Positions 1 through 64,000 of a stretch of DNA of 64,000 nucleotides are shown here, piece by piece (within the stretch, counting starts at the first letter, position 1; every line of letters begins with the position of its first letter). A program made the translations under genes and the position numbers. The notes under the pieces are model-generated. The model did no database searches. It was given only the letters and a program-made list of their open reading frames with translations, and was not told where the DNA came from. Origin of the DNA: a virus (lineage: Duplodnaviria > Caudoviricetes); the IMG/VR virus record IMGVR_UViG_3300036785_000305, positions 2,232 to 66,231 of that record; one strand, 5' to 3'.

Positions 1-216
1 AAAGTCTCCGGCAATGCTCCGGACTGCGTTGTCAACCTCGAAACCTCGCCAGACGGTACCACGTGGACCGTCGTAGATGTGGTCACTGGCGGGAACCGCT
101 GGGCGCTGGCAGGCCTCCATGCCAACGTCCAGCACGTCCGCTCCAACGTCATCAACCTCGGGGCGGCAGGACTACCAATCTCAACAACCCTCGTATACGG
201 CAACTAGGGAGGGGTC

Positions 217-672
217 GTGGTAGCAGCCAGGAAGAAACCAGCTCAAAGGACCGGCGCGGGTTCCGGGGTAGCTGATGACCCGCGCTTCCTCTCCGTGTCC
301 AAGGGTGCCTCGCGTGCCAGGGAAGTTCCCATTCCTGACGCGAACCCCAGCTGGCTTCCGGCGGCACGGTCCTGGTTCCGCTCCCTGGCGCTGTCGGGCC
401 AGTCTGAGTTCTATGAGGCTTCAGACTGGTCCACGGCAGTACTTGCGGCACAGATCTATGACATGTTCTTGCGGTCGCATCATGCGAATCTGCTGCCGTC
501 ATTCGAGCGGCTGTCGGCGAGGCTCGGCGTGACGGTAGCCGACCGAAAGCGCAACCGCATCGAACTCAACGAGCCTGAAGTTACTGACATCGATGAGGAA
601 GCTGCCGACCAGGCGGTCGTCGACTGGCACGGCCGCCTCGGCATCGTGCGTGATACCGGAACGGACGGGTAG
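217..672 (+). CDS. terminase small subunit
   Basis: 151 aa upstream of TerL; 'WFRSLALSGQSEFYEASDW...LGVTVADRKR' resembles actinophage TerS. Confidence 0.75.
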   Translation: MVAARKKPAQRTGAGSGVADDPRFLSVSKGASRAREVPIPDANPSWLPAARSWFRSLALSGQSEFYEASDWSTAVLAAQIYDMFLRSHHANLLPSFERLSARLGVTVADRKRNRIELNEPEVTDIDEEAADQAVVDWHGRLGIVRDTGTDG

Positions 673-674
673 CC

Positions 675-1523
675 ATGGTCAATTTTAATCCTGGCGAGTT
701 CCGGGGATTCCACGGGCGCTGGCAGTTGGGTGGAGAGCGCCACGCTCATCTCCGACGCAGGAAAGGAATTCTTGGCGCGGTAGAGCACGCCGCTAGTGCC
801 GGAATTGCCAGGGATAGCCGCAAGGTTGAGCGGGATGCTATCAGGGCACAAAGAGCTTCCAATGTGCAGATCCGGAGGGTTGCCGAGGCTACCGCGAGGT
901 CACGCGGCATATCTACGTCAACGTTCAGGCAAGCCGAGAGGCAAGCGGGCGTAGGCAGAGGCACTGAAAGGGCCGCAGCCGGGGAAGGCAAGAAAGAAGC
1001 GCGAAAGACGACACGGCGTAGGCGTAGCAGACTACGGTCGATCACACGTGGTCGGTATGGGCGCAGGAGGTTTGGTGGGGGACGTTCGCACGTGGCCGGG
1101 CTTCTCAGGGCGGTTGCCCTAGCACGTTTGCTCCGCGGGCGCAAGAAGACGACTGCCGGTACCAGAGTCCATGTCCCAGGCGTACCGACCGCCAAGAAGG
1201 CGCCAAAGCCAAAGAAGGCAAAGGCAAAGGCAAAGCCGAAGGCAAAGCCAAAGGCAAAGCCGCGTAACATTAGGCCACCGAAGGCACCTACTGGTAAGCG
1301 ACCATCGACTGGGACGGGCAAGGGCGTAGCTCAGAAGGTTACGCCGTCATCGCAGGTGATGGCGAACCTTCAGAGGTACGTTAACGCGCCTGGCGGTGCC
1401 CGGGCCGGTGTCGGCACGGCCGGAAGGTCATCGACGGCGAGATCCGGTGTCAGCGCTGGAGCAAGGGCAGGCGCTAGGTCGTCGTCCGGACGTTCGCTGG
1501 TTGTTGGAGGAAGACGGCACTAG
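675..1523 (+). CDS. highly basic Arg/Lys-rich protein with KPKA repeats
   Basis: 282-aa ORF exactly filling the TerS-TerL gap; N-terminal 'FNPGEFRGFHGRW'; low-complexity basic body. Confidence 0.6.
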   Translation: MVNFNPGEFRGFHGRWQLGGERHAHLRRRKGILGAVEHAASAGIARDSRKVERDAIRAQRASNVQIRRVAEATARSRGISTSTFRQAERQAGVGRGTERAAAGEGKKEARKTTRRRRSRLRSITRGRYGRRRFGGGRSHVAGLLRAVALARLLRGRKKTTAGTRVHVPGVPTAKKAPKPKKAKAKAKPKAKPKAKPRNIRPPKAPTGKRPSTGTGKGVAQKVTPSSQVMANLQRYVNAPGGARAGVGTAGRSSTARSGVSAGARAGARSSSGRSLVVGGRRH

Positions 1524-1539
1524 CTGATTGGGGTGACTT

Positions 1540-3195
1540 ATGGACATTGCGCCGCGTGACCGTCTCGTCACCCTGCCGGAGGGGATTCCTAAGCTCACCC
1601 TTGGCTGGGAAGCTATTCACTGGGCGTCGAAGTACCTCAAACAACCAGACGGGCCGGATGCGGGAGACCGCTGGGAGTTTACGGAATCGCAAGTGCGCTT
1701 CCTTCTGTGGTGGTACGCGATACGGGAGGATGGGCGTTGGGTTTTCTACCATGGTGTACGGCGCTACCCAAAAGGCGCTGGGAAGTCCCCATTCGCGGCT
1801 GTACTAGCCATGATCGAGCTGCTAGCGCCCGTTCGCCTGCTCAAATACGATCTCGACGCGCCTGGTGGATGTCTTGGCAAGGTTGTATCTATGCCGCTCG
1901 TTCAGATCGGCGCTTCATCTCATGACCAGGCAAACATCAACACAATGCGCATGGTCCGGGCTCTCCTACCAAAGAATTCGAGAATCCTCAAGGACTATGA
2001 TGTCGAAGCTGGCAAAACCATCTTCCATATCCCAGGCGGTGGCCAGCTCATGGTCATCACGTCTTCTCCCACTACCGAGGAAGGGGCGCTGGTCACGTTT
2101 GCGATTCTGGACCAGACGGAATCGTTTACGCCGTCCAACGGTGGAGTTGAACTTGCCGAAGTTATGGACCGTAACGTCGGCAAGTCTGGGTCGCGGATTA
2201 TCGAGACTTCGAATGCCTGGGAGCCGGGGAAGGAAACCGTTGCTGAGAACACGTTTGATGCTTGGGTGGCGCAGGAGGAAGGGCGCCTCAAAGGCAAAGG
2301 CCGTATCCTATATGATGCGCGCATGGCCCCTCCTGATGTCGATTTCGATGACATCGCCTCGATTCGCAAGGCTGTCGAGTTTGCTTATGGTGATGCTTAT
2401 TGGGTGGATGTTGAGGATATTGTGGAGAACCGCATCCTCTCGCCTCGCACACCGCTCGATGTCTCGAAGCGTTATTACCTCAATTGGCCAGAGTCTCCAG
2501 AAGATGCCTGGACCACGCCACAGAAGTGGGCGCGTCTTGCGGATGTTGAATTCCGTATTGAAGATGGCTCTGATATCGCAATGTTCTTCGATGGCTCGCG
2601 GACTTCGGATGCTACGGCTCTGGTTGGATGTCATATAGAGACCGGGTTTGTATTCTCGCTCGGTATCTGGGAGCCTTTGGGATCTGGGAAGCCGATCCCG
2701 GTCGATGAGGTACACTATGCCGTACGGGCGGCAAAGGAAAAGTGGAACGTATGTGCGTTCTTCGGGGACGTTAATGAGTGGGAAGAGTCCACGAAGATAA
2801 CTTGGCGTGAGGAATTCGAGGATACGCTGGACGTATGGGCGGTGCCGACCGGGCGCGACCCGCAGCCGGTTGCCTGGGACATGCGCTCGCACGTCGCGGA
2901 ATTCACGCATGCGTGCGAAATGGTACTTGGCGAGATTGATTCGCCCGTGCCGTCATTCAAACACGATGGCGACTCGGCGCTAGGCCGTCACGTAGCGAAT
3001 GCCCGGCGTCGGCCGAACCGCTGGGGCGTGTCAATCGGCAAGGAGTCTCCTAAGTCGCCTAAGAAGATTGACGCCTGCGTCTCTATGATCGGGGCGCGGC
3101 ACGCTCGACGTCTCGTGCTAGCTTCAAAGAAGTACAAGGAACGCAAGGATGCTGCCATGAAGCGTGGTGGCCGTCGTGTCTGGAGTTTCAGCTAA
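1540..3195 (+). CDS. terminase large subunit
   Basis: Walker A-like 'PKGAGKS'; nuclease motifs 'FFDGSRTSDATAL' and 'KKIDACVS'. Confidence 0.95.
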   Translation: MDIAPRDRLVTLPEGIPKLTLGWEAIHWASKYLKQPDGPDAGDRWEFTESQVRFLLWWYAIREDGRWVFYHGVRRYPKGAGKSPFAAVLAMIELLAPVRLLKYDLDAPGGCLGKVVSMPLVQIGASSHDQANINTMRMVRALLPKNSRILKDYDVEAGKTIFHIPGGGQLMVITSSPTTEEGALVTFAILDQTESFTPSNGGVELAEVMDRNVGKSGSRIIETSNAWEPGKETVAENTFDAWVAQEEGRLKGKGRILYDARMAPPDVDFDDIASIRKAVEFAYGDAYWVDVEDIVENRILSPRTPLDVSKRYYLNWPESPEDAWTTPQKWARLADVEFRIEDGSDIAMFFDGSRTSDATALVGCHIETGFVFSLGIWEPLGSGKPIPVDEVHYAVRAAKEKWNVCAFFGDVNEWEESTKITWREEFEDTLDVWAVPTGRDPQPVAWDMRSHVAEFTHACEMVLGEIDSPVPSFKHDGDSALGRHVANARRRPNRWGVSIGKESPKSPKKIDACVSMIGARHARRLVLASKKYKERKDAAMKRGGRRVWSFS

Positions 3196-3293
3196 TGAGA
3201 AGGTTCACACTTATAGAGTTGATGCTTATGGTATCGGCCGGATGCTTCATAGTCATCACCATCGCCGTAGGGCATATAGCTGGGTGGTGGTAG
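3195..3293 (+). CDS. 32-aa membrane peptide with type IV pilin-like N-terminus (MRRFTLIELMLMVSAGCFIVITIAVGHIAGWW)
   Basis: ATG overlaps the TerL stop (TAATG); stop lies 1 nt before the portal ATG; below ORF-track cutoff, translated by hand. Confidence 0.65.
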   Translation: MRRFTLIELMLMVSAGCFIVITIAVGHIAGWW

Positions 3294-3294
3294 T

Positions 3295-4893
3295 ATGATT
3301 ATCGGGACAAATGACGTTGTTGAGGTCGTCAATACAGCGCTCGACGCTAGGCAGGCCGAGCAGACCCGTCTGCGTCGTATAGGGCAGTACGTTCGTGGAC
3401 GGCAAGACCCGCCCTATATTCCCAGGGGCGTTAATGCGGAGTACCGCTGGATTGCTAAGAAGGCAAGGCGTAACTTCTTGCCGCTCGTCGTGTCGGTGAT
3501 CTCGGAGAACCTACACGTTGACGGCTACAAGCCAGCTGGCACTACGGCGAATGAGATGGCGTCTCCGCAGAAGCCGCAACCAGAGTGGGATGCGTTCCGG
3601 GCAAATCGAATGGTGTCGCGGCAGCACGGGGTTCATCGCTCGGTTATCAAGTATGGTGCGGCATACACTCTCGTGCTGCCGGGCATGATGGCTTCTGATG
3701 AGGAGCAACTCGCTGATGTTCCGGTGATCCGGCCCGTGTCACCGCGCCGGATGACGGCGTTCTATGCGGACCCGATTGACGATGAGTGGCCGCAGTTTGC
3801 TATCGAGGTAGACATCAAGAATCTGCCCAAGGGCAAGCAGCAAATGATAGTCTACGTTTACGATGAGGAGTACAGGTATATCCTGCAGGGGAATGTTTCG
3901 CCGAATGCTACGACTTCTCAGCTCCAGCTAGCGGACGCATCGAATGCTCTTCTTCAGGGGCAGCCGACGGTAGCTCAGCATAGTATGGGGATCTGTCCGG
4001 TCGTCCGGTTCCTGTATGAAGTTGACCTTGACGGCGAGGATGACTGTGTAGGCGAGATCGAGCCGATCATGCCGATCCAGGACCAGATCAACTTCGATAC
4101 GTTCAATCTAATGATCTCGACGCAGTTTGCCGCGTTCCGGCAGAGGTACGTCTCGGGTATGTCGCCGGTCGATGAGGAGGGTCGTGAGCAAGCTCCATTC
4201 CGCCCAGGCGTGGATCGTGTATGGGCTTCAGATGATCCGACCACGAAGTTTGGCGAATTCGGGGAGACGGCTCTCCAGCCATACTCATTGGTGCGGGAAG
4301 ACGGCATACGGCATATGTCGACAATCTGCCAGGTACCGCCGTATCACCTGCTCGGTCAGGTTGCGAATATGTCAGCTGAGGCGCTCGCTGCGGCACGGGA
4401 TGGTTTCGATCGGAAGGTTGAGGAACTTCAGGCTGCCCTAACCGACCCGTGGCGAAATGTCTTCAGGCTTGTGGACCTGGCATCAGGAAATGACAAAGGA
4501 TGGAACGACCTGTTCGGCACGATCGTATGGAGGGACACGTCGGCGCGGGCATTCACGTCAACGATCCAGGGCCTAGTCGCTATCGCGCAGCAACTTGGCG
4601 TACCGGCGACGGAGCTATGGCAGAGAATCCCAGGGGCCACCGCGGATGACGTTGCTTCCTGGCAGCTCGCATACCAGAGGCAGCAGGCTCAGGCGATAGT
4701 GGAGAATATGATCCAGCAGCAGGCGGCAGCGGCCCAGGCTGCGGGTACTACTGTCCCTCCGGGTTCGGTGCCTCCCGGGCAGGCTCCTGGCGTTGGCGTA
4801 ATCCCGGCCGGTGGGGTTGGTCCTATCTCACCGCCGCCGCCGGCATTGCCTCCTGGTTCGCCTCCTGCTGGGGGAGGTCCGGCTCAGCCATGA
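3295..4893 (+). CDS. portal protein (SPP1 gp6-like)
   Basis: Position after TerL; 532 aa; 'QFAAFRQRY', 'VPPYHLLGQVANMSAEAL'; Pro-rich tail. Confidence 0.9.
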   Translation: MIIGTNDVVEVVNTALDARQAEQTRLRRIGQYVRGRQDPPYIPRGVNAEYRWIAKKARRNFLPLVVSVISENLHVDGYKPAGTTANEMASPQKPQPEWDAFRANRMVSRQHGVHRSVIKYGAAYTLVLPGMMASDEEQLADVPVIRPVSPRRMTAFYADPIDDEWPQFAIEVDIKNLPKGKQQMIVYVYDEEYRYILQGNVSPNATTSQLQLADASNALLQGQPTVAQHSMGICPVVRFLYEVDLDGEDDCVGEIEPIMPIQDQINFDTFNLMISTQFAAFRQRYVSGMSPVDEEGREQAPFRPGVDRVWASDDPTTKFGEFGETALQPYSLVREDGIRHMSTICQVPPYHLLGQVANMSAEALAAARDGFDRKVEELQAALTDPWRNVFRLVDLASGNDKGWNDLFGTIVWRDTSARAFTSTIQGLVAIAQQLGVPATELWQRIPGATADDVASWQLAYQRQQAQAIVENMIQQQAAAAQAAGTTVPPGSVPPGQAPGVGVIPAGGVGPISPPPPALPPGSPPAGGGPAQP

Positions 4894-5714
4894 TGATTCC
4901 CGTTTCTGACAGGCAGGCATCAGATCTGCTATTCAGTATGTACAAAGGACATCAGAAGTTGATCGCGGCGCGGGTCTCAGCAGCTATTGGGTCATTTTGG
5001 TCGTCGATGATTGACCCGGCATACTTCAATGATACGTGGAATCGTTTCAGCCCGATCGTGAGAGGTATCATTGATACGCACTATCAGATGTCTGCTGCTG
5101 ACGCTAGCAACTACTATGGGCTGTCTCGTGCTGTTGCTGGTTTTGTCGGCCCTACTGTTCCTGGCAGGAATCTTGGTAGCGGGTACCTTGAGACATTGAC
5201 AGACAAGGCAGGCAAGGGCTCGTTCTATCAGCATGTCGATAGCGGTAAGCCTGTGGCGGTAGCCTCAGAGATGGCTCGGCGCGGTCTTATGGGCGCTTCG
5301 GTGCGGGTAGTCCTCAATGGCGGACGCAATACGGTAACAAATGCAGCAGCGGGGGATAATGTTGCTACTGGCTGGGAGCGTATTGTTGAATCTAGCCCCT
5401 GTGCCGATTGTGCTAGGCGTGCTGCTAGCGGTGGTGTACGTAAAGAACAATCGTCTTCGTTCCGTGCGCACGATCACTGTACGTGTCTGGCTCGCGTTGT
5501 ATTCAGGGGTCAGAGTTCGGCTAATGCTGGCCTCGCTGAAGAGTGGGGACGGACGACGATGGGTAAGAATGGGAAGGACGCGATAGCGGCCTGGAATCAG
5601 TATTGGAGTGAAAAGAATGGCAGCAACAGGAACGGCGGTGGCGGGGCAGAAGCTACGCCAGCGTCTACAGCAGAAGGGGCAGGCGATGCCCCCGTCGAAG
5701 TCCAATCAGTCTGA
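4890..5714 (+). CDS. MuF-like minor capsid / head morphogenesis protein
   Basis: Follows portal; 'GWERI..SSPCADC...AHDHCTC' Cys/His motif. Confidence 0.75.
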   Translation: MMIPVSDRQASDLLFSMYKGHQKLIAARVSAAIGSFWSSMIDPAYFNDTWNRFSPIVRGIIDTHYQMSAADASNYYGLSRAVAGFVGPTVPGRNLGSGYLETLTDKAGKGSFYQHVDSGKPVAVASEMARRGLMGASVRVVLNGGRNTVTNAAAGDNVATGWERIVESSPCADCARRAASGGVRKEQSSSFRAHDHCTCLARVVFRGQSSANAGLAEEWGRTTMGKNGKDAIAAWNQYWSEKNGSNRNGGGGAEATPASTAEGAGDAPVEVQSV

Positions 5715-5907
5715 CTCGCCGCGCTTCCCGATCCAGGCGCGTACTGGGCCGAACTCGCTGGCGTCGGCTATCAAGGCCGTCGGCCGGGCGCGGCCTAACA
5801 CGCCGGCCGAGCACAACAAGGTTCGCGCCTACATTAAGCGCGTAGCCAAGGCAAAGGGGTGGCACTCGGACATCCCTGACTCCTGGAAGAAAGGTGGCGG
5901 CAAGTGA
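5686..5907 (+). CDS. small head-region protein
   Basis: 'RFPI...SAIKAVGRA...VRAYIKRVAKAKGW..DIPDSW' pattern recalled from actinophage head regions; AGGGG RBS. Confidence 0.6.
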   Translation: MPPSKSNQSDSPRFPIQARTGPNSLASAIKAVGRARPNTPAEHNKVRAYIKRVAKAKGWHSDIPDSWKKGGGK

Positions 5908-6050
5908 ACACCATACTTCTGCGCTCGGGCGCGGAAGTGGAGATGCTCGGAGTCGATGAGGACTCCGGGTGGCCGCTGATCGAGATTCCCGGCATCGGCC
6001 TAGTAACGGTCGATCCGGTCGAGATCCAGGAGGGGTGGAACGATGACTGA
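5904..6050 (+). CDS. hypothetical 48-aa protein
   Basis: GTGA overlap with previous stop; fills gap; translated by hand. Confidence 0.5.
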   Translation: MNTILLRSGAEVEMLGVDEDSGWPLIEIPGIGLVTVDPVEIQEGWNDD

Positions 6051-6414
6051 AGTAATTGACGCTGTCATCAGCACTCTAGATGATCCGGTTCAGCAGTCGG
6101 TTTTGTTCTTCCCGGTCGGGAACGATGTTCAAGTGACCGTGCGGTACCCTAGCATTTCTGACGGTACCGGGTGTCAGTCGGAGTTCTACTACAAGGCCGA
6201 CCGTACGACTTCGGACACAGATCCCTCGACGGTGGTCTTCACTTCCCTGGTCATCGCGGACCCGGATAACACCGGGGCGACGATGTCTACATTCACTATC
6301 GACTCTTCGGACAACGCCATGTCCGGCGCATACTGGTGGAGAGTCGACTTCCTGGATGCGGCGGATTCTCGTACCACCGTTGGGTTCGGAACTCTGATAG
6401 TGGAGGCCGTGTGA
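6043..6414 (+). CDS. hypothetical beta-rich virion protein
   Basis: GGAGG RBS; acidic, beta-strand-like pattern ending 'GTLIVEAV'. Confidence 0.6.
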   Translation: MTEVIDAVISTLDDPVQQSVLFFPVGNDVQVTVRYPSISDGTGCQSEFYYKADRTTSDTDPSTVVFTSLVIADPDNTGATMSTFTIDSSDNAMSGAYWWRVDFLDAADSRTTVGFGTLIVEAV

Positions 6415-6662
6415 TGGGCACTAATCCTCCGGAGCATACCCAGATGCCGGCGCAGCTACTGCGGTACTGGACGACGGGGGCTGGGGCGGCCAAGCTTCAC
6501 TGGGGAGTCCCCGGTGACTTCGACGCTTGCGTAGCCACGCTCTCGAAGTACGTTTCGCCGGGCATGGTAAAGGGTCTCTGCGCTAACATCCACCGGCACG
6601 CAACCGGAGGCTGGCCCGGGCACGCTCCTGGTGAAGAAGCACTCCGAAAAGTCAAGGGCTGA
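6414..6662 (+). CDS. small head-region protein
   Basis: TGATG coupling; 'YWTTGAGAAKLHWGVPGDFDAC...GLCANIH' motif recalled from actinophage head modules. Confidence 0.6.
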   Translation: MGTNPPEHTQMPAQLLRYWTTGAGAAKLHWGVPGDFDACVATLSKYVSPGMVKGLCANIHRHATGGWPGHAPGEEALRKVKG

Positions 6663-6668
6663 AGGGTC

Positions 6669-6697
6669 TAGACTTCCGGACGTGGATAGGCTATAAT
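6669..6697 (+). promoter_or_regulatory. sigma70/HrdB-like promoter TAGACT-N17-TATAAT
   Basis: Intergenic; matches the promoter family repeated in the right arm. Confidence 0.65.
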
Positions 6698-6726
6698 CGC
6701 GGTAGGCATAGGACTGGAGGGGTTCG

Positions 6727-7209
6727 ATGAGCGAGGTCAAGGTGAGGACCGGCTCTGTAAGAACTTCGCCGACCCAGATGAGGACTCGCGGTGAACGTCC
6801 GCCTCGCCTGGTTCCTGTGACTGAGCAGATGCCTGGGGAAGTTGACCCCCGTTATAGTTCCGTTATACAGACTCTTACGGTCCTGCCTGCGACGATCAAC
6901 CTGGTTATATATCAGGGCGATGACTTCTTCTTTGACATGCAAGTCATGGATCAGAACAGCAATCTGATCGATCTTACTAATTCACAGCCGATGAGCCAGA
7001 TCCGGCTAAACCCTGATGCTCCGACGATTCTTGCCAGTTTTGTCGTAACGATTGACACCGGTGTTCTTGGATTGCTACATTTCCATCTTCCGGCCATTCA
7101 GTCCAATCTTCTGCCTCTGACATCGGCTTGGGACGTACAGCTGTCGAATCCGAACATAACGACTCTCGCAGCCGGGTCGGTTACCTGTGAGCCGCAGGTG
7201 ACGCAATGA
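6727..7209 (+). CDS. hypothetical virion protein (fibre adaptor-like)
   Basis: 'NLVIYQGDDF...WDVQL...TLAAGSVT' pattern typical of phage fibre N-terminal modules; GGAGG RBS. Confidence 0.55.
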   Translation: MSEVKVRTGSVRTSPTQMRTRGERPPRLVPVTEQMPGEVDPRYSSVIQTLTVLPATINLVIYQGDDFFFDMQVMDQNSNLIDLTNSQPMSQIRLNPDAPTILASFVVTIDTGVLGLLHFHLPAIQSNLLPLTSAWDVQLSNPNITTLAAGSVTCEPQVTQ

Positions 7210-10200
7210 CCGAAACGTACGAGCCATTCCAGGTTACGGTGACGGCGCAGGCTACGCCGGTAGTCACGGCGATACTGCCATCGACGGCACAGGGTAGTAC
7301 GCCGTCGGTGATGTGGTATAACGTCAAGACGATGTACGGCGCGGATAATGCCGGAAACATAGACTCGACTACGGTCATCCAGAACGCGATCAACGCGGCG
7401 CATAATGCTGGTGGCGGGGTCGTATACTTCCAGCCTGGCACGTATAAGATCAGCGCGCCTCTCGTAGTTTACGGTGGCATCCAGATACGCGGCGATGGCG
7501 ATGCCAATACCGTCATTAACCAGACGTCTTCTGGCTCCAACTGCTTCACTGGAACTGACCTAAACAATTTCAAGGTAAGCAACATCCAGCTGTCCGGTCC
7601 AGCGGCCGGAACCGGCAAAGGAATTCAGCTTGGGCTAAGCTCCCATGCTAGCACGGGATTCCTACATTTCGAGGATGTTTTTGTACAGAAGTTCGGCGGG
7701 GATGCTATTGACATCGACACCCCGATGGCGTCGGTGTTCGATAGGATCATAACGCAAAGTAATAATGGCAATGGCTGGAATACGCATAGCTCGACGTACG
7801 GCGATAGCTGTGTCTGGAATGCCTGCTTCTCAAAGAGCAACGGGCTAGCCGGGTTCACGCATACCAATTTGAATTACTCGGACATGAATGGCTGTGCGTC
7901 CGACGGGAATGCGCAGGGCATCGTCCTGACCAACTGCCAGTCCGTGGTGATTAATGGTCCCGGCGCGGAATCGAATACCGGGGACAACTTCACGATTTCT
8001 GGCGGGTTCGGCAACGTCCTGGTTTCGCCGCGCGTATTCCAGAACGCTAACTACGGCATCAGGCTGACGGCGAACGCGAAGAACTGCTCAGTTATCGCCG
8101 CTGTTGATATCGCTCCTTTGCCAGGCGCGGTAGCTTTCGTCATTACGGACGCTGGTACTACCTGCTCGGTGATGAATATCAACAATACGTCTCCGTTGAC
8201 GTTTAATGGCTCGGTTACCGTCCTGAATGATGGCAGCGGAGACATTTCCGCGCCGGGACTGATTACTGCGTACGGCGGGATCGATACTACTGGGTTGTCG
8301 ACGAGTGCTGTTGCGAAGACTGGTGCCTATACGCTTACCGGGACTGATAGTACCATACTTGCTAATGCGAATAGCGCCGCGTTCTCGGTAACGCTGCCGA
8401 GCGCTGCAGCCGCCGGTATCGCCGGGCAGATCTACACCGTCAAGAAGATTGATGCCTCGGCTAATGTAGTGACCGTAGCTACTCAGAGTAGCCAAACGAT
8501 TGATGGCAAGCCGAATGCCACCTTGACGACGCAGTATAACTTCGTCATGGTTCAGTCGGACGGAGCTAACTGGCAGATTATCGGCGGTATCGCAGTTGGC
8601 GCTACGGGGCCGCAAGGTCCGGTAGGTCCATCGCCAGCCCAGATAATTGATGTTGGTGATAATGCTGCTGCATGGTCGTATGTACAAGGCAATAATGGCT
8701 TCATGCCAACGACGGCCCAAGGCAATCCTGGTACATCATATTTGCTGTCGAATAGCAATTTCACGGTCGGTCGGAATATTGGGCCTCAGGCGCATTACCA
8801 GTTTGATTGTTATATCGCGGCAGGCGGATGGATTAATTTCTACTTTGGATGTAATTCGGCCGGAGCCGGTTACATGTCCAGAATTGATACTCGTTCGGGC
8901 CAGCCGAATGGAATAAGCACCGCAACTGCATGGAACACATTCAGTGGTGTGAATGGGGCTTTGCCTGCAGCTACCGCTGGTGTGTGGCACACGGTTACGG
9001 TCGATGTAGGCTCGAACCTGCTTACCATGAAGGTCGATGGGGTAATTGTCTATAGCGGTAATCTTGGCGGTACAATTGCTCCAATGGGCAATTATATTGG
9101 CATGAGTACTGCGGCAACTACTTCTTACTTTGACAATATCTATGTTGGTTATTCAGGGCCGGTTAGCTCACCGTTGCAGGCATTTGATATTGCGGATAGT
9201 GCTGCGGCCTGGAACTATGGAGCGGGCAACGCAGGATTTGCTGTATCTGGCGCCCAAGGTAATCCGGGCAACTCTTATATCGTACCGGCTGCGGTAGTCG
9301 TTACGCGGAATATCGGGGCTCAGACTCACTACCAGTTCGACTGCTATATCCCGGCAAACCTTCTGTGCGATTTCTACTTCGGGTGTAACGCGCTCGGAGC
9401 TGGCTATATCGCTCGCGTCGATAGCCGGGCCGGAACGAACTGTGGCGTAGGCACAACTACGTCCTGGGGCGCTTTCGCTGGTATTGTGGGGTCGGCAAAT
9501 ATTGGTCCAGTTACTTCTGGCGTATGGCACACCGTCACGATCGATGTAGGCATAAACCTTATAACGATGAAGATTGACGGGATACTGGCTCATAGCGGTA
9601 ATATGGGCGGTACCGTCAACTCTATGGGCGCATTTATAGGGCTATCCAGTGAGACTGGATCTTGCTACTTTGACAATATTGGCATTGGCTATAGTAGTCC
9701 TCCTGCTTCTCAGCTAGGCGTTCTGTGGTATAATGTCAAGACGATGTTCGGCGCGGACCCAACTGGCAACATCGATGCGACGGCCGCGATCAATAACGCT
9801 ATTGTCGCCGCGAATGCGACGGGATATGGCGGTACTGTTTACTTGCCGCCTGGGTGGTACAAGATATCATCTCCAATAAATTTCAACAACTGTAACTTTG
9901 TCGAGCTTCGCGGTGATGGTACCGCATCAAGGCTTCAGCCAACTGCTGCGTTTGCGGGTGCTGCGGCAATCATTTCTACGGGTGGCGGTCGTAACGCTGT
10001 AAATAATTTCTTGATTCAATTCACCACGGCATGGAATACTAACCCGGTTGCTGATGGTATTCAGGTCGTACATTCTCCGTACTTCCAGACTACAAATGTA
10101 GAAGTCCTAGCTTTCAACGGGTATGGTATAAGCGTCATATGTGACGCAACTGGTGGTAGTTCATGGGCGCATATTAGTAGGCTCTTTGCGAATGGTTGCA

Positions 10201-11513
10201 AGGGCGGGATAAACCTCCAGGGTAGCGCTGGAGTTAGCACTACATTCACTTCAACGATTAATGAATGTAACCTTGTCAATTGCCAGGCATCTGCTGCTAT
10301 TAACATCCAAGACGCGATACACGTCGAGGTTGATAATTGCATCATTTGGGGCAATCAGGGTAATGGCATCGTTATTTCCGGCGTATCTACCAATATCTTT
10401 ATTGAAGGAACGGACGTCGGGTCCTACAGCGGCACTACCGGATCAGGATTGCTCGTTCAGAATACTGGCGCCAATAACCCTGGCGATATATACATATCAA
10501 ACTCTTATTTTGCCGGAGGTCTCTACGCCGGGCTGATTGCTGCCGGAGCAAGAATCTATGCTACGAATTGCGTATTTGGATGGGCGCAGAGTCACGGACT
10601 GTACTTTAGTGGTGTTGCCACTACTACCTTCGTTACATTGACTAACTGCCTATTCACGACTAATGGTAGGACTGCTGGAACATGCTACGAATTGTTCTGG
10701 GCGGGTAGCGGGATCATCAATGTTATAGGATGCCAGTTCGGAACCTGGGTTAACACTACTCCGACTGCTGGCTATGTTGCAGCAACGATGAACTTTACGG
10801 CCGGTACATCGACTGTTAGTGATTGCCAGATTCTTAACAACGTGGCCCCCGGTACTGGCACGTACGCTGGCCGTCCGACGTATTCGGTAAACAACTATGG
10901 CGAGCCGACATCTAACTTCCCGGCTGTGAGGGCTGGAGGTATTGCTGGTACGACTAATGCTACGCGATATGTCGGTGCTACTGGTGGTGGAGGTCCGCCT
11001 GGTTCCGGTACGTTCGCTGTCGGTGACTTTGTCGTAGATCCGCAGGGTCAGGTTTACATTTGTACAGTTGCCGGGTCGCCGGGTACCTGGACTGGCACAG
11101 GCCCTTACACGGTATTTGCTTATGCTAACCCTAACTATACCGTGCCTGCTGATAACTTGCCGCATAATATTGTCGGCGCTGTCGTGACTGTGAATGTTCA
11201 GCCTGGCTGGGAAGTTCTTGTTAACTATTCATCATTCGGCTTGATTGGTGAAGCCAATGCTGCTGCTCATGCCATCCTGAGCTGTAATCTTTTCCTTGAT
11301 GGAGCAGCGGCACCAGGTGTTCCTGCAGGAATGTTGTCTGCCAGAAACGCTAGTATTGGTTATGCCGCAATGATTTCAAACATATGGAAATTTACCGGAC
11401 TATCGGCTGGCAGCCATACAATTCAGCTTGTCTGTCAATTCAATGGGACGACTAGTGCGGCTATTATCCAACAGTCTTCAATTTCAGCTACTGTTTCTAG
11501 ACCACCAATGTAG
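7206..11513 (+). CDS. large fibre/spike protein with two pectin-lyase-like beta-helix regions and tandem lectin-like repeats
   Basis: Two 'WYNVKTM.GAD..GNID.T..I.NAI.AA....GG.VY..PG.YKIS' starts; tandem ~175-aa repeats; short collagen-like GATGPQGPVGP. Confidence 0.75.
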   Translation: MTETYEPFQVTVTAQATPVVTAILPSTAQGSTPSVMWYNVKTMYGADNAGNIDSTTVIQNAINAAHNAGGGVVYFQPGTYKISAPLVVYGGIQIRGDGDANTVINQTSSGSNCFTGTDLNNFKVSNIQLSGPAAGTGKGIQLGLSSHASTGFLHFEDVFVQKFGGDAIDIDTPMASVFDRIITQSNNGNGWNTHSSTYGDSCVWNACFSKSNGLAGFTHTNLNYSDMNGCASDGNAQGIVLTNCQSVVINGPGAESNTGDNFTISGGFGNVLVSPRVFQNANYGIRLTANAKNCSVIAAVDIAPLPGAVAFVITDAGTTCSVMNINNTSPLTFNGSVTVLNDGSGDISAPGLITAYGGIDTTGLSTSAVAKTGAYTLTGTDSTILANANSAAFSVTLPSAAAAGIAGQIYTVKKIDASANVVTVATQSSQTIDGKPNATLTTQYNFVMVQSDGANWQIIGGIAVGATGPQGPVGPSPAQIIDVGDNAAAWSYVQGNNGFMPTTAQGNPGTSYLLSNSNFTVGRNIGPQAHYQFDCYIAAGGWINFYFGCNSAGAGYMSRIDTRSGQPNGISTATAWNTFSGVNGALPAATAGVWHTVTVDVGSNLLTMKVDGVIVYSGNLGGTIAPMGNYIGMSTAATTSYFDNIYVGYSGPVSSPLQAFDIADSAAAWNYGAGNAGFAVSGAQGNPGNSYIVPAAVVVTRNIGAQTHYQFDCYIPANLLCDFYFGCNALGAGYIARVDSRAGTNCGVGTTTSWGAFAGIVGSANIGPVTSGVWHTVTIDVGINLITMKIDGILAHSGNMGGTVNSMGAFIGLSSETGSCYFDNIGIGYSSPPASQLGVLWYNVKTMFGADPTGNIDATAAINNAIVAANATGYGGTVYLPPGWYKISSPINFNNCNFVELRGDGTASRLQPTAAFAGAAAIISTGGGRNAVNNFLIQFTTAWNTNPVADGIQVVHSPYFQTTNVEVLAFNGYGISVICDATGGSSWAHISRLFANGCKGGINLQGSAGVSTTFTSTINECNLVNCQASAAINIQDAIHVEVDNCIIWGNQGNGIVISGVSTNIFIEGTDVGSYSGTTGSGLLVQNTGANNPGDIYISNSYFAGGLYAGLIAAGARIYATNCVFGWAQSHGLYFSGVATTTFVTLTNCLFTTNGRTAGTCYELFWAGSGIINVIGCQFGTWVNTTPTAGYVAATMNFTAGTSTVSDCQILNNVAPGTGTYAGRPTYSVNNYGEPTSNFPAVRAGGIAGTTNATRYVGATGGGGPPGSGTFAVGDFVVDPQGQVYICTVAGSPGTWTGTGPYTVFAYANPNYTVPADNLPHNIVGAVVTVNVQPGWEVLVNYSSFGLIGEANAAAHAILSCNLFLDGAAAPGVPAGMLSARNASIGYAAMISNIWKFTGLSAGSHTIQLVCQFNGTTSAAIIQQSSISATVSRPPM

Positions 11514-11519
11514 GAGTGT

Positions 11520-12158
11520 ATGATGAGCGCTGACGCAGCTGACGCCGGAACGGCGAATGGTGCTGTGCCCGGAACGGGTGAGGGCGATACCGAGGGCCAA
11601 GGGCAACTCGAAGGTGGCGAGCAAACGCAAGGCCAGGAGGGCGAAACGCCTGACCCGGCTGCCGAACTCGCTCACTGGAAGGAGATGGCGCGGAAGCACG
11701 AGAAGCGCGCCAAGGAGAACGCCGCAGCAGCGGCGAGACTGAAGACGATCGACCAGGCCAATATGACTGAGGTCGAAAAGGCCGTAGCAGCACAGCGCGA
11801 AGCGGAACGCGAGCGCGACGAGGCACGCGATATGCATGCCCGCATGATGGCTGCCGCGGCCCAGGACCTACCAGTAGAACTCATCGATTTCCTCGGCACC
11901 GGAACGGAAGAGGAAATTGGCGAGCGAGCAGAGCTACTCGCCAGCTGTATCGAAGAGACCGCTCAGGCGATAGCGGAACAATTGCTGAACGATAAGATCG
12001 CGTCAGGCGAACTTGTCGTCGCAAACGGCAATGGCCGGAACGGCCAGCCTCAAGTCGTACCGGGTCGCCCGGTCGAATCCCTGCGGGCTGGATCAGCCCC
12101 CGCCGGAACGGCGCCAGCAACCCAAGAGCAATGGTTCCGACAGCTGCTCGGACAGTAG
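11520..12158 (+). CDS. capsid scaffolding protein
   Basis: Precedes capsid; acidic N-terminus; 'WKEMARKHEKRAKEN' coiled coil. Confidence 0.85.
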   Translation: MMSADAADAGTANGAVPGTGEGDTEGQGQLEGGEQTQGQEGETPDPAAELAHWKEMARKHEKRAKENAAAAARLKTIDQANMTEVEKAVAAQREAERERDEARDMHARMMAAAAQDLPVELIDFLGTGTEEEIGERAELLASCIEETAQAIAEQLLNDKIASGELVVANGNGRNGQPQVVPGRPVESLRAGSAPAGTAPATQEQWFRQLLGQ

Positions 12159-12174
12159 TTAGAAAGGATGCCCT

Positions 12175-13416
12175 ATGGGCATTTACAATGAAGGAGTCGT
12201 CCGAACTCAGGGCGCTCCCGACCCTCTCGTGCCGCAGCCTCTAGCGACGGCCATTATCCAAGAGGCGCCAAAGGCTTCGGCGGCGCTCTCGCTCATGAAC
12301 AAGACAACCCTGTCATCGAAGACTCAGCGCATGCCAGTGCTCGACGTGCTGCCCATGGCGTACTGGGTCGGCGGCGATACCGGCATGAAGCAGACGACTC
12401 AGCAGGCGTGGAAGAACGTCGTCATGGTCGTCGAGGAACTGGCCTGCATCGTACCCATCCCGATCGCCTATCTTGACGACGCGGACGTGCCGCTGTGGTC
12501 GCAGGTTCAGCCGCGGATCACAGAGGCGGTCGGCGCGCTGATCGACTCGGCGGTGCTGTGGGGCATCAACAAGCCTGCGACCTGGGGTGAGTCGGTGTTC
12601 GTCGGCGCCACCAAGTCCGGCAACACAGCCATCGAGGGCACCGGCGTTGACCTGGGCCAGGACGTAGCGGCGCTGGGCCAGCACATGGCTCAGACCGGCT
12701 ACACACTGTCAGGCTTCGCGGCGATGCCGGGGATGAACTGGAAGCTGGTCGGACTCCGCTCTGCACAGGGCATCCCGATCTACCAGCCGGACATGACCGG
12801 CAAGCCGGGCGGCACGCTTTACGGGTACCAGATGTCCGAGGTCAACAACGGCTCCTGGCAGATGCCTACGGCGGGCGCGGTCATGCTCGGTGGCGACTTC
12901 TCCAAGGCGATCATCGGCATGCGTCAGGACATCACCTTCAAGATGTTCACCGAGGGCGTTGTGTCGGACGACACCGGCAAGGTCATCCTCAACCTCATGC
13001 AGCAGGATGCCGTGGCGATGCGCATGGTCATGCGTCTCGCGTACGCGACCGTCAACCCGGTCACCGTGATGCAGAAGGGCAGCGCGATCACCGCTCGCTG
13101 GCCGTTCGGCGCGGTCCTTGGTGTCGGTACCACGCCGCCTACTACGGGCGCGATCGACGTCAAGGTCGGCTACCCGACGACAGGCGGACAGCTTCTGGCT
13201 GGCGACACCGGCACCGCCGATGTCGAAGCGCTCTCTGACTGGGAGCAGGGTGCTCTTGAGGCGAAGAACGAGGCTCTGGGCGATGACACCCGCGAGGAAT
13301 ACCAGGAGAAGCGCGGCGAGGCCGTGGAGCGTAGCACTCCCGGCAGCCAGCAGCGTAGCACCGGCCGTCGCGGTACGGGTCACACCGGGACCACCGGGAA
13401 CAAGGACAAGGAGTAG
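12175..13416 (+). CDS. major capsid protein (HK97 fold) with C-terminal extension
   Basis: 'EELACIVPIP', 'GDFSKAIIGMRQDIT', 'NLMQQDAVAMR'; strongly GC3-biased codons; AAAGGA RBS. Confidence 0.9.
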   Translation: MGIYNEGVVRTQGAPDPLVPQPLATAIIQEAPKASAALSLMNKTTLSSKTQRMPVLDVLPMAYWVGGDTGMKQTTQQAWKNVVMVVEELACIVPIPIAYLDDADVPLWSQVQPRITEAVGALIDSAVLWGINKPATWGESVFVGATKSGNTAIEGTGVDLGQDVAALGQHMAQTGYTLSGFAAMPGMNWKLVGLRSAQGIPIYQPDMTGKPGGTLYGYQMSEVNNGSWQMPTAGAVMLGGDFSKAIIGMRQDITFKMFTEGVVSDDTGKVILNLMQQDAVAMRMVMRLAYATVNPVTVMQKGSAITARWPFGAVLGVGTTPPTTGAIDVKVGYPTTGGQLLAGDTGTADVEALSDWEQGALEAKNEALGDDTREEYQEKRGEAVERSTPGSQQRSTGRRGTGHTGTTGNKDKE

Positions 13417-13424
13417 GAGGGGAA

Positions 13425-14072
13425 ATGACTGCGTTGCCTGGCCTCGTCACGCCGGATGATATTGCGGCGAGGCTAGGCCGCAGCCTGACCCAGATCGAAG
13501 CAGGCCGGGTCGACGGCATGATTGCGGACGCCTCGGCAATCGTCCGTAGGTACTGTCGCCGAGACTTCCTGTACCATGCGGCTGACACGATCATTACGAC
13601 GGCTGACGGCGGGGTCATCAAGCTGACTTCGTGGAAGCCGATCGCCTCGATTGATGGGATCACCGCGCTCTCGGGTACGCCGGGTATCCAGGACATCCCG
13701 GTGACCTGGTACCACTTCGATGCCGTCGACAAGATCACCGTGTTCAACCCGTCGCTCTCAGGCATTATCAATCTCCCAGAGATCTGGTATGAAGAGACGT
13801 TCTGGTGGGGCGGTAGCTTCCAGATAACCGGGGCGCATGGATTTGTCGACGCGCCCGGTGACGTCGTAGCAATTATCTGTACGGCGATCACGTCCGAGCT
13901 AGCCACGCCTACGCAGTCCGCGACCCTGATGAGTGAATCTGTTGGGGCTTACTCGTTCTCTATGCGTCGTACGTCTGGCGCGGGTCTTAATGCTGCGCTT
14001 GTCGACGCCGGCATGAAGACTGCTCTCCAGGATTACCGGCAGAGCATGGCTACGATGAAGGTGAGGTTGTAA
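13425..14072 (+). CDS. head-to-tail adaptor
   Basis: Position after capsid; 'DDIAARLGRSLT...DASAIVRRY...SESVGAYSFS'. Confidence 0.75.
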   Translation: MTALPGLVTPDDIAARLGRSLTQIEAGRVDGMIADASAIVRRYCRRDFLYHAADTIITTADGGVIKLTSWKPIASIDGITALSGTPGIQDIPVTWYHFDAVDKITVFNPSLSGIINLPEIWYEETFWWGGSFQITGAHGFVDAPGDVVAIICTAITSELATPTQSATLMSESVGAYSFSMRRTSGAGLNAALVDAGMKTALQDYRQSMATMKVRL

Positions 14073-14485
14073 TGTCTATACCTACTACCTTCCAGAGCCC
14101 AGTTTTCCCGTATGGTGTGACTGTTACGCTCGTCAAGCGAATCCTCTCTGGGCAGGATGCAAGCGGTAACGACGTATACACAGAGAAGACTCTTCAGGTT
14201 TCCAATACGGTGTTCGTACCGGGCGGCGCTTCAGAGAATCTGACCTTTGCCGACCAGACGAATACGATAGAACAATTTTACTTGCCCTGGGGCACTGACG
14301 TCAGCGCGTACGACGCCATCATCTTCCAGGGCATCGAGTATGAGATACAGGGAGTCCCTAGTCAGTGGATATCTCCGTTCTCTGGGCGTCCCTCGCCTAT
14401 CCGAGTTACTGCGGTTAAGATCTCTGGAGTGTCGGTCTTATGGCTGCGCGGCGTAGGTATGACCCTGGTATGGGCAGAAAAGTAG
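14072..14485 (+). CDS. head-to-tail stopper
   Basis: Synteny; 'GIEYEIQGVPSQW.SPF'. Confidence 0.7.
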   Translation: MSIPTTFQSPVFPYGVTVTLVKRILSGQDASGNDVYTEKTLQVSNTVFVPGGASENLTFADQTNTIEQFYLPWGTDVSAYDAIIFQGIEYEIQGVPSQWISPFSGRPSPIRVTAVKISGVSVLWLRGVGMTLVWAEK

Positions 14486-14817
14486 AGTTCACGCTGAATC
14501 ATCGCGGCGTCGGGATCATGTTGAACTCGTTCGAGATGATGGAAGCCCTACGGCCGTTCGGCGAAGAAATCAAGATGAAGGCGGAAGTTCTCGCTCCAGT
14601 TTATGAGGGAAGGTACTACGGCAGGGACCCAAGGTATCCTGGACGCTACAAGGCCAGCTTCCATATCCGGTCGCGGCGGTACGGAGGGTCAAAGGGCGAT
14701 CGGGCGCAGGTACTTGTCTATAACGATTCCCCAGAAGCGTTCTGGGTCGAGTACGGTAATAAAGGCAATGAACCGTATCATATCCTTCATCGTGCGGCGT
14801 TTGGTAGGTGGCGGTAA
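14440..14817 (+). CDS. minor tail/neck protein (HK97 gp10-like)
   Basis: 'GRYKASF...AFWVEYG...HILHRAA'. Confidence 0.65.
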   Translation: MAARRRYDPGMGRKVEFTLNHRGVGIMLNSFEMMEALRPFGEEIKMKAEVLAPVYEGRYYGRDPRYPGRYKASFHIRSRRYGGSKGDRAQVLVYNDSPEAFWVEYGNKGNEPYHILHRAAFGRWR

Positions 14818-15215
14818 TGAGCGCTACGATTACGCCATTCCCTGACCCGGAGACGATGCTGATGTACGCACTCGTCCCAATTAACCCGTCGACCTGGAGG
14901 TTTGTTACTATTCTGCCGGCCGGGGATTCCTCGGACATCGTTATTCGGTTCAGGCGTTCCGGTGGTACTAACCGTAATATTGGAATTGACAGTCCTATTG
15001 TTGATGTTGACGTCTTCGGACCTAAGTCTCAGGTTGGGACTGTGTCGGCTGCGGCACGAACCATACAATCTCAGATACTGTCGCTAGCCAGCGCGGTCGT
15101 TTCGAATGGAGTTATTCAGCACGCTTTCACTGTAGTGGGTCCCCGACAACTTCCGGAGGTGAATACAAACTACGTCCGTTACAACGCAACGTACCAACTT
15201 CAAACTCACGCATAG
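14817..15215 (+). CDS. tail terminator
   Basis: Precedes major tail; 'RRSGG...IVDVDVFG...GPRQLP'. Confidence 0.7.
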   Translation: MSATITPFPDPETMLMYALVPINPSTWRFVTILPAGDSSDIVIRFRRSGGTNRNIGIDSPIVDVDVFGPKSQVGTVSAAARTIQSQILSLASAVVSNGVIQHAFTVVGPRQLPEVNTNYVRYNATYQLQTHA

Positions 15216-15234
15216 ATTCACCTAGGAGGGTGAA

Positions 15235-15981
15235 ATGTCAGAAGCTAGCACCGAGCGCAAGTCGCGCGGTAGCAACCGAGACGCAGCGAATCAGTACGAC
15301 CTTCCCGTTCCTCTCACCGGCCTACCGACTCCCGCTTCAGGTGCCTACAAGGACGACGAACTGCTGTACGCGGCGGGCGATGTCGTTGTGTGGGTCGGCA
15401 CCAAGAACAACGCAACGCCTCCGGTGGCGTTCGAGGATCCATCAACACTCGGTACCGGCGAGTATGTGTGCCTCGGCTGGGTGGACGTCGCCGGGTACAT
15501 CTTCAAGCTCGACGAGACCATCAAGGATGTCCCAGCCGCCGGCATCCTCACGCCTGTGCGCTCGATTATCACTGGCGGCATCAAGACCGTGCAGTGTACC
15601 TTCCTGGAGGCGCTCAACCCGTACGTCCGGGCGCTGCACGACGACATGCCGGTCTTCCCGCTCGCGACATCAGTACTCAAGCCGCCGACGACGCCGGTAG
15701 CTCCCCTCATGGCCAACCAGGTAGCGTACATCCTGCCGGACCCGCCTGCCGACAACAGGTATGCCCTGATCTTCGACTCGATCGACGGCGCCAAGCGGCA
15801 GCGGCTGTACGCGCCTCACGCCAAGGTCACCGCGCGTGGCAACGACCAGGCCCAGCAGGGCGACATCACGATGACGGACATGACGTTCACGATGTACCCC
15901 GGAATCATCGGGACCCAAACCAACGCCGTCGCTCAGCGCACGATCGACTACGGCAAGGACGTATCGGCGTACTTCTCGTGA
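15235..15981 (+). CDS. major tail protein
   Basis: Synteny; 'LGWVDVAG', 'FDSIDG', high GC3; AGGAGG RBS. Confidence 0.8.
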   Translation: MSEASTERKSRGSNRDAANQYDLPVPLTGLPTPASGAYKDDELLYAAGDVVVWVGTKNNATPPVAFEDPSTLGTGEYVCLGWVDVAGYIFKLDETIKDVPAAGILTPVRSIITGGIKTVQCTFLEALNPYVRALHDDMPVFPLATSVLKPPTTPVAPLMANQVAYILPDPPADNRYALIFDSIDGAKRQRLYAPHAKVTARGNDQAQQGDITMTDMTFTMYPGIIGTQTNAVAQRTIDYGKDVSAYFS

Positions 15982-16370
15982 CCGAGCAACTCAACCCTGA
16001 ATGGGGCAAGGGAGCAGAAGAGCCCCAGGATGAAGTGCAGGTCGATGTCGACCTCGACTTGCTGGACGAGTCGCTGCGCAAGGAGCGAGTCGGCCAGCGG
16101 ATCACCGTGCGACTTGCGGGTCACGTCATCCATATCCAGCACGCCAAGGACTGGTCGTCAACGGCCATGCGAGCGGCGTCGGGCGGGGACTGGGATACCT
16201 GGGCGCGGGAAGTCATCGATAGCGATGACGAGTTCGTCGCCTGGGTCGACGCAGACCTACGCAACTACCAGGTCGAGGCAGTCTTTGACGAGTGCGGCCG
16301 GCAGTCCAGGATGAACATGGGAAAATCCGGAAAGCGCTCTGGATCACCGAGAGGTTCCCAGAGGCGCTAG
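15978..16370 (+). CDS. tail assembly chaperone (short form)
   Basis: GTGA overlap with major tail stop; contains slippery site. Confidence 0.75.
   Translation: MTEQLNPEWGKGAEEPQDEVQVDVDLDLLDESLRKERVGQRITVRLAGHVIHIQHAKDWSSTAMRAASGGDWDTWAREVIDSDDEFVAWVDADLRNYQVEAVFDECGRQSRMNMGKSGKRSGSPRGSQRR
16319..16325 (+). other. programmed -1 ribosomal frameshift site G GGA AAA
   Basis: Canonical GGGAAAA heptamer in the correct phase; the -1 frame stays open to 16840. Confidence 0.85.
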
Positions 16371-16840
16371 AAGCGGACCTACAGCGCTACTACAACCTAC
16401 CGATCACTAGTCTGGGCGCGGATCTTTCGTGGCGTAGGCTACTGGTACTCGTAGAGCATCTACCACCGGAGGGTGCGTTGAATACCGCGATTCGCAATGC
16501 TACGCCGGAAAATGAACTGGCGCAGGCGACTGGCGATGCTGTGCGCGCTCCGTGGAGCACTCTTGAGTCACTAGTAGCCGCGCTCATTGATGAGGTTCGG
16601 CAGTTCGCTTGGATGTACTCGGCCGTACATGCAAAGAATGCTCCGAAGAGGCCAGAGCCGATTCGGCGTCCGGGCAGCACCGGAAAGCGTCACGGCGGGA
16701 AGCTCATGCGCATCAGCGAGATCCGGACGCTGGACCCACGTATGCGCAATATGAGCGATGACGAGATCCGCGAGCTGTTGAATAGCCCGGCTATGAGGGT
16801 AGGTTCGTTATGGCTCGTGATACCGAAGTCGGTAGCGTAA
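16325..16840 (+). CDS. tail assembly chaperone, frameshifted C-terminal part
   Basis: -1 frame ORF 'EALEADLQRYY...LSWRRLLVLVEHLP...PEPIRRPG'. Confidence 0.8.
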   Translation: MRKALWITERFPEALEADLQRYYNLPITSLGADLSWRRLLVLVEHLPPEGALNTAIRNATPENELAQATGDAVRAPWSTLESLVAALIDEVRQFAWMYSAVHAKNAPKRPEPIRRPGSTGKRHGGKLMRISEIRTLDPRMRNMSDDEIRELLNSPAMRVGSLWLVIPKSVA

Positions 16841-19800
16841 CTGTAGGCGTCGTCCCTGATGCTACGGGTATCGAACAGAAGCTGAAGGACCAGATCGTAC
16901 CTGCGGCAGAGCGTGTCGGTGAAGAAGCCGGCAACGAGATGTCGAATGCTATCGAAGATAAGATGACGGAAGGAGGTGACAAATCAGCTAGCAAATTTGA
17001 GAAGTCTTTCAAGACTCGCCTGAAGAAGGCACTCGATAACCTGCCGGACGCAAAGATCGAGGGCGACGTCACTGATGTCGAACAGAAGATTGAAGAGGTT
17101 CGCGCGGAGATTCAGTCTGTATATGCGCAGCCTTTGATTGACAAGGCTGACGCGGCCCGGTCTATTGACCAGATTATGCTTAAGGTCGCGGCGCTGAGGG
17201 CTGAGGCGGCTAGCGGTATTGACATCCCGGTCGATGTCGATACGCAAGGCATGCTCGCGGATTTTGAGACTGCTATTACCAAGATCCGTGGTAAGGCTAT
17301 AACTGGGGCACTCGTTCCTGGCGGTATGTTCTCAAGAATTCCGTTCAGCGGATCGGCTGCCGATAAGGTTCTTGCGGCCGCCCAACAGCAGGCAGCTGCT
17401 TCGGCAATGCCATCTATGAGCGATATATTCGTTGAGGCCAAGGCGCTACAATTTGCCAGGGATCAAGCAGTAAGAAGGCCATCCTTTGCTAACATCCCGC
17501 TTGGGATGAACGAGATAGTCCAAGATGTCACTAGTATGGGGCCTGCGCGTGCGAAAATGTTCGAGGCTGGTGCCGGCGGATTGCCCGGTGTCATCCAAGG
17601 CGTTATCCGCGAGGCTATGCCGTCTAGCCCGTACGGCGGAGCAAGCTTTGTGGCTGCCGTAGATGGCATCCAAAAAGCTACCTTCTCTATGTCCAAGGAG
17701 ATCGAGCTACTCAGGAAGCCGGTTGGCGATATCGTCAGGAGTTCTGACAATATGGCCACTAGTACCGAAGGGTTCGGACGCCTGCTGAGGGAGATTGCTC
17801 CGAACCCGACGTTTGGTTTTGGTACCAGGGATCTCGGCGGCCGACGGGTTTGGGCCGGTCGCTCAGCCGAGAGGGCGTTCAGGGGTATGGGCGTTCCTGA
17901 GGGTCTTCTTCATGAGCCTGGACTCGGAGGGTACCTGGGCGGGGCGCGGTTCGCTGCCGGCCCTGATGCCATCAGCGACTTCTCGAATCAGTTCTCGAAG
18001 GATCTTGTCAAATTCGAGAAGCCAATGGGCGACATCGTCAAGTATACCGCGAACCTGAACGGTACCGGCCAGGAACTTGTCCGGATGTCGGACTTTATCA
18101 GGCAATCCGATTTCTCAAATCTCGTCACAGGGGATACCTTCTTTAAGAAGATGGCTGATGCCGTTGCGAGAGGCTTCAGGTCAGGACAGCAGGGCGTTCT
18201 TGGCAGACTTAGGGGAATAGTATCCCGCAGAGGTGCCGGTGCCGGGGCTCCGCTCGATACCGGGATTCCGGAAGATGTCGTCAGCTCTATCGAAGCGCGT
18301 CTGAAGAGTGGCGTTCCTATTACTGGCGAGCTAGGTAAGTTTGCCCAGTTCCTAAAGAGCGATGCCGCCAGAGCCCTAGGCACTCCGGGTCCTGTTACTC
18401 CGGAGATAATTGACGCTATCGAGAAACGCCTGACGACTGGTGTGCCTCTGACTGGCGAGCTAAACAAATTCGCAAGATATATAAAGCTTGATGCTGCTCT
18501 AGGTGTCAGGCGTTCGCTTGAGGAACTGATTCCGAGGTACGGCGCAGGCGGCGGGGATGTACAGAAACTTCTCGGGGAATTTGGCGGAGGTCATAGACCT
18601 GCTGCTACCGAAACTCTGCTTAAGGCGTTCGGCGCGGGTGGTGGAGACCTTGAAAAGCTATTGGCTGATTTCGGTGGCGATATCGGTGGCGCTGGCGGCG
18701 GCGGTGGCGGTGGCGGTTTCTTTAGCAAGATTAGCGATTTCTTTGGCAAGATTCCCGGAGCGGGATCTGGTTTGCTCGGAAAGGTGCCGTTCGCCGGAGG
18801 GAATGCATATGCTGGGGCCGGTATTGGCGGGGGAGTCCTTGCCTCGCTTCCGTTTATCGGGCAGATGTTGTCCGGTGGCGCGGTTGCCGGACTCGGCACG
18901 GGCCTTGCTACTATGGGGATTGCGGGCGCGATTCACGGCCTGTCTAGTGCCGCGACGCCGGCCCAGATTAGCGCCGCCAGGATGCAGAGTCAGTCGACAA
19001 CTCTCGCAACAGCTGACGCGCAGTCTAAGCTAAACGCGCTGATGAAGAGCGGTACTGCTACCGCAGCCCAACTAGCGCAGGGTCATTTGGCCGTAGCAGC
19101 GGCTCAGACTAACCAGGCTGCTGCTAGCTCTGCCCTTGCTGATCTGATTGCCAATAAGATCACTCCAGCTCAGCAAGCGATGAGCGATGCGTTCAAGACC
19201 TTTGGTGATGACTTTGGCAAGTCTATGACTACGATCGGCGCGGCATTCGTTCCGGTCCTCACAAACATTGCTAAAGTAGCCGACCAAGTTCTTCACGTCA
19301 TGACTCCGGTATTCGCCGTAGCCGAGCAAATTATTGCGCCGGCCGTTCAGAATATTGGCGGTACATTGCTTAAGGCATTCGCCCAGCCAGCCGTACAGCA
19401 ATCAATTACGGCCGTAGCCAAGGCGTTTGCTGATCTCCTTAATGCCATGTCGCCGAACATCGTCAGCGGTATCGGGGCTATTGCTAACTCTATCACTAAC
19501 ATGGCCGACTCGGTAGCGAAGAATCCGAGACCATTCGCTGACTTTATCAAGTTCCTGTTCGGCGTAGTAAATGCAGCAATTCAGGCTGTTGCCTGGCTGA
19601 CTAGGGTAGCCGACTGGATTGAAAGTTTCCATACATTCTGGGCGGCTATCGGTAAAGGATTCGATGAGGTCATCCACAATATTAAGACAGTGTGGAATTG
19701 GCTTGCGCACTTCCATGATTTCTGGAAACTCGTATGGGCTACCGCGCAGACTTATTTCGACAATTTCGTCGCCGGGATAAAGATAGATTTCAAGGTTATA

Positions 19801-21801
19801 GGTACCGTGTTCCACGTCGCAAGTGACGTAATTCACGGCAACTTTGGGAATATCTGGACGGACATAAAGAATGGCGCTAAGAGTATAGTGCCAGTAATAT
19901 CCGATACCGCCAAGCAAATAACGCAACATTTCACGCATCCACAAAATGCCATCAAACAAACAACTCAACATCTCAAGCATACCGCCGATGGTGCCAAGCA
20001 AGCAACGCAACATCTCAAGCACGCTACCGTTACCGCTACGACCTATCGTCATTCGATATCGACGCAACACATTGCTAGGCCGGTCGCGGATGCCGTTACT
20101 ACTTATCGCCATTCAATAGCGACGCAACCTATAGCTAGGCCGGTCGCGGCGCGGGGCGAGACTGGCTGGGCCGGTATTCGTCACGATACGGCGCACCTTG
20201 GAGATATGATAGCGGCTCCTTTCATAAGTATGTGGCACGGCATGGCCAGCATTACTGATGCTGGAATGAAAGGAATAGGCAAGGTCATCCACTTCGGCCT
20301 AGCGTCATTCAATAACTGGTGGAAGCAGCACGGTACGGAAGTCAAGGAAGTATGGCGCGCTCTATGGACTGCCATAAAGAACACATTTATGCCTATCATA
20401 CATTTTGTCCAGATCTCGATAAGGGTTGGCCTCGATGTAATTAAATTCGCATTTAGGGCAATTGCGCTAGTAGTCAGAGTACAGTGGACTTTGATGTGGA
20501 ATGGTGTCAAGGGCGTAGCCAAGGCAGCGGTCGATATTCTCAAGGGGATAATCCATGCCGCCTTGAAGTTTATCCAAATTATGTGGAATCTTGGCTGGAA
20601 TATAATAAAGGACACGCTCAAGGTAGCATGGGATATTATCGTAGGCATTATCAATGTTGCGCTTGATATATTCACCGGACACTGGAAGCAGGCCTGGGAT
20701 GACATTAAGACTGCGGTTACGCAGGTTTGGAATTCCTTTAAGGATATCTTCAAGACGGCATGGAAGACGTTGACTGATGCTGTCGGTGTTGCATTCGGAT
20801 TGCTAAAGACGGTATTCGTTACCGGTGGTGGCGATATAATTCACGGACTCTTCAGCGGCATTACCGGTGCCCTCAAGGATATCGGCAGCTGGATAAGCAC
20901 TAATATCTATCATCCTATTATCGACCATGTCAAGAGCCTATTCGGAATCAAATCTCCTGCGTCGACGATGAAGCCTATAGGCAAGGAAATAATTACTGGT
21001 ATCTTCCATGGCATGTTCTCCGAGGGCAAGAAGATCGAGCAGTTCGCGGCTAAGATTTTCGGTAGCTGGCCTAAGGCAATTCTATCATTCGTTACCAAGG
21101 GGATGGTCGGCGGCATGACCGCGAAGCTGGCTAGCTTCCTGGGTGGTGCGCTAGGCTGGGCTACAAAGGGCATCAAGAATATCGGGGGATTCTTCGGTAG
21201 TATCTTCAGCGCCGCTTCCGGTTCGCATGGCGGCGCGGGTGTCGCTAGGTGGGCCGGTACCGTTGGGAAAGCTCTGACGATGCTGAACCTTCCGCAGAAT
21301 CTAGCCGGGGATGTACTGTACCAGATGCAGACTGAGTCGAGCGGTAACCCGAACATCATCAATACCTGGGACTCTAACGCTAGGGCCGGGCACCCGTCGC
21401 AGGGCCTCATGCAGGTTATCCCTAGTACGTTCGGTCAGTACCATGTTGCGGGTACTTCCTGGAATATCCTCGACCCGCTCGCAAACATTGCTGCGGCTCT
21501 TAACTACGCCAAGCATAATAAGGGCTTTGGTTCCGGTAAGGGACAGATAGGTTCCGGTCACGGGTACGATACGGGCGGCTGGCTACCGACCGGCGTAACG
21601 ATGACCATGAACAATACCGGCCGTCCGGAGCGGATTCTGTCCCCGGATGAATTGAAGGCATTTAATGCCGGGCAGGGTCCGACGTACGTTGCGCACTTCG
21701 ACGGCCTTACTAGCCAGGCAATCAGCGCTGAAGTCCGTACCGCGTTCCATATGATGTCCCTTACGCAAGGGCAGCTAGGCCGTCCGGGGAGGCGAAACTA
21801 A
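16810..21801 (+). CDS. tape measure protein with C-terminal lytic transglycosylase (SLT) domain
   Basis: 1663 aa, Ala/Gly-rich helical with Trp-periodic repeats; 'TESSGNP..IN.WDSNA..GHPSQGLMQVIPSTF'. Confidence 0.92.
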   Translation: MARDTEVGSVTVGVVPDATGIEQKLKDQIVPAAERVGEEAGNEMSNAIEDKMTEGGDKSASKFEKSFKTRLKKALDNLPDAKIEGDVTDVEQKIEEVRAEIQSVYAQPLIDKADAARSIDQIMLKVAALRAEAASGIDIPVDVDTQGMLADFETAITKIRGKAITGALVPGGMFSRIPFSGSAADKVLAAAQQQAAASAMPSMSDIFVEAKALQFARDQAVRRPSFANIPLGMNEIVQDVTSMGPARAKMFEAGAGGLPGVIQGVIREAMPSSPYGGASFVAAVDGIQKATFSMSKEIELLRKPVGDIVRSSDNMATSTEGFGRLLREIAPNPTFGFGTRDLGGRRVWAGRSAERAFRGMGVPEGLLHEPGLGGYLGGARFAAGPDAISDFSNQFSKDLVKFEKPMGDIVKYTANLNGTGQELVRMSDFIRQSDFSNLVTGDTFFKKMADAVARGFRSGQQGVLGRLRGIVSRRGAGAGAPLDTGIPEDVVSSIEARLKSGVPITGELGKFAQFLKSDAARALGTPGPVTPEIIDAIEKRLTTGVPLTGELNKFARYIKLDAALGVRRSLEELIPRYGAGGGDVQKLLGEFGGGHRPAATETLLKAFGAGGGDLEKLLADFGGDIGGAGGGGGGGGFFSKISDFFGKIPGAGSGLLGKVPFAGGNAYAGAGIGGGVLASLPFIGQMLSGGAVAGLGTGLATMGIAGAIHGLSSAATPAQISAARMQSQSTTLATADAQSKLNALMKSGTATAAQLAQGHLAVAAAQTNQAAASSALADLIANKITPAQQAMSDAFKTFGDDFGKSMTTIGAAFVPVLTNIAKVADQVLHVMTPVFAVAEQIIAPAVQNIGGTLLKAFAQPAVQQSITAVAKAFADLLNAMSPNIVSGIGAIANSITNMADSVAKNPRPFADFIKFLFGVVNAAIQAVAWLTRVADWIESFHTFWAAIGKGFDEVIHNIKTVWNWLAHFHDFWKLVWATAQTYFDNFVAGIKIDFKVIGTVFHVASDVIHGNFGNIWTDIKNGAKSIVPVISDTAKQITQHFTHPQNAIKQTTQHLKHTADGAKQATQHLKHATVTATTYRHSISTQHIARPVADAVTTYRHSIATQPIARPVAARGETGWAGIRHDTAHLGDMIAAPFISMWHGMASITDAGMKGIGKVIHFGLASFNNWWKQHGTEVKEVWRALWTAIKNTFMPIIHFVQISIRVGLDVIKFAFRAIALVVRVQWTLMWNGVKGVAKAAVDILKGIIHAALKFIQIMWNLGWNIIKDTLKVAWDIIVGIINVALDIFTGHWKQAWDDIKTAVTQVWNSFKDIFKTAWKTLTDAVGVAFGLLKTVFVTGGGDIIHGLFSGITGALKDIGSWISTNIYHPIIDHVKSLFGIKSPASTMKPIGKEIITGIFHGMFSEGKKIEQFAAKIFGSWPKAILSFVTKGMVGGMTAKLASFLGGALGWATKGIKNIGGFFGSIFSAASGSHGGAGVARWAGTVGKALTMLNLPQNLAGDVLYQMQTESSGNPNIINTWDSNARAGHPSQGLMQVIPSTFGQYHVAGTSWNILDPLANIAAALNYAKHNKGFGSGKGQIGSGHGYDTGGWLPTGVTMTMNNTGRPERILSPDELKAFNAGQGPTYVAHFDGLTSQAISAEVRTAFHMMSLTQGQLGRPGRRN

Positions 21802-22730
21802 TGGCAGTCCCGAAGACAAATACAGGACCACCTATTCCACTAGTCATTGACTATATCGATCCGGATGGGGTTACCTGGCACCTGTCAGACCGCTCGATGT
21901 CTAATGGATACACCTGCTCGGCTATCGCCGGTATCGAGGGTCTTCCGGTAGCGATGCAGTCAATACCGTTGCTTGATGGAACGTCGCTGCCGTTGACGTA
22001 CCTACCGGCGACCGGGACGATCGGCCTAGCAATTCTCGTGACGCGGTCTGCTAACGATGATCAGTTCGCCTACTATACCTTGCTAGACAAAATAGTGCGG
22101 GCATTCTATAACCGGCGTAATGAGCAGCCCGCGCCAGGGACTATCCGGATAACGCGCCCGGATGGCTCGCAGCGGCAGGTAGCGGTCTATACGACTTCTG
22201 GGCTTAATACTCCCGAAGTCGGCGTTAATGATGTAACGCTATATTCGCTAGCGCTCTCGACACTGGACCCGTACTGGAGCGACGTGAATGACAGCGCGCT
22301 CCATTTCCCTCAAACATTCGACAATTCCGGTATCATGCCGATTACATTCCCTTCACCGGGCATACAATTCAATACTAACCGCGAGCAAAGTTCATTCGTC
22401 CTCACTAACTGGGGAGATGCCCTTTGCTATCCGAACTGGCTAATTACCGGGCCAGGCACCCCGACGGTAACGAACACTTCGGTCACCCCTAACCGAACCT
22501 GGGCACTTACTCAGGCAATTCCGGCCGGGCAGCAGGTACAGGTAGTAACGGCGAAGGGGCATCAGTCGTGCAAGAATGTCACGACCGGCGCTAACATATG
22601 GGGCCAGTTGAGTCCTAACGATCTCTTCCCGCTATTTCCGGGGGATAACAAGGTGACTATTACGGTCGCGGGCGTTACGGCAGCAACAGTGGTTGATGTT
22701 GGCTTTACGAATAGGTGGTTGAGGGCATGA
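21801..22730 (+). CDS. distal tail (Dit-like) minor tail protein
   Basis: Follows TMP; 'DPYW', 'TNWGDA..YP.W.ITGPG', 'LFPGDN'. Confidence 0.75.
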   Translation: MAVPKTNTGPPIPLVIDYIDPDGVTWHLSDRSMSNGYTCSAIAGIEGLPVAMQSIPLLDGTSLPLTYLPATGTIGLAILVTRSANDDQFAYYTLLDKIVRAFYNRRNEQPAPGTIRITRPDGSQRQVAVYTTSGLNTPEVGVNDVTLYSLALSTLDPYWSDVNDSALHFPQTFDNSGIMPITFPSPGIQFNTNREQSSFVLTNWGDALCYPNWLITGPGTPTVTNTSVTPNRTWALTQAIPAGQQVQVVTAKGHQSCKNVTTGANIWGQLSPNDLFPLFPGDNKVTITVAGVTAATVVDVGFTNRWLRA

Positions 22731-24037
22731 CAGTTACCGGGTTCGCTGCTCCGCCATTTGCTCTGGCTCCGATGCCGAAGCAGGAGGTTACGGTACAGTA
22801 CTGTGATAACAATCTTAACCCGCTCGGGCCGATTCAGTGGGCGAACATTAACGCAACGCTCAACTATAACTCGGTTGGCTCGTGGACAATACTCGCGCCG
22901 TATTCAGAAGATCTCTGGGAAGTAGTAGTGGGCGGTGGCGACTTTATTGTACTCGTCAATTGGCGCGGGCTTTTTACCTTCGGCGGCAAGTGCGAGACTC
23001 CAACGTATCAGAGTTCGGTACCTGGCGCCACTAACGCCCAGACTGCCGGCTCGTTTGATGGTGGCGAATTTATGACGCTCGCTGGCGCGGATTTCCTACA
23101 GGTCGTAGCTAACCGGCTCGCCTACCCAGACCCGACTAAGGTATGGAAGTCACAGCTACAGGGAAACGGCGATATTGTTGGCGGCATCCCTCTCGAAACG
23201 GCAATCAAGTATTACGTCAATAGGAATATCGGGACGACAACGATAATTCCCCACGGAGGCAATCCGGCTACTATTCCGCCAGCTATCCCTTCGCGGCAGC
23301 ATCCGCTGTTGACTGTAGCCGCCGACCAGGGCCGTGGGCCGGCGGTTTACTACCAAGTCAACTTCGGACTCGGCACCGACCTCAATCTACTGACGGTAGC
23401 TCGTGCGCTTATAACGCAGGCGTACCCGAATTACACTCCTGGCCAGAGCCTTGGCTTTGGGGTCAATTTGGTCGGGAACAAATTGGTGTTTGATTGCTAT
23501 ACGCCGCAGAACAGGACAAACGTCACGTTCTCAGAAAATCTGGGGAACCTGACTTCTATACTCTTCTCGCTGACGGACCCGACCTGTACTAATGCGCTCG
23601 TGCGCGGTACCGCGGTCAATCAGTTTATAGAGGTACCCGGCAACAATGTTACGCCGTGGAATAAGATCGAGGTGTTCCAAGATGGCCAGACTGACGATAC
23701 GAACAAGATCCTTACTACTGTTGGTAGCAATATGCTTGTTGATGGTACCTTCGGGCCGATTCTGAATGCTACGGTTACCGATACGCCAGACTGTATATTC
23801 GGGCGTGACTTTTTTATCGGTGATCTAGTCACTATTGAAGTTAGGCCTGGCGTTACATATACTGACATCGTGTCCAGCGTAAACCTGATAGCTGACCCCT
23901 CGCAAATGCCCATTCTGAACGTATTGCCGATTGTTGGTAACGCTACCGATCCGACTAACTCTAGCCAGTCTATCAATAAGCAGATGGTAGCACAGATTAG
24001 GAAACTTGAGAAGAGACTCGCTCAACTTGGAGGGTGA
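22727..24037 (+). CDS. minor tail / baseplate hub protein
   Basis: Synteny; 'FGRDFFIGDLVT'. Confidence 0.7.
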   Translation: MTVTGFAAPPFALAPMPKQEVTVQYCDNNLNPLGPIQWANINATLNYNSVGSWTILAPYSEDLWEVVVGGGDFIVLVNWRGLFTFGGKCETPTYQSSVPGATNAQTAGSFDGGEFMTLAGADFLQVVANRLAYPDPTKVWKSQLQGNGDIVGGIPLETAIKYYVNRNIGTTTIIPHGGNPATIPPAIPSRQHPLLTVAADQGRGPAVYYQVNFGLGTDLNLLTVARALITQAYPNYTPGQSLGFGVNLVGNKLVFDCYTPQNRTNVTFSENLGNLTSILFSLTDPTCTNALVRGTAVNQFIEVPGNNVTPWNKIEVFQDGQTDDTNKILTTVGSNMLVDGTFGPILNATVTDTPDCIFGRDFFIGDLVTIEVRPGVTYTDIVSSVNLIADPSQMPILNVLPIVGNATDPTNSSQSINKQMVAQIRKLEKRLAQLGG

Positions 24038-24038
24038 T

Positions 24039-25154
24039 ATGGTTACCTACGACGCACGGCCGACGACCTTTACTCCGCTCACTACGCCGTTTGAGTGGGA
24101 GAAGCTCTTTGAAGTCATGGGCATCTTTGATGGCGTTGGTCTTGACAACGACTTCGCGCCATCTGCGCCTTCGGGCACCACCATTCAGGTAGCGGCCGGA
24201 ACGTGTATTATCAAGGGGCAGCTCTGGCGCTCGGATGCCCCGGTTCCTGTAAACCTTCCCGCCAATCCGGGCGCCAACATGTCGCGTGTTGACGTTCTCT
24301 GGATCCAGTACAATCGTGCCTCATCGACTTCAGTCGGCGTCGTTCAACTGGTGATTACCTCGGGTGCCCCGTCAGCATCAAATCCAGCCGCACCCCTGCC
24401 AGTACAGAACCCGGTCGGCACTGGAGGTACCGGCGTCTGGCAGATCCCGATTGCGCAATGGATCGTCAATAGCGTCGGAACGTTCAGTGGATACAAGGAT
24501 ATCAGGCAGTACTGCGGCCGGAATACTACGACGATGATGTCATATTCCAGGCCAATCATGGCGCATACGCGACTCGGCCTGGAGGTAGACACCGGGTATC
24601 TCCTGCTATACGATCAGAATATTAGCGGCTGGCGCGGGATCGGTCCGAAGAACCAGCTCTGGACAGGCAGCCAGACGGCTAACAAGATTACGATGTCGCC
24701 GCTTCACCCCGGTTTCAACGTCGCGGCTAATGACGTCACAAACGCTACTATGGGCACGGTCGCCTACCGGCTTCGCTGCGGAGGTTACGGACATCAGTCT
24801 TCTTCTGCGCTGACGACATTCACGTTCGCTACGAACATGTACGGGTTCGACTGGGGCAATACCGCGGCAGGCCAGATCATCCCGGTTAATGGGGCATTCA
24901 ACTGGGACTATGACGCCGAGCTAATCATTAACCAGAACGGGTCGGGGTCGTTGTATGGAACTATCTCCGTTACCCAGGCGATAGCTAACCCTGGCAACAG
25001 TCAGGGCGTATACGTTATCCAGCACGCGGTGGCTGCGGGCGGTCTCAATCTTTCTGTGCCCACAACGCTGTTCGTCGAGGCAATGGTATCTTCGACTAAT
25101 GGCGCTCCATCGCTAACTTGTATCGGAGCATCTCACGATAGGATCTCGAACTGA
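24039..25154 (+). CDS. minor tail protein
   Basis: 'VAAGTCIIKG...RVDVL...WQIPIAQ' tail-protein pattern. Confidence 0.65.
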   Translation: MVTYDARPTTFTPLTTPFEWEKLFEVMGIFDGVGLDNDFAPSAPSGTTIQVAAGTCIIKGQLWRSDAPVPVNLPANPGANMSRVDVLWIQYNRASSTSVGVVQLVITSGAPSASNPAAPLPVQNPVGTGGTGVWQIPIAQWIVNSVGTFSGYKDIRQYCGRNTTTMMSYSRPIMAHTRLGLEVDTGYLLLYDQNISGWRGIGPKNQLWTGSQTANKITMSPLHPGFNVAANDVTNATMGTVAYRLRCGGYGHQSSSALTTFTFATNMYGFDWGNTAAGQIIPVNGAFNWDYDAELIINQNGSGSLYGTISVTQAIANPGNSQGVYVIQHAVAAGGLNLSVPTTLFVEAMVSSTNGAPSLTCIGASHDRISN

Positions 25155-25363
25155 TGGCAAGGGACAAGAAGGACAAGAAGGGCAAGAAGGGCAAGAAAGT
25201 GGACAATCATAACATGGACGAACTCGACGACAATGGCTGGGTCCAGATCGAGCCGCGCTCAGAGCCTCCTGTTGAGGAACAGGATGAGCGCTGGGCGTAC
25301 CCTGACTGGGACAAGCGCCCATGGATCTCGACAGCAGGCGACCGACGGAACGGAGAAGAGTGA
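25154..25363 (+). CDS. hypothetical protein
   Basis: Translationally coupled on both sides (TGATG). Confidence 0.55.
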   Translation: MARDKKDKKGKKGKKVDNHNMDELDDNGWVQIEPRSEPPVEEQDERWAYPDWDKRPWISTAGDRRNGEE

Positions 25364-26166
25364 TGGGACTTGACCGTATCTGGATGCCTAGCCCTAACTA
25401 CTCGTCGCGCGGAGGGGCTGGTGTCCGCCTTATCGTTCTTCACACGGCCGAGGGCGCCACGACAATCGAGTCGCTAGGCAACTTCTTCGCCAGCAGCAGC
25501 GCCGGGGTCTCGTCGCATGTCGGCGTCGATGACAAGCTTGGCAAGGTAGGCGAGTACGTCACGCGCGGAAACAAGGCGTGGACCGCAGCGAACGCTAACC
25601 CGGTCGCGGTACAGGCCGAGCTATGCGGCTTCGCGTCATGGTCGGATTCGACCTGGCGGAACTCGCACGCGAACATGCTCAACAACGCGGCCCGGTGGAT
25701 CGCGGAAGAGTCCGGCAAGTTCGGCATCCCGATCACCAAGCTCAGCGCCTCTCAGGCGCAGGGGTCCGGGCGCGGAGTCTGTCAGCACCGCGACCTCGGG
25801 GCGTGGGGAGGGAATCACTCCGACTGCGGCAACGGCTTCCCGATGGACTACGTGCTCTCGATGGCCGTGGACATGTTCGGCGGCGGTGACGGAGGCGGCG
25901 GGTCCACGCCACCGCCTACTACCGGCGAGAAGGCACCACCGCTTCACGTCGACTACTTCAGCCAGAACCACAACAAGGTTTGTCCCGACGTCCAAGTCTG
26001 GCAGGCGCAGATGTCCGGACGCGGATGGACGATCTCGGTTGATGGCGACTTCGGGCCGCAGTCCGACAACGTCTGCCGTCAGTTCCAGGCCGAGAAGGGG
26101 CTCAGCGTGGACGGAATGGTAGGCTCTCAGACCTGGGCGGCTTCCTGGAACGCGCCCATTACGTAG
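25363..26166 (+). CDS. endolysin: N-acetylmuramoyl-L-alanine amidase with peptidoglycan-binding domain
   Basis: 'IVLHTAEG', 'SSHVGVD', 'CQHRD', 'HSDCG'; C-terminal 'VDGDFGPQS...FQAEKGLSVDGMVG'. Confidence 0.9.
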   Translation: MGLDRIWMPSPNYSSRGGAGVRLIVLHTAEGATTIESLGNFFASSSAGVSSHVGVDDKLGKVGEYVTRGNKAWTAANANPVAVQAELCGFASWSDSTWRNSHANMLNNAARWIAEESGKFGIPITKLSASQAQGSGRGVCQHRDLGAWGGNHSDCGNGFPMDYVLSMAVDMFGGGDGGGGSTPPPTTGEKAPPLHVDYFSQNHNKVCPDVQVWQAQMSGRGWTISVDGDFGPQSDNVCRQFQAEKGLSVDGMVGSQTWAASWNAPIT

Positions 26167-26174
26167 GAGGAGAG

Positions 26175-26480
26175 ATGCCAGCAGCGCCGCCATCCCTGAA
26201 GGCCCTATACCTGCTTGATGACGAATCAGAGGTAGGTGTCATAGGCGTCGCCGACGCAAAGGATATGCCAAGAACGCAGTCATTCCAGACGTTCTCAGAT
26301 CCAACTGATGCTCAGTTCGTTGTGGAGATTGAGGGGTCGATGGATAGTATCCACTGGTTCTCATTCGGAAGAATTGTTGATCCAGGCATCCGGAGTGAAG
26401 GTCAGCATGCCTTTCAGTTCCTCCGCGCCACGCTCATCTCGATAGACGGACCCTGGCGCCTCGGTCACGGTCCTAGTTAG
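26175..26480 (+). CDS. hypothetical protein
   Basis: AGGAGG RBS; 'VEIEGSMDSIHW' beta-sandwich-like. Confidence 0.55.
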   Translation: MPAAPPSLKALYLLDDESEVGVIGVADAKDMPRTQSFQTFSDPTDAQFVVEIEGSMDSIHWFSFGRIVDPGIRSEGQHAFQFLRATLISIDGPWRLGHGPS

Positions 26481-26494
26481 CTGGAAGTGATAGA

Positions 26495-26668
26495 ATGGCT
26501 ACAATCGACGTTCCGGTCCACTTCATTATCGACACCCTGGATGTCGGGGAGTTCCTGTCCGGCGTTCTTCAGACCGACGGGACGCTTCGCGTCGTCGTGT
26601 GCCCGTTCTGCTTCGCTCTGACGCCTTTCAAGAAGCTTCCAGAGCATATCGAGGGAGCTGGGCATTAA
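26495..26668 (+). CDS. 57-aa protein with CPFC...H....GH zinc-finger-like motif
   Basis: Translated by hand; stop overlaps next ATG (TAATG). Confidence 0.55.
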   Translation: MATIDVPVHFIIDTLDVGEFLSGVLQTDGTLRVVVCPFCFALTPFKKLPEHIEGAGH

Positions 26669-27279
26669 TGCTTAGCAGGCAAGAACTCTGGAAGATGGAA
26701 CTAGACCAGCTCTATCTGGAGCGGGAGACGACCGACCCCGACCCTGAGATGTGGCGGTGGTCGCCGCTTGAGCTGGCGGAGTTCGACCGGATGCTCACGA
26801 TAGCGATCCAGCTCATGCCATTCAAGACTCTCAAGTTCTGCGAGGCTGGATGCGGGATAGGGACCAAGCTATACCTCGCCAAGAACTACTTCAGCTTGTC
26901 CGCGACGGGCTACGAGATCTCGGCGGACTACCTAGCCAAGGCATGGAAGCTAGATGTCGACGCGCGGTATATGGACTTCCGTGACCAGACACCTCCCTGG
27001 GGCGAGTACGACATCGTGTACATCGCCCGCCCCTTCAAGGAAGATCCTGTGGAGGTTGCATTCGAGCGGTCGGCGCAGGAGGGGATGCGTCCCGGCGCGG
27101 TGCTTATGACGGCGTATACATCAGCCAAGCCGTATTCCTGGCGCTGTTACTACCGGGCACCATTCCGCGGTGTCTGGCAGAAGCCGGCCAAGACCGCGCC
27201 TGGCGTCTACGACCAGATGATCAGGCGGCAGGAGCCGTATGACCCTCTGGTGCCGACGCCGGTGGGGTATCCTGGCTAG
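26668..27279 (+). CDS. class I SAM-dependent methyltransferase
   Basis: Motif I 'EAGCGIG', 'GYEI', 'YDIVYIARPF'. Confidence 0.75.
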   Translation: MLSRQELWKMELDQLYLERETTDPDPEMWRWSPLELAEFDRMLTIAIQLMPFKTLKFCEAGCGIGTKLYLAKNYFSLSATGYEISADYLAKAWKLDVDARYMDFRDQTPPWGEYDIVYIARPFKEDPVEVAFERSAQEGMRPGAVLMTAYTSAKPYSWRCYYRAPFRGVWQKPAKTAPGVYDQMIRRQEPYDPLVPTPVGYPG

Positions 27280-27464
27280 TAGTCGCTCGGTTACTTAGCG
27301 TATCTTATTCCGTACGGCTCGGAGAGCGACGGAGACGGCTTGAAGTAGCTCTTAGCGGTCCTTACCTTACCGTCCGCTAAAAGTCCGGCTCCGTTCGGCT
27401 CCGGGCCGTGTAGGGGGTTGCTTTCCGGAGCGCTCGCGGGCCGGCCGACCGGAACTAACCATAG

Positions 27465-27686
27465 TTAGTCGCCGTGGTCGTGGTCGAGGTTTCCGTGGAG
27501 AGATAGTCTGTGAATCGCGGAGTGGTAGGCACGCCAGCATGCTTCCAGGTACTCGGTGTCAGTCCAGTCCATGTACCGGAACCGGAGGATTGATTCGCCA
27601 TGCCTCGCCTCCATATGCTTCTTGAAGAAGTCCACGGTCATGAAGTCGGCATTACGAACTCTTATCAAGTCTGTGTCTGCGTCCAT
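27465..27686 (-). CDS. small His-rich protein
   Basis: 'KKHMEARH...HSAIHRL...LDHDH'; paralog of 38282..38473. Confidence 0.55.
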   Translation of the reverse strand: MDADTDLIRVRNADFMTVDFFKKHMEARHGESILRFRYMDWTDTEYLEACWRAYHSAIHRLSLHGNLDHDHGD

Positions 27687-27699
27687 TCTGCGTCCCTTG

Positions 27700-29946
27700 C
27701 TAATCAGGATCGAGCACCCATACGCGCTCAATCGTTATCGGGGTGCCGAAGCCGGCAATGCGATTCCCCAGGATTATTACAACGTCTCGGTTCGGGCGGA
27801 TTGTAGCGAGTCGTCTTTGTAGCTTAGGGAACTGGAAGCGGTTCACCCGCGCGTAGACTTCCTCATCGCTAGTATCGTAACAGTGAAGCGTAGCTCGCTT
27901 GATAAGATCGGGGCGCTTGATCTCTTTCAGGATTTCTTCGACTTCCTTGCCGGTACGGGATCTCTCGTCTTCGACGATGTCCTTATACTCTATCAGCTTG
28001 ACCATACCCATATAGATAACGCGCGGACCCCGGACCCATTTCTGTCCTGGCAGTCTCTGCTTTACTTTCATCCCGGTAAGGGTATCGCCGTCGTGCGTAG
28101 GGAATGGGGCCTGTCCTTTACCGGGTCCGCGCAGGAATCGCTTGACGGCATTAAGGCGTTTCTCTGTCTTGTACAGACCGAACGGGTCTTTTGCCAGAGT
28201 CCATTCTTCCATACGGGCGATTGTCTTGTCGCCTATGCCGGGGATCGCCTTCATCTCGACCCAGTCATCAAAGCCGTAGTCGCCGGCCATCTCATCAATA
28301 CGCAATGCGGTTTTCTCGCCTATCTTCGGGATCTGCTGCCATCCGGCGACTAGGCCGAGATCCTTAACGGGACGCCAGGTGGCGCGGGAATGCTCCAGGG
28401 ATGGCGGCTTTACATCGATCGAGTGAGCGAGGGCGTCACGCATAAGACGGAACTGCGAATCAGCTTTAGTTGCCTTCTGTAGCGATGCCGCGTAGAATTC
28501 GACCGGGTACCTGGCCTTCAGCCAGGCCGTCCAGAAGGCAAGCATCGAGTACGATATCGAGTGAGCAATGTTGAAGCTGTAGGTTCCGGAGGTTACTAGG
28601 CGCTTCCAGATCTTGTCGGCCAGTTCCGCGTCGATACCGTGGAGAGTCTTAGCTCCGTCGGCGAACTGCTGGTATGACATCTGGAATGCGGCTTCGCCCA
28701 TTTTCTTCGAGATAATTCGCCGGATCTGGCTTACCGAGAACCAGTCGAATCCGCCAATCTCCTTCAGGATTCGGAGGATCTGTTCCTGGTAGATGATCTG
28801 CCCGTACGTCTCCATGGTGACTTCATCAACGAGAGGATGAAGCCTCTCAGCGTGCTTTCTTCCGTGCCGTACGTCCACGTACGCGGCCGTCTGGCCGGAA
28901 AATAGCGGTCCAGGACGCGATAGCGCATTGATGTCCGCGATATGCATGAAGTGATCTGGACGTACGTCTCGGTTGACGAGGCGTGTAGCTCGACCTTCAA
29001 ACTGAAAAACTCCGACAACGTCGCCGGTACGAAATACCTCGATCGTTCGACTGTCAGTGTCGGGAATCGCATAAAGATCCTCCAGGGTTAGGCCGGCCAT
29101 CCGGAGACACCGGGCGATCATTCCCATTGTCGTTAGGCCAAGGAAGTCTAGCTTCAGGATTCCGGCATACTCGGCGTCGTACTTGTCGATAGACATGACC
29201 TTGACGCCGTCCTTCTCATATACGGCGCATACGTCGGTAAGCGGGGAGTTAGCTACCATCAGGCCAGCGGCGTGTACAGACATGCCACGGACATCCCCTT
29301 CAAGGCGGCAGGCCTTAGCGATGTCCGGGTACTCTTCCCTGATCTTAGCGGCCTCAGGGAAAAGGTCGAATGTATCCTCCAGAGTGGAGCCGAACCGGGA
29401 GTCACCGCCTGATCGCTCTATCAGGAGATTGGCCACACCTTCCCGCGCCCAGATAGGAATATTGTAAACGTTCGTAACGTCCGCTAGGGAATTCTTGCCG
29501 CGGTATCTTACAAAGTTTCCGATGTGGCCGACCATGTCCGCGCCGTACTTGCCTTCGAGGTATTCCCAGACGCGCCAGCGTTCCTCGTCTGAACAGTCTA
29601 CGTCGATGTCCGGCGGGTCGGGCCGGGTAAGGTCGATAAAGCGTTCAAAGAGCATACCGGGATATTTATGCGGCGGAATCTCGGTGATCCGGAGTAGGTA
29701 GGCAACGGCCGACGCTGCGGTGGATCCACGGCCTGGGCCGAACGGAATGCCGTGATCCTTGCCCCACCGGATAGTGTTGCTTGTAAAGAGCAGGAAGTCC
29801 GCAAGTCCGCGTTCAAGCAGAATGCTCATTTCATACTTGACGCGATCGGCGTACCATTCCTGGTCTTGGCGCGGGAGTGAGCCTATATTCCGATAGCGCC
29901 AGCCATACCGGCACCATGCCCAGAGAAGTTCCTCACTCTCAGACAT
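27700..29946 (-). CDS. dnaE: DNA polymerase III alpha (DnaE-like), catalytic C-terminal part
   Basis: 'GPGRGS', 'FERF', 'PDIDVD', 'HAAG', 'KLDFLGL', 'IYQEQ', 'YSFNIAHS'. Confidence 0.93.
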   Translation of the reverse strand: MSESEELLWAWCRYGWRYRNIGSLPRQDQEWYADRVKYEMSILLERGLADFLLFTSNTIRWGKDHGIPFGPGRGSTAASAVAYLLRITEIPPHKYPGMLFERFIDLTRPDPPDIDVDCSDEERWRVWEYLEGKYGADMVGHIGNFVRYRGKNSLADVTNVYNIPIWAREGVANLLIERSGGDSRFGSTLEDTFDLFPEAAKIREEYPDIAKACRLEGDVRGMSVHAAGLMVANSPLTDVCAVYEKDGVKVMSIDKYDAEYAGILKLDFLGLTTMGMIARCLRMAGLTLEDLYAIPDTDSRTIEVFRTGDVVGVFQFEGRATRLVNRDVRPDHFMHIADINALSRPGPLFSGQTAAYVDVRHGRKHAERLHPLVDEVTMETYGQIIYQEQILRILKEIGGFDWFSVSQIRRIISKKMGEAAFQMSYQQFADGAKTLHGIDAELADKIWKRLVTSGTYSFNIAHSISYSMLAFWTAWLKARYPVEFYAASLQKATKADSQFRLMRDALAHSIDVKPPSLEHSRATWRPVKDLGLVAGWQQIPKIGEKTALRIDEMAGDYGFDDWVEMKAIPGIGDKTIARMEEWTLAKDPFGLYKTEKRLNAVKRFLRGPGKGQAPFPTHDGDTLTGMKVKQRLPGQKWVRGPRVIYMGMVKLIEYKDIVEDERSRTGKEVEEILKEIKRPDLIKRATLHCYDTSDEEVYARVNRFQFPKLQRRLATIRPNRDVVIILGNRIAGFGTPITIERVWVLDPD

Positions 29947-29948
29947 TC

Positions 29949-30527
29949 CTACCTCTTGATGAGCTGTGTGAGAAGCATGAGATTCCGCTCAGCGATGCCG
30001 GCGATGATGTTCAGGCCGATCTCCATCTTCCAGTCGCTGAGGTTGCTCTTGTCGTAGTAGGGGTTGCCGAGTACACGGCTCAGCGTGTCTTCGGTCCAGA
30101 AGGTCTTGTGGTCGAGGTCGTTGTGCGCTAGCTCTGTTCTCCAGTAGGGGACGATGATGTTGAGGTGGCCGTCGGGGATGAGCACTCTCTGGCACTCGCG
30201 GAGTAGGGCGATGGGATCTTTGACGTGTTCAAGGATGTGGATCATGTAGATGTTCGATACTGACTCGTCGTCGTATGGGATCGCCTCCTCATCCGCGTCC
30301 CAGTCGGGCAGGTCAAGGACCGTGGTGTTCTCGATGAACTTCTTGCCGGCTCCGATGTTCAGGGTAAGGCCTGGAACGTCGGGCTCCCAGTCGGGGATCT
30401 CGGGGCGGAAAGCCCCAAGACGTAGGAACTGGAGCACGTTCTCTGTACGGGGCCATACCATGTCCGGGGGTGTCTGCATTACTGTCCTTCTTTCCCTTGT
30501 AGTTTTGTTGATGGCCATGTGTGACAT
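29949..30527 (-). CDS. SAM-dependent methyltransferase (type 11-like)
   Basis: 'LNIGAG', 'HILEHV', 'ECQRVLIPDG...VP'. Confidence 0.75.
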   Translation of the reverse strand: MSHMAINKTTRERRTVMQTPPDMVWPRTENVLQFLRLGAFRPEIPDWEPDVPGLTLNIGAGKKFIENTTVLDLPDWDADEEAIPYDDESVSNIYMIHILEHVKDPIALLRECQRVLIPDGHLNIIVPYWRTELAHNDLDHKTFWTEDTLSRVLGNPYYDKSNLSDWKMEIGLNIIAGIAERNLMLLTQLIKR

Positions 30528-30685
30528 TCGTCAATGATTACATAGGAATGAAACGGTTCCTGCTCGGGGAACTCAAGAACGCAGCAGGTGTTTTCCCGGC
30601 ACTCGTCGCAGAGCATATCCTCCTGCGTAGCCGTGCGTACGCACGGTATCCAGAACGCCGTACACTTACACTTTGCTAGGTCCAA
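30479..30685 (-). CDS. small Cys-rich hypothetical protein
   Basis: Fills the gap between PHP gene and methyltransferase; 7-8 Cys. Confidence 0.45.
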   Translation of the reverse strand: MDLAKCKCTAFWIPCVRTATQEDMLCDECRENTCCVLEFPEQEPFHSYVIIDECHTWPSTKLQGKEGQ

Positions 30686-31605
30686 GGTTTCCAGTCACCT
30701 TTCTCGATCGGGTATACGAGTCTACTGGCTTTGGGAAGTGTTACCGTACACTGGCTAGCTATCCACTCGGTGTTAAGGATAGCTTCCCAGGCAGCGGCGC
30801 GGGATAGGCCGGTCTTCATTAGGCGTTCGCCCAGAGCCTTATCCGACTCGGGGAGTGTCATGGGAACGTCGTAGTTCCAGGATCGCATCGCATCATCGAT
30901 CGATTGATTGCCTCGATGTACTGCGTGTAGGATGGCCTGCATCTCTCCATCCTCTGGACGTGGGTAATGGACGTCGCATGTTGCGACAAGAGGGACTCCA
31001 CATTCTCTAGAAAGACGTTCGTAGGCAGGATTGATGCGGCAGGTTTTCTCAAGTTCGTAGAAGGGCTGGACCTCAAGAAAGTAGCGCTCTCCAAATAGTC
31101 GGGCAAAACGGCTGATGATGCGTCGCGCGTCATCCCATCCATAGCCGTCGCGGGAAGTGGGTACAGGTATTCCCTTCCCTCCCACAAGAGCACAGGCAAG
31201 CATCGATCCAGTGCATCCAGAAAGCGCGTACAGATCTCCAGAATTGCGTTGGAGATTGTCTCCAGAAACTGTTGGATGATAGTGATGATCTCGCCAACTC
31301 TGCGTGACAAGTCTGTTGAGATTCCGATATCCATCATTACTCCCTGCGAGGATAGTCAGGTGGTACTTCCATTGGCTCCGGGTCTCATCGACCGGGCCGG
31401 TGTAGGCTTCAAGCCCAAAGACCGGCTTCACGCCTGCGGCCAAGGCTGCCTTCTCGAATTGGAAATGGCTCGATACGCCGCCATGTTCGGTCAGAGCCAT
31501 AGCGGTATAGCCTAGCTCGGCGGCACGGGCTACGTGTGCTGCGGGAGGTCTGTGTCCATCGCCGTGACTAAACGTCGAGTGGTGGTGAAGGCTAACATAC
31601 CTCAT
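30676..31605 (-). CDS. DnaE N-terminal PHP domain (split polymerase)
   Basis: 'SLHHHSTFSHGDG', 'ALTEHG', 'GLEAY', 'HLTILA', 'ATCDVHY'. Confidence 0.9.
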   Translation of the reverse strand: MRYVSLHHHSTFSHGDGHRPPAAHVARAAELGYTAMALTEHGGVSSHFQFEKAALAAGVKPVFGLEAYTGPVDETRSQWKYHLTILAGSNDGYRNLNRLVTQSWRDHHYHPTVSGDNLQRNSGDLYALSGCTGSMLACALVGGKGIPVPTSRDGYGWDDARRIISRFARLFGERYFLEVQPFYELEKTCRINPAYERLSRECGVPLVATCDVHYPRPEDGEMQAILHAVHRGNQSIDDAMRSWNYDVPMTLPESDKALGERLMKTGLSRAAAWEAILNTEWIASQCTVTLPKASRLVYPIEKGDWKPWT

Positions 31606-31611
31606 AGCTCT

Positions 31612-31617
31612 ATTATA
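31612..31617 (-). promoter_or_regulatory. -10 box for a probable leaderless transcript of the PHP gene
   Basis: GGTATAAT-AGAGCT-ATG: TATAAT 6 nt before ATG and no RBS. Confidence 0.45.
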
Positions 31618-31828
31618 CCCCGAATCCGCCCGGTTCGGTAGTCCCTATTTCGACCATAAAATCTTCGAGTCTTACCTTGTGTTCACATCCCTCTCCATCG
31701 TACCCCATGCACTCGTAGCAGTCGGCCGGAAAGTTGAGCTTCATTGGCCCTTTGTGTATGGGGCAGTTCGGAGGATCTTTGGGGAGAATGTATATCGGAC
31801 TGCCTCCGGGTATATCCATCCAGATCAC
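31613..31828 (-). CDS. hypothetical protein (Cys motifs)
   Basis: Overlap-coupled in operon. Confidence 0.5.
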   Translation of the reverse strand: MIWMDIPGGSPIYILPKDPPNCPIHKGPMKLNFPADCYECMGYDGEGCEHKVRLEDFMVEIGTTEPGGFGV

Positions 31829-32028
31829 CTCTTGTTCACCCTCCGTACCGATACCTTGCCGAGTCGCTCCAGCATTATGCTTAGGGCTACATCTAGATGA
31901 TATCTACAGGTAGCATAGCCGTTGAGAAATACTTCTCTGTCTTCTGGCATCGGCTGGATTAGGTAGTCGGCCGGTACGTCCGTCTTGTTGTCGTGCCACG
32001 CCGGATCGCAGAAGTGTAGGGTTGTCAT
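31825..32028 (-). CDS. hypothetical protein
   Basis: ATGA/GTGA overlaps. Confidence 0.5.
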   Translation of the reverse strand: MTTLHFCDPAWHDNKTDVPADYLIQPMPEDREVFLNGYATCRYHLDVALSIMLERLGKVSVRRVNKR

Positions 32029-32570
32029 TCTTTTTCATCACTTTCCATAGTAGGGCGGTGTTTTGCGATATCCATTACGATAGCCCGCGCCAGTTCGTCA
32101 CTTACCCCTACGCTGTTGGTAAGGATGTTATAGTAGATATTGTCGAGCCGTGCGATGAAGATAATGTCTAGTATCGCACGGGCGTGATCCAGAGCATCTT
32201 CGAAATCCCACTGCCCTATTTCCTTGTCTTTGTACTGAATGATAAAGAATGCCTTCTTTGTTCGCTGCGATATACCGGGGACTAGGACTACTGGAGTGCC
32301 GGTTACCGGGATGCTGCGCTTTGGCCTGAATTCCGTAGCGATGAATTCGGCAGCTCCTGTCTCCGTCATCATAGTTGCTCTGAGCTGAGAGAATATTGCT
32401 GCTTCATATTCGGCTATATTGGCCGTCTCGATGATCGCAGTTGCGTAGAGGAATGCCTGGTCGTCATTCAGGGTGAATATATCATCATCGCTAAAGGACA
32501 CCGTGACCATATATACGCCGTCGGCCTGTATGTCGCTCTGCGCCCATATCTTGTATTCCTTTTCCGGCAT
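32025..32570 (-). CDS. hypothetical protein
   Basis: ATG at 32570 (TAATG); 181 aa. Confidence 0.55.
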   Translation of the reverse strand: MPEKEYKIWAQSDIQADGVYMVTVSFSDDDIFTLNDDQAFLYATAIIETANIAEYEAAIFSQLRATMMTETGAAEFIATEFRPKRSIPVTGTPVVLVPGISQRTKKAFFIIQYKDKEIGQWDFEDALDHARAILDIIFIARLDNIYYNILTNSVGVSDELARAIVMDIAKHRPTMESDEKE

Positions 32571-32675
32571 TAGTTTCCCTTCCTGGTTTCCCACATTATG
32601 ATCGCGATGATAAGCACAACGATTACGATACACGCTATCGAGAGCGGGCTAACGTACAGGTTTACGTAACCATGA

Positions 32676-33002
32676 TTATGCGTGTGGATAGAAAGGACGG
32701 TCATCACCGAACCACATCTGCTCGTCGGCCTCGTGTAGAAGGTAGGAATGGATAAGGTTCCGGATCTGCTCTTGTGGATCTGGATATGAGGGATGAATCG
32801 GTAGTGTGACGATGAGCGGCTTGACTTCATCGCAGTCTGGGTCGTCATTATCCGCGACCCATACTTCTAGGCGCAGTTGCTGGTTCTCCCGGTCTACGGT
32901 GATCTCGCCACGGTTGTTGCTCCGGTCGCCGTAGTTCGCCCACTGGAATGTCTCCAGCTCCCGGTCTAGGAGGTCCATCATCCAGTCGATCTGTCTTACC
33001 AT
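32676..33002 (-). CDS. hypothetical protein
   Basis: Coupled to upstream stop; 'HEADEQMWF...PFYPH'. Confidence 0.55.
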   Translation of the reverse strand: MVRQIDWMMDLLDRELETFQWANYGDRSNNRGEITVDRENQQLRLEVWVADNDDPDCDEVKPLIVTLPIHPSYPDPQEQIRNLIHSYLLHEADEQMWFGDDRPFYPHA

Positions 33003-33343
33003 TATCCTGGCTCCCCGAGTTCTCCCCACTTAGAACCTTCATTTCTTAGGCGCCAGTAGAAGCCGGAGAAGTTGATAAGGTCTATAGCAGAGTCGCCGTC
33101 GAAGCGGTTGTTCCGCCAGGAATGGAACTTGAGGCGACCGGACTTATTCAGGATGTCATGGACGAGTCCCTTCCATCCTTTAGATGCCCAGGTGCTGCCT
33201 TCCGGATCGTATCCGCGATCGCACATAATCATTAGTGCGGTAGCGAAGGGGCCTGCGAGCTGGCTGATGGCATCGGGCGTAGGTGTGACGTCTAGCTTAA
33301 CTATGAACTCGTAAGCTGCGGCGCGGATATCTTCATCGTTCAC
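33002..33343 (-). CDS. nucleotide modification-associated (DUF1599/Nmad1-like) all-alpha protein
   Basis: 'RGYD...TW...G...ILNKSGRLK...DSAIDLINFS' resembles the K..Rl / D..Dl.NY pattern. Confidence 0.5.
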   Translation of the reverse strand: MNDEDIRAAAYEFIVKLDVTPTPDAISQLAGPFATALMIMCDRGYDPEGSTWASKGWKGLVHDILNKSGRLKFHSWRNNRFDGDSAIDLINFSGFYWRLRNEGSKWGELGEPG

Positions 33344-33635
33344 GATCTAGTTCCCTAGTTGCCAGGATCTCTTCGAGCTTCCAGTGCCCGCTCAGGTTCG
33401 TCGTCTGTATGTCGCCGCAATCGAAGCAGCGGATAAGAAGGATAGTCATTCGCGATGGCGGCTGGCGCGGGTGCTCGAAGCCGATCTGCTCGTGATGGAA
33501 TGCGAGGATCTTCCAGTCGTGATCGTGAGCGCTTTCGACCACTCGCTGAAATGCCTCGAATAGTGCCTGGGCTAGGATACTAGGAGGTGGCGGCGGCTCC
33601 TGCATAGGAACCTCGGGAAGTGTTGGTTCAGACAT
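33333..33635 (-). CDS. hypothetical protein
   Basis: GGAGG RBS; HxHxW and CxxC. Confidence 0.5.
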   Translation of the reverse strand: MSEPTLPEVPMQEPPPPPSILAQALFEAFQRVVESAHDHDWKILAFHHEQIGFEHPRQPPSRMTILLIRCFDCGDIQTTNLSGHWKLEEILATRELDRER

Positions 33636-33648
33636 AATGCCTCCTAGT

Positions 33649-34344
33649 TTATCTTCCGCCGTTTACTTCGATTATAGCGCCGGTAAGGTACTCGGGACCT
33701 ATCAGTACGGATACGGCTACCTCGGCAATCTCTCCGGGCGCGGCGCGGCGACCCATAGGTATCTGGGACTTCTCATATTCCTGGGCGCGGTCGGAGGTCC
33801 AGCCCCGGAAGATCGGGATGTTGTCGTCGAGGTACCTAGTCATATTGGTATCATCGGTAATGCCTGGTGCTATCGCATTTACGCGCCAGCGTGGCGCTAG
33901 CTCCCGCGCCATAACCCTTACTGACATGTCGAGCGCGGCCTTGCTAGAGCAGTAGGCGATCGAGCCGCGCATTGGCCGGCGGGCGGCATCGCTACTGATT
34001 GCTACGATACTTCCACCTGCCTCGGGGAAGACGTGCTCGTGTGCGCCCACGATCCGGACGAATCCATGGCAGTTGACGTCCCAGACGTTCTCGAACGTGT
34101 TGTCCCACTGCATACCTATCTGGGTGATCCAGGCTAGCTCGTTTATGCCGGCGCTATAGATAATGTAGTCGAACGGACCTTCCTGCCGGACGCACTCGTA
34201 GCACTCGGCTGAGGAGCGTACATCGAGAACGTCCGTACCGGGCATCAGCCATTCCTCACATTTCGTCGCGTCGGCGTGCGTCTGTATGTACTCAGCTATC
34301 GCTTCGCCTATGCCGGAGCTGGCGCCGATTATCAGGCCCTTCAC
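33649..34344 (-). CDS. short-chain dehydrogenase/reductase (FabG-like)
   Basis: 'GASSGIG', 'SAG', catalytic 'YCSSK', 'VNAIAPG'. Confidence 0.9.
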   Translation of the reverse strand: MKGLIIGASSGIGEAIAEYIQTHADATKCEEWLMPGTDVLDVRSSAECYECVRQEGPFDYIIYSAGINELAWITQIGMQWDNTFENVWDVNCHGFVRIVGAHEHVFPEAGGSIVAISSDAARRPMRGSIAYCSSKAALDMSVRVMARELAPRWRVNAIAPGITDDTNMTRYLDDNIPIFRGWTSDRAQEYEKSQIPMGRRAAPGEIAEVAVSVLIGPEYLTGAIIEVNGGR

Positions 34345-35243
34345 TTCGGCTTCCTTGCGGATACGGCGCTGAGGGGTTCGCGCGGGTTGATGTCGGTCCA
34401 GGTGTCCGGGTGATCGCCTGCCTGCGCGTGGGCGTCAACGCGGTCGCGGATAACGCACCAGCGGTCGGCCGGGCCGTGGAAGCCGCAGGAGCCTTTCTGG
34501 TAGCAGACCGGCTTGAACAGCTTGACGATCTCCTTCTGCTGCCACCTCTCGTCGGTCGAGCCGTAATTGAGGATAGCGAGGATCATCTGGTTCCAGACAA
34601 CTTTCCACTCGTGTTGAGCCTGGGAGCAGAGCCGGTTCCCGGCCTGCCGGGTAAGGTTGAGGAGGTCCGTGTGGTAGTGGACTCGCGTCGTGATATTCGT
34701 CGGCAGGAGTCCGCGCGCATCTTCGGCGGGCATACCGTTGGCGACTAGCCGGTTGTATGCCTGCGCCGCGTAGGAGGTCGCCGCGTCCCAGGTTAGGCGC
34801 CAGGGATGGTCATCCTTCAGACCTTCCAGGCTAGGCGGGTCGGCCACTTCCCAGGCGGCGTTCTCCTTCACGGCGAACCGCATTGACTCCTGAACGAACG
34901 TCGCGGTACGCTGCCGGACTAGCTGGTGAGTGAAGGCCCGCGTCACACCTTCAAAGTAGAAGTGAAGGCTGACGAATTCGAGGGGCGCGGTGATGGCGCT
35001 GTCCTTGAAGCCGTTAAGCCACTTCATACACTGATCATGGGTTACGGTACCCGGATCGCGGTAGACACCTCCCTGGTACGTCTCGGCGGCAGCGGCCATA
35101 ACGCGGAGGGGATTCCGCGTCATCGAGACCAGGGACACCCGCGGTGTTACCTTGTCGCCTGGTTCTACGAGTGGAGGGGCTGAGTACATTGCTACGTCGG
35201 CCCAGCGAGCGGGGAGCCTGCTCTTGTCGTCGTCATTCGCCAT
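34341..35243 (-). CDS. thyX: ThyX-like flavin-dependent thymidylate synthase (RQR variant)
   Basis: 'PLEF', 'HQLVRQR-X7-SMR', 'EDARGLLP', 'RLCSQAQHEW'. Confidence 0.85.
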   Translation of the reverse strand: MANDDDKSRLPARWADVAMYSAPPLVEPGDKVTPRVSLVSMTRNPLRVMAAAAETYQGGVYRDPGTVTHDQCMKWLNGFKDSAITAPLEFVSLHFYFEGVTRAFTHQLVRQRTATFVQESMRFAVKENAAWEVADPPSLEGLKDDHPWRLTWDAATSYAAQAYNRLVANGMPAEDARGLLPTNITTRVHYHTDLLNLTRQAGNRLCSQAQHEWKVVWNQMILAILNYGSTDERWQQKEIVKLFKPVCYQKGSCGFHGPADRWCVIRDRVDAHAQAGDHPDTWTDINPREPLSAVSARKPK

Positions 35244-35541
35244 TTCGGCGGTCCCTCTCTATTCGTTGCATGTCTTCCCATGTTGCTTCTCTTGCACGTG
35301 CGTTCTCGTAGGCGACTGGAGTTTCGGCTACTGGTTCCTCGCTATTGCTATGGTTGAGAATGAATGCCTGTGGCATCAGCCTCTTGAGAAGATCTTCACA
35401 GTCCGTACAGATTTCGATTGGCTTGAAGTAATCCTCGCCTACGGTCTTGCCTTCCTTCGTGTGATGTTCGACCTGAATGTGTAGGTGGACGGTCGTGTTG
35501 ACGCATTGCTTGCCGTCTACATCGCAAAAGGTTTTCTTCAT
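35233..35541 (-). CDS. hypothetical protein (Cys pairs)
   Basis: TGATG coupling with HAD gene. Confidence 0.5.
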   Translation of the reverse strand: MKKTFCDVDGKQCVNTTVHLHIQVEHHTKEGKTVGEDYFKPIEICTDCEDLLKRLMPQAFILNHSNSEEPVAETPVAYENARAREATWEDMQRIERDRRNGE

Positions 35542-36263
35542 CAGTGATTCGCCTGCCATTCTGTTATGTCCTTGCGGAGGCGTAGCCACAGGACGCCCAG
35601 GGTATCTACGCGCTCGCCTACGGCCACGTAGTCCTGGTTGTACGGCTGGCTACGTAGGTAGATCCTCTTGATGCCGTTATTGAAGGCATCCTCTACCTGT
35701 TCCGGTAGGTCGTCGACTGCCGCGACAATTCTGTCGGTACCTACCTGCCGTACCAGGTCGGCATATTTAGTGGTGTGTTCACCGCCAAATGGGACTCCTT
35801 CAAAAATGACGGCGTCGTAGTCGATATGGTTACGGCCTAGCCACTCCCGCGTATCGGGGTCGATATTGTCTAGGCGCATATACGGGCGCGTAGTACAGAT
35901 CCAGACTTCCGCGCCGGTATTCCTGATGTTTCGGGTTAGCTCGCTCGCGCCCGGATAGACCGGCATGAATCTCTTCAGACCACCCTGCCGGTAGGCGAGC
36001 TTACACTCCCGGTACACGTGGTGCGGGACGTTCATGAACTCGTGGAGTCTTCTCCCGGGGTTGATGTCGTACTCGGACGGCATAGGCGTACCGAGCCATC
36101 GTTCCGCGAACCAGAGGAAGTGGGCATGGTAGTTACCCAAGGTGCCGTCGATGTCGAGCGCCACGACCGGCTTGCCGTCGCCGCTGCGGAACTCTCGTTT
36201 ACGCAATTGCCTTATTCCTCTCATGATAGGTTGTGACCTAGAAGGATTGCTAATGCTAACCAT
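35541..36263 (-). CDS. HAD-family phosphatase (5'-deoxynucleotidase-like)
   Basis: 'ALDIDGTL', 'TTR', 'VDD', 'PYN'. Confidence 0.8.
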   Translation of the reverse strand: MVSISNPSRSQPIMRGIRQLRKREFRSGDGKPVVALDIDGTLGNYHAHFLWFAERWLGTPMPSEYDINPGRRLHEFMNVPHHVYRECKLAYRQGGLKRFMPVYPGASELTRNIRNTGAEVWICTTRPYMRLDNIDPDTREWLGRNHIDYDAVIFEGVPFGGEHTTKYADLVRQVGTDRIVAAVDDLPEQVEDAFNNGIKRIYLRSQPYNQDYVAVGERVDTLGVLWLRLRKDITEWQANH

Positions 36264-37026
36264 TCAGGATCTCCGCGACTTCCGGGTAAGTCTGGTGGAC
36301 CAAGTAGGACTTCTGCCATTTGCCGTACCGGCCGATCCTGAAGAACTCCGGATAGCAGTCACAGTCGGTCGTCAATGGCTTGGTTACGGTGACGGTCATA
36401 TCGCCGTTCGTCGGGCGGTGCGCCCATTCAGTTGTCCGGTAGCCGAACACACAGGCGTTCCGGTACCAGGCGTTGGCACGGGTACCATCACATACGATCG
36501 TATCGACGGCTTCAGTGCCGGGCTTGGTACTACCGTTCGCGTAGATCGTGTGGTGGACGAACTTATGCTCGGGGTTGTAGCATAGGTCGGTCGCGGGTAT
36601 AGTCGAGATGATGACGTCAGGTTTGAAGTAGTAGATCTGATCGGAAATGATGCCATGGGCTATAGGAGGAATCCTGGCGAATTCGATGTTTGGATTTGCG
36701 TGGAGATTCAGCCACATATCGGCATAGGTGGCGCGGATGTCCCAGGCTTCGTGCTCACCTACAAAGTCTTCCGGGGAGACCTTGCCTTTCCACTTCTTGC
36801 CGTACACCTTCAGCCGGTACTCTTCGGCCGTGCCGACAAGATGGTATCCTACTCGGGTATTGGCAACGTACTCGAAGCCGGGGATGGGAGCGTGAAGGTA
36901 CTGACAACCATACTGGGTACTCGGAATTGCCCGGTTGCTTGCGACTAGGACTTTGTGTCCGGAGTTGACGGCAGCCAGAGCCGCCGCCAATCCGGACGGC
37001 CCGCAGCCAAGGACGGCTACGCTCAT
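36256..37026 (-). CDS. FAD/NAD-binding oxidoreductase (Glf/UGM-like termini)
   Basis: Rossmann 'VLGCGPSGLAAA', 'YGCQYLH', C-terminal 'IGRYGKW'. Confidence 0.7.
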   Translation of the reverse strand: MSVAVLGCGPSGLAAALAAVNSGHKVLVASNRAIPSTQYGCQYLHAPIPGFEYVANTRVGYHLVGTAEEYRLKVYGKKWKGKVSPEDFVGEHEAWDIRATYADMWLNLHANPNIEFARIPPIAHGIISDQIYYFKPDVIISTIPATDLCYNPEHKFVHHTIYANGSTKPGTEAVDTIVCDGTRANAWYRNACVFGYRTTEWAHRPTNGDMTVTVTKPLTTDCDCYPEFFRIGRYGKWQKSYLVHQTYPEVAEILNG

Positions 37027-37385
37027 TTCTTCTCTTCCAGGTTCATCATTCGCCGGTAGATGAAGTCTTGCTTTCGACGCAGGATATCCCGCGTCATGTT
37101 CGTGTCCTTGGTGAAGTGCTGGACGGCGAGGATTCCCGTCATCACGACATCCATGAGTTCGTTTAGGATGTCGTCGCGGTTGTTGGTGACTCCCTTGCGA
37201 GGGTTCTGGCCGGTCGCGCCGATCATCGCAGCGACCGCTTCGCCAAGTTCCTCGATCACCTTGGAGATCCGCGCCCAGTCCTGAGCTAGTGGCTGTTCCT
37301 GGTAGAAGTCGGGTAGCTCTTCATCGAGCCAGTTGTCTACGTAACGGATAACCTGCCAGTCGATGCTGTCATCTTGGTAACTCAT
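37023..37385 (-). CDS. MazG-like nucleotide pyrophosphohydrolase
   Basis: 'KVIEELGEAV...GQNPRKG...ELMDV'. Confidence 0.8.
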   Translation of the reverse strand: MSYQDDSIDWQVIRYVDNWLDEELPDFYQEQPLAQDWARISKVIEELGEAVAAMIGATGQNPRKGVTNNRDDILNELMDVVMTGILAVQHFTKDTNMTRDILRRKQDFIYRRMMNLEEKK

Positions 37386-37449
37386 GTTTCCCCTTTTGGA
37401 CCGAACGGCCTGGAGGGCTGGCACGCTCCAGGCCGTCCGGCGATAGTGG

Positions 37450-38280
37450 TTAGAACGGTGGCTCGTCATCCTGCGCACGAGCGCGGCCACGCCCGCGCGC
37501 AGGGGCTGCGGGGGCAGCGGCCTTAGCGGTCCTAGTGCCTCGTCCCGTACGGGCCGGAGCGGGCTTTTCCGGCTCTTTCGCGGTCGCGCGGGTACCCCTA
37601 CGCGCGGCCGGTTTTTCGGCCGCTACGGGCGCGCTACGGGCCGTGGAGCGGGTACCGCGTCCGCGTCCGCGCGCCGGTTCTGGCTCAGGCTCTGGTTCCT
37701 CCTCAGGCTCCTCATCCTCCTCAGGCTCCTCATCCTCATACTCGGATTCGGCATCGTCGTCTTCTGCCTCGTCGGCGTCGTAGGGCAGCCACTCGGCAAC
37801 GCGCGGCTGCCACTCGCCGTTGTAGCGCTCGCGGGTGGTGATGATCCGGCACCAGGCCTCGTCGTTTTCCTCGCCGGGGCGGAAGCTGCCGATCTTGTTG
37901 ATGGGCGCGCCGTTCTGGTCGTCCTTGTCGGCCAGGTCCATCTCGCGCTTCTTGATCTGCCGGAGCGTGATCCCGTACGTCTCGAAGAACGGTGCCCAGC
38001 GGAACTTCGCGCCGCCGATGAGCGGAAGGTTAAGCCAGAACGGACAGCCGTTGTACTCGTCCAGGTCACCGTCGTTCTCGGCCGCGATCCAGAGGACCTT
38101 GATCATCGGGTCGTTGTTCTGGGAGCGGGTCCACCACATCTTCCGGAGGTAGCCGATCAGCTCGGTGTCCTTGGGCGGCACTTCGCCGTCATAGCTGTCG
38201 AACTGCTCGGTGGAGTATTCGAGTGAGTCGAGTTCTTCGACGTCAAGGTCTTCGACATCTTCCTGTCGAATGCGTACCAT
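37450..38280 (-). CDS. single-stranded DNA-binding protein (putative)
   Basis: Next to AAA recombinase; acidic linker; C-terminal 'DDEPPF' tail. Confidence 0.6.
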   Translation of the reverse strand: MVRIRQEDVEDLDVEELDSLEYSTEQFDSYDGEVPPKDTELIGYLRKMWWTRSQNNDPMIKVLWIAAENDGDLDEYNGCPFWLNLPLIGGAKFRWAPFFETYGITLRQIKKREMDLADKDDQNGAPINKIGSFRPGEENDEAWCRIITTRERYNGEWQPRVAEWLPYDADEAEDDDAESEYEDEEPEEDEEPEEEPEPEPEPARGRGRGTRSTARSAPVAAEKPAARRGTRATAKEPEKPAPARTGRGTRTAKAAAPAAPARGRGRARAQDDEPPF

Positions 38281-38281
38281 G

Positions 38282-38473
38282 CTAGTCCCTTTCGTGAGTG
38301 TGATCTAGGTAGTCTTGGCCGAGTCTGTGATTTGCGTCATGGTCTCCCCAGGTTACGAACCGGACGCCGGGATGCCTTTTTAGGATATGTTTGTGGAGCC
38401 ACTCCTTAGACTGACTGTCGGGATCGGCGAGCCTGACGAGGGGTTGAGCGCGGTGTTCTCGCCGTTTCGCCAT
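38282..38473 (-). CDS. small His-rich protein
   Basis: 'HKHILKRH...HDANHRL...LDHTH'. Confidence 0.5.
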   Translation of the reverse strand: MAKRREHRAQPLVRLADPDSQSKEWLHKHILKRHPGVRFVTWGDHDANHRLGQDYLDHTHERD

Positions 38474-39338
38474 TAACCGCTCCCCTTGCCTTGTCGATCG
38501 CCTCGATCATTCGCGACATGGCGAAGTAGTCGCCATCCTCCACGTCCCAGTACCGCCCGAGGGCCATATAACGGTCCTTGGCGTACCAGGGAGGGTACGG
38601 CTGAGCAAGAGCACGGCGGAGAATCGCTCCGCGCATCTCACGGGACTCGCGTGCCACACTATAGTACAGTGCGACCGAGAACTGAGAACTGACATAGTCA
38701 GAGATCTCGCCTTTCTTCCCCAGTAGGTGCGGGATGATCCGCTCCTCACCTTCAGCGTCGTCCGCGGTCATTGAGGTGGTAATGAAGATCACGTTGAACC
38801 GGCCGTCGATCAGGCGGTCGGTCCAGCGCTTGAAGCCGTTCTGGTACTTCTGGTGGTTCTGGATCGCCGGGATGTCGAGGTCGCGCTGCGGGTTAATCTG
38901 GTTCTCACGCTCCAGAATCCACCGCATATACATCTCCTGCATCTTGGTGCCGGAGTCGACGACGATCCAGTCGTCGATCGTGAACTCGCGCTCTGCCTTC
39001 TTCACGCCGGCAACCGCGTGTTCCCAGGAGGGGCAGCGCCATAGCTTGGCCTGACTACCGACGGCGCGGGCGCTGGCCACTCCCTCTGTCTCGGTCGAGA
39101 GGAAAGCGACGTTGCGGGAACCATCTGCCGCACCTCCCGCGAGTAGGGTCTTGCCGTGTCCGGACGGCCCGTGGATCAGGATATTGATGGGAGCGGTCGG
39201 GCCGGACTCCGCCAGGCTCTCTTCGTGGATCTCAACGTCCGCCTCCATCATAGAGAGCGGCGCTTCCCTTGACTGCTTTGCTGATTGTCGTTGGGCTCCC
39301 GGCCTTGCGCCTCGCAGCCCTCGTGTTGGTGGCATCAC
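38406..39338 (-). CDS. AAA ATPase, Sak4/RecA-like recombinase
   Basis: Walker A 'GPSGHGKT', Walker B 'IVVDSGT'. Confidence 0.8.
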   Translation of the reverse strand: MMPPTRGLRGARPGAQRQSAKQSREAPLSMMEADVEIHEESLAESGPTAPINILIHGPSGHGKTLLAGGAADGSRNVAFLSTETEGVASARAVGSQAKLWRCPSWEHAVAGVKKAEREFTIDDWIVVDSGTKMQEMYMRWILERENQINPQRDLDIPAIQNHQKYQNGFKRWTDRLIDGRFNVIFITTSMTADDAEGEERIIPHLLGKKGEISDYVSSQFSVALYYSVARESREMRGAILRRALAQPYPPWYAKDRYMALGRYWDVEDGDYFAMSRMIEAIDKARGAVNGETARTPRSTPRQARRSRQSV

Positions 39339-40312
39339 GCACTCTTCCTGTTGTCTTCGTAGGGGTCAATTTGTCGGTAATTGTTCTTTAGAACTACCTG
39401 GAAGGAATGATCATTCCCGCGCTCATGAAGTTGACACGGTATCCAGAACGGGCAGCGCGGACAGTCTTTGGTCGGGGTCTTGGTAATTGGGATCGTGCCG
39501 TCGCGGACGGCGTTCATTACCGTTACCTCATCGGCGATTCTCTGGAGCTGAGTATGTTGCTCTTTCGGGCTTCGCTCGATTGGGTGTCGCAGAAATGCCT
39601 GGGGAGGTTGCTTCTTCGAAACTGAGTTGTCCTTGTTAAGGTATAGCCCTTCCTCATTCTGAGGGCGCTCATCCGGTTTTGCTTTACGGAGGAAGTTGTA
39701 GATGATACCGGCGATATGTTCGTCAGGCTTTAGGATTCCGGCATTACGGAGAAGCTGGGAGGCGACCGCCCAATAGGAGCCGCCCTGGTCATCAAGCTCT
39801 AGATAGGCCAATACGATCTGGGCCGCAGTCTTGTGCTCTAGCAGGTAGATAAGGCCATCCTCAAGGTTCCGCGCCACGCCATCCCAGCGAGAGGTAAAGT
39901 AGGCGACCGGCTTGCTATCGTGAAGGATGCGTACCCGGAACGGCTGCTCGACCGAGATGATATCCCACTGCTCATCCCGGCCGTAGTAGTCGACATACTC
40001 TTCGAGCATTGCGATACCTAGCTCGGTAGCATCAACCCATACCGGCTCATCGAACGTCTCATCAAGGTAGGTCCTTGCGAATGTAATCTCGTCGCCGGCC
40101 CAGGCCTCGAATGTGTCGGCTGGATGCGGGCCTCGGCGTTTGCCCTTCAGGTACCATTGCGCTAGGGCTTCGTGAACTCCGTACCCGAACCAGAGCGCAT
40201 CGGCCTGTACGGTTCGCGCCCGGTACCCCATACGGAATTCTAGCCACCAACGAAAAGCGCAGCGCTTAAAAACGGCACGTTCGGAAGTCCGCAGAATCGG
40301 TAGGTTATCCAC
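39335..40312 (-). CDS. Cas4-like PD-(D/E)xK exonuclease
   Basis: 'FKRC..RWW', 'WDGV...LEHKT', C-terminal 'CPRCPFWIPC'. Confidence 0.85.
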   Translation of the reverse strand: MDNLPILRTSERAVFKRCAFRWWLEFRMGYRARTVQADALWFGYGVHEALAQWYLKGKRRGPHPADTFEAWAGDEITFARTYLDETFDEPVWVDATELGIAMLEEYVDYYGRDEQWDIISVEQPFRVRILHDSKPVAYFTSRWDGVARNLEDGLIYLLEHKTAAQIVLAYLELDDQGGSYWAVASQLLRNAGILKPDEHIAGIIYNFLRKAKPDERPQNEEGLYLNKDNSVSKKQPPQAFLRHPIERSPKEQHTQLQRIADEVTVMNAVRDGTIPITKTPTKDCPRCPFWIPCQLHERGNDHSFQVVLKNNYRQIDPYEDNRKSA

Positions 40313-40342
40313 CAGTACCTCCGGTTGGTACTTAAAAGGTGG

Positions 40343-40441
40343 GTCCCAGACGGCGTTCGGGCACTGGGGGTGGGGAGCGCCGCCTGGGACGTTGACCAGG
40401 CCCGGCAGCCGAAAAGGGGAATTAAAGGCTGCCAGGCCTGG
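40343..40441. other. two adjacent intergenic hairpins
   Basis: gtcccag.cggcg...cgccg.ctgggac and ccaggcc.ggcagcc...ggctgcc.ggcctgg. Confidence 0.45.
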
Positions 40442-40444
40442 AGT

Positions 40445-40882
40445 CTAGTAGGGAGCCTCGGCAGTGGACGGCTTGGACCGTCCGCGACCACGGCGGGCCG
40501 GTGCCGGCGCGGGCTCTGGCTCTGGCTCCGGTGCGGCGGCTGCCCGGCGCGGTCGGCCACGGCCGGCAGGCTTGGCCGGCTCGGGCTCAGGTTCCGGGGC
40601 AGGAGTGCGGGCCGCACGGCGGGCTTCCCGGCGCTCCACGTTGAACTCGGACCTCTGGAAGTGGCCGTACAGGCCAGCGCCGAGAGTGAGTATCCTGTCG
40701 ACGGGAACGTCGTCCAGGCTGGCCACGTTGTCCTCGAACCAGGTCACGAAGTCCGCCATCGTCGGGGAGAGATCCTTGTCCAGGTACCTCTGGAAGTCAA
40801 CCTCGCCGTTCTGTTCCGGCTCTGGTTCCGGCGCGGGTGCCGGTCGGGTCGTGGACCTACGTCCACGAGTGGCAGGAGGCAT
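40445..40882 (-). CDS. YGHFQ-family protein, copy 1
   Basis: Own promoter and GAAAGG RBS; also in frame with an upstream start at 41212. Confidence 0.65.
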   Translation of the reverse strand: MPPATRGRRSTTRPAPAPEPEPEQNGEVDFQRYLDKDLSPTMADFVTWFEDNVASLDDVPVDRILTLGAGLYGHFQRSEFNVERREARRAARTPAPEPEPEPAKPAGRGRPRRAAAAPEPEPEPAPAPARRGRGRSKPSTAEAPY

Positions 40883-40942
40883 ATGATTTCCCTTTCTGTC
40901 GCCCTGTCGGTGATTGCGATCAGGTAGTCCCTTACTCCCCCG

Positions 40943-40971
40943 ATTATACCCTATGCGGCGTCTCCCGTCTA
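40943..40971 (-). promoter_or_regulatory. promoter TAGACG-N17-TATAAT
   Basis: Repeated promoter family. Confidence 0.65.
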
Positions 40972-41208
40972 GGGGTTTCACGGGAAATTCTCGATGATCC
41001 TCGACGGTAAACCGCGACAGCTCATGGTAACGGACGGTAATGAATCCATCCGCATCCGGAGTCTTCCATTCAGAAGCCTTATGCCCATTCGTCCGCCAGT
41101 GGTCCGCCGTATAGAACAGTACATCGTTGGCAGCGTCGTACGTGAAACCGTACTCGTCCATTAGCTCCTGGCGGATAAGCGTGACGTTCGCCCGGCGCGG
41201 GATTGTAG

Positions 41209-41403
41209 TCATTCGTCCCACTTCTCGCTCTCGGGGCGGCGCACCTTCGAGTCAGCATAAGCGGTAGCTGCCTCGAACTCATCATCAGTTAGTGCTTCTG
41301 GCCACTTCTTGCCGAAGGCATGGACCTTGTCGGCGAACGCCTCATACCAGGCATCATCTAGCTCCCGTTCAGTCTTACCAGCCATTTCGGGGTCTGAGGG
41401 CAT
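41209..41403 (-). CDS. hypothetical protein
   Basis: GGAGG RBS; acidic helical 64 aa. Confidence 0.5.
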   Translation of the reverse strand: MPSDPEMAGKTERELDDAWYEAFADKVHAFGKKWPEALTDDEFEAATAYADSKVRRPESEKWDE

Positions 41404-41526
41404 TTCGCGCTTCCTCCCATCTGATCTTACGCTCGGGGTGCTTCTGCTCGTAGCGCTTGTCCCGTGCCCGGCCTTTAGCGCTCTGGTTGTAGCGCCGGTA
41501 TTTCTCTAGGCGCTTCTCGTCACCAG

Positions 41527-41784
41527 TCATCCAAGCCCCAGCTTCTTCTTTGTTTCTTTTCCTGCCGGGCCGATATACTTGAGATGTCCCGTCTTTAGGA
41601 AGTAGGAGGCATCAACCCACAGCTTTGGCTTCTCTCCTGGCCGCCCTACTCGTAGAGACCAGTAGTCGCCGCGTCCACGCTCTAGCACGACTACTCGTTG
41701 CGCTGGCGCGGACGGCTTTCCGAATACCGTAGGCTGGTATTCCCAGACTTCGCCTACCTTCGGCAGGCCGGTTGGAGTAGGCAT
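41527..41784 (-). CDS. hypothetical protein
   Basis: 85-aa ORF within operon. Confidence 0.5.
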   Translation of the reverse strand: MPTPTGLPKVGEVWEYQPTVFGKPSAPAQRVVVLERGRGDYWSLRVGRPGEKPKLWVDASYFLKTGHLKYIGPAGKETKKKLGLG

Positions 41785-41999
41785 AACGCAATCGGCTTGT
41801 CGTCGGGAACCAGGTGACCGAAGCCGTCGCTCAGCATCATGTACGCGCTGACCAGGACCGGGCTATTGCCCAGGGCGTCATTGACGTCATCGAAGATGTC
41901 TTCGTCAGGAGTCCCGGCCGGGTAGTACAGTCGAACGTTGACTGCGACTACGGAATTGTTCTCCGGAGTCCCGTTGACGTGGATGGGATTGACGGGCAT
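41754..41999 (-). CDS. hypothetical protein
   Basis: TAATG coupling to helicase. Confidence 0.5.
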   Translation of the reverse strand: MPVNPIHVNGTPENNSVVAVNVRLYYPAGTPDEDIFDDVNDALGNSPVLVSAYMMLSDGFGHLVPDDKPIALCLLQPACRR

Positions 42000-43927
42000 T
42001 ACTTCTCCTTCAGCATCTCGGATAGCTTGCGCGGGCTCGCCTTGGCCACGACCACGCGCTGTTCTTCATTAAGGCCGGCCAGCATCATGTCGATCGTACC
42101 GACGCTAACCAGTCGGTAGATCTCGACCTGATGGATACGGCTGACTCGGTGGATCCGGGCGTTAAGCTGCTCGTCGCGGTCGGATACCCAGGGCATATCA
42201 AGAACGACCATCTCGTCGGCCGCATCCAGCGTGATCGACTCCCCGCCCGCGTCCCGGTTAAGGCAGACGACCTGGCAGGTATCGGCTGGGTCCTGGAACC
42301 GCGCCACGAGATGAGATCTGTCACGGTCGCTGGTCGCGCCGGTTAGGGTAAGGACTTCCATTCCTAGCTGGTGCCGGATCGTGTCGGCCGCTAGCTCGAC
42401 CATACTGGAGAAGCTGCTTGCCACGACGACCTTCTGGCCGGTACCCTCGCGCTCCTGCATGAAGTCGAGTAGCCACTCGATCTTGTTGCTGGGGAGCGTC
42501 GGGATTAGATGCTGCCTACCCTCGCCGTGTACGTGGTTCGCGGTAGCGAACTGCCGGAGTCGAGTGATCTCCGCGAGCTGGCCGGTCGCGGTAATCTTGC
42601 CGGACTCCAGCGTTGCCTCTGCGAGATCCTCCATCTGCCGGTAAGCCTTGGCCTGTTCCGGCGTCATGTCGAGCTGAACGTAACATGGGGAGTCCGGATC
42701 TGCCGGGTCGATGGGAGTTCCGGCAAACATGATAGGTGGCAAGTCGGGGGCAGCTTCCGCCTTGGTACGCTTCAGGTAGTACGGCCTCAGCATCCGGTCC
42801 CACGTTGATTGGTTGCGTGGTTCGAGCACCTTGTCGCCGTTTCCGACAACCTTGCCGTACCTGCCTTCCTCGACTCCAAAGTACGTCTCGGCCCAGCGCC
42901 AGTAGCTGCCGAATACGTCGGGGCGCAGCCAATTGAGCGTCCCCCATCCCTTCTCTAGCTTGCTACGGAACGGCGTGCCGGACAGGGCGATGGCTAGGCC
43001 GTCCGGGTTTAGCTGCCTCCGGATATGAACCGCGCCGAACCTGGCCTGGGTGATTCGCTTCGACTGGACGTTGGCCGTGCTAGCGAGCAGGTTGTGGGAC
43101 TCATCGAAGATGATAGCGTCCCACTTGTTCTCGTGTAGGAATGGCCAGTCGGGCTGCGCCGGGTAGGTATGCCTGACGTGGTCTCGCGGCGGCCGGTCGC
43201 CGAACGGGCATTCGCCGGTCGGGCTTGCCGGGCACAGCTCTAGGCGCTTCGCCCTGGTCATTTCGATGTTGACGATAAGCATCTTGCGCCGGGCGCGGGA
43301 CTTGGCGAACCTCCTCATCGCATCCTCGCGCTCGGCACGGGTACCTTGCGCAACGAACGTCTGGATCGTCGGGGCCCAGCGCATCGTCTCGCGCTCCCAG
43401 ACTGTTCGGGTCGCGGTACGCCGGCAGCCGATCAGGATTGTCCGGGCATCGTTCTCGATCATCGCGGCGAGTGCCTGGAGGGTCTTGCCGAGTCCGGGGT
43501 CGTCACCGAGGATAACCTGCTTACCGGCGAGCATGAACGCCGTACCGGCTAGCTGGTACTTACGGTTGAGCATCGCTGCCATCAGCTGCGGGGCTTCCTG
43601 CTCGACGCGCGGGAAGCTAAGGTTGCCGAGTGCTTCCTCACGCATATCCTCCAGCGTCCGCTCTTTGGCCACTTCCTTAGCGGCCCACTCGCGTAGCGTC
43701 GGAAGGATCTCTAGGGCATCTCCGAACTCAGAACGGAGAGCCCGGCACGTGTCCATCGAGAGGGGGTAAGACCAACCCAGGAAGATGTTCGGTGTTACGG
43801 TCTTGTCCCAGTCCGCTCTCGCCCCTGGGACGTTCTTCGCACGACGCGGACCCTGGCCACCGGCGTAGTCGATCTTCGCCAGCACCCTCTTCCCGTCCGT
43901 CGTCACGATCGCTTTCAGATTCATCAT
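41999..43927 (-). CDS. SNF2-like (SF2) DNA helicase
   Basis: 'GDDPGLGKT', 'DESH', 'LSGTP', 'GGESITL', 'RIHR'. Confidence 0.9.
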   Translation of the reverse strand: MMNLKAIVTTDGKRVLAKIDYAGGQGPRRAKNVPGARADWDKTVTPNIFLGWSYPLSMDTCRALRSEFGDALEILPTLREWAAKEVAKERTLEDMREEALGNLSFPRVEQEAPQLMAAMLNRKYQLAGTAFMLAGKQVILGDDPGLGKTLQALAAMIENDARTILIGCRRTATRTVWERETMRWAPTIQTFVAQGTRAEREDAMRRFAKSRARRKMLIVNIEMTRAKRLELCPASPTGECPFGDRPPRDHVRHTYPAQPDWPFLHENKWDAIIFDESHNLLASTANVQSKRITQARFGAVHIRRQLNPDGLAIALSGTPFRSKLEKGWGTLNWLRPDVFGSYWRWAETYFGVEEGRYGKVVGNGDKVLEPRNQSTWDRMLRPYYLKRTKAEAAPDLPPIMFAGTPIDPADPDSPCYVQLDMTPEQAKAYRQMEDLAEATLESGKITATGQLAEITRLRQFATANHVHGEGRQHLIPTLPSNKIEWLLDFMQEREGTGQKVVVASSFSSMVELAADTIRHQLGMEVLTLTGATSDRDRSHLVARFQDPADTCQVVCLNRDAGGESITLDAADEMVVLDMPWVSDRDEQLNARIHRVSRIHQVEIYRLVSVGTIDMMLAGLNEEQRVVVAKASPRKLSEMLKEK

Positions 43928-43964
43928 TTCCCTACTCTGCGGCGAGAGTTTCCCGCCTACCTCT

Positions 43965-43994
43965 ATTATACCTTAGCAGGACGGTCTGCGTCTA
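43965..43994 (-). promoter_or_regulatory. promoter TAGACG-N18-TATAAT
   Basis: Followed by AGAGGTA as in other copies. Confidence 0.65.
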
Positions 43995-44486
43995 TAGGTC
44001 AAATAGTTCTTTTCCGTTAGGCCAGATTATCCTGTCCACACCCGCGCCCCGGATAAGACGTATACACATAGTACACGGCTTGTGCGTGACGTACATAATC
44101 TTGCCTATTGCGTTTCGCCCGGCACATAGTAGGACGTTCTCTTCGGCGTGGATTGCGATGCAGAGCCCAGGGCCAACATCGTAGTCTGACCCGGACGCTA
44201 CGGCGAGCTGGCAGGGCCATCTATTTCCACAGGCGCAGAGTTGTTGCCCTGACGGGTCGCGGTGCTCTCCGATATAATGCTGGCCTCGGGGGCAGGCACC
44301 CGCGGTCAGGCAGCCGGGCTCGCCTCGGGGTGCTCCGTTGTAGCCGGTGTAGAGGATGTCGTGAGTGAAGGGGTTGACTAGGATCGCGCCGACTAGCCTG
44401 CGGGTACAGTCGGCTCGCACAGATACCGCCCGCGCCACGCCAAGGAAGTATGTGTCCCAGTCCGGGCGCTTGTAAGTCGGCATCAT
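43992..44486 (-). CDS. dCMP deaminase
   Basis: 'TGYNGAPRG', 'HAEEN', 'PCTMC'. Confidence 0.9.
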   Translation of the reverse strand: MMPTYKRPDWDTYFLGVARAVSVRADCTRRLVGAILVNPFTHDILYTGYNGAPRGEPGCLTAGACPRGQHYIGEHRDPSGQQLCACGNRWPCQLAVASGSDYDVGPGLCIAIHAEENVLLCAGRNAIGKIMYVTHKPCTMCIRLIRGAGVDRIIWPNGKELFDL

Positions 44487-44740
44487 GATCCCGGCGAGTT
44501 GATGTATTCCCGGACCAGCTCATTCAGCAGTTCGAGGTACTCCAGCTTGGGAAGTGACTCTAGTTGTAGGGCTATTACCTTGGATCTAAATTCCGCTTTC
44601 GACATTGACCTTTCCTTGCTCGGCTAGTTCCTGGGCGGCCTTGAGGATTTCGACAAGGCTCTGGTTATCGCTGTACGGCCCGACGGCATTGACCGCAATA
44701 CCGCCGTGCTCGTTCACTATGATAGTGACCGCTACCGTCC

Positions 44741-44893
44741 TCATTTCGGTTTCTCCACCAAGGTGAAGTGGCCGTGTTCTGCATACTCTTCCGGCGTCAG
44801 GTACACGTACCCGCTGAAGTCGACGCGGTACTGGCCGTCGTGCGGGCCCTGGTCACAGAATAGAGCGTTGTGCTCATATAGTCTAACGTCCAT
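44741..44893 (-). CDS. hypothetical protein
   Basis: 'MDVRLYEH...' start overlapping the glycosyltransferase end. Confidence 0.4.
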   Translation of the reverse strand: MDVRLYEHNALFCDQGPHDGQYRVDFSGYVYLTPEEYAEHGHFTLVEKPK

Positions 44894-45737
44894 TGTCTTC
44901 CTCTGGTCCGTCGTAGTATTTGAGAGCGCCGCCGTGTATGGCAGATTCCTCTCTCCAGTCTGGGATGTAATCGTCAAGAAACTTCTGCCAGGCGAACCTG
45001 GATTTCTTGTCTGGCGTGTTCGCGTACTTAGGCCAGCGCTTGTATATGATAGCCATACACTCGCGCTCGGCCGCTAGCCTTGCGTTCAGGTTGTCATGGT
45101 ATATGCTTTCGATGCCTCCAGGATCATACCGCTTGTTCATCGACGTGAACTGAACGTCGCAATGTACCAGCCATGGAAGCCCAAAAAGAGCAATTCCGCG
45201 CCTGGACAATTCGGCATCTTCGCTGAAGGCGTATAGAGTTGGGTCGTAATTACCGCATCTAAGCGCGTTCTGAATATTGAGTCCCCACAGCTTGAATCCC
45301 CAGCCGCCTGGGCAGAGGATTGGTCCGCTGTTAGCGGAGATGGCGCCATGCGTGAAGCGATCGAATAGTGGGCGAACTGCGCCAATGCCGAGAGTTTCCG
45401 GCTTCTCTGCCTCATCTATCAATTTCCAGGCGTCGGATGTTGGATTCACGTAGCTATCATCGTCACTCATGATGATAGCTTTGAGACCTGCCTTGTTGGC
45501 GTGCTCGACGCAGTACATGCGGGTATACCCGATGCCCTTGCCGGCGAGTGGAGTGGGTATAACCTGGACATCCTCCCATCTCTCTTCCCGAACCAGCTTG
45601 GTGTGAGCTGCGTACTCGCGGCGCTCGATTATCAGCCTGACAGGCATGCCCTGGTCAAGCCAGAACGGCACACCCCTTCTGAGCATCTCGATTCTACTCA
45701 GGGTCGGTATGTATACCGTCACGTTCCACTTCCTCAA
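44883..45737 (-). CDS. GT-A fold glycosyltransferase (TET/JBP-associated TAGT-like)
   Basis: 'IPTLSR', 'GIGYTR', 'MSDDD', 'SEDAEL'. Confidence 0.7.
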   Translation of the reverse strand: MRKWNVTVYIPTLSRIEMLRRGVPFWLDQGMPVRLIIERREYAAHTKLVREERWEDVQVIPTPLAGKGIGYTRMYCVEHANKAGLKAIIMSDDDSYVNPTSDAWKLIDEAEKPETLGIGAVRPLFDRFTHGAISANSGPILCPGGWGFKLWGLNIQNALRCGNYDPTLYAFSEDAELSRRGIALFGLPWLVHCDVQFTSMNKRYDPGGIESIYHDNLNARLAAERECMAIIYKRWPKYANTPDKKSRFAWQKFLDDYIPDWREESAIHGGALKYYDGPEEDNGR

Positions 45738-45924
45738 TTGAGACGACGGTCATGAAGTTGTAGATGTGGAGGTCTATGAGAGTGCGCCTGACGATTTCTT
45801 CCGGTACGATGAGTGCCTGTGGTCCAGTTCTGAAGACCAGTTCCATGCGGAGCAGGCTGCTGTCGAAGTCGTCAGACGGCATACCTTGCTTGGCCTCGAC
45901 GACGGCACGATAGGTTTTACTCAT
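45694..45924 (-). CDS. hypothetical protein
   Basis: ATGA coupling. Confidence 0.45.
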   Translation of the reverse strand: MSKTYRAVVEAKQGMPSDDFDSSLLRMELVFRTGPQALIVPEEIVRRTLIDLHIYNFMTVVSIEEVERDGIHTDPE

Positions 45925-46538
45925 CTCTTTGACCTACACTCAGGGCCGATGCCCAGCCGGCGCGAGGTCTCGTCGGTCAGGTGCCTGTTGCACCGGTAGC
46001 ACCGGCCTAGCTCGCGGCCATAGAGAGCTGCCGACAACTCGACGCCAATCTCAAGGATGGCTTCGAGTGCCGCGAACTTTGTGTCGCGGGTCACGCTCAT
46101 GTCGGGCTTCCCGCCAACGACCCGCTTGACGAACGTACGGCCAGCGTACTTCCCCTGCTCCGGTCGGTCGACCCGCCAGAAGTCGAAGTCATTATTGCCG
46201 GTCAGGCTCTTAGTCGCGTAGTGTCCCTTGGCGATACCGTCGTAACGGTTCGTGTTCGTAAGGGGTTGCGCCTTCAGGAGTGGCGGCTTCTCCGGGCACT
46301 TACCGTCTAGGTGGGAGGTAAGCCACTTGCCGTCGATCTTGTCGACGCGCCCCTCATCCACTTCGACCTTGGCGCCGCAGAGACGGCAGTTACCAGGGTA
46401 CATGTTTTTCTTGTAGTTAAGAGTCTGGGTGGTCGTCCCGCTTACGCCGTAGCACTCCCGTACGTCCGCGACCGACTCGTGCTCGTGGCCCTTACCACAC
46501 CTTACAGTCATTTCGCCTTTTCCATTCTCTTCAGCCAA
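45921..46538 (-). CDS. zinc-binding protein with DUF6011-like C-terminus
   Basis: 'CYRCNRHLTDETSRRLGIGPEC'; 'YPGNCRLCG'. Confidence 0.65.
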   Translation of the reverse strand: MAEENGKGEMTVRCGKGHEHESVADVRECYGVSGTTTQTLNYKKNMYPGNCRLCGAKVEVDEGRVDKIDGKWLTSHLDGKCPEKPPLLKAQPLTNTNRYDGIAKGHYATKSLTGNNDFDFWRVDRPEQGKYAGRTFVKRVVGGKPDMSVTRDTKFAALEAILEIGVELSAALYGRELGRCYRCNRHLTDETSRRLGIGPECRSKR

Positions 46539-46560
46539 CCGTGGGTCGGCCCGTACCTCT

Positions 46561-46590
46561 AGTATACCCTATGCCCGGGGGTCGCGTCTA
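46561..46590 (-). promoter_or_regulatory. promoter TAGACG-N18-TATACT
   Basis: Repeated family, followed by AGAGGTA. Confidence 0.6.
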
Positions 46591-46745
46591 GCCTGAGTTT
46601 ATACGTACCCGGATACTAGTATCACCGTCAAACGGCTTGCTCTTGGCCGGATCATGGCACCAACAATCACAGGACTTCTTCAGCTTCCCCTGGTCATCGA
46701 CTTCGGTACACGGTACGTGTGGGCTATCTCCGTACAGCATACACT

Positions 46746-47150
46746 TTAGTGATTGCGCCATAACATATCTCGCGGTGCCTTCTTGGGGTAGGCCGTCTCC
46801 AGCATCTTGGTGAGGTCTACGCTAAGCCAGAGCATAGCGAGGTCATTGATCTCGTCAGTGACTTCGCCGAGAGGCGTGATGCTGTCGTACTTGCCACTGG
46901 CATATAGCCAGGCGAACACCATGCCTTTGAGGGTGTCGATCTTACGCCGGAGTTTGGTGATGCCGTTGGCTCGCGGACGGACGTAGCGCTGTCCGAACGC
47001 CGTGAGGATGTCATTGCGCAGGGCGCGGATCTCAGATTCGAGGCGTCGAATGCCGGTCTGGTCCATGTTGGGCTCCCTTATCTCTTTGACCCATTCTGCG
47101 TAGCTAGATAGCTCCGCATCGTCCTGCCTATTCCTACTCCATATTGCCAT
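46746..47150 (-). CDS. hypothetical protein
   Basis: AGGAG RBS; 134 aa. Confidence 0.5.
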   Translation of the reverse strand: MAIWSRNRQDDAELSSYAEWVKEIREPNMDQTGIRRLESEIRALRNDILTAFGQRYVRPRANGITKLRRKIDTLKGMVFAWLYASGKYDSITPLGEVTDEINDLAMLWLSVDLTKMLETAYPKKAPRDMLWRNH

Positions 47151-47191
47151 GAGTCTCCTAGAGGTACCTGCGCATCACGCTGACGTAGTCA

Positions 47192-47491
47192 CTAGTTATT
47201 GCGATAACCGCGACGATCCCGTATATGCCCCCCTGGATGAATAGCGCGTACAGCAAGGCTATACGCCATACAACCTCGCGGTAGAAATAAGGCAGCATCG
47301 AATTGCCTGACGGCCTTGTACATCGCCAGGCGCGTAGACTCGTCGGCGATGAGTAGGCCGTCGATACCTTGGGCCCTCCAGCATGACTTCCTATGGTCGT
47401 AGTTGACCTGGCCGGCTGGCGCGGTGCCGTCGGCTAGGGTGTAGGTTATGCTGGCATTGCTTACCGTCTTGCTGGTGACCCAGAGATTCAC
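47192..47491 (-). CDS. hypothetical protein
   Basis: GTGA overlap. Confidence 0.45.
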   Translation of the reverse strand: MNLWVTSKTVSNASITYTLADGTAPAGQVNYDHRKSCWRAQGIDGLLIADESTRLAMYKAVRQFDAALFLPRGCMAYSLAVRAIHPGGHIRDRRGYRNN

Positions 47492-47736
47492 AGAATGTCT
47501 CCCGTCTCGACTATGGCGGTTGCGGAGTATGTTGTATGGGTTATGTAGTCGCTCTTGATCAGTAGCCGTACCTTGACGCCGGGATGTCTGCTATCCATAT
47601 GTTCTTTGAGCGTCTTGATTGCCAAGGTTTCGTTGCTTGGCTCGCGGAGGGTATACGGGATGACGCCGTGGAGCGGGCACGTGAACTTCCACATCCCGTT
47701 CATGCGGCTGCTACGCACCGCGGTCAAAGTCTCCAT
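47488..47736 (-). CDS. hypothetical protein
   Basis: TAATG coupling; C..H...H....H. Confidence 0.5.
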   Translation of the reverse strand: METLTAVRSSRMNGMWKFTCPLHGVIPYTLREPSNETLAIKTLKEHMDSRHPGVKVRLLIKSDYITHTTYSATAIVETGDIL

Positions 47737-48038
47737 TATCCAACTGGCTCTGCGCGGAGTGGCTTGTAGATTCGAAGCTGATCTATTGTCTGGCTGCTGA
47801 AGGTACCGCGGGCATCGGGAATGATGCCTTTGTAGTCGGCCGGGTAGTTAGCGCGCTCGGCAAACTCTTCTGCCAGAAGGTAGCTGTCGAAGACGACGCC
47901 GCCAGATTGCTCGACCCGGCGCAGTTCGCCTATGGTGTGGAGCTGTCTCGTTTCGACTGCCTGCTGGAACTGCGGGTTGCCCTTGTAACCGTAGCCGCTA
48001 TGCTGGACTACCGTCCACTTGTTTGGTGTCGCCGTCAT
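47736..48038 (-). CDS. hypothetical protein
   Basis: Downstream of a TATAAT box at 48070-48075. Confidence 0.55.
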   Translation of the reverse strand: MTATPNKWTVVQHSGYGYKGNPQFQQAVETRQLHTIGELRRVEQSGGVVFDSYLLAEEFAERANYPADYKGIIPDARGTFSSQTIDQLRIYKPLRAEPVG

Positions 48039-48214
48039 TTCACTTCCCGTCCCTTCATCGCCTATCCCTATTATACCCTACCCAGGCCTTATCAGGGAAG
48101 CCCTAGATACCCTCTGTACGGCCCGGAGAGCGACGGAGAGCGGCTTTGGGGACCGGCCGGATATCTAGGTACCCGGCCGATCCCACAAGCCTTAGAATCG
48201 CTGTCCGCGTGGTG

Positions 48215-49186
48215 CTATAGGGCCTTGCGCGCTCCCGCGCCAGCAGCGGGATTCAGGTTCGCCGTGTTCGCGTGCCTAGTGCCTCGCGCATACGCTTCGG
48301 CATTGTGCTTTGTCTGCCTGGTGGTTCCGAACGTCATGCCCGGGAAGTCAACGAGCATCGCCTCATCGATGCTCTCGGTCTTGTCCTTGAGCACTAGTTC
48401 ATTGCCCTTGCCGCGCTGGCCAGAGATCTCGGCAAGGCGATCTCGAATCCGGTTGAGGTAGCCGCGAGCGGCGTTGATGCGGAACGTCTTGCTGCTGTTC
48501 GACGTGATGCGCAGGAACGGCTCGTCACGTTCCTGGATTGCCCGCTCGTATGCCTTCTTGTAGACGCCGACTGACCGGGGGTACGTAGCCCGCACCTTGG
48601 TTTCCCGGTTGACGAACATGAGCGCTGGCTCGTCCGATCGCGGAGGAACATCGTACCAGCCGTACAACCTTGCGATGTCAATCCAGTTGAGCCCGGCGTT
48701 GTGGAGTTCGTATGCGTTGTCTTCGAGTGACTTGGCTGGGTCCGGTTTCGGGAAGATGGCGCCGCCGAAGTGGAGGAACAGGTTCGTGAACATCAGCTCG
48801 AAGTACCTGATGTCGGACTCGTAGCCGTACACCCAGCAGTACTCCTGCTTGTCCGACTTCTTGTAGGCGGTACCGACCATCCAGATCGAAGAGCACTTGC
48901 AGAACTTCGCCACGATGTTGACGAGAGTCGCCATGTCGTTGAGGAACTCATTGTCCTCTTCGCCGATGTCGATCTTGATCCTGGTCGGCTTCGCCGCGAC
49001 CGGGGCAGCGCGCATCGTCTGCCACTCTTCGACCGCGTATTTTTGCATCATCTTATCGGCAGCGCCACGGCAGGCATCTGCCTCATTCATGCTCTCCGGA
49101 TCGCCGAGTGCCTCAAGGCCCTCTGCCTTCTGGATAAGGCCCCTGATCTTGCTAAGGACCTTATCCGCGTCCCGCGTGGCTTCCAT
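48215..49186 (-). CDS. DUF2786-domain protein
   Basis: 'KIRGLIQKAE...EADAC...ADKMMQKY'; AAGGAGG RBS. Confidence 0.65.
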   Translation of the reverse strand: MEATRDADKVLSKIRGLIQKAEGLEALGDPESMNEADACRGAADKMMQKYAVEEWQTMRAAPVAAKPTRIKIDIGEEDNEFLNDMATLVNIVAKFCKCSSIWMVGTAYKKSDKQEYCWVYGYESDIRYFELMFTNLFLHFGGAIFPKPDPAKSLEDNAYELHNAGLNWIDIARLYGWYDVPPRSDEPALMFVNRETKVRATYPRSVGVYKKAYERAIQERDEPFLRITSNSSKTFRINAARGYLNRIRDRLAEISGQRGKGNELVLKDKTESIDEAMLVDFPGMTFGTTRQTKHNAEAYARGTRHANTANLNPAAGAGARKAL

Positions 49187-49422
49187 TACTGCTTTTCCTC
49201 CTTGCGGTGCTTGCCGACGTACTCGTGCCGGCCAACGAACCATGGGCCGGTCTCTTCCTCAGTCTCGGCCTTGGGGTAGAGGATGATCCAGGCCTCATCC
49301 ATTTCCGCTTCGATGTCGACCCTCTCCACCTCCATTTCCTCGCCTGCGAACGAGAACCTGACTTCGCTGTCGTCGAGCAGCTCGCCGAGCTTGGCGAAGA
49401 ACTCGCCCCTATTCAGAATCAT
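49186..49422 (-). CDS. hypothetical acidic protein
   Basis: Coupled to DUF2786 gene. Confidence 0.5.
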   Translation of the reverse strand: MILNRGEFFAKLGELLDDSEVRFSFAGEEMEVERVDIEAEMDEAWIILYPKAETEEETGPWFVGRHEYVGKHRKEEKQ

Positions 49423-49572
49423 TACTGACGACTTCTTCCTTGAGAGCCTTACCGTGGAAGACCACGGTCTGGACGTGGGACGGCTTGAACTTGTTCAGCG
49501 CCGCCGCTATCTTCGGCAGCGTCGTCCGGTCCCACTTCTCGTCGGGGATCGCGACAAGGATGTACTTCATTT

Positions 49573-49899
49573 CTATCTCCATTCCGGGTAGAACTTGGAA
49601 GCCAGGCGCTTCTCGACGCCTGACATACTGAGAATGAACTTGCCATTCTCCAGAGCTATCGCCCCGCCGACGCTGCCGGAGTCAGAGCCCCAGGTACTGC
49701 CGGCGCGGACCTGCCGGAACATTCGCAGGATGGCGTGGGCGTGATCCTCGGTCTTCACGTAGGCGTCGCTGTCGCCGGGAGTGAACTTGCCGGTGACGGT
49801 CACGATCTGGTCGTGGGCCGTGATCGTCAGGCCGTACTCTTCGGCCTTGGCGCGAATGATGGCCACGCGGATCTCCATCGAGGACTTCAATTCACACAT
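49573..49899 (-). CDS. hypothetical protein
   Basis: TAATG coupling; high GC3. Confidence 0.55.
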   Translation of the reverse strand: MCELKSSMEIRVAIIRAKAEEYGLTITAHDQIVTVTGKFTPGDSDAYVKTEDHAHAILRMFRQVRAGSTWGSDSGSVGGAIALENGKFILSMSGVEKRLASKFYPEWR

Positions 49900-50102
49900 T
49901 ACAGCATTCCTGACTTTGCGACATCGCTTACGGTGATCACTGTGCTCTCCTGGTCGCGGTCAGGCAGCGGAATGTCCGTCACTCCGCTGATGTTGTAGTA
50001 GGCGTAGTTGCGCCCGGCGAACTCGATGTAGATCTCTGCTGGCTGGTCATCGCTGCCGCCGTCAGCCTGGAGAGCGGCGATAAGCTCGCCCTTGGTCATC
50101 AT
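49899..50102 (-). CDS. hypothetical protein
   Basis: Tightly packed operon. Confidence 0.55.
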   Translation of the reverse strand: MMTKGELIAALQADGGSDDQPAEIYIEFAGRNYAYYNISGVTDIPLPDRDQESTVITVSDVAKSGML

Positions 50103-50103
50103 C

Positions 50104-50448
50104 CTAATCCTCCTGGAATGGCTCGACGCGGAACTTGGCGCCCATCACGCCGCCGAACTGCTCATGGAAGTCGTCGATCAGGGAGATGTAGTCGATGTAG
50201 TGCTCGCCGAGGTTTCGTAGCTTGCCGTCGATCAGCATTCGCCGCGCGCCGTCGATCTCCACGATCTTGATGACCAGCGTCTCGTCGTCGCCGAGCACGC
50301 GCTCGATCTTGTACTCGTCGTCGCTGACCTGGGTAACGTCGACCGGCTCAGTAAACGGCCAGTTCTCGCTGTTGTCGTCGCCGCCGCCCAGCCACGGGTT
50401 CCCGTGGTTATCAAGCCAGGAATCGTATCCCGGTAGTTCTCTCGACAT
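50104..50448 (-). CDS. hypothetical protein
   Basis: Downstream of promoter; 'LPGYDSWL' N-terminus. Confidence 0.6.
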   Translation of the reverse strand: MSRELPGYDSWLDNHGNPWLGGGDDNSENWPFTEPVDVTQVSDDEYKIERVLGDDETLVIKIVEIDGARRMLIDGKLRNLGEHYIDYISLIDDFHEQFGGVMGAKFRVEPFQED

Positions 50449-50489
50449 TGCCTTCGCCTTTCCTCACTCGCGGGAAATCCGCTACCTCT

Positions 50490-50519
50490 ATTATACCGCG
50501 TCAGGAGCGCGTGAGTCTA
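50490..50519 (-). promoter_or_regulatory. promoter TAGACT-N18-TATAAT
   Basis: Repeated family. Confidence 0.65.
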
Positions 50520-50680
50520 GTAGTCAGTCGTCCTCAGTTTCGCTGTCGTCGCCGTCGATGTAGGTGTCGTCGTCGTCCGGGTCGCCGCAGCAGGCGAGAT
50601 TTATCTGCTGCTCTGGCGTCAGCTCACTCCAACGCTTTGGCTGAAAAATACCGGAACCACTTGAAGAGTTAGTCAAAACA

Positions 50681-50968
50681 TCATCTCCCGTGTTGGTAGA
50701 TTGCGTAGATGATCGCGAACGGCATCGCCACTATTAGGACCGCGATCTGAAATAGCCAGACATGGAACTGGAGGAATGCCCACCAGGCGATACAGCCAAC
50801 GAATCCGGCGGTCCAGACTGCTACTAGGAAGACGGTGATTATTAGCCAAACCAGGCAGCCGACGTAGAGCCCGCTCGGCCACTCGATGTCGCTCAGGCCA
50901 TCCATCCATTTGCCCGCGCCGTGGTTAATTCTCCGCGACATGTCGGGCGCGAAGATAAGTCCAGACAT
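50681..50968 (-). CDS. membrane protein (2 TM)
   Basis: Two long hydrophobic stretches. Confidence 0.55.
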   Translation of the reverse strand: MSGLIFAPDMSRRINHGAGKWMDGLSDIEWPSGLYVGCLVWLIITVFLVAVWTAGFVGCIAWWAFLQFHVWLFQIAVLIVAMPFAIIYAIYQHGR

Positions 50969-50971
50969 TGC

Positions 50972-51172
50972 CTAACTCCCGTTCCTCGTGACTAGGATTT
51001 TCTTGCCGTTCTGGGTATAGTTGCCGTGGACGGGATACTTGTACCAGCGTCCGTCGCGGAAGATGGCTATAGCCCGTAGGTTGTCGTCGGTGTAGCCGTG
51101 GCCGTACAGGTGAACCGCGATAGCTTCTCGTAGGTGAAGGTCAGGCATTTCGCTCACCGGCTTGTTAGGCAT
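50972..51172 (-). CDS. hypothetical protein
   Basis: Overlap with upstream stop. Confidence 0.45.
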   Translation of the reverse strand: MPNKPVSEMPDLHLREAIAVHLYGHGYTDDNLRAIAIFRDGRWYKYPVHGNYTQNGKKILVTRNGS

Positions 51173-51371
51173 CCAGACCCCCTGGAATGATAACTCCTGT
51201 ACGCCTGGAGAGTTCACGCCGGATCGTTTCGGAGCAGTCGTACATGATCGACTGGGCGATTTCCCAGTAGACGCTGTCTTCCTGCTCCTGGAGATCTGGA
51301 CTGTCCTTGATGGTGTCCTCGGTGGCGAGGTCGATTGCCTTCATCGCGTCTTCGACGGAGTTGTAGAACAT
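51165..51371 (-). CDS. hypothetical protein
   Basis: TAATG coupling. Confidence 0.5.
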   Translation of the reverse strand: MFYNSVEDAMKAIDLATEDTIKDSPDLQEQEDSVYWEIAQSIMYDCSETIRRELSRRTGVIIPGGLDA

Positions 51372-51571
51372 TACTGCCCCTTCGCCTGCTTGCGCTCTTT
51401 GTCGGCAAGTCCTTGGCAGTACCATTCCGCCTGCGTCGTGGTGGCTGTTTTCCTCCCCGTCCCGGTGCTGATAACCCAAGTTGAACGCCCACCTTCCTCA
51501 GGTGGCGAGTAGTCGATGCCGTGATGCATGAATGCGCGCTCGATAGCGTTACGCCTGTCCTTGACGGTCAT
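51371..51571 (-). CDS. hypothetical protein
   Basis: ATGA coupling. Confidence 0.5.
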   Translation of the reverse strand: MTVKDRRNAIERAFMHHGIDYSPPEEGGRSTWVISTGTGRKTATTTQAEWYCQGLADKERKQAKGQ

Positions 51572-52086
51572 TTCGCTGCTGCCCGTCCCTGTCGGTTGAA
51601 GTCTGATGGCTGGAAGTACCTGTAGGTGCGGAGGGCGATCAGCACTGTCCGCGGGTCAACGCCGTTCGGGAAGGTGTCGCTGAAGTTCTCTTCGATCCAG
51701 CGCGAGTACCTCAGGATGTCGTCTGGAATTGGCTTCGTCAGGTAGCCGCGATGTCCGCTGATGCGCGGGGTCTTGGTCTTAGTTCCGTTGCTGCGCGGCT
51801 TCGCCGGCTGTGGCTCTGGCTCAGGCTCGGGCTCGTTGTCCTGGAGGGAATCAGTACAGGGCTTCCACTCCATCCCCTGCCAGATGTCGAAGCTGAACTC
51901 GCCGTGCTCGCGCTCGTACTCCTCAAGGATGCCGTTGTTCCAGTAGTCGAAGCAGAACGCCTCCTTCGAGCCCCAGTCCACTCTGCCGAATTCGATCTTC
52001 TCTTGATTCTGCGGCTTCCGATGACCGCACCGGTATTCGTGAATATGTACTGTGCCGTCGCTTATGTTCCAGGCGAACAGTCGCAT
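51568..52086 (-). CDS. protein with C-terminal YGHFQ-family domain, copy 2
   Basis: 'YLTKPIP...YSRWIEENF...VDPRTVLIALRTYRYFQPSDFN'. Confidence 0.6.
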   Translation of the reverse strand: MRLFAWNISDGTVHIHEYRCGHRKPQNQEKIEFGRVDWGSKEAFCFDYWNNGILEEYEREHGEFSFDIWQGMEWKPCTDSLQDNEPEPEPEPQPAKPRSNGTKTKTPRISGHRGYLTKPIPDDILRYSRWIEENFSDTFPNGVDPRTVLIALRTYRYFQPSDFNRQGRAAAK

Positions 52087-52164
52087 CCTTTTCCTTTCGA
52101 TTCGGCTGCCCGCCCCTCCGTGCCAGGAGGGGCGGGCGCGGCAGGAGGGGTACCCTCCCTTTTG

Positions 52165-52677
52165 CTAGGCGGTTAGTGACTTGGCCGGGTGGCCGTTGGT
52201 GCTGCCTTCGAGCTTTCGCTCGGCGCGGTAGATGTCATAGAGCCAGGTGATCTCGCCGCCGCCCGGGTACTCGGCCAGGAACGCGCCGATTGCGAAGAAC
52301 GCTTGATCGTCGGCGTAGTCGTTCTTGTCGAGCCCGTGAAGAGTGCTGATGTAGATCGTGCCGCCGCCGACCGCGCAGATAATCCTGCGGGTCACGACGT
52401 TGTAGAGGTAGGTTGCGCTACCCTCCTTGAGTTCGTCGTCGCTCCAGCCGACGGCTCTGGCATCTTCCTTGTTGGAGCAGCGCCGCTCGATGACGTACAG
52501 AAGGCAGGTCGGGTCGTAGGTCTTGCCGAAAATGTAACTGCCGTCGGCCGCGTACTGGGCCGGTGTGATCCAGAATTCGAACTTCGGTGGCGTCGCGGCC
52601 TTGCGCGCCTTGATTGCTGCCCTCTCCCGCGCCTCTGCTTCGGCCAGTTCGCGGCGGAGGTCTGCTGATGATTTCAC
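52165..52677 (-). CDS. hypothetical protein
   Basis: Downstream of promoter; GAAAGG RBS. Confidence 0.55.
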   Translation of the reverse strand: MKSSADLRRELAEAEARERAAIKARKAATPPKFEFWITPAQYAADGSYIFGKTYDPTCLLYVIERRCSNKEDARAVGWSDDELKEGSATYLYNVVTRRIICAVGGGTIYISTLHGLDKNDYADDQAFFAIGAFLAEYPGGGEITWLYDIYRAERKLEGSTNGHPAKSLTA

Positions 52678-52705
52678 ATTTCGCCTTTCTTTGGGTCCTA
52701 CCCCT

Positions 52706-52735
52706 ATTATACCTCGTCAGGGGCTTCGCAGTATA
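52706..52735 (-). promoter_or_regulatory. promoter TATACT-N18-TATAAT
   Basis: Repeated family, followed by AGGGGTA. Confidence 0.55.
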
Positions 52736-52761
52736 GAGGTCAGAGCGTATGTTTTCCGGGG

Positions 52762-53106
52762 CTAGCTTCGCAGCAGGCGAACTTCTCCCTGGTCTAGGTA
52801 GAAGGCACGAGGTCCATGTTTCCGCGCCAGAGCAGCATGAACAACCTCGACCGGGTTGTCGTAGCGCATTGACGGCCCGTTCCTGGAGGCAGGCCGAATG
52901 GTCATACCCCATACGCCGAACGTGTCGCGGAAGATGTGGACGCCATCCTTCAGGGTGGCACTGCCTACTGCGAGGTTGCCGTCCTTGTCGAGCATTACGA
53001 TATAGTTGTCCTTGACGCCGTTGAAGTTGTTCTGGCGCGGTCCTGTGCGATTCGCTTCGGCATTCAAAGCCACCACAAGTTCGAGCAGCTTCTGCTTGGT
53101 GATCAT
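52762..53106 (-). CDS. hypothetical protein
   Basis: AGGAAGG RBS. Confidence 0.55.
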   Translation of the reverse strand: MITKQKLLELVVALNAEANRTGPRQNNFNGVKDNYIVMLDKDGNLAVGSATLKDGVHIFRDTFGVWGMTIRPASRNGPSMRYDNPVEVVHAALARKHGPRAFYLDQGEVRLLRS

Positions 53107-53190
53107 CGCATTTCCTTCCTGCTCGGTGCCGCCGCCCATATCGACGGCGGCACCTTCGTTACTGATTTAGACAGGTGTTACTGCCCAGCA

Positions 53191-53373
53191 CTATACCTCT
53201 TCTATTGTCCACCCAGACGGCAGGGTCTCGTAGAGGGCATTGACCTCATCCTCAGTCATCATCTGCCCATCCCCTACCTGCCGGCCGTAGGCGTCCAGGA
53301 TCTTAACCTGGACGTTGCGGGGAGCATCACGGTACATCTGCTCGTAGATTTCCTGCTCGATGTCGCGGGTCAT
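53191..53373 (-). CDS. hypothetical protein
   Basis: TAATG coupling. Confidence 0.45.
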   Translation of the reverse strand: MTRDIEQEIYEQMYRDAPRNVQVKILDAYGRQVGDGQMMTEDEVNALYETLPSGWTIEEV

Positions 53374-53666
53374 TACGGCGATTCCTCTGCTAGCTTGAAG
53401 ATAGCTCCGGCGCACTGTTCGAGTGTGCCGTCGACGACGTACGTGCCTTCTGCGTATGGCTGCCATGACCAGGACTCGCCAGGCTCGTGGCCGGGTAGGC
53501 TGGTACGCCAATCTCCGCGCCAGCGCACCAGGTCACCACGGTAGTTGTCCTGGCCGTCGTAGATCATCCACCTGGTCGCGCCCTTGCGGCCGCTCGCAGT
53601 GGAGTGGACAGGCACCCAGCCTGGCGGCAGGATCTCGCGGAGGTTGATGCGTTTTCTAGGCATCAC
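53373..53666 (-). CDS. hypothetical protein
   Basis: GAAAAGGGGAT RBS matching the cassette RBS. Confidence 0.55.
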   Translation of the reverse strand: MMPRKRINLREILPPGWVPVHSTASGRKGATRWMIYDGQDNYRGDLVRWRGDWRTSLPGHEPGESWSWQPYAEGTYVVDGTLEQCAGAIFKLAEESP

Positions 53667-53748
53667 ATCCCCTTTTCGATTGGGTAACGATTCGATATAT
53701 ATCGAGCGCGCGCGCGAACGCGCGCGAGCCGATCGCGCGCGCGCCCCG

Positions 53749-54642
53749 TCATGCTATTCTCGGCTTGCGACCCGGAGGATTGCGCCTCTGGATCCCAGTC
53801 TTGTAGTCGGACATTATCCTGACTGTCGCGGAGTCGACCTTCACGTCAACACCGTCGACTTCTACGTAGATCGAGGTCTGCTCGATTCGATACCCGAATG
53901 GCGCCCAGGGAGCGCCGCACTTGAGCTTCTCGCAGACTACGGTCGCCAGGCCACCTTCGTCATCGTCAGGCATAATCCTGATAACGAAGTCGGCCGCATT
54001 GAATAGTCGCGGACCTCGCATTCTCTTGTCGTTATAGTTCGGATGCGCTATCGCGAGCACTACGCAATCTAGTTCCCGCGCCAGCATCTTCATTCCCTGA
54101 ACGACCCGGTTAGCGCTGGTATCGTTCGAGATTGAGAGATTCGTGAAGTCGGACAGCGCGTCCAGGATCACGAGCTTGAGATCTGGTATCTGCTTCAGCT
54201 GAGCGATCGCCACAGTCAGCGCGAGCGTAGGCTCGCCATGACTGCTTAGCGGTAGCTCGAACGGCGCGGTGATAGCGAAGAGGCCATCATCGTGCCATTC
54301 TGGATTCTCTTCGAGCCACTTGCTACGCTCGGGCTCCTGGAGATTCTTCGCTACCTGCTCGCGATCTGCGTAACCTCGTGCTAGCCGGGCTTGCTCGCGG
54401 ATGCCCGCGTCATACTTACCTTCGCCAAAGACGATCGCGACACTTCCCTCACCAGTCTTGCGACCGGCGAAGTCCGCACCATTCACGACGGCTAGGGCTA
54501 GCTCGACATTGACGAGTAGACTCTTGCCTGCGCGGGACGGTCCCCAGACGAAGCCAATACTAGGCCCCTCAGGAATCATTCCCTCCACGAGGTATCGCGG
54601 CGGTGTCGAGTCCATATCGCTGAAGTGTATGATCTCAGCCAT
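53749..54642 (-). CDS. RecA-family AAA ATPase/helicase (AAA_25-like)
   Basis: Walker A 'GPSRAGKS', Walker B 'VILDAL', 'IAHPN', 'RG..LFNAAD'. Confidence 0.8.
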   Translation of the reverse strand: MAEIIHFSDMDSTPPRYLVEGMIPEGPSIGFVWGPSRAGKSLLVNVELALAVVNGADFAGRKTGEGSVAIVFGEGKYDAGIREQARLARGYADREQVAKNLQEPERSKWLEENPEWHDDGLFAITAPFELPLSSHGEPTLALTVAIAQLKQIPDLKLVILDALSDFTNLSISNDTSANRVVQGMKMLARELDCVVLAIAHPNYNDKRMRGPRLFNAADFVIRIMPDDDEGGLATVVCEKLKCGAPWAPFGYRIEQTSIYVEVDGVDVKVDSATVRIMSDYKTGIQRRNPPGRKPRIA

Positions 54643-54728
54643 ACAACTCCAAGTTCATCTTATCCCCTTTTCTAGTGACTGGATAGCCACTCCTCAGGCG
54701 ACGGCCTTGGCCGCCGCCCAAAGGGCAA

Positions 54729-54899
54729 CTACTCGCCTACTTCCGTCTTCTCATCTATCAGGATGTAACCCTCGACGACCCAGAACCGGCCGAAGGCAGA
54801 GGTAATATGGCCGGCGTCCATTGCGTCCCAGATCGCCTCGTGGACTGCTTCATCCTCGGTGATGTACTCGTCTTCGAGATTCAGCTTCGCTACATACAC
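54729..54899 (-). CDS. 56-aa acidic cassette protein
   Basis: Translated by hand; stop abuts hairpin 1; GAGG RBS. Confidence 0.5.
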   Translation of the reverse strand: MYVAKLNLEDEYITEDEAVHEAIWDAMDAGHITSAFGRFWVVEGYILIDEKTEVGE

Positions 54900-54936
54900 T
54901 ACACACTACCTCACTCGCTCCGTCGTCCTTACCTCT

Positions 54937-54966
54937 ATTATACCCTAGCACAAGGCTAGCAGAATA
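54937..54966 (-). promoter_or_regulatory. promoter TATTCT-N18-TATAAT
   Basis: Followed by AGAGGTA. Confidence 0.55.
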
Positions 54967-54970
54967 GAGG

Positions 54971-55207
54971 TCAGAGCGGCTTGTCGAAATCCGCGCCGAG
55001 CCTGTCGACGATATACGCATTCAGCTTTGCGTACACCGTTCGAGTGGCGGGACGGCCGGGCAGGTCTAGAAGTTCCTGCGCGATAGTACGAGCTGAGCGG
55101 CCACGCCGCTTCATGCCTTTGATCTCCAGGCTCAAGGCTGCTCGCAAGGCGAGTACGCTGGCCATGCGAGTCTGCTCTTCGCCCGAGATGCTGAAGCCTT
55201 CGCTCAT
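54971..55207 (-). CDS. cassette protein
   Basis: ATG follows repeat RBS. Confidence 0.6.
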   Translation of the reverse strand: MSEGFSISGEEQTRMASVLALRAALSLEIKGMKRRGRSARTIAQELLDLPGRPATRTVYAKLNAYIVDRLGADFDKPL

Positions 55208-55282
55208 TGTCATCCCCTTTTCTAGTGACCTGATAGCCACTCCGCAGGCGACACCTCGCGGTGCCGCCCACAGGGCAGTTAC

Positions 55283-55684
55283 CTAGACTTCCAATTCCGT
55301 CTTGCCGCAGCTCGGGCAGACATAGGAAGTGTTCATCCCGTCGCCGAGAATGTAGTGGTGACGGATATGGAACGCAGCGCCGCAATCGCACACGAACTCG
55401 ATCTCCAGGATGCTCGACCACTTCGGCGTTGTCCTGGCGACGAGTTCCGCGTTGTACTGGCCAGGGTTGTCGTAACCCGCGGCAAGCACAGCTCGGACGC
55501 GGCAGTCGCGCTCCCACTCCGCGATCATGTCGCCACAGTCGCCGCTCGGGTCGCCCATTGGATCGGGCTCGGCGGTAATGTAGCTCCAGACTGCGGACGC
55601 GGCGCGGCTTAGCTTGCTCGCTGCGTACCGCACGGCAGGCGCTTCCTGCTCCCACGGAATCAGCTCGTAGTCGTCGCTGTCCAT
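55283..55684 (-). CDS. cassette protein with C-terminal zinc ribbon
   Basis: Between hairpins 3 and 2; CDCG and CPSCG. Confidence 0.6.
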   Translation of the reverse strand: MDSDDYELIPWEQEAPAVRYAASKLSRAASAVWSYITAEPDPMGDPSGDCGDMIAEWERDCRVRAVLAAGYDNPGQYNAELVARTTPKWSSILEIEFVCDCGAAFHIRHHYILGDGMNTSYVCPSCGKTELEV

Positions 55685-55763
55685 CGTATCCCCTTTTCTG
55701 TTCGTGGCTGGATAGCCACTCCGCAGGCGACACCTCGCGGTGCCGCCCACAGGGCAGTTACCT

Positions 55764-55979
55764 TCAGTCCTGCTGCTTCGCCCGGTTGCGCAGGAAGTTG
55801 ATAAAGTCTTCCATGCGTTCCTCTCGCCAGTCGCGGAGTTCCCACTCGGCTATTGGCTTCAGCGGGGCGTGGTACGCTTCGATGTACGCTAGGTACGCAA
55901 ATTCCTCGGGCGACAGGTCGCCGTCGAATGCTGGATCGTACTCTGGCTGGTCATCGAACGCCTCAGCCTCAGTGCGCAC
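55764..55979 (-). CDS. cassette protein
   Basis: GTG overlapping upstream gene end; stop abuts hairpin 3. Confidence 0.5.
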   Translation of the reverse strand: MRTEAEAFDDQPEYDPAFDGDLSPEEFAYLAYIEAYHAPLKPIAEWELRDWREERMEDFINFLRNRAKQQD

Positions 55980-56169
55980 CTCGCACCTCCAGACGCTGGC
56001 CCTTGCCCAGGCCGAGGCCCAGACCATAGAGGCGGAAGTGCTCTTCGCACATGAATGCCCACGGCCCGTGAATCGTCGCGCCATCGTACAGCGCAGGCTC
56101 GGGCTCGCGAGTGCCGTGGACAAAGCTACACGATGGTAGCTCGTCGACCACAACCTTCGTGTTCGGCAT
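55969..56169 (-). CDS. cassette protein
   Basis: After repeat RBS; 'YDGATIHGPWAFMCEEHF...GLGLGKGQ'. Confidence 0.6.
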   Translation of the reverse strand: MPNTKVVVDELPSCSFVHGTREPEPALYDGATIHGPWAFMCEEHFRLYGLGLGLGKGQRLEVRGAH

Positions 56170-56254
56170 TGTATCCCCTTTTCTGTTCAGTGACTATTCC
56201 CTCTAGCCACTCTCCGGGCGACAGGCGCGGTTACGCCTGCCTCCCAGAGGGCAG

Positions 56255-56365
56255 TTACAGGAACTCTTCCGGCAGTTCCTCTAGCCAGTAGGCGCGACTG
56301 GAATGCTTAGGCTTATATGCCCAGCCGTTCCACCATCGTGCGAGGCGAATCAGGATCTCGCTCAT
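56255..56365 (-). CDS. 36-aa cassette peptide
   Basis: ATGA coupling; TAA is part of the hairpin 4 base; translated by hand. Confidence 0.45.
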   Translation of the reverse strand: MSEILIRLARWWNGWAYKPKHSSRAYWLEELPEEFL

Positions 56366-56646
56366 CGCGGCGGGAACAGGTCGTTGAAGTTCGTGCCGGG
56401 CGCGTACTTGCTGGCGTCCACGCCACGATAGAACTTGACCAGACGGCCGAGGTTCTCATGATGAGGAGCGACGGTATCGAAGCTGCCGTGCGTAGTGCGG
56501 TGCCACGTCTGAACGTAACCGCCGGGGTAGTCATTCGAATGACTGGCTACCTCGGTGATCTCACAGACCCGAAGGTCATTGTTCCAGAACTTGAGACCAA
56601 CCTCGATCGGGAAAGCGTCGACACTGTAGTGCGTCGCCTTGTCCAT
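56362..56646 (-). CDS. cassette protein
   Basis: ATG after repeat RBS. Confidence 0.6.
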   Translation of the reverse strand: MDKATHYSVDAFPIEVGLKFWNNDLRVCEITEVASHSNDYPGGYVQTWHRTTHGSFDTVAPHHENLGRLVKFYRGVDASKYAPGTNFNDLFPPR

Positions 56647-56739
56647 TGTATCCCCTTTTCTAGTGACTTCGACTTTCGATAGCCACTCCCCGGACGACGG
56701 TGATTTCTCGCCGCCGTCCGGAGGGCAGTTACCTAATGC

Positions 56740-56991
56740 CTAGAGGTCGAGCTCAGCCAGGATATTGCCGTCGCCGACCGGCGACATATCCTCGGCGACA
56801 TCCTGCGTCTCAATCGCGTAGGCGAGGTCGCGCAGGCAGGCTCCGACAGTCTCGCGGTCGATGCCGTGGCCGAGAGCGATTCGCGCAGCCAGCGTCGAGT
56901 TGAACTCAAGCAGTCCGAGCGCGAATGCCTTACGCTCGTGCGCTTCCTCGTAGTCGCCAACAACAGGCTGCTCGATTTCGCCGTTGCTCAT
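56740..56991 (-). CDS. acidic cassette protein
   Basis: ATG after repeat RBS. Confidence 0.6.
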   Translation of the reverse strand: MSNGEIEQPVVGDYEEAHERKAFALGLLEFNSTLAARIALGHGIDRETVGACLRDLAYAIETQDVAEDMSPVGDGNILAELDL

Positions 56992-57068
56992 CGTAATCCC
57001 CTTTTCTAGTGGCGTACGTTCGTAGCCACTCCCCGGGCGACACCGCTTAGGTGCCGCCCAGAGGGCAG

Positions 57069-57254
57069 TTACGCCGTAGCGTACTCGGAGAACATTGCCC
57101 AGTTCTCGGGAAGGGCACTCCACAACTCGCGGAGTTCCTCATCGTCGACGACGAGCGGCCTGCTGAACCGCTCGCCGTCCCGGAGCAGCACGATCCGGGA
57201 TACGCCGAGCAGGTGGGCGTCGCACTTATTCCGGCCGTCGCACGCGCAGGCCAT
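57069..57254 (-). CDS. cassette protein
   Basis: TAATG coupling; stop within hairpin 6 base. Confidence 0.55.
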   Translation of the reverse strand: MACACDGRNKCDAHLLGVSRIVLLRDGERFSRPLVVDDEELRELWSALPENWAMFSEYATA

Positions 57255-57385
57255 TACTTAGCCGCCTGCGCGTAGAACTCGATCTTGCTCTTCAGCGCGG
57301 CGCGGATGCTACCGGGCGCCTCAACGGCGTCGAGCAGCCACATCGCGGTGTTGGCGAGTTCCCGGATGGCTTCGTCCTTATCCAT
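57254..57385 (-). CDS. 43-aa cassette protein
   Basis: ATG after repeat RBS. Confidence 0.55.
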   Translation of the reverse strand: MDKDEAIRELANTAMWLLDAVEAPGSIRAALKSKIEFYAQAAK

Positions 57386-57460
57386 CTCAATCCCCTTTTC
57401 TAGCAGCCGAATGGCCACTCCCCCGGCGACGGCCGTAGCCGCCGCCCGGAGGGCAGTCAC

Positions 57461-57712
57461 TTAGTCGCAGGTACAGCCGACCAGCTTCGCCGGCAGGTGA
57501 TTCGGAAACTGCCTCGTAATCGGGCAGACCGGCCGGAGGTCCCTAGCCGGGCACGGGCATTCCTCGGTACGCCAGGTGACGTAGAAGATGCTCCGCGCCC
57601 CGATGTAGCTGATGTTCTTAGTGCTCCATCGGAGGTCAGGATGGTTAACGCACGTCAGCTCGATGTGCTCGCCGTACTCGGCGAAGGCTACGATGCGACC
57701 GTCGTTGTCCAT
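57461..57712 (-). CDS. Cys-rich cassette protein
   Basis: Exactly fills the space between hairpins 8 and 7. Confidence 0.6.
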   Translation of the reverse strand: MDNDGRIVAFAEYGEHIELTCVNHPDLRWSTKNISYIGARSIFYVTWRTEECPCPARDLRPVCPITRQFPNHLPAKLVGCTCD

Positions 57713-57793
57713 TTATATCCCCTTTTCTATTCAGCAGCCTGGATGGCCACTCCCCGGGCGACGGGGAAACCCCGCCGCCCGGAGGGCAGTCAC

Positions 57794-57898
57794 CTAGCCG
57801 TCGATCTCACCCATATCGATCAGCATCGCGCGTGCCTCTTTAGCGTTCTCCGCGAGGCCACTTTCGACGAGTGCCTGGATCTTAGCCTTAGTGCTCAT
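57794..57898 (-). CDS. 34-aa cassette peptide (MSTKAKIQALVESGLAENAKEARAMLIDMGEIDG)
   Basis: Exactly fills the space between hairpins 9 and 8; translated by hand. Confidence 0.6.
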   Translation of the reverse strand: MSTKAKIQALVESGLAENAKEARAMLIDMGEIDG

Positions 57899-57978
57899 CG
57901 TTATCCCCTTTTCTATTCAGCAGCTACGATAGCCACTCCTCGGGCGACGGCCGAAGCCGCCGCCCAAAGGGCAGTTAC

Positions 57979-58371
57979 CTACGCCTTCCTACGGCCCAGT
58001 GCCTTACCGTCCGCGTCGCGGTTCGCCGGTGACTTCTGGAAGTGCCCGTACGCCTTAATCGCGATATAGACAAGCCTCTCGTCCATCGCGACGGGAAGGG
58101 CGTACAGCTCCGGGAACTCGGCACGCAGCCAGTCGCAGTAGCGCTTCGCCACGGGCGAGAGTTCCTTATCGGCGTAGCCCTTAAGGCCAGACGATACGGT
58201 CGCCTTCTTAGCAGACTCCGCAGCGGACTTCGCCTCCGCCAGTTCCGCCTCCGCAGCCGCGATCCGTGCGTCGCGCTCGGCGAGCAGGGCCTTAAGCTCA
58301 GCCAGCTCGGCAGCAGCGGACTTACGGGCGGCACGGGCGACGGTCGCCGGAGTAGCAGTCTCGTTAGCCAT
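57979..58371 (-). CDS. coiled-coil + YGHFQ-family protein, copy 3; first gene of cassette operon
   Basis: GAAAAGGGG RBS; 'YADKELSP...YCDWL..EF...DERLVYIAIKAYGHFQKS'. Confidence 0.7.
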   Translation of the reverse strand: MANETATPATVARAARKSAAAELAELKALLAERDARIAAAEAELAEAKSAAESAKKATVSSGLKGYADKELSPVAKRYCDWLRAEFPELYALPVAMDERLVYIAIKAYGHFQKSPANRDADGKALGRRKA

Positions 58372-58762
58372 TTTCTTCCCCTTTTCGAGCATTTTCGACT
58401 ACCGGGATCGGTAGCCGGCGCGCACGTTCGCGAGCAGTTTTCGACGGCTTCGAAAAGCACGCGAACGCGACGCCGGGTAGATATCCCGTACGGAGCACCC
58501 ATCGGTAAAGAGAGTGCTCCCTAGGAAAAGGGGGGATATTCGCTATGTAGGTTTCAAGAATCAGTCGGGACGCTCCGGGCCGAATCGCTAAGGGCACTAC
58601 TAATACCCTATCGTCGCTATCCTACGGAGCGGGACGGGAGCACCTCCCGCCGAGCACCTTCGCCGGTCCCCCGCGCGCGACGCGCGCGCGGCCCGGCCCA
58701 CCCTCCTATCTAACGGTCTAACCTTATAGCTAAAGCTTATCGTACTATCCGGCCCTAGCATA

Positions 58763-59225
58763 TAGCTATCTAGGACTATCTTAGGACTAGATAGGGACTA
58801 GATTTTCGTAGCCCAAAATAACTAGTCGCGCGCCTATCGGTCGTAGTCCTTTAGGACTAGATTTTCGACGCACACGTAGCCCGAAAGGACTAGACGCGGG
58901 TGGGCGCGCGTAGCCCGAAAGGACTAGTCCCGCGACGCACACACCGCCCGAATTAACTACTCGCGGCGGGCGCGACGTAGTTCGAAGTAACTAGTCCGCA
59001 TAGCCCGAATTAACTAGTTCGCGCCCATCGGTGGGGGCTCGAAAGGACTATCCGTGGGTCCATCGGTCGTAGTTATTCCGGAGGGTATCGCCATAGTTAT
59101 AGGGAGGGGGTCGACTACACTCGCGCGTAGTTCGAAAGGACTAGGCCACGCCCATCGGTGGGTAGCCCGAAAGGACTATAGGCGACCATCGGTGACTGTA
59201 GTCGACCCCTCCCAGATAACTAGTC
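58763..59225. repeat. phased array of 17-bp quasi-palindromes (TAGYYCGAAWKRACTAG)
   Basis: Units at 58809, 58844, 58877, 58911, 58944, 58978, 59001, 59035, 59128, 59163; non-coding. Confidence 0.8.
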
Positions 59226-59311
59226 CGGGACCGGCGTAGCTGGGGCTCATAGAAATCGCAACCAATTTTTAGCAGCGTCTAAAATGGGGGAATTCCTGTT
59301 GCGTAGACGTG

Positions 59312-59345
59312 AAAAAGCCCGGCCCCCATTGCTGAGGACCGGGCT
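59312..59345 (-). terminator. rho-independent terminator
   Basis: AGCCCGGTCCTCA-GCAA-TGGGGGCCGGGCT-TTTT on - strand, after the 59385-60979 genes. Confidence 0.75.
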
Positions 59346-59384
59346 CTGGCTAGACCCACCCGCGTGGGCGGCTACTGGGGATAG

Positions 59385-59597
59385 TTAACACGCGGGCGGG
59401 GGCTTTTGAGAGTTTTTGATTTCATCCGGATCCAGGCTGAACAGGATCTTCAGGTCGAATGCTGCGTGCTGGGCCTCTTCGGCTGCTGCGTGTGCCTTCG
59501 CCCGGTTGCCGGAGTATGCCGCGGCCAGGCATCTACGCACGGCAACCTGGACTTTGGATGCGGCTGCGGTGAGCTCATCACGAGTCGGCATTGACAT
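59385..59597 (-). CDS. hypothetical protein
   Basis: TGATG coupling. Confidence 0.5.
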   Translation of the reverse strand: MSMPTRDELTAAASKVQVAVRRCLAAAYSGNRAKAHAAAEEAQHAAFDLKILFSLDPDEIKNSQKPPPAC

Positions 59598-59836
59598 CAG
59601 ACTGGGTATCCCTGTTCGTTGTAGCGTTCCTCTTCGGCGGCGTGTTCCTCGCAGAAGTATGGCACACGCGGATCTCCATCGCCAAAGATCATGGCTACCT
59701 TGGCTTCCCGCTCGCAGCGCGGCTCGGTGCCGTACCGGCTCCAGTCGCATCGATGCCCGGTGTCAGGGTATAGCTCGAAGTTAGTGTCCCCACAGCCATT
59801 GCACGCGATATCGGCGCGGGTGATTATGATTGGCAT
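59597..59836 (-). CDS. hypothetical Cys-rich protein
   Basis: Operon packing. Confidence 0.5.
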   Translation of the reverse strand: MPIIITRADIACNGCGDTNFELYPDTGHRCDWSRYGTEPRCEREAKVAMIFGDGDPRVPYFCEEHAAEEERYNEQGYPV

Positions 59837-59838
59837 GG

Positions 59839-60252
59839 CTACCCCGTGAACTTCACGTTGACGACTTCGGCGCCACTAGACTTTTTGTCGCCAGACCTCT
59901 CGCGCTCTTTGGCGCGGCGGTTTAGCTCGCGGCGAATTGCGGCGCGGTGCTCTGCCGACATGAAGAACGGGCTCCACTCCCGGCCCTTTGTGTTGATGAA
60001 GTCCTTGGGTGAGTACCCACGAGGGTAACGGTAGCTGTTCTTGTTAGAGTCCAGGGTCCAGCTCGACGTCATCACCCGCGTCCGGACTACGCCGCATCCT
60101 CGCTCGCACGAGCCAGTCATTGCGTATGACCCGTGGCGTATTCGCTCAATCGAGTCGTACAGATCCGCGTCCCACACGTGACCGAGGTCCCAGCAGACGA
60201 GGATGATAGTGTCAGTATCGGATAGCCATCTCTTAAAACCAGGTTCGAGCAT
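59839..60252 (-). CDS. hypothetical protein (C...GH.W...C..CG)
   Basis: AAAGG RBS; metal-binding pattern. Confidence 0.55.
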   Translation of the reverse strand: MLEPGFKRWLSDTDTIILVCWDLGHVWDADLYDSIERIRHGSYAMTGSCERGCGVVRTRVMTSSWTLDSNKNSYRYPRGYSPKDFINTKGREWSPFFMSAEHRAAIRRELNRRAKERERSGDKKSSGAEVVNVKFTG

Positions 60253-60421
60253 TCATTCGCCTTTTCAGTAGGGGTACGACGGGCCGGTTATGAGGGCGTG
60301 GTTTCGGTCACACTCCGGCCCGCCGTACGGGGGTGTATTGCGAGAATCATCACACCTTAAGCATCACCGTCCCTCCCGTCGGTTTACCCGGACGGTACTA
60401 GTATACCGTACCCAGGGCCTA

Positions 60422-60979
60422 TCAGGGAAGAGGGAATTTATAGTCAGGATATTTAGGATCTCCTGGCCAGAGCGATATAGCAAATTCTGGGTTCTCAGCA
60501 GCCCGGCGTAGGGCAACAATGGCGTGTCTGGATGCCGCCCGGATATGATCACTTCCCTTTACCCAGAGCTGCCATTTATGTAGGCGCTCATCTGTTGCCG
60601 TACCGAACGCCAAGGCGCGGGACTGGAAGTGAAGAGTTGAGTCGCCCATTCTCTTCTGGTACTTAAGCAATGTCAGCATCGCGCCTATGCGAACAGGGGA
60701 AAGGGTCTCAGGGTCCGTCGACTTGAAACCTGGGTCCTGGTCCCAGGCCTCGCAGATAAGAGCTGGCCCGTACATGTAATCAAGGGACTGAATCTCACCA
60801 GCGAGCCGCGCCAGCTCTACGGCCTGGTATGCTTCATCGCCGGTGAACTCGCCGTAGTCAATTTCAAGGATCTTCCGTGGCTCATTGCCGAATATACACT
60901 TGCGTTCTACAGTTATGACAAACCAGCCGGTCGTCGAGCCAGGGTCGATGCCCATTACGTGGATGTTCTTCGGCGGCAC
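60422..60979 (-). CDS. RuvC-like Holliday junction resolvase
   Basis: 'MGIDPGSTTGW', 'ICE', 'DHIRAA.RHA'. Confidence 0.7.
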   Translation of the reverse strand: MPPKNIHVMGIDPGSTTGWFVITVERKCIFGNEPRKILEIDYGEFTGDEAYQAVELARLAGEIQSLDYMYGPALICEAWDQDPGFKSTDPETLSPVRIGAMLTLLKYQKRMGDSTLHFQSRALAFGTATDERLHKWQLWVKGSDHIRAASRHAIVALRRAAENPEFAISLWPGDPKYPDYKFPLP

Positions 60980-61140
60980 ATTCCCTCCTGTCCCCTTGCC
61001 AGGCTGACCAGGATACTCCGATGCGGCCTGGCCAGCCTGGGCGCTGACCGGAAAGGCGAAAAACCGGCAAGGCGCAAGTAAATCCTACCGTACCGGCCGG
61101 GAAAAGGGAAGGGGGCAAAGGAAAAAATTCTATTTTGATA

Positions 61141-61169
61141 TAGACTTCGCTCGTAACCTAGCGTATACT
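61141..61169 (+). promoter_or_regulatory. promoter TAGACT-N17-TATACT with upstream A/T tract
   Basis: Upstream of prim-pol. Confidence 0.6.
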
Positions 61170-61331
61170 TAGAGTTTACCTAGAATTTAAGTTGGCGGGC
61201 CGGGGAGCAAGGGGAGGGAGCTTCAACCCAGCCCGCCAAGGCGATGGTTACCGTAGGAGGGGTCCATCTATGAACGAGTATACCCGGTCGCGGGCGAGAA
61301 GTAAAGCCCGAATTACGAACATCTTTAAAAC

Positions 61332-62318
61332 GTGAGCCTGCGAGGGGAGAAACACTTCCCATTCCTCGTCGCGGCAGAATACTACCGCAGCCTAGGCTGG
61401 TCAGGAACGATCCCGGTCACTCGCTGGGGAACAAAGGCTCCGCTTGCCAAGGGAGTAACTGGTTACAACGGTGTTGATGCTGGTACTGATCTACTTGCGC
61501 AGCTTATATCCGAATTCCCGACCGCTAATATAGGGATTAGACTGCCCTGGGACGTCATTGGGATTGACGTAGATGCCTATGACGGTCGTCAAGGCTGGAA
61601 GACAATACAGTATATCGAGCGCAGGGTTAACTGTCCACTGCCGCCGACCTGGCGCTCGACCTCCCGCGCACCCGAAGATGGTGTTTCAGGAATCTACCTG
61701 TACAGAGCGACCCGCGCCAGGACACAAGTATGGGTAACGGACCTTGGCGTCGGCTCTGGAGTCGAGATTGCGCAATTCCATCACCGGTTTGCTACCGTTT
61801 CACCTAGCATTCATAACACGACCGGCCGTGAGTACAAATGGTGGTGGCGAGAGATCCTGGTTGACCCACCGCGCCCAGAAGAGCTGCCTGAACTGCCTGA
61901 GCCCTGGAACCAGTACCTGCTATCCTCGCGCGAGTACGTAACAAACTCGGCGAAAGCTGCCTCGAAGGATGTACTAGCCTGGTTCGCCCGTGTGAGTGGC
62001 GGGGAGATGTGCCGTTACATGGGCCTGGAGGCTGATAAGGAAGCCATCAAGATAAAAAGGGCGATTGAACAGGGCGGTCTTCACGATTGCGTCGTCGCGG
62101 CAGTCACTCATTTGTGCTCTAACGCGGCCGAGGGGCACCGCGGCCTTGAACTTTCGCTGAATATTCTCGAAGATGCCTTTATGGCAGCAGGACGGCGACG
62201 CAATCTCCGGTCGGAGTGGGAGTCGGCCGTCAATACAGCAAGAGCAAAGGCGGCGTCATTGCCGCAAGAAGATGTAGACGTGTGCTCGATGCGTGCGGAA
62301 TGGAGGCGGACATCGTGA
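61332..62318 (+). CDS. bifunctional primase/polymerase (prim-pol)
   Basis: 'KAPL', 'ANIGIRLP..VIGIDVD', 'PPTWRSTSR', 'SPSIH..TGREYKW'. Confidence 0.85.
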   Translation: MSLRGEKHFPFLVAAEYYRSLGWSGTIPVTRWGTKAPLAKGVTGYNGVDAGTDLLAQLISEFPTANIGIRLPWDVIGIDVDAYDGRQGWKTIQYIERRVNCPLPPTWRSTSRAPEDGVSGIYLYRATRARTQVWVTDLGVGSGVEIAQFHHRFATVSPSIHNTTGREYKWWWREILVDPPRPEELPELPEPWNQYLLSSREYVTNSAKAASKDVLAWFARVSGGEMCRYMGLEADKEAIKIKRAIEQGGLHDCVVAAVTHLCSNAAEGHRGLELSLNILEDAFMAAGRRRNLRSEWESAVNTARAKAASLPQEDVDVCSMRAEWRRTS

Positions 62319-63415
62319 GTAGCGATAACGGGCAACGGAAACTCCGTGGAGGAATACAGCAGGTTAGAATTAGTGATATCCCGACCGCCGAGAATGACCC
62401 TTACCCGGCCGCGAGAGCGCGCATATTCGCTAACCGGCAAGCAAACGAGGAATATGACCAGGCAATCCTGGTCGAAGGCGGCGATGAAGCACTATTCGAT
62501 ACCATCAATACCGCCGACATAGGCGAGCCAGCGACGGTCGAGTACAGCGCTAGTGGTGTTCTACTGTCTACGGGCATCCATAGGATCTCAGGGCCACCCG
62601 GAGGCGGCAAGACTAGGTTCGCCTACTGGGAGGTCATACAAAGGGTCAAGGCAGGAGAGTACTGGGCAGTCTTTGACCAGGAGATGGGCCCGGAACGTTT
62701 CAAGCAGGCAATGATTCAGCTCGGGGCGACCGATGAAGACCTCGGCAATATCGACTACGTCATCACAAAGAGCGGCATAGTCCCGAATCTGGTTCGCCAC
62801 GGTCGTGCTTTCATGCGGTTCCTCAACAAACGGCATATCGACGGCATACTATACGACTCGCAGACGGTATTCCTTGGGGCTTGCGGGATTTCTGAGAATG
62901 ACGCACAAGGCGTCAGGAACTGGACTGTATCTGCGTGTTCCGATATCGGATGCGCTATCATAGTAGACCATATAGGACGTGGAAGTAATGAACATGGACG
63001 AGGATCATCTGATAAAGAAGCAGCTTGTGATGTCGACATTATACTCAAAGTCGACATGCCGTTCGCTATGGGATTGCACGGCTCGATAGTCCTGAAGGTG
63101 AATAAGGACCGATCCGGAACAATACCAGTCGGCTCGGAAATAGCCGTGAATGTAGTGTGTAACCCGGACGACGACGGTATGGTATTTAGCCCGGCTTCCT
63201 GGGGGATAGCAGACTATTCGGACCCGCTTACGGTAGCAGAACATCTATCGCTACTTCTCATAAGGACAGGCCGCGATTACGCTCTAGCGCGAGAACTACA
63301 AGCAGAACTAAAAGGCCAAAAGCAAGATCGTCTAGCAAAGATACAGGAGGCGGTCGAGAATGGTGAAATAATCGAGGAAATTGTAGGAAGAACTCGTCAT
63401 TATTCTGAGGTATAA
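62315..63415 (+). CDS. AAA/RecA-like replicative helicase
   Basis: GTGA overlap; Walker A 'GPPGGGKT', 'ILYDS', 'IIVDH', 'RGSSDK', 'KDRSG'. Confidence 0.8.
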   Translation: MSSDNGQRKLRGGIQQVRISDIPTAENDPYPAARARIFANRQANEEYDQAILVEGGDEALFDTINTADIGEPATVEYSASGVLLSTGIHRISGPPGGGKTRFAYWEVIQRVKAGEYWAVFDQEMGPERFKQAMIQLGATDEDLGNIDYVITKSGIVPNLVRHGRAFMRFLNKRHIDGILYDSQTVFLGACGISENDAQGVRNWTVSACSDIGCAIIVDHIGRGSNEHGRGSSDKEAACDVDIILKVDMPFAMGLHGSIVLKVNKDRSGTIPVGSEIAVNVVCNPDDDGMVFSPASWGIADYSDPLTVAEHLSLLLIRTGRDYALARELQAELKGQKQDRLAKIQEAVENGEIIEEIVGRTRHYSEV

Positions 63416-63566
63416 AATACGGTACCGCTCGGTACCGCATCCCGAATTCGTACCGGATCGGCACTAGGCGAGTATCGGTACGTACCCCGGATATACCCGT
63501 AGGGTATCCGGTAGGTACCGTATACGAGTGCCCGGGGACCGAAAGATATACTGCAAGGATGTATAA

Positions 63567-63854
63567 ATGGGAACTAGAAGCTATACGGTAATGGTTTGGC
63601 TAGCGAATCACCCCGGGTCAACGGCGTACGAGATATCTCGTGGCATTCCTGGCGCGGACCCTCTCAAAGTGCTGGATATTCTGTTCGAAGCGGAACGGGA
63701 GAGTTTTGTTACCTGCCAGCGCGAAGTGAATGGGTTGGCATTCTTCTGGTGGGTGAAGTTCGACCCGGTGCCGGTCCGCCTAGTTAATGATAAAGCGCCC
63801 GGAAGTCCTGTGGACCGTCCGTCTTTGGGAAACGATGCCACCGGGCACGGTTGA
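63567..63854 (+). CDS. small winged-helix-like protein
   Basis: 'WLANHPGSTAYEISRGI' HTH-like pattern; AAGGA RBS. Confidence 0.45.
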   Translation: MGTRSYTVMVWLANHPGSTAYEISRGIPGADPLKVLDILFEAERESFVTCQREVNGLAFFWWVKFDPVPVRLVNDKAPGSPVDRPSLGNDATGHG

Positions 63855-64000
63855 GGGGCTCGTCGGCCCACTCGGGCGGTGTCACCGGGAATCCCTTGAG
63901 GACAAGCTCGGCGGTTATGTCAGGCTCCAGGATCTGGCGCGGGCTGCGCGGGCCGAATGGAGTCCATGGAGTTGCGAAAAGTTCACGGCTAACGTTAGGC

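What the first reader, a model, noticed from the sequence alone, without database searches (positions are those of the whole stretch)
54661..57978. Cassette-like array: nine covarying RNA hairpins each coupled to the same RBS, separating tiny genes
Seen: nine times, directly after a stop codon, the - strand reads GTRACTGCCCTNN-GGGCGGC-(variable stem-loop)-GTCGCCN-NNGGAGTGGCYAT (small deviations in some copies), followed by AGAAAAGGGGAT and the next ATG. It folds into a ~23-bp hairpin with several G-U pairs and conserved C-A and A-C mismatches. Compensatory changes are present: GTAAC/GCTAT to GTGAC/GCCAT in copies 7-8, GGGCG/CGCCC to GGACG/CGTCC in copy 5, and U-A versus G-C between copies 9 and 2. 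Loops include UUCG, UACG, GCGA and GAAA in the transcribed sense, which favours RNA function. There is no U tract, so they are not intrinsic terminators. Each unit holds 1-2 unrelated ORFs of 34-133 aa. Established analogy: RNase III hairpins between T7 early genes. Inference: an mRNA-processing or protein-binding element giving each early (anti-host/anti-defence) gene its own stable mRNA. It could also provide homology for cassette shuffling, like an integron without an integrase.
Basis: partly seen in the sequence, partly recalled or inferred. Interest (0 to 1): 0.88.

Follow-up and report, generated by a model that had tools for sequence, protein, structure and literature searches.

The report
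Folded RNA punctuation between phage genes
Nine copies of a folded RNA signal sit between the small early genes of an uncultivated soil phage, in the places where related phages carry self-cutting hammerhead RNAs, so they most likely mark where one long message is cut into stable single-gene messages.

Summary
Nine units on the - strand (54656-57978) each run: stop codon, 50-56 nt hairpin (HP1), AGAAAAGGGGAT, ATG. A covariance model finds 29 units in the window and three related metagenome contigs.

HP1 covaries strongly (94% of cells paired against 78.6% in shuffles). It fits the sense strand far better than the antisense strand (600 against 470 of 638 cells).

Two things are new:
- The basal 3' strand of HP1 (AGUGGCYA) can also pair downstream, forming a second hairpin (HP2) next to the ribosome-binding site. 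HP2 is predicted to dominate in 24 of 29 units.
- Relatives carry type II hammerhead ribozymes at the same junctions, before orthologous genes. One relative mixes both unit types in a single array.

This supports an RNA processing or stability module. The cutting agent is only inferred; a host RNase III-type enzyme is most likely, and self-cleavage is possible. No RNA ends were seen.

Gene content differs between relatives, with breakpoints at the units.

The motif is absent from Rfam and is not a member of the SAS/ESAS, PeSL, attC or hammerhead families. Elsewhere this scan found hammerhead arrays and two-hairpin elements, but not this motif. I class it as a new variant of a known kind.

The parts
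54656..57978 (-). Array of nine HP1-HP2-SAS units separating small ORFs of the early operon
57896..57978 (-). Unit c1: HP1 57978-57929, HP2 57937-57919, SAS 57914-57903, ATG 57898-57896
   Evidence: R1 scores 101.7 bits, though the model was built from these copies
57710..57793 (-). Unit c2: HP1 57793-57743, HP2 57751-57733, SAS 57728-57717, ATG 57712-57710
   Evidence: R1 98.2 bits
57383..57460 (-). Unit c3: HP1 57460-57411, HP2 57419-57402, SAS 57401-57390, ATG 57385-57383
   Evidence: R1 89.9 bits
56989..57072 (-). Unit c4: HP1 57072-57022, HP2 57030-57008, SAS 57007-56996, ATG 56991-56989
   Evidence: R1 91.5 bits
56644..56732 (-). Unit c5: HP1 56732-56679, HP2 56687-56662, SAS 56661-56650, ATG 56646-56644
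   Evidence: R1 82.0 bits
56167..56258 (-). Unit c6: HP1 56258-56203, HP2 56211-56189, SAS 56184-56173, ATG 56169-56167
   Evidence: R1 69.8 bits. In L103 the orthologue of the downstream gene follows a hammerhead
55682..55761 (-). Unit c7: HP1 55761-55712, HP2 55720-55704, SAS 55699-55688, ATG 55684-55682
   Evidence: R1 86.0 bits. In L103 the orthologue of the downstream gene follows a hammerhead
55205..55282 (-). Unit c8: HP1 55282-55233 (identical to that of c7), HP2 55241-55224, SAS 55223-55212, ATG 55207-55205
   Evidence: R1 92.1 bits. In L103 the orthologue of the downstream gene follows a hammerhead
54656..54732 (-). Unit c9: HP1 54732-54683, HP2 54691-54674, SAS 54673-54662, ATG 54658-54656. 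This ATG opens a 7-codon mini-ORF that overlaps the start of the ATPase gene
   Evidence: R1 82.2 bits
58369..58386 (-). SAS-like GAAAAGGGGA plus ATG of the first gene of the operon. There is no HP1 here; a small hairpin lies just upstream
53660..53758 (-). Junction after the ATPase gene: a GC-rich hairpin, a small palindrome and a SAS variant CGAAAAGGGGAT (53678-53667)
   Evidence: R1 gives only 21.8 bits, E 0.0089. The orthologous junction in L103 holds a hammerhead
57979..58371 (-). First gene, 130 aa. Conserved at the head of the arrays of the relatives
   Evidence: No Pfam or PHROG match
57794..57898 (-). Cassette ORF, 34 aa
57461..57712 (-). Cassette ORF, 83 aa
57069..57385 (-). Cassette with two overlapping ORFs: 43 aa (57254-57385) and 61 aa (57069-57254)
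56740..56991 (-). Cassette ORF, 83 aa
56255..56646 (-). Cassette with two ORFs: 94 aa (56362-56646) and 36 aa (56255-56365)
55764..56169 (-). Cassette with two ORFs: 66 aa (55969-56169, phrog_23287) and 71 aa (55764-55979)
55283..55684 (-). Cassette ORF, 133 aa, with CxxC pairs at its C-terminus
54729..55207 (-). Cassette with a 78-aa ORF (54971-55207, phrog_19182), a promoter-like TATAAT (54942-54937) and a 56-aa ORF (54729-54899)
53749..54642 (-). Conserved flank: an AAA_25 ATPase of 297 aa

Best explanation
The nine repeats are copies of an intercistronic RNA module that works in the sense transcript of the phage's early operon. I call this 'RNA punctuation'.

Each module spans from the stop codon of one small gene to the start codon of the next. 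It contains:
- a long GC-rich hairpin (HP1);
- a short hairpin (HP2) that reuses the 3' basal strand of HP1;
- an extended Shine-Dalgarno block, AGAAAAGGGGA, 3-5 nt before the ATG.

Shown here: the two alternative pairings, their covariation, the bias to the sense strand, and the fact that relatives carry self-cleaving hammerhead ribozymes at the same junctions.

Inferred: the long early transcript is cut at each module. The most likely agent is a host double-strand-specific RNase such as RNase III, acting on full-length HP1. After the cut, the upper hairpin stays at the 3' end of the upstream message. The freed strand re-pairs as HP2 at the very 5' end of the downstream message, next to a strong ribosome-binding site. 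Each small gene would then have its own protected, well-translated mRNA.

As a side effect, the repeated modules serve as the joints at which related phages differ in gene content.
For: 1. The element is real and works in RNA on the sense strand.
- Covariance model R1 finds 29 units at E <= 3e-5: window 9, L014 11, L075 7, L073 2. Antisense hits reach at most 21 bits.
- HP1 has 94.0% of 638 cells paired, against 78.6% in shuffles (0 of 500 reach the observed value). 16 of 22 pairs change on both sides. Slid controls give 36-54%.
- 600 of 638 cells are canonical on the sense strand, including 141 G.U cells. Only 470 of 638 would be canonical on the antisense strand.

2. A second hairpin, HP2, exists.
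- It forms in 29 of 29 units, with energies of -7.1 to -15.5 kcal/mol.
- 201 of 232 cells are canonical, against 184.8 +/- 3.0 in shuffles (0 of 5000 reach it). One position shows U-A in 13 units, C-G in 11 and U.G in 3. Two units carry a matched inserted pair.
- On a plain MAFFT alignment the signal is weaker: 80.6% against 78.0% (1 of 500); covariation score 0.221 against 0.167 (0 of 500).
- In the predicted ensemble HP2 beats the basal HP1 helix in 24 of 29 units, with mean probabilities of 0.77 and 0.18.
- The basal helix nevertheless covaries as well: C-G in 18 units, U-A in 10 and U.G in 1.

3. The units stand where relatives carry ribozymes.
- L103 (ATPase 53% identical) carries nine Rfam Hammerhead_II matches at its junctions. 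Four pass the gathering score; five are below it, with E 0.008-0.053.
- Homologues of window genes c6_66, c7_133, c8_78 and post96 (57-75% identical) each sit just after a hammerhead in L103.
- L075 mixes 7 HP units with 2 hammerhead units. Each hammerhead unit abuts the same GAAAAGGGGA block.
- One gene pair, 73% identical, has an HP unit in L014 and a hammerhead in L075.

4. Published precedent.
- Clustered hammerheads flank single genes in prophages and are read as cutting long phage transcripts (PMC3088659, passages).
- Strong Shine-Dalgarno sequences and 5'-terminal stem-loops stabilise mRNA (PMC7509114, passages and reference list).

5. Other readings are weak.
- There is no excess of promoter-like or U-tract terminator-like sites: 2 promoter-like sites against 2.2 expected, and none shared by the units.
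- The phage does use a normal U-tract terminator elsewhere, at about 59346-59311.
Against: - No RNA ends were seen, so cleavage is inferred only from position.
- The predicted equilibrium favours HP2 over the full 22-23 bp stem. A classical RNase III substrate would then be the minority or a transient form.
- Support for HP2 rests mainly on one strongly covarying pair plus two rows with a matched insertion, and it is modest on an unfitted alignment.
- The HP1 counts were made on an alignment fitted to the model.
- The 29 units come from only four contigs of one lineage. Units within the window are homogenised (0.83 identity within the window, 0.715 between genomes), so they are not independent.
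- Other relatives have plain, unrelated hairpins or nothing recognisable at some junctions. The module is therefore not indispensable.
- The host is unknown, and the phage encodes no RNase III.
Confidence: 0.55

Rival explanations
1. The module is a translational device that involves no cleavage. It would be a two-state RNA in which a ribosome terminating on the stop codon inside the HP1 base frees the shared strand to form HP2. This would couple or insulate translation of neighbouring cistrons, or offer a standby site beside the strong Shine-Dalgarno sequence.
For: - In all nine units a stop codon lies at or inside the 5' edge of HP1.
- Both mutually exclusive helices covary.
- The energies of the two states differ by only 0-7 kcal/mol.
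- The Shine-Dalgarno block is invariant in 29 of 29 units.
Against: - The predicted cost of opening the Shine-Dalgarno sequence is small, and it hardly changes when the 5' arm is masked or removed: mean 1.68, 1.45 and 1.43 kcal/mol. No sequestration switch is therefore predicted.
- Hammerhead units show the same stop-codon juxtaposition, so the feature is not specific to this fold.
- A purely translational role does not explain why self-cleaving ribozymes stand in at orthologous junctions.
Confidence: 0.15
2. The HP1-HP2 unit is itself a self-cleaving ribozyme of an undescribed class, standing in for the hammerhead.
For: - It alternates with hammerheads in one array, and replaces them before orthologous genes.
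- Closeness to hammerheads and phage genes is how pistol, hatchet and twister-sister were found (PMC4604425, passages).
- Several nucleotides are invariant in 29 of 29 units, including a G.U wobble.
- No known ribozyme family matches at E <= 1.
Against: - Nearly all conserved nucleotides lie inside ordinary helices.
- Either fold is a near-regular stem or a pair of hairpins, with only 1x1 mismatches. There is no conserved multi-helix junction, pseudoknot or loop of the kind that forms the core of known small ribozymes. The loops vary in sequence and length.
- The motif is confined to one phage lineage.
- Other relatives use plain hairpins at such junctions.
Confidence: 0.1
3. The units do little for expression. 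They are repeated palindromic DNA that persists because it promotes recombination, or spreads by recombination or gene conversion. This would make them a PeSL-like or attC-like cassette joint, or a selfish repeat.
For: - The window and L014 share the flanks (ATPase 85% identical at the protein level; 80.5% in DNA) but almost none of the 3.2-3.7 kb in between. Similarity ends at unit c1 and resumes in unit c9.
- L014, L075 and L073 share cassettes in a different order, or with whole cassettes missing.
- One 2,564-nt metagenome contig matches three collinear pieces of the window, with unlike stretches between them. Three of the four breakpoints lie at unit edges.
- Units within the window are homogenised, and two are identical.
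Against: - Covariation with 141 G.U cells on one strand only indicates selection on a folded single strand, not on duplex homology.
- The fixed register from stop codon to start codon, and the replacement by hammerheads, point to an expression role.
- The genome encodes no tyrosine recombinase.
- Recombination at the units is compatible with the best explanation and may simply be a by-product of it.
Confidence: 0.07
4. The hairpins are factor-dependent or U-tract-independent transcription terminators or attenuators that time early gene expression.
For: - The hairpins are stable and GC-rich, at -30 to -39 kcal/mol, and sit directly after the ORFs.
- The existence of two alternative helices resembles attenuator logic.
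Against: - No U tract follows any of the nine units.
- The same genome has a canonical U-tract terminator.
- Nine terminators in series, upstream of the replication ATPase, would starve downstream genes.
- The competing helix forms after the hairpin rather than before it, so it cannot act as an antiterminator.
- Hammerheads at orthologous junctions do not terminate transcription.
Confidence: 0.05
5. The inverted repeats are DNA sites for a dimeric regulator, or promoter-operator units like the ESAS of Cluster K mycobacteriophages.
For: The layout is the same as ESAS plus SAS: an inverted repeat, a variable spacer and a conserved block containing the ribosome-binding site just before the ATG (PMC3203893, passages).
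Against: - The arms covary instead of keeping a half-site sequence. The spacers range widely.
- The two strands differ greatly in pairing.
- The units share no sigma-70-like hexamers.
- The ESAS of Anaya contains TTGACA, shows no consistent strand bias and gives 0 R1 hits.
Confidence: 0.03

Closest known systems
RNase III processing signals between the early genes of phage T7.
   Same: - Irregular hairpins of about two helical turns sit in the gaps of one early polycistronic transcript.
- Each is followed by the ribosome-binding site of the next gene.
- Mismatches interrupt the stem.
- The proposed result is a 3' hairpin on the upstream message.
   Different: - There is no sequence relation.
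- Cleavage is untested here.
- The base of the stem competes with a second hairpin, which is predicted to be the more stable.
- The stop codon is built into the stem.
- The host is unknown, though the phage looks like an actinophage.
Clustered type II hammerhead ribozymes flanking single genes in prophages and phages (Perreault et al. 2011, PMC3088659; Rfam RF02276)
   Same: - The position is the same: stop codon, then the element, then a tail helix, then the Shine-Dalgarno sequence and ATG.
- The operon is the same, and orthologous genes follow the element in relatives L103 and L075.
- Two adjacent hairpins would end up on either side of a cut.
   Different: - The window units lack the CUGANGA / GAAA / UH core and the three-way junction.
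- Rfam and a lineage-specific hammerhead model (R2) give no hit in the window.
SAS/ESAS of Cluster K mycobacteriophages (Pope et al. 2011, PMC3203893; PMC11373665; PMC12699233)
   Same: - A conserved block containing the ribosome-binding site lies 3-9 bp before the ATG of non-structural genes.
- It is often preceded by an imperfect inverted repeat with a variable spacer.
- Its function is unresolved.
   Different: - The sequences differ.
- The ESAS carries a SigA-like promoter and is read as a DNA site. Its authors found no base-pair support.
- Here there is covariation, G.U bias to one strand and no promoter.
- R1 finds nothing in Anaya.
PeSL cassettes of T4-type phages (Arbiol et al. 2010, PMC2839356, abstract read; Comeau et al. 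2014, listing only)
   Same: - Short repeated regulatory units sit between small non-essential genes of a hyperplastic region.
- The differences between relatives lie at the units.
   Different: - A PeSL is a strong early promoter plus a terminating stem-loop.
- The units here have no promoter and no U-tract terminator.
- Mini-circles were not tested.
Integron attC sites (recalled from memory)
   Same: - An imperfect hairpin follows each cassette.
- Mismatched bases are conserved.
- Strand-specific folding is involved.
   Different: - The genome has no integron-type tyrosine recombinase.
- The units are fused to a ribosome-binding site.
- They are read in the mRNA sense.

Membership tests
Type II hammerhead ribozyme (RF02276) | Conserved core CUGANGA ... 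GAAA ... UH around a three-helix junction | tested here: not met
   A relaxed core pattern has 0 matches in the window. By comparison, the stricter core pattern gave 8 matches in L103 and 2 in L075.
Type II hammerhead ribozyme (RF02276) | Score at or above the Rfam gathering threshold (37 bits), or a match to a model built from the lineage's own hammerheads | tested here: not met
   Rfam finds nothing in the window at the gathering score, nor any hammerhead at E <= 1 across 53500-59500. R2 finds 0 hits in the window at E <= 1, against 9 in L103 and 2 in L075.
T7-type RNase III processing signal | Intercistronic hairpin of about 20 bp or more, with interruptions in the stem | tested here: met
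   The stem has 22 pairs plus C.A and A.C mismatches in 9 of 9 window units. However, the basal 8-9 pairs compete with HP2.
T7-type RNase III processing signal | Cleavage by RNase III in vivo or in vitro | not testable with these tools
   No RNA data are available. The host is unknown and the phage encodes no RNase III.
Cluster K SAS/ESAS | 13-bp SAS GGGATAGGAGCCC (up to 2 mismatches) 3-9 bp before the start codon | tested here: not met
   The window block is AGAAAAGGGGAT. Only the position is shared. Anaya has 15 SAS copies of its own kind.
Cluster K SAS/ESAS | ESAS: 15-17 bp imperfect inverted repeats containing SigA-like -35 and -10 hexamers | tested here: not met
   The units share no promoter-like hexamers. 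R1 finds 0 hits in the right arm of Anaya. The Anaya repeats show no consistent strand bias.
T4-type PeSL | Strong sigma-70 early promoter joined to a terminating stem-loop | tested here: not met
   Two promoter-like sites were found against 2.2 expected, and no terminator-like site lies in the units.
T4-type PeSL | Insertions, deletions and replacements between relatives are bounded by the units | tested here: met
Integron cassette array (attC) | IntI-type tyrosine recombinase with attI next to the array | tested here: not met
   PF00589 has 0 matches in the 66,231-bp record, which CheckV rates 100% complete. All 14 control genomes matched.
Any Rfam 15 family | Match at the gathering score | tested here: not met
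   No match in the window. At E <= 1 the only result is a sub-threshold tpke11 match on both strands of one GC hairpin.

The most novel reading that the evidence does not exclude
The HP1-HP2 unit is a new class of small self-cleaving ribozyme, or a ribozyme-like RNA that cuts on refolding. It would have replaced type II hammerheads at the same gene junctions in this phage lineage, with the two competing helices being the pre-cleavage and post-cleavage folds.
Probability: 0.1. Interest if true: 0.9.

Novelty: new variant of a known kind. Interest (0 to 1): 0.62.

Why it matters
Phage early operons full of small orphan genes are increasingly seen to be 'punctuated' by RNA elements. Until now the described punctuation marks have been hammerhead ribozymes and, in T7, RNase III sites.

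In this lineage a non-hammerhead, two-state RNA module and genuine hammerheads are interchangeable in front of the same genes. This gives three things:
- a natural experiment on what such punctuation has to achieve;
- a compact candidate part for insulating cistrons in high-GC bacteria;
- a short, easily tested candidate for either a new RNase substrate class or a new self-cleaving RNA.

It also shows, at base-pair resolution, that the punctuation marks are the joints at which relatives exchange early genes.

Tried and rejected
**RNA evidence.** The look-up of sequencing runs listed no RNA holder, only five soil DNA runs. Expression and RNA ends could therefore not be examined.

[quoted passage not shown] However, the ensemble cost of opening the Shine-Dalgarno sequence is about 1.5 kcal/mol with or without the 5' arm. 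I rejected this reading.

**Degenerate hammerhead.** I tried by eye to map the unit onto type II and type III hammerhead layouts. Four window units read CUGAAUAG, CUGAACAG or ACGAACAG after HP2, and the 5' arm GUAAC resembles GAAAC. No consistent core or junction results, and the covariance models find nothing. Rejected.

**Promoter or terminator.** Rejected.

**Host or prophage.**
- A scan of genome contigs gave 16 single matches, none of which is a unit by R1.
- The region has no DNA match in isolated phages, and its ATPase gives no match there in a protein search.
- Only the terminase shows distant similarity, 43-50% to actinophages.

**Wider distribution.**
- Viral-contig scans returned one related contig plus chance singles. 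Of the singles, only L009, L011 and L109 were checked with R1. None is a unit: L109 gave 0 hits and L009 a single weak match of 18.6 bits, E 0.05.
- Of the 12 metagenome stretches, only L073, L075 and L081 (the L014 contig) are real.

**First gene as a specific factor.** It has no Pfam, PHROG or Atlas lead. Its family also occurs in relatives without HP units.

**Joints in read laying.** Other joints at hairpins have short sides of 22-50 letters. They may only reflect alignment of a repeated unit to its best-matching copy, so I did not use them.

**More relatives.** The contigs of the four closest ATPase homologues, P0001-P0004 at 88-92% identity, could not be fetched.

**Supplements.** Paper supplements were not opened. 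The SAS/ESAS tables and figures of PMC3203893 and PMC12699233, and the hammerhead alignments of PMC3088659, may hold relevant detail.

Full report
**What the window is.** The window is bases 2232-66231 of a 66,231-bp IMG/VR virus record that CheckV rates 100% complete. Structural genes lie on the + strand. A long leftward operon lies on the - strand.

The terminase is 43-50% identical to those of Corynebacterium, Mycobacterium and other actinophages. The array region has no DNA match among 50,697 isolated phages, and its flanking ATPase gives no match there in a protein search. The phage therefore looks like an actinophage but belongs to an uncultivated lineage. DNA runs that hold it are soil metagenomes.

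**The observation.**
- AGAAAAGGGGAT occurs nine times exactly, plus once with a single mismatch. All copies are on the - strand between 53667 and 57914, against 0.10 expected.
- Eight of the nine units match GGAGTGGCYA-N-AGAAAAGGGGAT, against 0.00 expected.
- Each unit folds as a 22-23 bp hairpin. The sense strand is the more stable in 9 of 9 units: -30.3 to -39.1 kcal/mol, against -17.6 to -33.0 for the antisense strand.
- RNAalifold on the nine copies gives 22 pairs, 7 of them with compensatory changes.
- A stop codon lies at or inside the 5' edge of every hairpin. The ATG follows the purine block by 3-5 nt. The units are 77-92 nt long.
- No unit has a U tract or a shared promoter. A canonical U-tract terminator exists upstream of the operon.
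- The same GAAAAGGGGA block, without the long hairpin, precedes the first gene. A one-mismatch variant precedes the gene after the ATPase.

**Relatives and statistics.** Pattern scans and protein-guided searches found three related contigs:
- L014 (also fetched as L010 and L081), 22,435 bp, ATPase 85% identical;
- L075, 5,783 bp;
- L073, 1,006 bp.

A covariance model built from the nine window copies (R1) finds 29 units at E <= 3e-5: window 9, L014 11, L075 7 and L073 2. Antisense matches reach at most 21 bits.

On the 29-unit alignment:
- 94.0% of 638 cells are paired, against 78.6% in shuffles (0 of 500 reach the observed value);
- 16 of 22 pairs change on both sides;
- 90 cells carry double changes, against 26 in shuffles;
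- slid controls give 36-54%.

One caution applies: this alignment was fitted to the model, and the units are related copies.

Strand asymmetry is large. On the sense strand 600 of 638 cells are canonical, 141 of them G.U. On the complement only 470 of 638 would be. The structure therefore belongs to the transcribed-sense strand.

**A second, competing hairpin.** The 3' basal strand of the long hairpin (AGUGGCYA) is also complementary to a strand that abuts the purine block (UAGUCACU, GGCUGCU, GCCACU and similar). I call this short hairpin HP2.
- It forms in 29 of 29 units, at -7.1 to -15.5 kcal/mol.
- In a register-anchored count, 201 of 232 cells are canonical, against 184.8 +/- 3.0 when partner strands are shuffled (0 of 5000 reach it). 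One position shows U-A in 13 units, C-G in 11 and U.G in 3. Two units carry an extra T matched by an extra A.
- On a plain MAFFT alignment with several misregistered rows the signal is weaker but still present: 80.6% against 78.0% (1 of 500), and a covariation score of 0.221 against 0.167 (0 of 500).

The basal helix of the long hairpin uses the same nucleotides and also covaries: C-G in 18 units, U-A in 10 and U.G in 1 at one pair. The two helices exclude each other.

In the predicted ensemble HP2 wins in 24 of 29 units, with mean probabilities of 0.77 and 0.18. The C.A and A.C 'mismatches' of the long stem, and its invariant G.U pairs, are nucleotides that become Watson-Crick paired in HP2.

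The element is thus not simply a 23-bp hairpin. It is an upper hairpin of about 14 bp plus a strand that can pair in two ways.

I tested whether the second state hides the Shine-Dalgarno sequence. It does not: the opening cost is about 1.5 kcal/mol in every context.

**The key comparative result.** A profile of the flanking AAA_25 ATPase reached more distant relatives, at 42-55% identity. R1 finds nothing in them.

One of them, L103, carries nine Rfam Hammerhead_II matches in the same operon. Four pass the gathering score and five fall below it, with E 0.008-0.053. Eight lie before the ATPase gene and one lies just after it. Each sits between a stop codon and a Shine-Dalgarno sequence.

A model built from these nine hammerheads (R2) finds:
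- two hammerhead units in L075 (58.3 and 53.2 bits; one has a canonical core, the other an inserted U);
- one in L105;
- a degenerate one in L104;
- none in the window, L014 or L073 at E <= 1.

Rfam itself did not report the two L075 units at E <= 1.

In L075 the two hammerheads alternate with seven HP units in one array, and each abuts the same GAAAAGGGGA block.

Homologues of the window genes after units c6, c7 and c8, and of the gene after the ATPase, are 57-75% identical to L103 genes. Each of those L103 genes directly follows a hammerhead.

One gene pair, 73% identical, has an HP unit in L014 and a hammerhead in L075. Sequence similarity begins at the purine block.

Other relatives have plain GC hairpins before such genes.

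**Reading.** Clustered hammerheads flanking single genes in prophages are a published arrangement. They are interpreted as cutting long phage transcripts into single-gene mRNAs (PMC3088659, passages).

A hammerhead cut leaves one hairpin at the 3' end of the upstream RNA and another at the 5' end of the downstream RNA. The HP unit offers the same two hairpins, directly adjacent, followed by a strong ribosome-binding site. Both features are known mRNA stabilisers (PMC7509114, passages).

I therefore read the units as RNA processing and stability modules, at confidence 0.55. The agent is inferred. The two pairings would then be the substrate fold and the product fold.

Weaknesses of this reading:
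- There are no RNA data.
- The predicted equilibrium disfavours the long stem.
- The element is confined to one lineage.

Self-cleavage remains possible, at about 0.1. Association with hammerheads is how three ribozyme classes were discovered (PMC4604425). However, the unit has no conserved junction or loop core.

**Cassette behaviour.** The window and L014 share the first gene, part of the first cassette and the ATPase, but nothing detectable in the 3.2-3.7 kb between. Similarity stops just after unit c1 and resumes inside unit c9.

L014, L075 and L073 share cassettes in a different order, or with several cassettes missing.

A 2,564-nt contig from another soil study matches window 55548-56257, 56644-56950 and 57742-58423 in order, with unlike stretches between. 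Three of the four breakpoints lie at unit edges.

Units in the window are homogenised: 0.83 identity within the window against 0.715 between genomes, and two hairpins are identical.

The units are therefore the joints of a hyperplastic region, as with T4-type PeSLs (PMC2839356, abstract). No recombinase is encoded, so ordinary homologous recombination is the likely mechanism.

The cassette proteins are orphans: 0 of 9 match a Pfam family, and 2 of 9 match PHROGs of unknown function.

**Comparison with known families.** The motif matches no Rfam family. It shares its layout, but neither sequence nor promoter, with the Cluster K SAS/ESAS.

Literature searches for such an element in actinophages returned nothing that describes it (listings only, apart from the papers named above).

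Earlier notes of this scan describe many hammerhead arrays, and some two-hairpin or tRNA-like punctuation, in other phages. A sequence look-up found this motif only in its own genome.

**Verdict.** This is a real, RNA-level, two-state intercistronic module and a new variant of phage 'RNA punctuation'. It is directly testable at the bench. Interest 0.62.

Noticed in passing
L103:1017-5627 (+): A related phage contig carries an array of nine type II hammerhead ribozymes. Four reach the Rfam gathering score. There is one per gene junction of the homologous early operon, and each has a covarying pseudoknot between loop I and the 3' tail.
   Followed up: yes
L075:718-4761 (-): One array mixes seven HP1-HP2 units with two hammerhead units (2145-2207 and 3597-3659). 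All of them abut the same GAAAAGGGGAA block.
   Followed up: yes
window 54931-54970 (-): A promoter-like TATAAT (54942-54937) sits inside an 8-bp inverted repeat (CCTCTATT ... AATAGAGG), between the cassette after c8 and a 56-aa ORF. A similar GTATAATAGAGGTAGG motif occurs twice in L075. It may be an internal promoter of the array.
   Followed up: partly
window 54635-54658 (-): The ribosome-binding block of unit c9 drives a 7-codon mini-ORF (MNLELYG). Its stop overlaps the ATG of the AAA_25 ATPase gene (ATGGCTGA). L075 also has a 7-codon ORF here, and L014 has a 16-codon one.
   Followed up: no
window 53660-53758 (-): The junction after the ATPase gene has a different GC-rich hairpin, a small palindrome (TCGATATATATCGA) and a one-mismatch copy of the purine block. 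The orthologous junction in L103 holds a hammerhead.
   Followed up: partly
window 58750-59250 (-); L102-L107: A large non-coding region upstream of the operon is full of repeats, including CACCGATGGGCG. That 10-12-mer recurs 4-8 times upstream of the operon in six relatives. In L103 it also forms part of the ribosome-binding region after each hammerhead.
   Followed up: partly
window 58524-58535 (-): The leader of the first gene contains CCCCCCTTTTCC, a perfect complement of the purine block GGAAAAGGGG about 140 nt downstream, with hairpins between the two. L014 has TTCCCCT in the same place.
   Followed up: no
window 59311-59346 (-): A canonical intrinsic terminator (a GC hairpin followed by TTTTT) ends the preceding transcription unit. 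The phage's host therefore reads ordinary U-tract terminators.
   Followed up: no
window, L014, L075, L073 (SAS 3' flank): The base after GAAAAGGGGA is specific to each genome. It is T in the 9 window units and the post-ATPase unit, TT in 9 of 11 L014 units, and A in all L075 and L073 units. This suggests concerted evolution of the units within each genome.
   Followed up: partly
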